IMG/VR virus record: IMGVR_UViG_3300031170_000002
Location: 1 to 26,054 of that record
Origin: a virus
Lineage: Duplodnaviria; Caudoviricetes
Direction: 5' to 3' (one strand)
Length of the DNA: 26,054 nt
The position numbers were made by a program, and so were the translations under genes. This document shows positions 1 through 26,054 of this stretch, piece by piece. Positions within the stretch are counted from its first letter, which is position 1. Each line of letters starts with the position of its first letter. The notes below the pieces were generated by a model. That model did no database searches, was not told the origin of the DNA, and was given only the letters and a program-made list of their open reading frames with translations.

Positions 1-1535
1 TACTCAAAAGACAACGATCTACCATTAACGATCTTCGGCGGCTCAGAGAAGAGCAGTCTGCCTCCCCACGTCTTGACGGGGAGGCCACGCCTACCTCTAG
101 CAGATACGTCGTCCATTAATTCTTGAAAGCCGGGGAGAGCTTGAAAGTAGTGCTTACGGATGCTAGAGGCTGTGCTCCTATCAACACCCAATAGTCCCGC
201 AAGTGAATTGATACCCGAACCATACAGTAGGGAGAAGCCCGTGATCTTAACCAGTTTACGGTCGAGCACAAGTCCGGCGTCCTCTTGGATAATCCTCGCG
301 ACCGCTGCGTGGAAATCCGCACGCGGATCATTGCGATAAATCTCGGCAGCACGTCCCTCCGCAAAGTGCGAAGTAATTCGCATCTCTTGTCCATTAAAGT
401 CGGAGGGTACCAGCACGTGACCCTCATCGGGGAGTATGTACCTACGCATACTCGGAAGTGGAGGCAACCCTGGCGGCGGCTCTGTCTTGAATTCAGTCGG
501 GATATTCTGGAAATTGGGATTGGAACTCGACAGCCTACCCGTCCGTGTGCCATAGACATCGCCTCGTACTTGATTAAATTGGGGATGGAGCCTACCGCCT
601 TCACTCATACCGAACCACGGCAGCATGAATGTAGTCAAGATCGTTTTCAAGTTAGACCTGTATCCGATTATCTGTCTCAGCTCGGGGTCTTTGACCGCCC
701 GATCCATACTATCCTTGGCTACGCTTAACTTGCCCGTCGGGGTTAACAGGAAGTCGGCTTCATGCGCCTTACCGCATTTGAGGAGGGTCCGTGCTAACTC
801 GGCAGGTGAGTCGGGATTGCAAGAACCGATGATAGCGAGCAGACGCTTAGTGATCTCACCCATAGCGTTCTGCGCTAGGGTCAGGTCGCGCTCTAGCAGT
901 TCTCGGTCGATGCGAATACCATCCCTCTCGTTCGCGTTCAGAATCGGGGCGAGGCGCTGCTCGCGACGGTACGCCTCAAGCATACCCTTCTTGTTAATCT
1001 GATCCATCAAATGGTCGAATAACTTGCGGGTACGATACGTGTCCCCGTTCGCGTACTTGCCTACGATCCCACCAGGAGCCTTGGATATATGTGCTCCCCA
1101 TCCCTTGCCCCCAAAGCCCATTTTGGCTAAATGTATCTCTAGGTCTTTTTGCTCATCGGGGGGCATACCTAGTATGCGCTCGGCGGATGGTTTTAGCGAC
1201 AGCGTATCCGCGTTTGGATCATAGAGGTAATTCAGAAATAGGGTATCATGAACATCGAGCGGGTCATGATGAGTCGGGAGGTCCATATGTACGCGGGCGA
1301 CCTCAGTATCGAATCTGCCGTTATGGAAGAGGCACGGTTGCGTCCATAGATCAGCTAGGACGCCCCGTGCTTCCTCGTAACTGCTATTGTTCTCGGTCGG
1401 GTGACCCCAACCATAGTACGTCGGATCAGTAGTACCGGCGATCCATACAGACACCCCTACCGGCTTGGGTGGGTAGTTAGGATGGGCTTGTATACCTTCA
1501 GTTTCGAAGTCCACTGTATGGATCGCCGTATTCAT
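1..1535 (-). CDS. polA: Family A DNA polymerase with 3'-5' exonuclease domain, 3' end beyond the window
   Basis: Not in the ORF track; translated by hand from ATG at 1535 (ATGA overlap with the upstream gene) and open to the window edge. ExoI VDFET, ExoII FHNGRFD, ExoIII KYANGD, GTRTGRLSSSNPNFQNIP, motif A DFNGQEMR, motif B RKLVKITGFSLLYG. Confidence 0.96.
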   Translation of the reverse strand, partial: MNTAIHTVDFETEGIQAHPNYPPKPVGVSVWIAGTTDPTYYGWGHPTENNSSYEEARGVLADLWTQPCLFHNGRFDTEVARVHMDLPTHHDPLDVHDTLFLNYLYDPNADTLSLKPSAERILGMPPDEQKDLEIHLAKMGFGGKGWGAHISKAPGGIVGKYANGDTYRTRKLFDHLMDQINKKGMLEAYRREQRLAPILNANERDGIRIDRELLERDLTLAQNAMGEITKRLLAIIGSCNPDSPAELARTLLKCGKAHEADFLLTPTGKLSVAKDSMDRAVKDPELRQIIGYRSNLKTILTTFMLPWFGMSEGGRLHPQFNQVRGDVYGTRTGRLSSSNPNFQNIPTEFKTEPPPGLPPLPSMRRYILPDEGHVLVPSDFNGQEMRITSHFAEGRAAEIYRNDPRADFHAAVARIIQEDAGLVLDRKLVKITGFSLLYGSGINSLAGLLGVDRSTASSIRKHYFQALPGFQELMDDVSARGRRGLPVKTWGGRLLFSEPPKIVNGRSLSFE

Positions 1536-1810
1536 GCTTTTCCTTTGACCTTATCATCAATCCAAGTCTGAACAAGGCCACTAGCACGCTTAGTGTACGA
1601 ACCAAGCAACCTTCCGGTTTTGGAGTTATAGACCTCCAATGTACCGATAGGATGCCAATTCATAAGAGCGGCGGCTGTATTAAGCGCACGGTCGGGAAAC
1701 TTGAAGCAACGGTGAGCTACACACGCCTTCCTCTCAGCGTCATAGAGGCGAATGGGTCGCTCCCCATACCGTCGTTCGGTGCGGGGGCGATCTTCTGGTA
1801 CAGTTATCAT
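1532..1810 (-). CDS. Hypothetical protein (92 aa) in the replication operon
   Basis: Abuts the upstream stop (TAAATG) and overlaps the polA start (ATGA). Confidence 0.8.
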   Translation of the reverse strand: MITVPEDRPRTERRYGERPIRLYDAERKACVAHRCFKFPDRALNTAAALMNWHPIGTLEVYNSKTGRLLGSYTKRASGLVQTWIDDKVKGKA

Positions 1811-2566
1811 TTAGAACTTCCTCTGAGCCTGAGGCTGCTGCGGAGCGTTCTTCTCATACCCCGAGTTCATCAAGTCCATCGTGTCCTTCCGCTTGCTAAG
1901 TAGCGCTTGGATCACCGCCCCATCTTCAATTTTATCAATCAGAGCGAAGTTCACTTGGAACTGAGTTTTGGCGTTCGGCTCGACGGACATCTCCGTGATT
2001 ACGGCCAAGGGCGGCAGTTTAAGCACGTTTGCGATCTGGTTCGCGTAAGTAGACCAGTTAGCTACGCTTGTGACGGGGAGCTTGGCTACAGCTACATCGG
2101 CCTTCTTGACGTTACCGGGGATGGTTGCATCGACGGAGGCAATCATCGCCAGACGCCGGACGTTCTTGCAGGCTTTCCCGCGACCACCGCCTGGATCGCT
2201 GCCCCAAGCGTTCTTCGGGCACTCGGCGCAGGTAGGAGCTTGAGGAGCCTCGGAGTCCTTGTGGGGCTTGAGATCATCCTCTGACTCAGAGATAGCGTAG
2301 CACGAAGGCGATTGCGGGTTGTCCGGGTCAAACTTGTCCTTGTACCACTGGTTCTCGAACACGGAGTTGATAACGATACACTGGACCTTATCGTCCTTCA
2401 TGGGATTGCCGCCAATGCTAAGGCGACCGTGACGAAACGAGACCCAGTTACCGGAAGGCTTCTCAGCCTCCGCCGTAGCTACAGCGAGGCTAGCAAGCTC
2501 GGCTTGCCAATCAGTAACGGCGGTGGACTCGGCCTTTGCAGGCGTAGGAGGTGCTTTATCAGCCAT
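1811..2566 (-). CDS. Putative ssDNA-binding/annealing replication protein with Cys cluster (251 aa)
   Basis: AGAGGA RBS; motifs FDPDNPQSPSCY, CAECPKNAWGS and GKACKNVRRL, recalled from proteins encoded next to PolA in YuA-like phages. Function inferred. Confidence 0.65.
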   Translation of the reverse strand: MADKAPPTPAKAESTAVTDWQAELASLAVATAEAEKPSGNWVSFRHGRLSIGGNPMKDDKVQCIVINSVFENQWYKDKFDPDNPQSPSCYAISESEDDLKPHKDSEAPQAPTCAECPKNAWGSDPGGGRGKACKNVRRLAMIASVDATIPGNVKKADVAVAKLPVTSVANWSTYANQIANVLKLPPLAVITEMSVEPNAKTQFQVNFALIDKIEDGAVIQALLSKRKDTMDLMNSGYEKNAPQQPQAQRKF

Positions 2567-2584
2567 GGTAGTTCCTCTGGTTAG

Positions 2585-2968
2585 TTACGATTTACTGACC
2601 GAGAGCGTGAAAATCTCGGTACTATCAACGCCGGGGATGCTTACCCCGTCGTCCCAACGCGCCTTCACGGCTGTAGTGGTAAGCCGCTTATGGAGCAAGT
2701 CGAAGGCGTCATGGTCTTGGATGTAGTCGTAGATCAACGACCAATCCGTAGCTACGGGCTCAAGCGAACGCTTCATCTTGACGATGCCGTTCTTCGCGCC
2801 TTGCGCAGTAATGAATCCTTCACGGAACTTGGAGACAATGATCTTCTTCAGATCTTCCTCCTGCTCCTTAAGGTCATTAGCCTGCTTGTCGAGCGCCAAT
2901 CTGCGATCGCGAGTGGCGATATAGTTATCAATCAGATCGGGGAGCAACGAGGAAATGGTAATATCCAA
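2585..2968 (-). CDS. Conserved phage replication-module protein (127 aa, N-terminal coiled coil)
   Basis: TTG start with AGGAG upstream; motif DWSLIYDYI...FDLLHKRL...IPGV, typical of small proteins upstream of SSB/PolA. Confidence 0.75.
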   Translation of the reverse strand: MDITISSLLPDLIDNYIATRDRRLALDKQANDLKEQEEDLKKIIVSKFREGFITAQGAKNGIVKMKRSLEPVATDWSLIYDYIQDHDAFDLLHKRLTTTAVKARWDDGVSIPGVDSTEIFTLSVSKS

Positions 2969-3025
2969 CTTGCTATACTCCTGACTAGGACTCGGAGCAC
3001 CCGGCTCCGCTCGGTTCGTACAGTA

Positions 3026-3058
3026 GTTAGACCTCGAAAGTAGCTGATTAGTTCCGTG
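3026..3058 (-). promoter_or_regulatory. ECF sigma (RpoE/AlgU-like) promoter P1
   Basis: CAC-GGAACT-N17-GTCTAA-C on the - strand, upstream of the SSB/PolA operon. Confidence 0.75.
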
Positions 3059-5098
3059 TTAATACTTGGAAGTCCGAATTAGCTTCTGAGCGAGATAGAA
3101 CTGCTTTCGGTATTCCTCAGTATCGTCGCATTTCTTCCATTTATCGTGATTAGCAAAAGCTCTGAATCGGTAGAGTACTCCATCTATCTTTACTACTTCA
3201 ATCTTAGGCTTGATGAAGTATTGACCAAACTCTTTATTGAAGGATATAGCGTTGACCTTATGAACGTCAAGTAGCCCTTGAAGTATGACGTTAGGTATAC
3301 ACTCAAGTCCTGGTACCTCGGCGCACTCTTCCATTACAAAGTCTTTTACTGTCGAACGGTAGGATTGAGAGGCTTCTATCACGGCGTCTTTGAGTTCCGT
3401 GTCTACGTCTAGGTTGTCGTAATTGGAGCAATCTATTTCATTTAAGAGATGATATCGAAAGTGATTTGGCCCCACCCCTTTGATCCAAGATTCAAAGGCC
3501 AGGCCTAACTTCTTATTGTCGGATTTTGCTTCCCCACAAACAAGGAAGCGTCGATCACCTTTCTGTAACTTAGCCTGAAGACCGTTACAAGTGAAGATAT
3601 TCAGAGTATGATTGTTATCTACGTAATTGGCGCCGTACTTGGTACTGACGTTATACGTATCCCCAGTGATGAGGTCCTTGAGCCATTCCTCGTCCATGTC
3701 GCGATCAAATTCCGCCCACTCTTTACAAGCAAAGCTCCGCCATTCAGCATTGAAGCCGATCTTAAGATCAACTCTGCTTGAATGATACCTCTTAGACAGA
3801 GATAAGCCTATCAATTTAGCGAGATTGCTCTTACCAGAGCCTTGTTCACCGGTTAGGAGAATACCATACTTGGGGGTTAGGGCAGGATACTGAGCATGCT
3901 TAGCTACAATCTGTAGTAGCTTCTGAATAGCTTCAGGAGTATTTCTACAGATAGAATTCATCATATCGTACGCAATTGATACGTCGCCCTTGATTGATTG
4001 CGGTACATCTTCAGGTTGAAACTTGTTAATGTACCAGACGGGAGGATATACAGAGTCGTCTGAAAAATGTATCTCGTCGCGGTCAGGTTGGTATCGCATG
4101 CCCCTAGCTACTCTGCGATTTGGGGCGTTAGCAAGTAGCTTAGTCGTGTAAGGCCCGTTGGCTAGCTTATTCTTGATATTAAGTACGTTGCCGTAGTCGA
4201 AGGCCAGACTACGATTTGTATGATCCTCTTTAATCAATGTTCTAATTTTGCAATCAAAGTAGCAACCAGACAGTTCCTCGTAAATGAATCGAGCTACTGC
4301 TTTACGCTCGACCACTAGGAACGGATCGTCAATATAACATTCAGATCGCTCTCTAAGCAGTTTATTGAATTGATCAATACCTGCTTGGTGTAAGTAGTCG
4401 TCTGGTCCGTTCTTAGTGCCGTCAGGCTTGGATGGGGGACGACATAGGAATATGGAGTCACTTCGTTGGTTTCTAATACTCACCATATCCTGAGCGAATA
4501 GATGGGTTCCTATTTCAAGTTGCCTATTCTCTTCACCTGTATCGGAGTCAAATAAGATAGTGACCTTTTCAGCTTGCCTAGAGCAAACTAACTTAGCCAG
4601 CTCGCGTATGATCGGGCTACCCTTGCCCTTCTCCCGATAATTGTAAACTCCAGTAATAGCTATAGCATGAAACCCTTCGGCTGCTAGTCGGGTAGCGTTC
4701 AAGGCTCCCTCAACTATCAGTAAGTTATACGTTGTATCGGCGTACCAATCGGTCAGATGGGGAGGAACAAAGAGGACATTCGTCGATTGCTTGGGGCGGA
4801 AGTACTTGACCCGCTTAACATTCTTGAGTTCCTCCCCAACAGAGGGAGTCTCAGGAGCTGGACCGTACAAGATTCGAGCTTGTAACTCGTCCTTGGCTAC
4901 ATAGAACACGTAGGCTCCGATAGCACCAAAACTCTTGAAGCCGTATAAGCCTGTCCCCATCATACGGGCAGCTCGCTCAATGGAGAGCACTTGCCCGTTT
5001 AATGGAGCTAGAATCTCGTCAGTTAAGCCTCGCTCATTACAATATTCCATCCAAGCCTGAATCGGGGAAATTGGGGGTACAACTGAGAGGAAGGACAT
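3059..5098 (-). CDS. Primase-helicase (N-terminal TOPRIM, C-terminal P-loop NTPase), 679 aa
   Basis: TOPRIM LLIVEG...ILFDSD...KNGPDDY; Walker A GEQGSGKS; IFTCN and DRRF motifs of SF3-like helicases. Confidence 0.85.
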   Translation of the reverse strand: MSFLSVVPPISPIQAWMEYCNERGLTDEILAPLNGQVLSIERAARMMGTGLYGFKSFGAIGAYVFYVAKDELQARILYGPAPETPSVGEELKNVKRVKYFRPKQSTNVLFVPPHLTDWYADTTYNLLIVEGALNATRLAAEGFHAIAITGVYNYREKGKGSPIIRELAKLVCSRQAEKVTILFDSDTGEENRQLEIGTHLFAQDMVSIRNQRSDSIFLCRPPSKPDGTKNGPDDYLHQAGIDQFNKLLRERSECYIDDPFLVVERKAVARFIYEELSGCYFDCKIRTLIKEDHTNRSLAFDYGNVLNIKNKLANGPYTTKLLANAPNRRVARGMRYQPDRDEIHFSDDSVYPPVWYINKFQPEDVPQSIKGDVSIAYDMMNSICRNTPEAIQKLLQIVAKHAQYPALTPKYGILLTGEQGSGKSNLAKLIGLSLSKRYHSSRVDLKIGFNAEWRSFACKEWAEFDRDMDEEWLKDLITGDTYNVSTKYGANYVDNNHTLNIFTCNGLQAKLQKGDRRFLVCGEAKSDNKKLGLAFESWIKGVGPNHFRYHLLNEIDCSNYDNLDVDTELKDAVIEASQSYRSTVKDFVMEECAEVPGLECIPNVILQGLLDVHKVNAISFNKEFGQYFIKPKIEVVKIDGVLYRFRAFANHDKWKKCDDTEEYRKQFYLAQKLIRTSKY

Positions 5099-5116
5099 TT
5101 ATTATTCCTGGCGAGT

Positions 5117-5234
5117 GTCGAATCAGGAGTTTGGTAAGAGGGAAGCAGACACCGCGGAATATGACGGCTCTGCTAAGCAACCTACTTTATCTTGATCGAG
5201 CAAGAGACGGTGGCCACCGCCCCTCCGACTCGAC
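5117..5234 (-). ncRNA. Structured 5' leader RNA of the primase gene
   Basis: Closing stem GTCGAGTCGGAG (5234-5223) with CTCCTGATTCGAC (5129-5117) encloses further hairpins; begins at the predicted transcription start. Confidence 0.4.
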
Positions 5235-5240
5235 AAGTCT

Positions 5241-5269
5241 ATTATACCGCTTCCTCGCTGAGAAGTAAA
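5241..5269 (-). promoter_or_regulatory. Sigma70-type promoter for the primase gene
   Basis: TTTACT-N17-TATAAT on the - strand. Confidence 0.7.
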
Positions 5270-5290
5270 GCGATATTAATTGCTATAAAT

Positions 5291-5321
5291 TGAGAAGGGC
5301 CGACCCTTGCGGTGTCGGCCC
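5291..5321 (-). terminator. Probable intrinsic terminator ending the early-gene transcript
   Basis: Stem GGGCCGAC/GTCGGCCC (5297-5304/5314-5321) with a GCAA-capped apex, followed by TTCTCAATTT on the - strand. Confidence 0.55.
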
Positions 5322-5393
5322 CCAAGAGGCAGGACGTTCGGCGCTATGCCTAGTAGTCAGGCTCCTGTACCTCGGCAGGGGAGTGCGCGAGGG

Positions 5394-6017
5394 TTAGGCT
5401 GCCGGTTGCTGCTCCGGCGATTCAGTAGCAGGCGCGGCCTCGGTGGTAGCCGCCGCTTCAGCTGCGGCCTTCTTCTTGGCCATAGCGTCTTGAAACGCCG
5501 CGACCCGCTTGAGGTCCTTCGGCTGACCCGACTCGTCTAACTTGCCGAGCCGGTCTGGGTCCTTCCGCTCCGTTGTACCGACGCCAACGCTGAACGACTT
5601 GTCGGCGAACGACTTGGCTTCAACGGCGTAGTCCAAGGTGATATAGCCCTCAGCGGGGCCATCGTCCTCGGGAATGCTGAACCAAATGTAGTCTAGCGTG
5701 GTCGCCTCGTCCTTGGCCCACATGCGATTGCTCGTGGTCCAGACGGGTGTTTCCACCCCATTGATGTCGAGCTTGAACTCACCCTCGGGCTGCTTGCCCG
5801 ACCGCTTCGGCAACTTCATCCGCGTGAACTTATAGCCGATACCGCTGTCCATTTCGACAGCGACGAGGCCCGGCTTGCGCGGAGGCAGGTTGGAGACCTT
5901 CGGGGTTTCAGTCGCCGAGCTCAACTTGACGTCCAGTTGACCGACGTTCTTGGGTTCAGCCGTATCTTGCTCCGGCGTTGCTTGCTCTTCGTTGGTAGCA
6001 AACTTCTTCTTGGCCAT
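5394..6017 (-). CDS. Hypothetical protein (207 aa), paralog of 9087..9488
   Basis: Start moved to ATG 6017 (MAKKKF; RBS AAAGGA). Shares LPKR, NG, TSN..W, L.Y.WFS, TL.Y and SV.VGT with 9087..9488. Confidence 0.85.
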   Translation of the reverse strand: MAKKKFATNEEQATPEQDTAEPKNVGQLDVKLSSATETPKVSNLPPRKPGLVAVEMDSGIGYKFTRMKLPKRSGKQPEGEFKLDINGVETPVWTTSNRMWAKDEATTLDYIWFSIPEDDGPAEGYITLDYAVEAKSFADKSFSVGVGTTERKDPDRLGKLDESGQPKDLKRVAAFQDAMAKKKAAAEAAATTEAAPATESPEQQPAA

Positions 6018-6139
6018 GATGTTTCCTTTCGTGGTTGGGGGTAAAACAACTAGCCTATGTAGGCTAGGGAATGCTCCTAGTATTAGAAGCATACCCTAGA
6101 CATCGTGGGAAGTCTAGGACTTTCGATTGTTTTAGTTGG

Positions 6140-6361
6140 CTATCGTTTGAGGTTAAGTCCAGGGTCAAGCGGCGCCCTAACCTGGCGAGAGTCGAATGGT
6201 TCAGTCGGCCTCGCGGATGTTACGAAGAACATGCTTTTGTCAGCCTTCAGTTTATCCCAGATTGCTTGGGCTTCTTTCAGAGTCTCCGCTTGTTGTCGCA
6301 TACGGGACTTGTATCCCACGCGGTCGCGGTCACTTGCTAGCATATACCAAACGTCGTACAT
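6140..6361 (-). CDS. Hypothetical protein (73 aa), paralog of 8894..9037
   Basis: GAGGA RBS; starts 1 nt after the upstream stop; MY..W.L, A..IWD.LK and TSARP shared with 8894..9037. Confidence 0.8.
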   Translation of the reverse strand: MYDVWYMLASDRDRVGYKSRMRQQAETLKEAQAIWDKLKADKSMFFVTSARPTEPFDSRQVRAPLDPGLNLKR

Positions 6362-6362
6362 C

Positions 6363-6659
6363 TTATTCCTCCTTGACGAACATTTCCGACTTATTCAAGA
6401 TCGTGATGGTCTTGACCGTAATGGGGGGAGCATCAAACCAGTAAAGCGACTGACGCCCGAGGGCGAAGTTGTAGAGCACGACGTACATCTTCCCATGCTT
6501 AATCGGCAAGCCGTTCTTGGCGAGCTTGCCGTTAAACCATACGGGGTGACTACGCTCGCCCCAGGCTTCGAGCTCACGAGTAGTTACCTCAGAAGCCAGA
6601 GTTAGAGGATGATACTTCTTGCCGTACCGAACGTGAGTTGCTTGAGCAGGATCGTTCAT
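6363..6659 (-). CDS. Hypothetical early protein (98 aa)
   Basis: AAGGA RBS; first gene downstream of promoter P2. Confidence 0.75.
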   Translation of the reverse strand: MNDPAQATHVRYGKKYHPLTLASEVTTRELEAWGERSHPVWFNGKLAKNGLPIKHGKMYVVLYNFALGRQSLYWFDAPPITVKTITILNKSEMFVKEE

Positions 6660-6698
6660 TTGGTTCCTTAGTTGAGAGGCTTCTCGCGCCTCGTATAT

Positions 6699-6730
6699 GT
6701 TAGACCGCTCGTCAGTCGGTTAGTTCCGTG
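6699..6730 (-). promoter_or_regulatory. ECF sigma-like promoter P2
   Basis: CAC-GGAACT-N16-GTCTAA-C, overlapping the 3' end of 6712..6942. Confidence 0.75.
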
Positions 6731-6942
6731 AGATCAGGGGTTACCCACTTACCGCATCTGTTTAAGATGTAGGCTTGGCCCCCACCTATACCAAGAGTCT
6801 GACCGTAGAAATGATGGGACCGCGGGGTCATTATCGCCCACGCTCCCATTATGGTCTTGCCGTCAATAAACTTACCTCTGATCTTGTCCCCAAAGCTGTC
6901 GACTTCAGGGACTGGGCCGGTCCATTCCTTGCGTTCGCTCAT
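6712..6942 (-). CDS. Small conserved phage protein (76 aa)
   Basis: ATGA overlap with the upstream gene; FIDGKT..GAWAIM...LGIGGGQAY resembles a recurrent small phage family (from recall). Confidence 0.75.
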   Translation of the reverse strand: MSERKEWTGPVPEVDSFGDKIRGKFIDGKTIMGAWAIMTPRSHHFYGQTLGIGGGQAYILNRCGKWVTPDLTELTD

Positions 6943-7151
6943 TTCGAGTTCCTCAGTTTACGCATCTGCCTCCGATGCGTCTCGATGGTATTGGGTACAC
7001 CACGTTCTAAGGCAGTCTTACGGCTGAGATGGATCACCAAGTTGTAAAAGTGGTTCCGCTTACGATGGTCGGCGGGGACCACACCTCCCTCAGTAGCGCG
7101 CATAATCCTGCGGCAGATATTGTCGAACGGGTACATCGCCTTAGGTTTCAT
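6939..7151 (-). CDS. Small basic hypothetical protein (70 aa)
   Basis: AAGGA RBS; coupled to the next gene. Confidence 0.7.
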   Translation of the reverse strand: MKPKAMYPFDNICRRIMRATEGGVVPADHRKRNHFYNLVIHLSRKTALERGVPNTIETHRRQMRKLRNSK

Positions 7152-7236
7152 CTATAGGTTCCTTGGTTTTGGTTAAGAGCAGAGTCGCTCAGATAGCCCG
7201 CCTTAGTTGCTAGACGGGCTATCGGTGCGTTACCTG

Positions 7237-7752
7237 TTAGTAGCCTTCAGTGTCGGCTTGCTCGGTAGCCTCGTGCTCAGTTCCTTGGAGCTGACCGGGA
7301 GCGCAGTCGAAGGCGTAAATGGGCCGTGGCTCAGGGCTGGTATAGCCCGTAATCACTCGCTTGCAATTCTCCGTGCCCTCGCCCTTCAACTCGGCCTCGA
7401 TAGTCATTCGATCGCAGTAATACGCACGCTCGTTCCAGATTGGGGCATCCCTCGACTCCGTGAACCGGAAGCCATGAATGTAGTGAGGCGCTTCAGCTAA
7501 CCGCTCAATGCGCTCCAAAATGGGGAGCACGTCACGGAATGAAGCAACGTAGCAGTGAATCTTGACGCGGTCGCCATCGAGCCAATCGGATACCGATGGG
7601 TCCATCTCTTTGGGGAAGAGATCACGGTTAGCGATCAGGTCGTACGCAAACTTGAAGTCTCCAGACTTCTCCTTGTACTTCAGGATCGTGTCCTTGAGGT
7701 TCTTTCTAAGCCACTCAACGTGGTCCTTCACTTTCGGGGGCAGATCAGCCAT
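7237..7752 (-). CDS. Hypothetical early protein (171 aa)
   Basis: AAGGAG RBS; first gene downstream of promoter P3. Confidence 0.8.
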   Translation of the reverse strand: MADLPPKVKDHVEWLRKNLKDTILKYKEKSGDFKFAYDLIANRDLFPKEMDPSVSDWLDGDRVKIHCYVASFRDVLPILERIERLAEAPHYIHGFRFTESRDAPIWNERAYYCDRMTIEAELKGEGTENCKRVITGYTSPEPRPIYAFDCAPGQLQGTEHEATEQADTEGY

Positions 7753-7793
7753 CTTTAGGCTCCTTGGGTTAACTCGCTTCTCGCGACGTATTT

Positions 7794-7825
7794 GTTAGAC
7801 CCGCCGACAGCGGATTAGTTCCGTG
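7794..7825 (-). promoter_or_regulatory. ECF sigma-like promoter P3
   Basis: CAC-GGAACT-N16-GTCTAA-C, intergenic. Confidence 0.75.
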
Positions 7826-7841
7826 CCGACGGTGGGGAGCA

Positions 7842-8345
7842 TTAATCGCGGTACCACTCGCCGTCCTTGCCCTTGAAGAGGGTGGGACCGTCTTGGTTCG
7901 TGTAAGAGCTGTTAGGTTCAGAGCCGTCATTGATCTCTCTGTCGTAGCCCTCAGGAGTCGAGGTTGAGATCGGTTTGGGCTTCGGCCCGTACCAGAATAT
8001 TGCTGGGCCCGCACCTTGGTCAGGAGTCGGTTGAACTAACACGGCGTTGTCGCATCGGATCAAGTTCCAGTCGCCTTCGGTGACGCTAGAGCGCACCGTC
8101 AGCTCGCTCGGGACTTCAGGGAAATCACGCTCGTCATCATGTCCCCACTTAACGTAGAGGCACGGGGCATCAATACGGGGCGAGGTGAGAGCTAGTTTGT
8201 CTACGGCATCCTCAATACGCTCCCATAATGGAGGGGAGAATTGATCTTCAATATCGGCCCAAGTATAGCGAAATGGGGACATATCATCTTGCCCCACGTT
8301 TGAGCCTTGGGTTACAGCTTCTTTGAATCCTTCACTTAGCGGCAT
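7842..8345 (-). CDS. Acidic hypothetical early protein (167 aa)
   Basis: Start moved to ATG 8345 (MPLSEG; RBS AAGGA); downstream of promoter P4. Confidence 0.75.
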   Translation of the reverse strand: MPLSEGFKEAVTQGSNVGQDDMSPFRYTWADIEDQFSPPLWERIEDAVDKLALTSPRIDAPCLYVKWGHDDERDFPEVPSELTVRSSVTEGDWNLIRCDNAVLVQPTPDQGAGPAIFWYGPKPKPISTSTPEGYDREINDGSEPNSSYTNQDGPTLFKGKDGEWYRD

Positions 8346-8392
8346 TTTAGTCCTTTTCAAGTTCAGAGCGGAGGGAATTCTCCGTTCTTGTA

Positions 8393-8424
8393 GTTAGACC
8401 GCGAATCACGGGAAAAGTTCCGTG
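8393..8424 (-). promoter_or_regulatory. ECF sigma-like promoter P4
   Basis: CAC-GGAACT-N16-GTCTAA-C with a full GGAACTT -35 element; the -35 lies in an inverted repeat TCACGG/CCGTGA. Confidence 0.75.
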
Positions 8425-8438
8425 AAATTAGCTTCCAG

Positions 8439-8733
8439 GTTACGGGTAGGGTTTTGGTTGTGACTTACCCGTAACTTCTGATAGTAGAGTAAATTAGTCG
8501 GGAATAGGGTCTTTCCAAGTTACGGGTTACGAGTACAAGGTGGTGGGGCAAAATACCCGTAACCTTGTAAAAGCCTTTAGAATTAAGGGGATAGCATAGT
8601 CAGGTTACGGGTTACGGGTTACGGCTATGGAAATTTATGCCCTCCGTTTAGGGGGTATTTCCAAAATCCTGAAACTCGGGAGGGTACCTAAAAGCGTATC
8701 ATAAAACAAAGGCTTTTTACCCGTAACCGTAAC
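8439..8733. repeat. Array of ten GTTACG/CGTAAC iteron-like repeats; putative replication origin
   Basis: GTTACG at 8439, 8519, 8526, 8604, 8611, 8618; CGTAAC at 8470, 8558, 8722, 8728; non-coding with AT-rich spacers. Confidence 0.7.
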
Positions 8734-8755
8734 CTGAAAGTGCCGGGCAATTGGA

Positions 8756-8839
8756 CATCCAAATTCACGCTCGGCCCATCCAAATTCACGCTCGACCCAT
8801 CCAAATTCACGCTCGGCCAATCAACGTTGACGCTCGGCC
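8756..8839. repeat. 21-bp tandem repeat, 4 units
   Basis: CATCCAAATTCACGCTCGGCC x3 (one mismatch in unit 2) plus the degenerate unit AATCAACGTTGACGCTCGGCC. Confidence 0.9.
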
Positions 8840-8861
8840 AATCAGCGCGATCCAAGAAATC

Positions 8862-8887
8862 AAACCCCAGCTTCTCAGCTGGGGTTT
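8862..8887 (-). terminator. Intrinsic terminator, possibly bidirectional
   Basis: Perfect 11-bp inverted repeat AAACCCCAGCT/AGCTGGGGTTT with a GAGA loop on the - strand and a T-rich tail, just after the 8894 stop. Confidence 0.75.
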
Positions 8888-8893
8888 CATCTC

Positions 8894-9037
8894 TCACGGC
8901 CTCGCAGACGTCATATGAAATCCACCTCTCTTCAAGCCGTCCCAGATTTCACGGGCCAGATGGACGTTCTCCTCCGCCGGTACGTTCACCTTTAGGGCCA
9001 CCGACGACGCGGGCAGTTGGAACCAAATCGTATACAT
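8894..9037 (-). CDS. Small protein (47 aa), paralog of 6140..6361
   Basis: Not in the track. GAGGAG RBS; MYTIWFQLPASSVALKVNVPAEENVHLAREIWDGLKRGGFHMTSARP. Confidence 0.8.
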   Translation of the reverse strand: MYTIWFQLPASSVALKVNVPAEENVHLAREIWDGLKRGGFHMTSARP

Positions 9038-9058
9038 CGCTTTCTCCTCAGTAAAGGC

Positions 9059-9080
9059 GCGGGGCGCTTTCGCGCCCCGC
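9059..9080 (-). other. Intercistronic GC-rich hairpin with GAAA tetraloop
   Basis: GCGGGGCGC/GCGCCCCGC 9-bp stem between two genes. Confidence 0.6.
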
Positions 9081-9086
9081 TTCAGG

Positions 9087-9488
9087 TTAGGCCCGCTTCG
9101 CCCAAGTATCCCGGAATTTATTTATCCGGCCAGCCTCCGTTTCGAGCCGTTCGGTCACGGTCTCGAATTTCCCGTCCACGAGGCGCTTCGGTACCTTCGG
9201 GCCCGTTCCGACTTCCACGGAGACCTCCGTTCCCTCCCACTCGGCCGCCTTCTCCCCGTAGCCGAGCGTCACGAAGTAGGCGCGACCCTCGACGGAGAAC
9301 CAGAGGTATTCGAGCGCCAGGCTCGGATCACCGCACCAGGCGAGATTCGAGGTCACTATCGTCTTCACGACCGTCCCGTTCACGATTAGCGGCACCGAAC
9401 CGACGCCGCGCTTCGGGAGCGCACCTTTCCGGTCGGAGCACTTCGTCAGGGCGAATTCGCGCCCGTCGAGCAGGTTTACGAGTTTCAT
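9087..9488 (-). CDS. Hypothetical early protein (133 aa), paralog of 5394..6017
   Basis: AAGGAG RBS; no His or Gln; coding strand has no CA. Confidence 0.85.
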   Translation of the reverse strand: MKLVNLLDGREFALTKCSDRKGALPKRGVGSVPLIVNGTVVKTIVTSNLAWCGDPSLALEYLWFSVEGRAYFVTLGYGEKAAEWEGTEVSVEVGTGPKVPKRLVDGKFETVTERLETEAGRINKFRDTWAKRA

Positions 9489-9540
9489 CTTCGGACTCCT
9501 TAAAATCGGGGCGCGAATACCCGCGCGCCCCTATCGGGTA

Positions 9541-9732
9541 TTAGAGGTAAACGACCTCCGCGAGGCCCGCGTAGAGCGGTCCGAACCGCTCGACCGCGAA
9601 TTCGAGCGCCCGTTCTTCGGTCGCGAAAATCCCGTAGACCGCGCCCTTCGCGTTCCGGTTAAGGCGCGAGCCGCGAAGGGCGCTCGCGAGCCTAGGGCTC
9701 GCGAGATAGTAAAACTTCGAGAAGGTCTTAAT
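9541..9732 (-). CDS. Putative first early gene, 63 aa, ATT start
   Basis: Not in the track. AGGAG RBS (9743-9739), 6-nt spacer, ATT; (M)KTFSKFYYLASPRLASALRGSRLNRNAKGAVYGIFATEERALEFAVERFGPLYAGLAEVVYL; downstream of P5. Confidence 0.65.
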   Translation of the reverse strand: MKTFSKFYYLASPRLASALRGSRLNRNAKGAVYGIFATEERALEFAVERFGPLYAGLAEVVYL

Positions 9733-9774
9733 TTCCGTCTCCTAGCTAACCCGCGAACGTCGCGGTCCGTATAA

Positions 9775-9806
9775 GTAAGACCGCGAGTTTTTGGGGAAGT
9801 TTCCCG
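9775..9806 (-). promoter_or_regulatory. Degenerate ECF sigma-like promoter P5
   Basis: GAAACT-N16-GTCTTA-C; same spacing as P2-P4, and shares TCGCGGTCT with P4. Confidence 0.55.
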
Positions 9807-9820
9807 ATTCTGACCTAGGC

Positions 9821-9982
9821 CGACGAACGGTAAAGGGCGCTAGGCGAACGGTAGCCCGGTTTATATACGTTAGTTAGCACTTACTAACCGTATATCTATA
9901 CGGTAGTAGGTTAGTTAGCACCTACTAACTTTTTATCGAACGTTCGTTCGACCGTCGAACGTTCGTTCGGTACTACCGTATA
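9821..9982. repeat. Cluster of direct and inverted repeats at the divergence hub
   Basis: CGAACGGTA x2; GTTAGTTAGCACYTACTAAC x2 (9869, 9910); TCGAACGTTCGTTCG x2 (9936, 9955); 12-bp inverted repeat 9897-9908/9971-9982. Confidence 0.8.
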
Positions 9983-10052
9983 TCCGACGGGTACCCATGA
10001 TGGCGGCGGGTGGGGTGTGGGGCACTGGCCCGTGAGGGAGGACCCGCAGCCC

Positions 10053-10128
10053 TGCGTTTCACGTAACATGCCTGTAGGACAGAGCATATAAATTTGCGTT
10101 TCACGTAACATGCCTGTAGGACAGAGCA
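10053..10128. repeat. Perfect 34-bp direct repeat, 42-bp period
   Basis: TGCGTTTCACGTAACATGCCTGTAGGACAGAGCA at 10053 and 10095; degenerate third copy near 10152. Confidence 0.9.
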
Positions 10129-10208
10129 AATAAGAAAATACCCAGCATAAATAACATACCTGTAAGACGAAAAGCAAACGATTCCAGAAACTATCGTCTG
10201 AAACCCAC

Positions 10209-10237
10209 TTTACTAATGCCTTAAACTAGAGTATATT
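10209..10237 (+). promoter_or_regulatory. Sigma70-type promoter of the late/packaging operon
   Basis: TTTACT-N17-TATATT. Confidence 0.6.
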
Positions 10238-10243
10238 CACTAT

Positions 10244-10402
10244 ATGCCCTCGAAATCTGCCAAACAAGCAAGGACCATGGCAGCAGCGGCTCATAACCCT
10301 GCGTTCGCCAAGAAAGTCGGCATCCCCGTCAGTGTTGCCCGTGAATTCAACAATGCCGACCAGAGAAAGGCAATGGCTACCCAACTAAGGAGCAAGACAT
10401 GA
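10244..10402 (+). CDS. Small conserved phage protein (52 aa)
   Basis: Not in the track. MPSKSAKQARTMAAAAHNPAFAKKVGIPVSVAREFNNADQRKAMATQLRSKT; the AHNPAFAKKVGIP motif is recalled from phage genomes. Confidence 0.8.
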   Translation: MPSKSAKQARTMAAAAHNPAFAKKVGIPVSVAREFNNADQRKAMATQLRSKT

Positions 10403-10578
10403 CTATCCCCATCCCGCTTGGCGAAGGCAGCGAACCTGATTATCTGGAGAACGTAGAGCGGCAGGGAATGAAGCAACCTGCGCCGATAAAGGATGCTCCC
10501 CGTCCTGCCCCCCATTTCACAAAAGATGAGAAGAAAGAACAAGAATATCTGGAGAAGCAAGTAAAGAGCGGCAAATAG
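10399..10578 (+). CDS. Small hypothetical protein (59 aa)
   Basis: Not in the track. AAGGAG RBS, ATGA overlap, ends 1 nt before TerS; MTIPIPLGEGSEPDYLENVERQ...QVKSGK. Confidence 0.7.
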   Translation: MTIPIPLGEGSEPDYLENVERQGMKQPAPIKDAPRPAPHFTKDEKKEQEYLEKQVKSGK

Positions 10579-10579
10579 C

Positions 10580-10951
10580 ATGCAGCAAACTAACCTCAAA
10601 GAGATCCTTGAGGAGCCGCCTGAGGGGCCAGTAACCCCTCCAATGCATCTTGTTGAGGAGAACCTCAACGCCCTAGCCATTGCTCCAAAGCTGCCGACCT
10701 ACGTCAAGACGCGCAACGTCAGAGAACAGTTTCAATACGCCTTTGAGCTAATTGGAGGCATACCGCGGCTTGCTCATTGGGCGCATGCTAACCCCGACAA
10801 GTTCTATTCTCTGTACTCCAAACTCATTCCTACTCAGGTAACTGGAGAGGGTGGAGGAGCGATCAAGGTGGAACTGTCTTGGCTCAACTCCAGAGACACG
10901 TCCGGCCGCAGCCCACCGACAATAATCGACATAGAGCCGACATGCCCCTAA
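10580..10951 (+). CDS. terS: Probable terminase small subunit
   Basis: AFELIGGIPRLAHWAHANPDKFYSLYSKLIP followed by QVTGEGGGAIKV, a pattern seen in TerS proteins; upstream of TerL. Confidence 0.6.
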   Translation: MQQTNLKEILEEPPEGPVTPPMHLVEENLNALAIAPKLPTYVKTRNVREQFQYAFELIGGIPRLAHWAHANPDKFYSLYSKLIPTQVTGEGGGAIKVELSWLNSRDTSGRSPPTIIDIEPTCP

Positions 10952-11148
10952 CATCTAATCCCAGTCTCAGAGAACAACTACAAGCTCTGGCCGATGCCCT
11001 CCGTCAACCGCAGACGGAGCCAGAGCCAATGGATATTAATGATTTGCCACCCGCTAAGACCAGACCGCCGAGACAACCTAAGCCCAAGAAAGCTGAGCCG
11101 GAATTCCTCCCTACTCCCCGGAAGATGAATGATGAGGAGACCATGTGA
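10942..11148 (+). CDS. Small Pro-rich hypothetical protein (68 aa)
   Basis: ATG at 10942 overlaps the TerS end; GTGA overlap with the next gene. Confidence 0.6.
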   Translation: MPLTSNPSLREQLQALADALRQPQTEPEPMDINDLPPAKTRPPRQPKPKKAEPEFLPTPRKMNDEETM

Positions 11149-11747
11149 TGCCAGACCAAGCGATGATTAACATGCTACGTAGTGGACCGTCTTTAGGACC
11201 ATCTCAAGTAACTCAAAGGACTGGCGCACCGACGGGACCGTTTAACGCTGGCCCACCGCCTTCGCCTGGAGGTGGGTTTGGCCCCGTATCAGCAGGTACG
11301 CCCATGGGTGGAGCGACCAACGCTGGCGACACTTCCCCTCCATACACGGGCATGGGACCGCCAGGTCTACAGCGCGGCAATACCGGAACGATGACGGACA
11401 CGCCCGCGCCTATGACGCCGCCGAGCATGGTACAGCGTGGAGTGCCCCCACCGACGGCGAGCATGCCAGGTCGAATGGGTCCAGGAGCTGCACCGCCGCC
11501 TGCAGCACCGCCGACGATGCCTATGCAGAGGCCAGCAATGCCCGGAGGCTTCAATCAAGCCTCCCTAGCAGGTGGCGTACCCAGAATGCCGCCAGGTATG
11601 GGAGCAGGTGGCGGCAATTTTCTGGGCGGACCGTCAATGCAACGCCCAGGAGGTATGGCTCCTCCCCCACCGAGGCCACCGCAGCAACCACTAGCGCCGA
11701 CGGCCTGGAACCAGACTGACTGGAACGCGCCAGGTAATCTTGGCTAA
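11145..11747 (+). CDS. Pro/Gly/Met-rich low-complexity protein (200 aa)
   Basis: GAGGAG RBS; fills the gap before TerL with overlaps at both ends. Confidence 0.65.
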   Translation: MMPDQAMINMLRSGPSLGPSQVTQRTGAPTGPFNAGPPPSPGGGFGPVSAGTPMGGATNAGDTSPPYTGMGPPGLQRGNTGTMTDTPAPMTPPSMVQRGVPPPTASMPGRMGPGAAPPPAAPPTMPMQRPAMPGGFNQASLAGGVPRMPPGMGAGGGNFLGGPSMQRPGGMAPPPPRPPQQPLAPTAWNQTDWNAPGNLG

Positions 11748-13074
11748 GATACAACTTGATTACCAACCTAGGGATGCGTTTCTACCTTTCCACAATAGAA
11801 AGGCCAGATTCGGCACTCTAGTCTGCCATAGACGGGCAGGGAAGACAGTTGCCGTTGTAAATGATCTTATCATCGGCGCGTTAGAATGTCCTCTTCCCCA
11901 TCCGCAGCTCGCGTACCTCGCGCCAACTTTCTCCCAAGCTAAGAGAATTGCTTGGGAGTATCTGAAGCAGTTCGCCCGACCGCTCATTACTCAGGTTCAT
12001 GAGTCGGAGCTTAGAGTTACCCTCAAGAATGAGGCGAAGATTTACCTGCTAGGTGCGGAGAAGGCCGACAACCTTCGTGGTATGTACTTAGACGGTGCTG
12101 CAATGGACGAATACGCCCAAATGCGGCCAACTGTCGAGTCGCAGATTATCCTACCGTGTCTATCTGACCGCAACGGTTGGCTAGTACGGATGGGAACCCC
12201 CAAGGGTAAAAATCATTTTTACAATGCCTACAATTACTCAGCCAATACGCCTGGCGAATTCGCCATGCTTCTCAAGGCCAGCGAGTCGGGGATCATTCCC
12301 GATGAAGAATTGGCCTTGCTTCGCACGAAAATGGATGCTTCGGACTATGAGCAAGAGTACGAATGCTCATGGACCGCCAGCCTTAAAGGTGCGATCTACG
12401 GTACTGAGATGGATCAAGCCGAGGCCGAGGGCAGGGTTGCTGATTTTGACCTAGATCCAGCCCTTCCCGTCAACGTTATCTGTGACCTTGGCTTCACCGA
12501 CGATACTGTCCTGGTTTTCTTTCAGAAGTCCAGAAGTCAGGTGCTAATTCATGAAGTGCTCGTTAATAACGAGACAGAATGGGACGTGTACCTCGATGAA
12601 ATGGAGTCCAGAAATGTGGAAGAAGTGTACCTTCCCCACGACGCCAAGGCCAGAAACCTACAAACTGGACGGTCTATCGTGGAACAAACCTTATCACGTG
12701 GATATCGTCCACGTATGGTGCCCGATCACAAGTTGCGTGACGGCATATCAGCTACTAGGAAGCTGCTACCATTCACGTATTGGAATAAGCCCTTATGTTC
12801 TGGGGCAATCGAAGCAATGAAGTCTTACAGGAGAGTATGGGATGACAAGTTGGGATGTTATCGTGATCATCCTTTACACGATTGGGCTTCTCATACTGCT
12901 GACGCCATTCGCTATCTTGGTGTGGTGTTTTCTCTACTCGATGAACCCTCCAAGCCTCGTATTATAGTACCAGGTGATGAAGCCGTAGGTGCGCATTATG
13001 CTTTTAACTTGGAAGATTTGTTTACGGATTGGCGAACAAATCCTAGTATAAACAGGGACCGATATGGATACTGA
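11740..13074 (+). CDS. terL: Terminase large subunit
   Basis: Walker A HRRAGKT, Walker B AAMDE, GTPKG, nuclease DLG..D, LPHDA and HDWASHTADAIRY. Confidence 0.95.
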   Translation: MAKIQLDYQPRDAFLPFHNRKARFGTLVCHRRAGKTVAVVNDLIIGALECPLPHPQLAYLAPTFSQAKRIAWEYLKQFARPLITQVHESELRVTLKNEAKIYLLGAEKADNLRGMYLDGAAMDEYAQMRPTVESQIILPCLSDRNGWLVRMGTPKGKNHFYNAYNYSANTPGEFAMLLKASESGIIPDEELALLRTKMDASDYEQEYECSWTASLKGAIYGTEMDQAEAEGRVADFDLDPALPVNVICDLGFTDDTVLVFFQKSRSQVLIHEVLVNNETEWDVYLDEMESRNVEEVYLPHDAKARNLQTGRSIVEQTLSRGYRPRMVPDHKLRDGISATRKLLPFTYWNKPLCSGAIEAMKSYRRVWDDKLGCYRDHPLHDWASHTADAIRYLGVVFSLLDEPSKPRIIVPGDEAVGAHYAFNLEDLFTDWRTNPSINRDRYGY

Positions 13075-15184
13075 AAGTGGGCTAGGTAGTACAGGAAGTC
13101 CCAGCGCTTCCAAGATCGCCAGTCTAAAAGAGCTCCAGTCTGAGTCTGGTGGTAAATACGGACGATGGATGACTGAGTTGACCGCTGCGGAGAAGGAAAC
13201 TGATAAATGGCGGCGTAAAGCCAGGAAAATCGTCAAAGAGTTCCGTGCGGAGCGTATGGAGGTCAGTGGGGTGGACCCCTCCATGGAGCGGAGGTATAAT
13301 CTGTTCTCCGCTAACATCAACATACTCTCGACTGCTCTCCTTAATCAGACACCTCAGGCGACAGTTAATCGTGAATTCAAAGACCCGCAAGATGATATTG
13401 GTCGTATTGCGTGTTATATTATGGAGCGTGCTATTACTTCTCATAATAATCGCAATTACTCTTCATATAACATTCTCAAACAGGTAACTCAGGATATGCT
13501 CGTGCCGGGACTTGGACTCTCTTGGCACACTTACGAGGCTGAGATCGAACGCAAGAAGGAGGAACCAACTGATGAGCAGTTGGCGGTCGATCCTCAAGCT
13601 GAGGCCATGGAATATGACGAAGTAGTCAGTGAGAAGATCATCGATGAGTACGTGTACTGGGAAGACCTGCTATGGTCTCCGGCACGTACTTATGAGGAGA
13701 TTCGGTGGATAGCCCGCAAGACCTACATGACTCGCGACGAATTGGTCAAACGTTGGGGAAAGAAGAAGGGCAAGGACATTCCGCTGGACTATACCCCCAA
13801 GAAGAACGATGTACGGGTGGAGACTCAGAATAACGTCTTCCAGCAGGCTATTATCTATGAAATCTGGGATAAGTCTTCAGAATCCGTGATCTGGATGTCT
13901 AAGCACCAAGATACGATCATCGAGGAGAAGGCTGACTTCCTAGAGCTGGACGACTTCTTTCCTTGCCCCCGTTTCTTGGTTTCGACAGTCAGTAACGGAC
14001 AGTACATCCCTATACCTGACTATCACTACGCCGCGGACCAGTATCGCGAACTGAATGAGATCAATACTCGGATCAGCCTTCTAGTCAAGGCTACCCGCGT
14101 GGCGGGTGTATACGACAAGTCAGCCGGTCAGGTACAGGCACTCCTGAATAACGCCGCAGAGAATACATTGGTCCCCGTTGATCAATGGGCGGCGTTTGCT
14201 GAGAAGGGAGGGATCAAAGGTGCGATTGACTGGGTACCGCTGGATCAGATCGTTGCTACGCTCGAACAACTACTTAAGAACCGTGAGGACGTTAAGGGCC
14301 AGGTATATGAGATCACGGGGATGTCTGATATTATCCGTGGTCAAAGTAAAGCCAGTGAGACCCTCGGCGCTCAAAAGATTAAGACTCAGTATGCGTCGAT
14401 GCGTATCCAAGATCGTCAGAAGAACGTCGTAGAGTACAGTTCTTCTGTGTTCGATCTGCAAGCGCAGTTGATGCGTAAGCACATGGACATTAATGAGATC
14501 GCCAAGTTAGCCCAAGTGGATTTCATGAACGAAGATCCACAGGCGCTTCAGCAGGCTTTGCAGTTGATCAAGACGCCGGAATTCGTACTGCGCGCCCGCG
14601 TAGAGTCAGATACCCTGTCGGACATAGATTTCCAAGCGGAGAAGCAGGACCGTATGGAATATATGATGACGATTACCAATTATCTGAAAGAAACGGTCCC
14701 CATGATTCAGAACGACGCGCTTCTTGGGCCGTTCCTCATGCAATTGCTGCAGTTCTCGCTGGCGGGCTTCAAGATTGGTAAGAAGTTTGAAGGTGAATTG
14801 GATCGTACCTTCAATCAGATTCAGCAGAAATTGCAGAATCCTCAGCCACCGCAACCGACTCCTGAACAACAGAAAGTTCAGGGACAATTGCAGATTATGC
14901 AACAGAAGGCTCAGGTTGACGCTCAACAGGGTCAGCAGAAGATACAACTTGCAGCGGCTGAGGGACAGCAGAAATTGCAATTTAAGCAACAAGAACACCA
15001 AGTATCTATGCAAGGTAAGGTCCAACAAGCCCAGGTAGATAGCCAGGTAGCTGGTCAAAAGATGCAAGAAAACCAGGCTAAATTCTGGCAAAACTTGATG
15101 AATGATCGTATTAAGTCAGAGCAGCAAGCTCAGAATGCGGTAGCTAAACCTCCATATGTGCCGTCTGGGGTGGGACATGGCTAG
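13064..15184 (+). CDS. Portal protein with Gln-rich C-terminal helical extension
   Basis: 706 aa directly after TerL; YEITGMSDIIRG..ASETLGAQ motif; Q-rich tail as in P22-type portals. Confidence 0.88.
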   Translation: MDTESGLGSTGSPSASKIASLKELQSESGGKYGRWMTELTAAEKETDKWRRKARKIVKEFRAERMEVSGVDPSMERRYNLFSANINILSTALLNQTPQATVNREFKDPQDDIGRIACYIMERAITSHNNRNYSSYNILKQVTQDMLVPGLGLSWHTYEAEIERKKEEPTDEQLAVDPQAEAMEYDEVVSEKIIDEYVYWEDLLWSPARTYEEIRWIARKTYMTRDELVKRWGKKKGKDIPLDYTPKKNDVRVETQNNVFQQAIIYEIWDKSSESVIWMSKHQDTIIEEKADFLELDDFFPCPRFLVSTVSNGQYIPIPDYHYAADQYRELNEINTRISLLVKATRVAGVYDKSAGQVQALLNNAAENTLVPVDQWAAFAEKGGIKGAIDWVPLDQIVATLEQLLKNREDVKGQVYEITGMSDIIRGQSKASETLGAQKIKTQYASMRIQDRQKNVVEYSSSVFDLQAQLMRKHMDINEIAKLAQVDFMNEDPQALQQALQLIKTPEFVLRARVESDTLSDIDFQAEKQDRMEYMMTITNYLKETVPMIQNDALLGPFLMQLLQFSLAGFKIGKKFEGELDRTFNQIQQKLQNPQPPQPTPEQQKVQGQLQIMQQKAQVDAQQGQQKIQLAAAEGQQKLQFKQQEHQVSMQGKVQQAQVDSQVAGQKMQENQAKFWQNLMNDRIKSEQQAQNAVAKPPYVPSGVGHG

Positions 15185-15515
15185 GCGGCGGTTCATACAG
15201 AGTCGCGAACCACCTTATGATTTCACAGAGGTAAGTGATGATTACGCCCCCGAACCGCGCAATACGGATTCAGCGCTATGGAATGATCGACACTATGATG
15301 GGCTACGCGCTACTGATGGGACGGACATTTCTTCTCGTACTAAGCATCGCCGTTACATGCGTCTTAATAACGTTACAACTATAGACGATTTCAAAGGATC
15401 GTGGAATAAGGCGCAGCAGCAGCGGGACGAATATCGTACAGGTAAGAGAGGTACTGTAACCAAAGAAGACATTGGTAGAGCTATACACGAGTTGGAGAAC
15501 AAACGAAAGGCGTGA
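15177..15515 (+). CDS. Conserved hypothetical head-module protein (112 aa)
   Basis: ATG 15177 overlaps the portal end; DGTDISSRTKHRRYM motif. Confidence 0.75.
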   Translation: MARRRFIQSREPPYDFTEVSDDYAPEPRNTDSALWNDRHYDGLRATDGTDISSRTKHRRYMRLNNVTTIDDFKGSWNKAQQQRDEYRTGKRGTVTKEDIGRAIHELENKRKA

Positions 15516-15532
15516 AATTCAAACGAAAACGC

Positions 15533-15561
15533 TTTACGCTGACCCCTTTTTAGTATAGGAT
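15533..15561 (+). promoter_or_regulatory. Possible sigma70-type promoter for scaffold/capsid
   Basis: TTTACG-N17-TAGGAT in the intergenic gap. Confidence 0.4.
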
Positions 15562-15569
15562 TAACGATC

Positions 15570-16607
15570 ATGGCGAACGAAACCGAACTGCTGGAAGAGT
15601 CCACTGTAGAGGCTGAAGAGCCTACTCTGCGGGAGACTATCGAAGATGCCGTCGAAGAAACTGAAGAATCCTCTGGTGGAGGCCAGGAAGGCGCCCCTGA
15701 AGCGCAGGAGGCAAAAACCACCGTCACTGATCCCAATCAGTTACAAAAAGAGCCACAACCAACCGAAACCAAAGTTCAGCCTCGTACCCCCGAAACCAAA
15801 GGAACCCAAGAAGGTCTGAAGGCGCCGTCGCAGTGGCGACCTGCTGTACGAGAGAAGTGGAACGCCCTTCCCCGAGAGGTACAAGAAGAAGTACTGCGCC
15901 GTGAAAGCGACAGTATGCGCTTGATAGGTTCCGTAGGTCCCAAGATTCGACTTGCTGATGAGGTAAGTCAGCATATCGCCCCATTCGCCCAGCAGTTGCA
16001 AGACAACGGCGTAACCCCCACCGCCTTCCTGGGGGATGTTTTCTCTACGGTGAAATCCTTATCCTCGGGTACACCCCAGGAAAAGGCTGCAGTCGTAGCA
16101 AACATAGTTCAGTCATATGGCGTTGATCTGAGAACGCTCGACGCGATCCTCACGCAACGCATACAGGCTGGACCGGAGGCAGACAACGCTCGTCGCCTTG
16201 CGGCTCGAGCGACAGCGGTAATTCAGCAACATGAAAGCTCTAATCAGTATCAGACTGCGCTAGAGGCTCAATCGACTCTAGCCTCGTTTGCTGCTGATCC
16301 GAAACACGAGTTCCTTGACGATGTTCGTGATCTCATGGCGGACCTGATCGAAACGGGCCGAGCTAACAGTCTCGACGACGCTTACGCATCAGCCGTATGG
16401 GCTCATCCCGACACTCGCAAGATCCTCCTACAAAGAGAATCTCAAGCCCGTGTAAATGGTAAGAATTCACGGGCTGCAGTGGCTAGAAGGGCCAGTTCTG
16501 CGGTACACGGATCGCCCGCCGCACCAAGCGCGGGACCGTTATCCAACCAAAATCTGAGCCTACGGGAAACCATCGCTTTGGCGATGGACGAGCAATCCTC
16601 ACCATAA
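15570..16607 (+). CDS. Capsid scaffolding protein
   Basis: Acidic disordered N-terminus, helical body, C-terminal SLRETIALAM helix; immediately before the MCP. Confidence 0.8.
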   Translation: MANETELLEESTVEAEEPTLRETIEDAVEETEESSGGGQEGAPEAQEAKTTVTDPNQLQKEPQPTETKVQPRTPETKGTQEGLKAPSQWRPAVREKWNALPREVQEEVLRRESDSMRLIGSVGPKIRLADEVSQHIAPFAQQLQDNGVTPTAFLGDVFSTVKSLSSGTPQEKAAVVANIVQSYGVDLRTLDAILTQRIQAGPEADNARRLAARATAVIQQHESSNQYQTALEAQSTLASFAADPKHEFLDDVRDLMADLIETGRANSLDDAYASAVWAHPDTRKILLQRESQARVNGKNSRAAVARRASSAVHGSPAAPSAGPLSNQNLSLRETIALAMDEQSSP

Positions 16608-16616
16608 GGAACCATC

Positions 16617-17597
16617 ATGGCTTTTCCGAATGTAACTGACATCGTCGCCACGACGATTCAGAATCGTTCGCGGAAGATTGCGGACAATGTAACGAAAAAC
16701 AACGCGCTTACGTCGAGGTTGGACGACCGCGGGAACGTCAAACCTTTCGGTGGCGGCAATACGATCATGCAAGAACTGTCGTATGCTCAAAACGCCAACG
16801 CCGGATGGTACAGCGGGTATGATCTGCTCCCCGTCGCGGCGCAGGACGTCATCAGTTCAGCGGAGTACGCGATTAAGCAGCTCGCGTGTCCGATTGTAAT
16901 GTCCGGCCTGGAGCAACTCCAGAACGCTGGTCGGGAACAGATGATCGACCTGCTGGAAGGTCGTATCAACGTAGCTGAAGCGACCATGGCGAATCTGATG
17001 GCAGCGGGTATTTACGCTGACGGCACCGGTTCCGGTGGTAAGGAACTGACTGGTCTCAATGCTGCGGTGCCGACGGCTCCGACCACAGGTACTTATGGGG
17101 GCATTGACCGGGCGACCTGGGTATTCTGGCAGCCTCAGGTGTTCGGTAGGGCTAACCTGGCCGTTCCTGGTCCGTTTACTGGGACTAACATCCAGGAAGC
17201 GTTCAACGGCCTCTGGGCAAAGCTCGTTCGTGGCTCAGATCGCCCGGAACTCATCGTGGTAGACAACACGATTTGGCAGTACTACCTGGCGAGTCTCCAG
17301 ATTCAGCAACGGTTTACTGGTACGGAAACCGGCAAGCTCGGCTTCCCGAGTCTCAAGTTTATGGACGCAGACGTGGTTCTCGATGGTGGTATTGGCGGCT
17401 TCTGCCCCGCAGGCACGGCATTCTTCCTCAATACCAAGTACATCTTCCTCCGTCCGCACTCCTCACGTAACATGGTGACGCTGTCGCCGAACCGTCGTTA
17501 CGCCATCAACCAGGACGCGGAAGTCCAAATCCTGGCTTGGGCAGGTAACCTCACCGCATCCGGCTCGATGTTCCAAGGCCGGCTGATGAACGCCTAA
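16617..17597 (+). CDS. Major capsid protein
   Basis: AAGGA RBS; 326 aa; DIVATTIQNRSRKIADNV and IYADGTG..GKELTGL motifs; followed by a terminator. Confidence 0.9.
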   Translation: MAFPNVTDIVATTIQNRSRKIADNVTKNNALTSRLDDRGNVKPFGGGNTIMQELSYAQNANAGWYSGYDLLPVAAQDVISSAEYAIKQLACPIVMSGLEQLQNAGREQMIDLLEGRINVAEATMANLMAAGIYADGTGSGGKELTGLNAAVPTAPTTGTYGGIDRATWVFWQPQVFGRANLAVPGPFTGTNIQEAFNGLWAKLVRGSDRPELIVVDNTIWQYYLASLQIQQRFTGTETGKLGFPSLKFMDADVVLDGGIGGFCPAGTAFFLNTKYIFLRPHSSRNMVTLSPNRRYAINQDAEVQILAWAGNLTASGSMFQGRLMNA

Positions 17598-17610
17598 GAT
17601 GTAGGGGGTT

Positions 17611-17648
17611 GGCCGGGGGCGTGAAGGCTCCCGTCACCGGCCTTTTTT
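17611..17648 (+). terminator. Intrinsic terminator after the MCP
   Basis: GGCCGG...CCGGCC followed by TTTTTT. Confidence 0.7.
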
Positions 17649-17660
17649 GAGGAGTAGGAA

Positions 17661-18350
17661 ATGCCCGCGTACAATATGGCTGGTCCTCGGTCCTCGACTC
17701 TTGAGGCTGGGGAAGCGTTTAGGTACTCAGCACCTGTAGCAAATCCCAATTTGGGGGCAACGGTACTTATGTCCCCATTCTCTGGTCCGAGTGGGTCACC
17801 GCTCGACGCAAAGGTTTACGCAGCGAATACTACGATCACCAAGACGGCTGACGTAAATAACACTTCTACCGGGGCACTGAGTACCGGAATTGGATTCAGC
17901 CCGGCTTGTGAATATCCTGGGGGTATTACTACCGCTGCTCTGGGAGTAACCCTCGCTGCAAGTAAGGTGGGGCGGTCGGGCTTTGATGACGACTATACAC
18001 CAGGAGTTACCCTGCCGAATGGGACGGCTTCCACTACAGCTATCTTGACGGCTATCGGTGGGGGCAAATGTACTATTACTCCCGGCGCTGGTTCGGACTA
18101 CTCCAGAGGCGTGTCGACACTTGCTCCTTACGTCGCGCAGCCGCTTCTGGGTTACGGCAATGGCGGTAGTAGGGATGCTGGAGCAGGTCCGGCGTTTACA
18201 GGCTTCGCTATGAAGACAGTGACGGCGGCGGCAGACGTAGCGGCAGCGGGAGTGGTTGAGACGGGCTTCGTCAATCGTTCGGGTGCTATTCTGAAGTTGG
18301 GTCAGAGTCAGTTTGGCTCGGCTAGTGCGGCATCCGCGGCAGTGACGTAA
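17661..18350 (+). CDS. Probable virion structural/decoration protein (229 aa)
   Basis: GAGGAG RBS; Gly/Ala/Thr-rich; follows the MCP. Confidence 0.55.
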   Translation: MPAYNMAGPRSSTLEAGEAFRYSAPVANPNLGATVLMSPFSGPSGSPLDAKVYAANTTITKTADVNNTSTGALSTGIGFSPACEYPGGITTAALGVTLAASKVGRSGFDDDYTPGVTLPNGTASTTAILTAIGGGKCTITPGAGSDYSRGVSTLAPYVAQPLLGYGNGGSRDAGAGPAFTGFAMKTVTAAADVAAAGVVETGFVNRSGAILKLGQSQFGSASAASAAVT

Positions 18351-18378
18351 TGTAGTAACCCCCTACAAAGGACATAAA

Positions 18379-18990
18379 ATGCTAGAATTTGCCCCTACCG
18401 ATTGGTCGCAGATACGCGACCCCATGATGGAGAATGATTCGCGCTTCGCCTTGGATTCCAAGCTTCATGTACAGTTCTACTTGCGCCCAGTATTGCAGGG
18501 TACGCTCTCCTTGGAAGCTGATCGACCTATTTACGTGGACGTAGAGCATATTCGCATCCTCGTACCTGGGGATAAGCTCAATATCATCGACCGCATCGCG
18601 TCGGAAGATGATAGACGGCGTTTTGCTGATCACTACGCCAAATTCAAGGCTGGTCATGGTGAAGAATTGGTCGGTACGCGACTGGAAGCTATACCATGGA
18701 TGACTCGTTCGAAAGTGGAGGAGTACAAGTATTTCGGTATTCACACTGTAGAGCAGCTAGCTTCGGCTAGCGACTCCGTGGGTCAACGTTTTCCTGGTTT
18801 TAGTCTTGATCGTAGTAAGGCCCAGAAGTTTATTGAGGCTACTTCTGGTACAGATGCTCGGGTAACGCAACTTGAGCGAGAGTTAGCTGACCTGCGCCAA
18901 GCTTTGGTTAAGCAAGAAGAAGCCAAGGCAATTTTGGCCGCGCCGGTAGCATCCTCCCCCGTTTCCAGCAAGGTTACTGCTAAGGGGTAA
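18379..18990 (+). CDS. Conserved hypothetical morphogenesis-module protein (203 aa)
   Basis: AAGGA RBS; GIHTVEQLA motif and C-terminal coiled coil. Confidence 0.75.
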   Translation: MLEFAPTDWSQIRDPMMENDSRFALDSKLHVQFYLRPVLQGTLSLEADRPIYVDVEHIRILVPGDKLNIIDRIASEDDRRRFADHYAKFKAGHGEELVGTRLEAIPWMTRSKVEEYKYFGIHTVEQLASASDSVGQRFPGFSLDRSKAQKFIEATSGTDARVTQLERELADLRQALVKQEEAKAILAAPVASSPVSSKVTAKG

Positions 18991-18993
18991 ACT

Positions 18994-19740
18994 ATGGCGG
19001 CACCCCCTCGGACTACGTTGTTAGAGGTAGTCAACGTCATCGCACAGTCTGTAGGGCATCCCAAGTCTAATGATGTAGCGGGTAGTCAAGACGAGGCTAT
19101 CCTGCGTATCGCCTACTACATCAATCTGGCGGGGGCAGAGCTTTCCTACATGCACAATTGGCAGTGGCTAACTGGTATTTTTGAGATCACTTTAGCCGCT
19201 GACTACGATGGTCAAGCGGAAAAGGCATTCGATCTTCCCCTTGATTTCCATGCAATGGTAGACGATACTCAGTGGAATCGTAGTGCTCAATTACCCGCTA
19301 TTGGCCCTATTAATTCCCAAGATTGGCAGTGGCTGATAGTCCGTGATACGAATATAACCACTAGAACCTTGTGGCGTATTCGCGACAAGAAGCTCTGGAT
19401 CAAATCTCCCCCATCTGCAAACGCGCCTCAGAAACTTACTTTCGAGTATTTGTCGTCTAGTTGGGCCGTAAATGGGACTACGGGTGCTTCGCAAGACGTG
19501 ATGTCGCAGAATAACGACTACCATAAATATCCTTGGCAACTTATAATAATGTTGGGTAGAGCCAAGTTCTTCGAGAATGAGGGTTACGACTCGTCTGCGG
19601 CATACTCTGACTTCAATAAAGCGTTTGCTTATGAGACTGGAGTCGATAAGGGCGCTACTAGTCTCAGTCTTGTACCGGGTACAGGTTATCCCTACATAGA
19701 TGCAGTGAGGAATGTACCGGACACCGGTTATGGCAGCTAA
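18994..19740 (+). CDS. Head-to-tail adaptor / tail tubular protein A-like
   Basis: Position after the head genes; LPLDF..MVDDTQWNRS...IGPINSQDWQ motif. Confidence 0.6.
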   Translation: MAAPPRTTLLEVVNVIAQSVGHPKSNDVAGSQDEAILRIAYYINLAGAELSYMHNWQWLTGIFEITLAADYDGQAEKAFDLPLDFHAMVDDTQWNRSAQLPAIGPINSQDWQWLIVRDTNITTRTLWRIRDKKLWIKSPPSANAPQKLTFEYLSSSWAVNGTTGASQDVMSQNNDYHKYPWQLIIMLGRAKFFENEGYDSSAAYSDFNKAFAYETGVDKGATSLSLVPGTGYPYIDAVRNVPDTGYGS

Positions 19741-21391
19741 GCTCAAAGTCGCGCCAGTTCAGGCTATACGCAAGCTAGTCCAGCGGCAGGGCCGGTATAC
19801 AGTTCCTTTGGGTGGTCTCAATTATCGTGAGTCTTTACTCACGATGCAGCCTAGTGAGGCTCTGGTACTGGATAATTTCATTCCTCGGGCGTTCGGCATA
19901 GAGATTCGCAAAGGTTGGAGATACTGGGCTCCTAAAGCCAATAAGTTTCCCAACGAAGTCCGGTCTATATTGGTGTTTACGGACGCCAAACCTATAGGTT
20001 CTAAAATCTTCGCAGGTACTGCCGATCCTGGAGGATTGCTCTACGACGTTACCACGCAGGGAGTGGCTCCTACACTGGCGCTAACTCCCTCCACTGCTCC
20101 ATTTAATCCTGGTGAGTGGTACGCTACAAACTACACCACTCCTGGAGGTTCGTTCTTCTGTGCAGTATCGCAGGGAGCTGGTTACTACCTATACGACTCC
20201 ACCGCAGGATGGAGGGAGGTTCCTGTAGGGGCTGCGGTAGGTCAGATTAAGTTTCCTGCGGGAGATACCACTACTCCCAAAGACTTCGCTTTCTGTTGGT
20301 TATGGAAGAACCGTCTCTGGTTTTTGAAGGGCGGTAGTGCTACAGCCTATTACTTGCCTATAGGGCAGATTACTGGGGAAGTAGCGGCTCTTGAACTAGG
20401 TCCGCAGTTAATCCACGGCGGGTCATTGCTTTTCGCTACTTCTTGGACTTACGACTCTGGTAGAGGGATCGACGATGGTTTAGTGTTTGCCTCCACGGAA
20501 GGCGACATTCTAGTGTACCAAGGTAGTGATCCCACCGCTCTAGCCACGTTTTCGTTACAAGGACTCTGGTATACTGGACGATTTCCTGGTCGTCGCTGTT
20601 TCAATGCGGTAGGCGGCGACGTGGTTATGGTTACAGAATTCGGAGTGATAAAAATATCTGACCTCGTGTCGGGGAAGGTGCAAACGAGCGCCGTGAATGG
20701 AGAAGATGCGTTCTATAAGATCAATCCTAGGTTGGCTCGTTATGTTTCAGATACAATAGGTCAGAATTACTGGTTCGTGTTACCCTTTCCCACTGAAGAA
20801 TTGGTAGTATTCGGCGCTCCATACATAGAGCCGGTGAAGGGCGTAAGAACGTCTTTCATTCTGAATTACGCCACTTCAGCGTGGGCTTCTCTCAGTAATG
20901 CCGACTTACTGTGTGGTGAGGTGTATAGGGGGCAAATTATCTTTGGTACACGTGACGGTTACGTGTGTCAACTGTTCTACGGGTACAATGATCAAGTTTC
21001 TGCGGACGGTACGGACGTGGGGATAGAGGTAACTGGACGTCTGCAAACGGCGTTCAACAATTTCGACGACCCCAGAATAAATAAGCGACTGCTCCGTATT
21101 AAGTTGTATGGTCTATCCGACGGTGTCCCCACTCTGGGAGTGAAGTTTGTAGACGAATATAATATGAGTACGGTGACTAACGCACCGGCCCCTATTGCGA
21201 TAAACGAGTATACCTGGGATGTAGGCTTGTGGGACGACGCTAAGTGGCAATCTACTCAGATTCCTTTCCGTCGTTGGTTCGGAGTAGCTGGATTCGGTAA
21301 GAAGCTGGCTATGATCATGGCGATACGGGGACGTGGATATACTCTTCTGTCTGACTACGAAGCTCTGTATGAGTCTGGATATAACTTATGA
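19730..21391 (+). CDS. Tail hub / DNA stabilization protein (tubular protein B or P22 gp10-like)
   Basis: GGLNYRES...ALVLDNFIP...IRKG N-terminus; beta-rich; about 553 aa. Start uncertain (19712 or 19730). Confidence 0.7.
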   Translation: MAAKLKVAPVQAIRKLVQRQGRYTVPLGGLNYRESLLTMQPSEALVLDNFIPRAFGIEIRKGWRYWAPKANKFPNEVRSILVFTDAKPIGSKIFAGTADPGGLLYDVTTQGVAPTLALTPSTAPFNPGEWYATNYTTPGGSFFCAVSQGAGYYLYDSTAGWREVPVGAAVGQIKFPAGDTTTPKDFAFCWLWKNRLWFLKGGSATAYYLPIGQITGEVAALELGPQLIHGGSLLFATSWTYDSGRGIDDGLVFASTEGDILVYQGSDPTALATFSLQGLWYTGRFPGRRCFNAVGGDVVMVTEFGVIKISDLVSGKVQTSAVNGEDAFYKINPRLARYVSDTIGQNYWFVLPFPTEELVVFGAPYIEPVKGVRTSFILNYATSAWASLSNADLLCGEVYRGQIIFGTRDGYVCQLFYGYNDQVSADGTDVGIEVTGRLQTAFNNFDDPRINKRLLRIKLYGLSDGVPTLGVKFVDEYNMSTVTNAPAPIAINEYTWDVGLWDDAKWQSTQIPFRRWFGVAGFGKKLAMIMAIRGRGYTLLSDYEALYESGYNL

Positions 21392-21843
21392 CTGATACTG
21401 AAGTCGTTACGTTGGATGAACACGCTTCATTAGTAGAAAAGTTGGAGTTTTTACAAGATGAAGCAAAACAACTTCCTCAAGTTGAGGTAACGCTACGTCA
21501 TTATTTCGCTCATGGCATTTACGGTCGTGAGTTGGCTAGACCAGCTGGCACGTTGATTATCGGTAAGATTCATAAAACGCGCCATATGTTCATTTTACTA
21601 AGTGGAGAAATGTCCGTATTGACGGATAATGGCATGGAGAGATTTGTAGCTCCTCAAATAGTCATTGGTTCACCTGGTACTAAAAGACTTACCTATGCCC
21701 ATACGGATTGCGTGGCTATAGTTCTTCATGGTACTCCCTTAACTGATCTTGACGAAATTGAGAAGGTATTTGTGGCTCAAAACGATCAAGAATACTTGAA
21801 GTATCTTGAAGACGAGAAATTGTTGATAGGAGAGAAATCATGA
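21388..21843 (+). CDS. Cupin-fold protein
   Basis: HYFAHGIYGREL..PAGTLIIGKIHKTRH..ILLSG...PGTKR. Confidence 0.7.
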   Translation: MTDTEVVTLDEHASLVEKLEFLQDEAKQLPQVEVTLRHYFAHGIYGRELARPAGTLIIGKIHKTRHMFILLSGEMSVLTDNGMERFVAPQIVIGSPGTKRLTYAHTDCVAIVLHGTPLTDLDEIEKVFVAQNDQEYLKYLEDEKLLIGEKS

Positions 21844-22406
21844 CTTGGGCCGCCGTCGCTGTAGCAGGAGCAGGTCTTGTAAGCAGTTATATGAATAAGG
21901 ACAAGGGTGGAGGCGCGGACCAAATGGTAGGCGGCTACCTTAGTCAGATGAATTCTAAGGAAGTCAAAGAATACTTGGAAAAACTTCGACAGGAAGACCA
22001 AGATCGGTGGGCAGCTACCCTAAATGTTAATCGTCCCAATCAAGTTGGTATGTCGGGTCAGTCATCTACTTGGGATATTGACCCTAAGACTGGTAAGGCA
22101 ACGCAGACTCTGAAACTTGGGGAAAGCGAGCAAAAGCGTCGGGATATGTTTAATACCTTGGCGGAAGCTCGCATGGGCGATGCTGCGGCTATGTCTCCCG
22201 GTATTTCCAAGATGGCTGGAGGTATTGATTGGGAATCGCTTGGTTTGGGTAAGATGGGTAACGCGGCCTTGAATACAGGAATCAAGGGAGGTTCGGACAA
22301 GTACGGTAGTATTACTAGCGGTAATGCTTGGAATATGGTCCCTAGTCAAGCCCAGATGGCTGGTTCTATGGGCGGCAATTTCCTTAATCCAACGCAGTTA
22401 GGGTGA
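21840..22406 (+). CDS. Probable internal virion/ejection protein (188 aa)
   Basis: Hydrophobic Gly/Ala N-terminus MTWAAVAVAGAGLVS; NRPNQ motif; position after the tail hub. Confidence 0.6.
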   Translation: MTWAAVAVAGAGLVSSYMNKDKGGGADQMVGGYLSQMNSKEVKEYLEKLRQEDQDRWAATLNVNRPNQVGMSGQSSTWDIDPKTGKATQTLKLGESEQKRRDMFNTLAEARMGDAAAMSPGISKMAGGIDWESLGLGKMGNAALNTGIKGGSDKYGSITSGNAWNMVPSQAQMAGSMGGNFLNPTQLG

Positions 22407-22409
22407 TAT

Positions 22410-23663
22410 ATGGCGACCCTTGGAACTATGGGCGGTGACCAGTTAACAACTGGCGCTGCGGGAGCGACTGGAGCTATAGGGACTACTACTCCACCCAGTC
22501 CTAATATGGGTGCTACGGGTATTCCTGGCGTTCCAGGGGCTATGGCGGTGCCGGGAGCGGCTGGACCGGCTTCTGGGCCAGGTAGTGCGTGGGCTACTCC
22601 AACTACTGGAGGTAACGACTACGGCCAAATGTTTACCCAATCAGGGCAGGCTCCAGTGACTTCGGTGGATCAAGGCGAGAACTACCAGAAGACGATGCAG
22701 GACGCTTATTGGAATCAAGCTACCTCCCGACTTGATCCTCAGTGGAACCAAAGACAATCAGGACTTGAGTCGCAACTTGCTAACATGGGGCTATCTCGCG
22801 GTACTGATGCCTGGAATCGTGAGATGGGTAATATGTCCATGCAACGTAATGACGCCTATGGGGGTGCGCTAAATAGTGCTATCCTCAATTCTGGAGCTGA
22901 GGCCCAGCGTAGGCAAGCTATGGACATTGCTTCAGGCGAATTCGCTAATAAACAAGTCGATACGAGGAATCAACTCGGACTTCAATATGCTGGTCTGGCG
23001 AATAAAGAGCAGCTCCAAAGTATGCAGGGCGAGCAGGCGCTTCAACAGATCGACGCTAATAACAAGGGGCAGATGAGTCTTCAAGATAACAAGAATGCGG
23101 CTGCTCTTCAGCAATTGGGCGTTCAAACCCAGAGTAATGAGAAGATCGCAGCTGGTAATAACATGACTACTATCGAAGCTGCGCATATTAACGCAGCGGC
23201 GATGCACGCAGCGGCAGCGGCTCAAATGGCCGGTATGAATGCTCAAGCCGCTGCTTCAGTATACTCTGCTCAATTGAATGCGGGTCTTACGGCTCAGAGA
23301 ATAGCTAACGAAGAAAAACACGCCACTATAACTGACACTATAGGTATGCAACAGAATCAATTTAGTACCTATCAGTGGTTTATAGACCACGGTTATAATC
23401 AGACTGACGCCGCCGCTCAAGCAGGACTTCCCGCCACACCGCAGACAGCAAATACTACTCCTAGCACGGGCTTTATTGACCCAGGAGCTAAGAACATTGG
23501 GGCAGGTAATGCAGGTACGGCAGATATGATCTCTGGGGCAGTCGATGTAGCGGGCAATGTGATAAATACAGGAATTGACTATTACAATAGGAATAAAACC
23601 CCTGCTCCTACTGGATCTTATGGTGGGAATTACGTCACTCCCACTAATTGGTCTAACGAGTAA
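22410..23663 (+). CDS. Probable internal virion/ejection protein (417 aa)
   Basis: RLDPQW...LESQLANMGLSRGTDAWNR motif; Gln/Ala/Gly-rich. Confidence 0.65.
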   Translation: MATLGTMGGDQLTTGAAGATGAIGTTTPPSPNMGATGIPGVPGAMAVPGAAGPASGPGSAWATPTTGGNDYGQMFTQSGQAPVTSVDQGENYQKTMQDAYWNQATSRLDPQWNQRQSGLESQLANMGLSRGTDAWNREMGNMSMQRNDAYGGALNSAILNSGAEAQRRQAMDIASGEFANKQVDTRNQLGLQYAGLANKEQLQSMQGEQALQQIDANNKGQMSLQDNKNAAALQQLGVQTQSNEKIAAGNNMTTIEAAHINAAAMHAAAAAQMAGMNAQAAASVYSAQLNAGLTAQRIANEEKHATITDTIGMQQNQFSTYQWFIDHGYNQTDAAAQAGLPATPQTANTTPSTGFIDPGAKNIGAGNAGTADMISGAVDVAGNVINTGIDYYNRNKTPAPTGSYGGNYVTPTNWSNE

Positions 23664-23672
23664 AGGACCATT

Positions 23673-26054
23673 ATGGCTACCGCAGCGGGCGTAGATGACT
23701 ATAGTTTGGATCCATTCCAGACTGAAGAAGATGTTCTTGATACTGAGAAGAAAATTGCCCTGGCGAGGATTCTTCGTCAAGGAGTAGCCCCTCCTGGTGA
23801 AGATATTTCATCTCGTTATCAGCGAAACAGGAACGTTAGCCGAGGTTATCAAGAACTTGCTACTCAAGACGAGAAGCGTAAGTCTCTTAGTGATCGGTAT
23901 ACTGAAGATATGGTTGATGCGCTTCGTCGTAGTGGAGCATCTGATGAGATCATAGAAGGTGTACGTAGTCCTGGTCTTAGGAAGGAATACTTGGCTCAGC
24001 ACGCTAAGAATATGGATTTGGCCAGGTCTAATAGGGAACAAGCTCGGCTTGGCGGAACTGGCGGAGATATCACCTATCAACAAGCTTTGCAATGGGCTAC
24101 GAGTAGTGACCCACCTACTGCGGCTAGGGGCAAGGTTCTTCTGGAGTCTATGAAGCCTCAGAATCCTGAATACACGACTAGAATCACTCCTTCAGGAGGG
24201 TCTGTACCTATATCTGGTGCACAGGAAAACTACGGGGCTACTGTTGCTACGAAAGCAAGAGCTGAAGATCCATTTAAGTTCCAACAAATTGAAGGCGGTC
24301 AAGGCCCCATAACTCTACCTAATCCATTGGCTAGGTCTATTTTAGCAGCTAATGCGCCAGGAGCGCCTACTCCTGCCGCACAGGGAAATCCGCCTGCTCC
24401 CGGCGTTCCCGCGCCTCCCGCCCCCGTACCCCAAGGGCCGCCGCCTATGCCTGTTAGCGCCCCGCCTAGTCCTGTTAGCGCGGCTCCTTCACCTTTGGCG
24501 GGAGCGGTCGCCGCGACCGGCGGCCCAGTTGGAACTACAACTCCTCCGCAAGGTAAGTTAGTAAGTGGGAATCCTGCCCTAGATGGCTTTAAGGACATAA
24601 TTAAGAACGGACTTGAAGAGCGTAGGTTGCTTCAAGAATCACAAACAAATGGGGATACGGTAGGGGCTCAAAGACACCAAAAGAATTTAGACATGCTGTC
24701 GTCTGAATTACATGTAATGGAGAAAAAGCACGGCTTCGATGCTCGCCAGGTAGCTGCTAGTATGTCTCAAGAGGGTCAGCAACCTCAAGGAGCGTTGCCC
24801 CAAGCTACAGCAGCCGCCGGTGGCGGTGTACCTTCCCCTATTTCGTCGGCGCAAGCAGCTCCCGCTCCGATGCCTGCTTCGCCTCCAACTGCTAGACCAG
24901 GAATGAGGCCCGCAACTGAAGCTGATCTCACGGGTATGACGCCTAATCCTCCGTCTGGTCCAACTGCAATGCCCTCCGCTCCTGCGGCTCCTGCGGGTCA
25001 GAAATTGCCAGAATCGTATCTCCCACCTGACGTAATTGACGTACAACCTAATGCTGGTTTGGGCAGGTCTAATCCCAAAGAACAAGAAGCTTGGCTTGCT
25101 AGAAGGAATGCTCAACAAGAAGAACTCAAGAGATACATGGCTACGTCGGGGGCGCTTTCTGAAAATAGGTCATTCATTAACGAGTTTCGTCAGATTAATG
25201 AAGGCGATACTTATTCAGGACCGTGGCAAACTGGAAAATGGATAGATCAATTGAAACAATCCATTAATCGCAAGGCTGACGTTCCCATAACAGATGCTAC
25301 AAAGAGTTTGGATTCTATATCTGCTAACTTTAAGGCTATGACTATAAAGCAGTTTGGACAAAATCCTTCCGATAATGATTTGAAGGTTATATCGGAGTCT
25401 GTACCTTCTTCAGAAGATTCTTATGCAGGGAGAATATTGAAATTGAATCGTATGGAGTATGCGCTCAATCGTAGAGAAGCGAGTGCTCCACTAGTTCAGA
25501 AGTGGGTAGCTCAAGGAGTACCAGTGGATGTAGCGCGTAATGCGGCTACTAATTGGTATGACGATCAGCACGGAGGGTTGCCTCCTTTAACTGGGAGACG
25601 AGCAGGGGATCAACCTCGAAACCCTACCCAAGCCGCTAGCGGACAGGCTTCGCCGCCAGCGGCTGGTTCTACAGAAAGCCCAAAGTCTCCCCTGTATTTC
25701 GGTAAATATGGGAGAGGTTCTAGCGAACAATTATTTCCTGCTGCTAAGGATACCGTCAAGAATATGGCGCAAGGAGTTTTGCAATTAGCTGGTCAAGGTG
25801 ATCGAGTGGTAGCTCGAAGTGAAAAAGAGCGTCAAGCTTTACTCAGAAAAACTAACCCTGACTATGATCGCTCTCGTACTTTAACAGATATAGCCCTTAA
25901 TCCAGCTACTTACGTGGCTGGAGTTGGCCCACTTAGAGGTGCGTTAGCTATGGGCTTACAAGGACTCACCCAACCTGGGGAGAGTATTGAAGATCAATTT
26001 GCACAAGGTGCCGTAGGTGCTGCATTAGGTGGAGTAGGGGGACTTGTATCTAAG
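23673..26054 (+). CDS. Large probable ejection protein, 3' end beyond the window
   Basis: Not in the track. AAGGA RBS, ATG 23673, read by hand as open for 794 codons to the window end; Pro/Ala-rich linkers and a Gly/Ala hydrophobic stretch near the edge. Confidence 0.8.
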   Translation, partial: MATAAGVDDYSLDPFQTEEDVLDTEKKIALARILRQGVAPPGEDISSRYQRNRNVSRGYQELATQDEKRKSLSDRYTEDMVDALRRSGASDEIIEGVRSPGLRKEYLAQHAKNMDLARSNREQARLGGTGGDITYQQALQWATSSDPPTAARGKVLLESMKPQNPEYTTRITPSGGSVPISGAQENYGATVATKARAEDPFKFQQIEGGQGPITLPNPLARSILAANAPGAPTPAAQGNPPAPGVPAPPAPVPQGPPPMPVSAPPSPVSAAPSPLAGAVAATGGPVGTTTPPQGKLVSGNPALDGFKDIIKNGLEERRLLQESQTNGDTVGAQRHQKNLDMLSSELHVMEKKHGFDARQVAASMSQEGQQPQGALPQATAAAGGGVPSPISSAQAAPAPMPASPPTARPGMRPATEADLTGMTPNPPSGPTAMPSAPAAPAGQKLPESYLPPDVIDVQPNAGLGRSNPKEQEAWLARRNAQQEELKRYMATSGALSENRSFINEFRQINEGDTYSGPWQTGKWIDQLKQSINRKADVPITDATKSLDSISANFKAMTIKQFGQNPSDNDLKVISESVPSSEDSYAGRILKLNRMEYALNRREASAPLVQKWVAQGVPVDVARNAATNWYDDQHGGLPPLTGRRAGDQPRNPTQAASGQASPPAAGSTESPKSPLYFGKYGRGSSEQLFPAAKDTVKNMAQGVLQLAGQGDRVVARSEKERQALLRKTNPDYDRSRTLTDIALNPATYVAGVGPLRGALAMGLQGLTQPGESIEDQFAQGAVGAALGGVGGLVSK

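Follow-up and report, generated by a model that had tools for sequence, protein, structure and literature searches.

The window, i.e. the whole stretch of 26,054 nucleotides analysed here, is a 26-kb fragment (71% complete) of the genome of a podovirus-like phage. Its portal protein shows 33–35% identity to those of the Myxococcus phages Mx8 and Mx9. Two arms diverge at about position 10,000: a leftward early arm with a primase-like gene and the gene for DNA polymerase A (polA), and a rightward arm with packaging and virion genes. On the left, the contig breaks off within polA, and on the right within one intact long frame of the virion arm. The features of the locus are listed in Table 1.

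Table 1. Features of the purged block and its surroundings (positions in the window).
Feature	Position	Strand	Remarks
DNA polymerase A gene, truncated at contig end	1–1523	−	Hypermodification cluster beyond it in relatives
Downstream paralogue of the first gene, with N-terminal extension	5394–6017	−	42 coding CA versus 32.7 under the null; normal composition
47-aa ORF downstream of the first gene	8894–9037	−	Partly purged: 3 CA versus 7.0 under the null, P 0.008
TG-free + strand stretch, template for leftward early genes	9020–9791	+	Exact count; E 1e-16 at the genome rate for the 774-nt TG gap
G+C hairpin immediately 3′ of the first gene	9059–9080	−	Possible terminator by sequence reading; not called by the terminator scan
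First gene, family member of 133 aa	9087–9488	−	No His or Gln; coding strand with 0 CA, 21 TG
Zone nearly TG-free on both strands	9488–9995	both	2 TG, 2 CA; contains ATT frame, conserved motif and hairpins
Putative 63-aa gene	9541–9732	−	ATT start six bases past AGGAG (9739–9743); 0 TG, 0 CA
Conserved 12-bp motif CCGACGAACGGT	9820–9831	+	Orientation opposite to that in most relatives
Right boundary, sharp: G-/TG-rich tract	9996–10035	+	Similar tracts in relatives; candidate genome end
Conserved gene before the large terminase	10580–10951	+	Small terminase by position; anchor independent of TG content

About 1 kb at the head of the early arm is depleted of the dinucleotides TG and CA. On the + strand, the TG at 9018 is followed by the next one at 9792, a distance of 774 nt in which about 44 would be expected, and the CA at 9486 by the next one at 9878 (392 nt). 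In the rest of the window, the maximum gaps are 89 nt for TG and 105 nt for CA. Within 9488–9995, TG occurs only at 9792 and 9811 and CA only at 9878 and 9919; CA is back at 9996 and TG at 9998. These counts reproduce exactly the gaps and the four residual positions of the original prediction, which had been read from the sequence by hand, as well as the abrupt end at 9996. The palindromes that it described as kept (GAATTC, GGTACC, CCTAGG) are found where it had placed them, and there are an extra GGTACC at 9990 and an extra CCTAGG at 9814.

The depletion also survives a codon-aware null, against which its significance had been left open. For the ORF at 9087–9488, an exact calculation with the protein held fixed and codons drawn from the usage of the window gave a probability of 7.4e-7 for the absence of CA from the coding strand. 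The lack of His and Gln among its 133 residues contributes a further ~1e-4. All four NCA contexts are affected, so that there is no single motif, and a dinucleotide scan revealed no depletion of TC or GA in the block. At 9501–10000, CG and TA are enriched (odds about 1.9 and 1.8, respectively), both of which are transition products.

At 9020–9487 the loss concerns one strand only (0 TG and 25 CA on the + strand), the absence of CA from the coding strand and that of TG from the template strand being one and the same fact. A stepwise relaxation of the constraint along transcription, as originally proposed, was confirmed, and the block indeed heads the early arm and covers the first transcription unit. 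The claim that it spans genes and intergenic DNA holds overall, although part of the DNA regarded as intergenic contains the ATT-started frame at 9541–9732, for which a homologue search gave no hit. By its position, the zone 9488–9995 would hold the first promoter of the window; a promoter and sequence scan did not pin it down. Neither a nucleotide match to the block among cultured phages nor an Rfam match within 8300–10400 was obtained.

An assembly artefact was ruled out by the codon-aware null and because identical sequences were recovered elsewhere. A Logan contig of run X1, which is possibly the source of the window, is identical over 7500–10082, and a 193-nt piece from run X2, which belongs to a different study, is identical to 9212–9404 inside the first gene.

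Repeats occur on both sides of the block. Direct and inverted GGTTAC-type repeats at 8432–8740 are followed by four 21-nt tandem repeats at 8756–8839. This region (8432–8839) separates the first unit from the primase arm and is origin-like by position; relatives have similar short-repeat tracts. Just right of the boundary, at 10053–10133, there are two 42-nt tandem copies; unrelated tandem copies are found there in relatives.

No PHROG family and no Pfam family was found for the first gene. It shows 32% identity (E 5e-12) to the paralogue 3 kb downstream, which has normal composition and so serves as a natural control. The two copies also occur as a pair in G002, G003, G006, G007, G008 and L322. 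Stop-to-stop frames were counted for 17 non-redundant first copies, four duplicate or partial rows (L336, L016, L341, L238) having been removed. Thirteen contain three or fewer coding CA, three contain 9–11 (G008, L048, L366), and one distant relative contains 40 (L377). The five downstream paralogues contain 28–49. A family profile search yielded 92 representatives, 88 of them under 300 aa; at most one His or Gln in the core was found in 38 of the 56 short forms versus two of the 32 N-extended forms (Fisher P 7e-9, with kin that are not independent). The small ORFs at 8894–9037 and 6140–6361 look alike by eye at both ends and are possibly a second purged/unpurged pair; BLAST did not link them at E 0.05. 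The former matches L069 274–480 at 38%.

A model of the first-gene product (pLDDT 82, from 13 sequences) predicts a compact beta domain with a C-terminal helix. Its best hits were at E 0.19 in BFVD, E 0.35 in the PDB and Z 3.4 in VIA, Atlas giving nothing usable, and this Z of 3.4 is also the best score bearing on a modified-base reader fold (PUA, EVE or SRA); fold searches without a match are evidence neither of absence nor of novelty. Because the fold has no significant match, we infer the role of the product from its position and duplication, which point to a factor binding DNA or RNA polymerase.

A comparison with relatives, as suggested along with the original prediction, revealed a comparable block at the same place in members of the lineage. 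Relatives were chosen by terminase and portal, composition not being a criterion, and were oriented as the window. Maximum TG gaps are 680 nt in G001, 821 in G002, 655 in G003, 432 in G006 and 532 in G007. Blocks are weaker in G004 (four TG in 500 nt) and G008 (185-nt gap); G005 ends short of the region and was excluded. A metagenome survey, among the 80 matches listed, provided 41 loci with at least about 800 nt upstream of the anchor gene. Beyond the window and the records already counted, TG gaps of 307–1076 nt occur in L308, L310, L322, L331, L336, L340, L341, L344, L348 and L364, with L336 nearly a copy of L002 and L341 of G003. Among the other metagenome loci, many stop short of the region and seven are only distantly related. 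The block is thus a trait of the lineage at the head of the early arm, found in relatives with unrelated DNA sequence. As the DNA of most members cannot be aligned by eye, the purge appears to be maintained and not inherited letter for letter.

Some members deviate from the common arrangement. In L316 the cassette points to the right and the depletion is reversed too (6 CA and 25 TG in 492 nt). The first gene of L071, assigned to the family by eye, is unpurged (32 coding CA, 7 TG). The sister genomes G020 and G028, whose capsid is 65–66% identical and which are 98–99% complete, carry the kinase and a thymidylate synthase-like (TS) gene; in neither was a transferase match, a first-gene family match or a kb-sized block found, and G020 has only a 152-nt island free of TG and CA (40461–40613). 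A 261-nt TG/CA-free island in G032 was not counted, as it consists of a low-complexity coding repeat. When we scanned for a 16-base motif, 98 loci were obtained, and only four known lineage members have three or fewer TG in the adjoining 500 nt. The other loci are by look chance matches or belong to an unrelated phage group, and one was too short to judge.

Several of the later early genes in G002 and G006 likewise contain little coding CA (z down to −3.6); such a gradation is not seen in the window past 8894. In G002, a TG-dense spacer separates two cleared islands. CANTG-type arrays flank the cleared islands of G002 (L019 5300–5520 and 5880–6060) and of L322 (1500–1590 and 1950–2110). They are the densest TG+CA windows of G002, with 30–32 per 150 nt versus a mean of 19, and may be roadblocks or binding sites.

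In most relatives, the 12-bp motif lies just 5′ of the sigma70-like −35 box of the first promoter. The −35 boxes (TTTACT, TAGACT or similar) contain neither TG nor CA, and a TATAAT-like box follows 16–18 nt further in most relatives. Unpurged L071 also has a TG-free −35 box, so that these boxes may reflect an activator-type promoter. The 12-bp motif occurs as well 5′ of a promoter-like sequence beside a terminase-like gene in L242, L215, L207 and L384, a set made up of an unrelated phage group and a distant relative.

In other members too, start codons are altered where the purge affects both strands. ATT opens the first gene of G002, and L322 has ATC at the corresponding position, each six bases past AGGAG. 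Coding-strand TG is reduced to two in the first gene of L310 and to one each in L331, G002 and L322; in the latter two, sequence reading shows the remaining one to be a Trp codon. The right-pointing third gene present in G002 and L322 reverses the template rule and is not explained by it. Its coding strand is nearly TG-free (one and two TG, respectively), while its template strand retains 16 and 13 TG, only five of which are shared, and in G002 its mRNA is CA-rich. Between the two genomes, 69 of the 273 bases differ, with a net gain of one TG.

Beyond polA, complete relatives have genes for a TS-like protein, a P-loop kinase, HMUDK_hel and an amino acid:DNA transferase. HMUDK_hel was found in five of the seven block-bearing relatives (G001, G003, G004, G006, G007); the two others, G002 and G008, are fragments (68% and 47% complete). 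In the 5-hmdU DNA kinase/HMUDK_hel test, PF18723 scored above cut-off in these five genomes and PF18748 below cut-off (E 2e-5). The TS-like gene (dUMP hydroxymethylase) is present in G001, G004, G006, G007 and G046–G050. For the transferase, PF18724 is above cut-off in G003 and G006, and homologues occur in G007 and G046–G049. The gene order is polA, ligase, exonuclease, transferase, helicase, kinase, HMUDK_hel and TS in G003, G006 and G007 and also in G047–G049, which are not independent because they were picked by HMUDK_hel. The cluster was tested in the G contigs, with L310, L316, L322, L331 and L377 outside that test.

In the window, no HMUDK_hel match was found; the contig, 71% complete, ends inside polA, before the position that the cluster has in relatives. 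No contig overlaps its ends, and there is no exact overlap to any cluster-bearing contig. G046, a 14.3-kb contig, contains exonuclease-to-tail genes that are absent from the window and likewise does not overlap its ends. The polA of the window is 67–77% identical to that of G006 and G007, and all three contigs picked by terminase or portal that contain polA and DNA beyond it (G003, G006, G007) have the cluster. From this we infer that the genome of the window carries the hypermodification cluster as well.

The pathway of thymidine hypermodification (described in PMC8989533 and PMC5889632) and its TG context are already known. Resistant sites are stated to include TG and TC in PMC6449724, which also cites an unpublished result that the M6 kinase modifies TG, and near-full modification of TG sites is reported for dapT (PMC13458397). 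The relatives share the TS-like, kinase, HMUDK_hel and transferase genes with the thymidine-hypermodifying phages M6, YuA, PaMx11, ViI, PhiW-14, SP10 and SH-Ab 15599, and the purged step is the TG context published for these (PMC5889632, PMC8989533, PMC6449724, PMC13458397). The present lineage differs in being podovirus-like. Its transferase has its best cultured match in PhiW-14 (30–33%, E 1e-31). Among the frames of the YuA and PaMx11 clusters, only polA, TS, HD, kinase, HMUDK_hel and transferase have a match in the lineage; no tailoring enzymes were seen in this comparison.

Other carriers of the pathway served as controls. In 12 cultured carriers, PhiW-14 included, gaps in TG or CA never exceed 208 nt. 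Ten of these carriers had been chosen from 113 HMUDK_hel matches, and SP10 and ViI, which we take to be pathway carriers, were added. None of 14 further uncultured contigs with HMUDK_hel (13 of 26, plus G014) has a comparable block, and gaps in five records without HMUDK_hel are at most 223 nt. As neither set of carriers has a block, possession of the pathway does not by itself bring one about; hypermodification is not a sufficient condition for the block and can at best be a required one. Two HMUDK_hel-bearing contigs contain islands free of TC and GA, G014 at 62144–62394 (250 nt) and G024 at 6722–6864 (142 nt).

Since TG is the published context of the pathway and relatives encode that pathway, the mark avoided would be the phage's own. 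The purge is real, and we consider it very likely that it is selected and avoids this mark, whether the sensitive step is transcription or a process that tracks one strand at the genome end. Of these steps, transcription of the incoming DNA is favoured, the strand-tracking process comes next, and a host reader of CA/TG is less likely. Transcription in vitro by E. coli RNA polymerase is reported to drop upon kinase treatment to 10% of that of the hmU template (PMC6457204), the assays described there concerning the phosphorylated intermediate and not the final adduct. Bulky or charged groups are reported to inhibit T7 polymerase more when on the template strand (PMC11550810).

Probably, then, the start-up unit has been cleared of TG so that host RNA polymerase can read the incoming decorated DNA. 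Thymine would be replaced by hydroxymethyluracil, and a bulky group would then be added at TG steps. The region 9020–9995 would be the start-up unit, from which TG was likely removed by selection and which would stay readable by the host enzyme. At the site of promoter binding and opening, TG would be absent from both strands; along the gene body, clearing would be strict on the template and variable on the other strand. His and Gln codons and sometimes the ATG start would be the cost. The first product would open the remaining early arm, where the unpurged second copy would take over.

The same mark may be avoided for another reason, the sensitive step tracking one physical strand near the genome end, such as entry of the DNA, processing of its ends or the copying of a terminal repeat. 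Every leftward cassette has its + strand cleared, and the same holds for the third gene of G002 and L322, which points to the right. The right boundary of the block is sharp and coincides with a conserved G-rich tract just 5′ of the packaging genes. We nevertheless consider this unlikely. The depletion reverses with the flipped cassette of L316, the promoter and terminator-like hairpins bound the block, and the spacer between the cleared islands of G002 is dense in TG. In addition, no pile-up of contig ends or starts was found at the boundary. With regard to the first-injected end considered in the original prediction, the block adjoins the packaging genes on their upstream side, and a terminal repeat was not found.

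The original prediction had named a host factor reading CA/TG as the agent. Such a factor, whether an RNase that cuts at CA, a DNA-binding protein or a restriction- or BREX-like system, would act on the first transcript or DNA until the first product neutralised it. The first mRNAs of most members do lack CA, this feature flips with the cassette of L316, and the window itself contains no pathway genes. This attribution is probably wrong, however, as TG is the context published for hypermodification and the relatives have the genes of that pathway, and we regard such a reader as quite improbable. The CA-free mRNA recalls the ACA-less type that escapes an RNase, but such an enzyme leaves unexplained why TG is also lost from coding strands, why ATG is changed to ATT or ATC (not required by pressure against CA) and why the purge extends to DNA ahead of the genes; in G002, the third gene even has a CA-rich mRNA. 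Restriction and BREX motifs are longer (4–8 bp) and concern both strands, whereas here a whole dinucleotide is lost in all four NCA contexts, without a single motif, and on one strand over 9020–9487, with palindromes retained. Least probable is a local mutational process (a deaminase acting on an exposed single strand, or miscoding at a modified base) that erased TG/CA without selection: the transition products CG and TA are enriched, but the survivors are start codons and a conserved Trp codon, the limits of the block coincide with gene and promoter boundaries, the protein family remains conserved, and the third genes of G002 and L322 differ extensively and yet gained one TG.

Clearing of TG for transcription of the incoming genome may be part of a two-stage start-up, which we put forward tentatively. 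Hypermodified TG would silence the incoming genome, from which the TG-free promoter and gene escape. Their product would let RNA polymerase read decorated DNA, the unpurged paralogue would sustain this, and the TG-dense arrays would act as roadblocks.

Precedents exist for single elements of this arrangement. The first-injected regions of T5 and T7 are poor in restriction sites. There as here, DNA whose function is needed first has been freed of a short motif; here, however, this motif is a dinucleotide, the clearing is strand-asymmetric, six-base palindromes are kept, and it is most likely an enzyme of the phage itself that targets the motif. Base J of kinetoplastids is reportedly a hydroxymethyluracil-derived mark whose distribution is tied to the sites where RNA polymerase starts and stops. 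In CpG islands, too, the distribution of a base mark is tied to where RNA polymerase starts. In contrast to both, the unmarked stretch appears here to be encoded in the sequence by removal of the acceptor dinucleotide, and no reader protein is known in the present lineage. Our search of the published literature, with most subscription journals outside it, found no sequence-encoded unmodified start-up unit.

The lineage bears on the way in which hypermodified phage DNA is read by host RNA polymerase upon entry. The present case adds a paralogue control, altered start codons, a flipped cassette and sister genomes without the transferase, and it names a candidate factor for the transcription of modified DNA. 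With its purged first gene, unpurged paralogue and flipped cassette, the lineage is sharp test material. If our interpretation is right, dinucleotide gaps show from the sequence alone the context of a DNA mark and the genes that are read first, and base modification is seen to reshape amino acid content and start codons. If the start-up indeed proceeds in two stages, DNA hypermodification would be a transcriptional switch and not only armour.

Follow-up and report, generated by a model that had tools for sequence, protein, structure and literature searches.

A TG/CA-free first transcription unit and a predicted ATT-started 63-codon gene in a podovirus from a clade with thymidine-hypermodification genes

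Initiation at AUU is known in bacteria from the gene pcnB. In infC, the AUU codon serves autoregulation by IF3, and the gene still yields thousands of IF3 molecules per cell; with AUU as start codon, one phage gene reached about 5% output in E. coli (PMC5499595). The 63-codon open reading frame (ORF) described here resembles infC (PMC5499595) in that a strong Shine–Dalgarno (SD) sequence is followed by ATT, with no NTG start available. It differs in that ATT appears to be forced by a dinucleotide rule at the DNA level, and in that the relatives of the virus, unlike infC, present a graded series of ATG, TTG and ATT starts.

First-entry DNA with sequence rules of its own, avoiding host restriction sites, is known from phage T5 (first-step transfer) and phage T7 (leader and gene 0.3). 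The locus analysed here likewise has a short first-expressed region (about 0.5–1 kb) with its own sequence rules. Unlike in T5 and T7, a whole dinucleotide has been removed, likely the target of the phage's own modification, and with it five amino acids and the start codon. The tract is a real feature on this theme, and the ORF is likely a real gene.

Phages M6, YuA, ViI, phiW-14 and SH-Ab 15599 carry a 5-hmdU DNA kinase (5-HMUDK) together with an amino acid:DNA transferase, and this gene set is also present in relatives of the virus studied here. Hypermodified T was reported at TG (or TG/TC) in M6, ViI and phiW-14 (PMC6449724), at TG or TG/TC in SH-Ab 15599 (PMC13458397) and at TG in Pbunavirus (PMC12191111); background on the pathway is given in PMC8989533 and PMC5889632. 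Unlike the published hypermodifying phages, the present clade consists of podoviruses of roughly 40 kb, the nearest cultured phages by large terminase (TerL, about 40%) being HTVC010P/P26218-like and without HMUDK. No account of a TG-free first unit or of a forced ATT start in phages was found in open-licence PMC and bioRxiv; what is new is that the clade itself can be connected with a characterised TG-directed pathway, together with the ATG–TTG–ATT start series.

The window (the whole stretch of DNA analysed, 26,054 nucleotides, IMG/VR record IMGVR_UViG_3300031170_000002) covers part of a podovirus genome. On the plus strand, the genes for terminase, portal, capsid and tail follow from 10244; the minus strand carries the early and replication genes, which extend from 9732 into a polymerase gene truncated by the end of the contig. 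The early strand opens with the ATT ORF as its first frame, divergent from the packaging genes. The features used below are as follows.

3 to 1532, minus strand: gene which we take, from its motifs, to be DNA polymerase A-like, cut by the contig end (64–77% identity to clade relatives)
5394 to 6017, minus strand: paralogue of E1 outside the tract, serving as internal control (CA 42, His/Gln 8)
9019 to 9791, minus strand: coding strand without CA (template without TG), 773 nt, spanning the ATT ORF and E1 (dinucleotide scan)
9087 to 9488, minus strand: E1, a conserved first-unit early gene of the clade, 133 aa (0 coding-strand CA, no His or Gln)
9487 to 9791, both strands: stretch without TG or CA, 306 nt (dinucleotide scan)
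9508 to 9531, minus strand: GC-rich hairpin that separates the ATT ORF from E1, with GATTTT after it (fold, z −0.67)
9541 to 9732, minus strand: 63-codon ORF with a predicted ATT start, protein P0002 (open reading frame and codon score)
9739 to 9743, minus strand: SD sequence AGGAG, 6 nt 5′ of ATT, overlapping an in-frame TAG (sequence)
9751 to 9765, minus strand: 6-bp leader hairpin (MFE and centroid fold)
9769 to 9804, minus strand: promoter-like site, a variant copy of a five-member GGAAC-N16-GGTCT family (repeat families, pattern search)
9792 to 9996: upstream non-coding zone with 4 TG/CA steps in about 200 nt and inverted repeats

Clade relatives were found through TerL and a small terminase-like gene. 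The polymerase, TerL and capsid of the window are 64–83% identical to those of the relatives, G007 apart. Genomes G001–G007 represent a podovirus clade, with genomes of about 40 kb, that has a cluster of genes for thymidine hypermodification; other named groups contain the cultured HMUDK phages that the search brought up.

The ORF reads on the minus strand as AGGAG (9743–9739), 6 nt, ATT-AAG-ACC from 9732, 63 codons and a TAA ending at 9541; the plus strand of the same interval gives another peptide. The layout described in the initial annotation, which had left the strand unstated, is present on the minus strand. As had been described, the frame contains neither TG nor CA and no ATG, GTG or TTG, and Met, Trp, Cys, His and Gln are absent from its interior. 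An upstream start is not possible, because the in-frame TAG, three codons upstream of ATT, overlaps the SD sequence. The same TAGGAG-N6-start layout was found in G004 (with ATT) and L047 (with TTG). A Logan contig had 0 differences from the window over 8400–10082, so that an assembly slip at ATT is unlikely, although the window may itself derive from the data behind this contig; run X2 spans just 193 nt of E1.

Codon scores were calculated with a model trained on nine tract E1 genes of the clade, from which the 63-codon ORF was left out. The ATT frame scored 17.6 bits, the best of the six frames (antisense frame 8.5), and this value was reached by none of 20,000 CA/TG-free Markov nulls and by none of the 2,431 open ones. 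It is improbable, in our estimate, that the frame is untranslated, being a chance open frame or a decaying gene in a TG/CA-free leader, and that the first gene is really E1. Such a reading would draw on the 12% of CA/TG-free nulls of the same length and make-up that are open, on two further open frames in the region (102 and 164 codons), on the weakness of ATT as a start, on the lack of a P0002 homologue and on the low ESM recognition score of P0002 (2128, under the level of most known families). It sits poorly with a perfect SD sequence at the clade's usual spacing, a GC3 of 0.82 like that of E1 (0.80), a codon score above all nulls and a single-sequence structure model that is compact (mean pLDDT 69), and a G004 gene of proven homology has the same SD–ATT layout. 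On sequence grounds, the 63-codon frame is very likely a gene; we hold with good confidence that it would be translated, and it is likely the first early gene of the podovirus, weakly translated.

Homologues of P0002 were found neither in phages (tblastn) nor in IMG/VR, a 5.8-billion set or the clade loci. The 1.84-billion set (full HMMER library) gave only one spurious repeat-protein match (E 9.5e-4), and blastn of the ATT-ORF region against phages gave no match. P0002 had no Pfam or PHROG family and no Foldseek match in the viral set at E ≤ 0.001; the best ESM Atlas match (0.77) is a lead only. The tblastn search that had been recommended for 63-aa homologues with ATG at the same position thus returned no ATG-bearing orthologue, so support for the ATT start was taken from the neighbouring E1 family instead. 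An orthologue of the ATT gene would most likely be met in the DNA adjoining the closest E1 relatives, P0005–P0007 (61–69%). The idea that P0002 is a candidate anti-defence protein found no backing in families, homologues or folds, its position being the sole basis. The prediction that standard gene callers would miss such a gene agrees with the absence of the exact P0002 sequence from a collection of 15 billion proteins and with the ATT gene of G004, which was missed by an NTG-only scan.

E1 is a conserved early family, uncharacterised so far, whose fold found no match in Foldseek. Its structure model is beta-rich (pLDDT 85), and neither a Pfam or PHROG family nor a Foldseek match at E ≤ 0.001 was found; an E1 query returned no loci in IMG/VR, and a profile search gave 21 proteins. 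Wherever enough sequence of a clade genome is available, a CA-free E1 copy lies in the tract, and a longer, normal paralogue lies deeper in the genome.

Coding-strand CA was counted in 12 E1 genes: seven had 0, three had 1–2 and two had 11. About 11–19 were expected from synonymous shuffles of the nine E1 genes tested, eight of which lacked both His and Gln; six E1 paralogues outside the tract had 28–49 CA and 8–17 His/Gln. Coding-strand TG is kept in the E1 genes of the window (20 copies), G001, G002 and L055. It is reduced in G005 (Met, Trp and Cys codons only), L047 (TTG start and Trp) and G004 (Trp only), and the series ends with none in the 63-codon ORF of the window. As judged from the sequences, the most constant rule of the clade is the loss of CA from the E1 coding strand, the loss of coding-strand TG being variable.

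ATG is the start codon in ten of the 12 E1 genes, whereas L047 has TTG and G004 has ATT; the start of L141 was read by eye. The G004 gene (contig L019) reads TAG-GAG-AGA-TCT-ATT, with an in-frame TAG, AGGAG-N6-ATT and no ATG, GTG or TTG. From about residue 14 it is homologous to ATG-started members (own paralogue, E 7e-26; G003 E1, 3e-15). Its sole TG is a Trp codon, and the gene must therefore start at a non-NTG codon if it is expressed; the case is represented by one contig. L047 has the same AGGAG-N6 layout in front of its TTG start. The initial annotation had held TG avoidance to be strong enough to displace ATG, and this proposal gains an independent parallel in G004 and an intermediate in L047. 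A second TG/CA-free frame of about 50 codons without ATG, GTG or TTG was seen in G004 (L019:2106-2282, minus strand); it scores best in frame (8.0 bits) and possibly starts at ATA or ATT.

The 306-nt run without TG or CA is followed in length by gaps of 77 and 67 nt, both just upstream of it. A 400-nt scan interval at the tract held 3 CA+TG versus 44.6 expected (Poisson log10 P −15), and values of −8 to −22 were obtained for the tracts of the window and G001–G005. In clade relatives the TG/CA-poor tract lies at the same place, over the E1 family, and in seven of seven zero-CA loci CA resumes 18–69 nt beyond the last stop codon of the first unit. The genes behind the four other copies of the promoter motif have normal CA and TG. 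In the available DNA of L130, L144, L054, L057 and L143 the tract is absent or weak; these loci are uninformative, because no E1 was found there by HMM.

The composition of eight tracts was pooled (CA = 0 in this pool is partly due to the choice of tract boundaries). Their GC content is 0.54–0.63, equal to or above that of the contig and thus not poor; CG (1.52) and TA (1.42) are enriched, and TC (1.06) is not depleted. Since GC is normal, CG and TA are raised and TC is untouched, the tract reflects selection against one step and not deamination; a RIP-like or deaminase scar, with GC loss and a gain of TA only, was thereby ruled out. Avoidance of CCA or phosphorothioation was also ruled out, as the one TG that G004 and L047 retain is TGG. 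A strict template-strand rule for every gene was rejected on account of two early genes of reverse polarity, L071:15445-15717 (minus strand) and L073:9912-10160 (plus strand), which have 0 avoidable coding-strand TG and normal CA, so that TG is kept on the template. The list of clade genes from the gene caller is no census (E1 of G001, G003 and G006 was missed).

Genes for thymidine hypermodification were sought in the relatives. HMUDK_hel (5-hmdU DNA kinase) was found in five of them (G001, G002, G003, G006 and G007). The kinase of G001, G002 and G003 matches PF18723 (E 1e-41 to 3e-38), has a P-loop part in addition and lies beyond the replication genes. A thymidylate-synthase-like gene is present in G001–G003, and G001 has an amino acid:DNA transferase match (PDB 25qc, E 2e-18); a member of the same PHROG family as this transferase occurs in G005. 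G008, G009 and G010 (47–84% complete) gave no kinase match. The window contig ends inside the polymerase gene, beyond which the hypermodification cluster lies in relatives, and the G004 contig also ends short. The phage of the window would itself carry the cluster by analogy with these relatives, and the modification of the clade would mark TG, as is known for other 5-HMUDK phages. The kinase and transferase genes of the relatives, with the published hypermodified T at TG, make the purged step the likely self-modification target. The initial annotation had offered no cause for TG avoidance; judging by the relatives, the cause is likely to be a TG-directed thymidine hypermodification carried out by the phage itself.

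Such a tract is no general rule for HMUDK phages. The kinase is present in eight of ten cultured phages scanned, and these eight, unlike the clade of the window, had no real TG/CA-free unit. YuA, Ab19, JL001, Sonora, CBA120, phiW-14 and SH-Ab 15599 reached log10 P −3.8 at best, and a TG dip in Koji (log10 P −8.2) was discarded as a second case because it is due to an Asp/Glu-rich (acidic) protein tail. No tract was found in the two cultured controls without kinase. In G007, a genome with the kinase, tract and E1 are both absent; with the eight cultured phages, it indicates that TG hypermodification is not sufficient for a tract. Like the window, the Wifcevirus ECML-117 has a CA/TG-poor island of early small genes; unlike it, depletion there is symmetric and about 3–4-fold, the one ORF scanned in the island has an SD–ATG start and no HMUDK_hel was found in the phage. 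ECML-117 may possibly carry another TG chemistry.

Because the tract follows the E1 clade rather than HMUDK, being absent from G007 and the eight cultured phages and present in ECML-117, the purge could answer a host activity unrelated to self-modification, such as short-motif restriction, a PAM-like rule or an mRNA cutter reading CA, and the HMUDK cluster would then be coincidental. Loss of coding-strand CA ending near the terminator would suit an agent acting at the RNA level. We rate this explanation as quite improbable: the avoided step is the one marked by the 5-HMUDK and Pbunavirus pathways, and a CA-reading RNA agent leaves the loss of TG, the genes with normal CA and no TG, and the depleted upstream DNA unexplained. 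Wifcevirus are, moreover, distantly related to Pbunavirus and withstand most of the restriction systems tested, no protection being known for them (PMC11990801).

The reading preferred here is that the first unit is kept clear of the thymine that the phage itself modifies, to let host RNA polymerase (RNAP) read the incoming DNA, the 63-codon gene being ATT-started for this reason; we judge it about evenly balanced between right and wrong. The clade would hypermodify thymine at TG, and the first transcription unit would have been purged of TG/CA, with ATG replaced by ATT in the 63-codon gene. Modified virion DNA would enter with the tract as the entering end of the genome, host RNAP would read the unmodified template of the first unit, and the products of this unit would then help the remaining genome to be read or protected. 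Both ends of the G006 contig fall in the tract and show a short imperfect repeat, which is compatible with a genome end. Transcription is favoured as the sensitive step because the tract ends with the first unit, because E1 clears template TG and because phosphorylation by HMUDK cuts RNAP output: in vitro, transcription by E. coli RNAP fell to 10% of that from the hmU template, a value that refers to the phosphorylated intermediate and not to the final amine adduct (PMC6457204). Somewhat more tentatively, and a little short of an even chance, the phage's own hypermodification may be a genome design rule, in which the first unit lacks modifiable TG and the ATT-started 63-aa protein and the new-fold E1 let the host read or spare the rest.

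The same gene and the same self-modification would fit a pressure exerted by a host modification-dependent nuclease or glycosylase (END or GmrSD type), which we consider unlikely, although less so than a host activity unrelated to the modification. At least one strand of the first unit would then carry no modified T before an inhibitor, perhaps the 63-aa protein or E1, has been made. END nucleases act early on T-hypermodified phages, and phages encode small inhibitors (PMC12191111), although neither P0002 nor E1 resembles a known one, and gp87–gp88 of phage 14-1 (anti-END1 if the tag fits the numbering of that paper) lie in DNA with ordinary CA and TG. The depletion in non-coding DNA 5′ of the promoter and the strand-sorted TG/CA blocks in phage 14-1 (59,000–60,000) suit this explanation. 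An agent that needs marks on both strands would also account for the polarity on either strand (E1 versus the two reverse genes), for which the EcoP15I sites of T7, all in one orientation, offer a parallel. It accords less well with a tract that stops near the end of the transcription unit (in seven of seven zero-CA loci) and with an E1 that nearly always clears the template strand.

Avoidance of modified thymine for reading by host RNAP would bear on how host RNAP begins transcription when the phage DNA that enters is heavily modified, and on the price a phage pays for hypermodification. The graded series (ATG, TTG, ATT; TG kept, reduced, absent) and the named enzyme pathway make these points testable in vitro with known enzymes. 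A dinucleotide constraint can override a start codon, and gene callers may thereby overlook the genes that are expressed first; if the preferred reading is true, TG/CA-free tracts would mark TG-hypermodified phages at the sequence level and would be places where non-ATG genes lie concealed.

The promoter-like site belongs to a family GGAAC/GGAAAC-N15-16-GGTCT with five minus-strand copies in the window (3029–3055, 6702–6727, 7797–7822, 8396–8421 and 9778–9804). A loose form of the pattern gave 6 matches versus 2.2 by chance, and 2 of 100 shuffles reached 6. No sigma-70 match was found at about 9769–9804; the GGAAC-N16-GGTCT family presumably resembles an ECF-sigma consensus. Sigma-70-like sites with a TG-free −35 box were seen instead 5′ of E1 in G001 and G006. 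The leader hairpin of the initial annotation is predicted in both the MFE and the centroid structure, but folding of the region is no stronger than that of shuffled sequences (z −0.25). The hairpin at 9508–9531 with its GATTTT is possibly a terminator or processing site.

TG-rich, strand-sorted runs lie directly outside the TG-free tract on the packaging side in L047:1034-1200 and L138:120-330. In phage 14-1 (L165), which is reported to modify T at TG, the region 59,000–60,000 is largely non-coding and strand-sorted, with one 250-nt block of CA 1/TG 25 and two blocks of CA 31–32/TG 3–4. Direct and inverted repeats of GTTACGGG/CCCGTAAC occupy 8430–8740 of the window and are followed by 21-nt tandem repeats (8756–8839); similar repeats occur in L019 and L047, and the region 8430–8839 is possibly a replication origin. 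Between the tract and the packaging genes, a 42-nt tandem duplication was observed at 10053–10133, where the Logan contig breaks.
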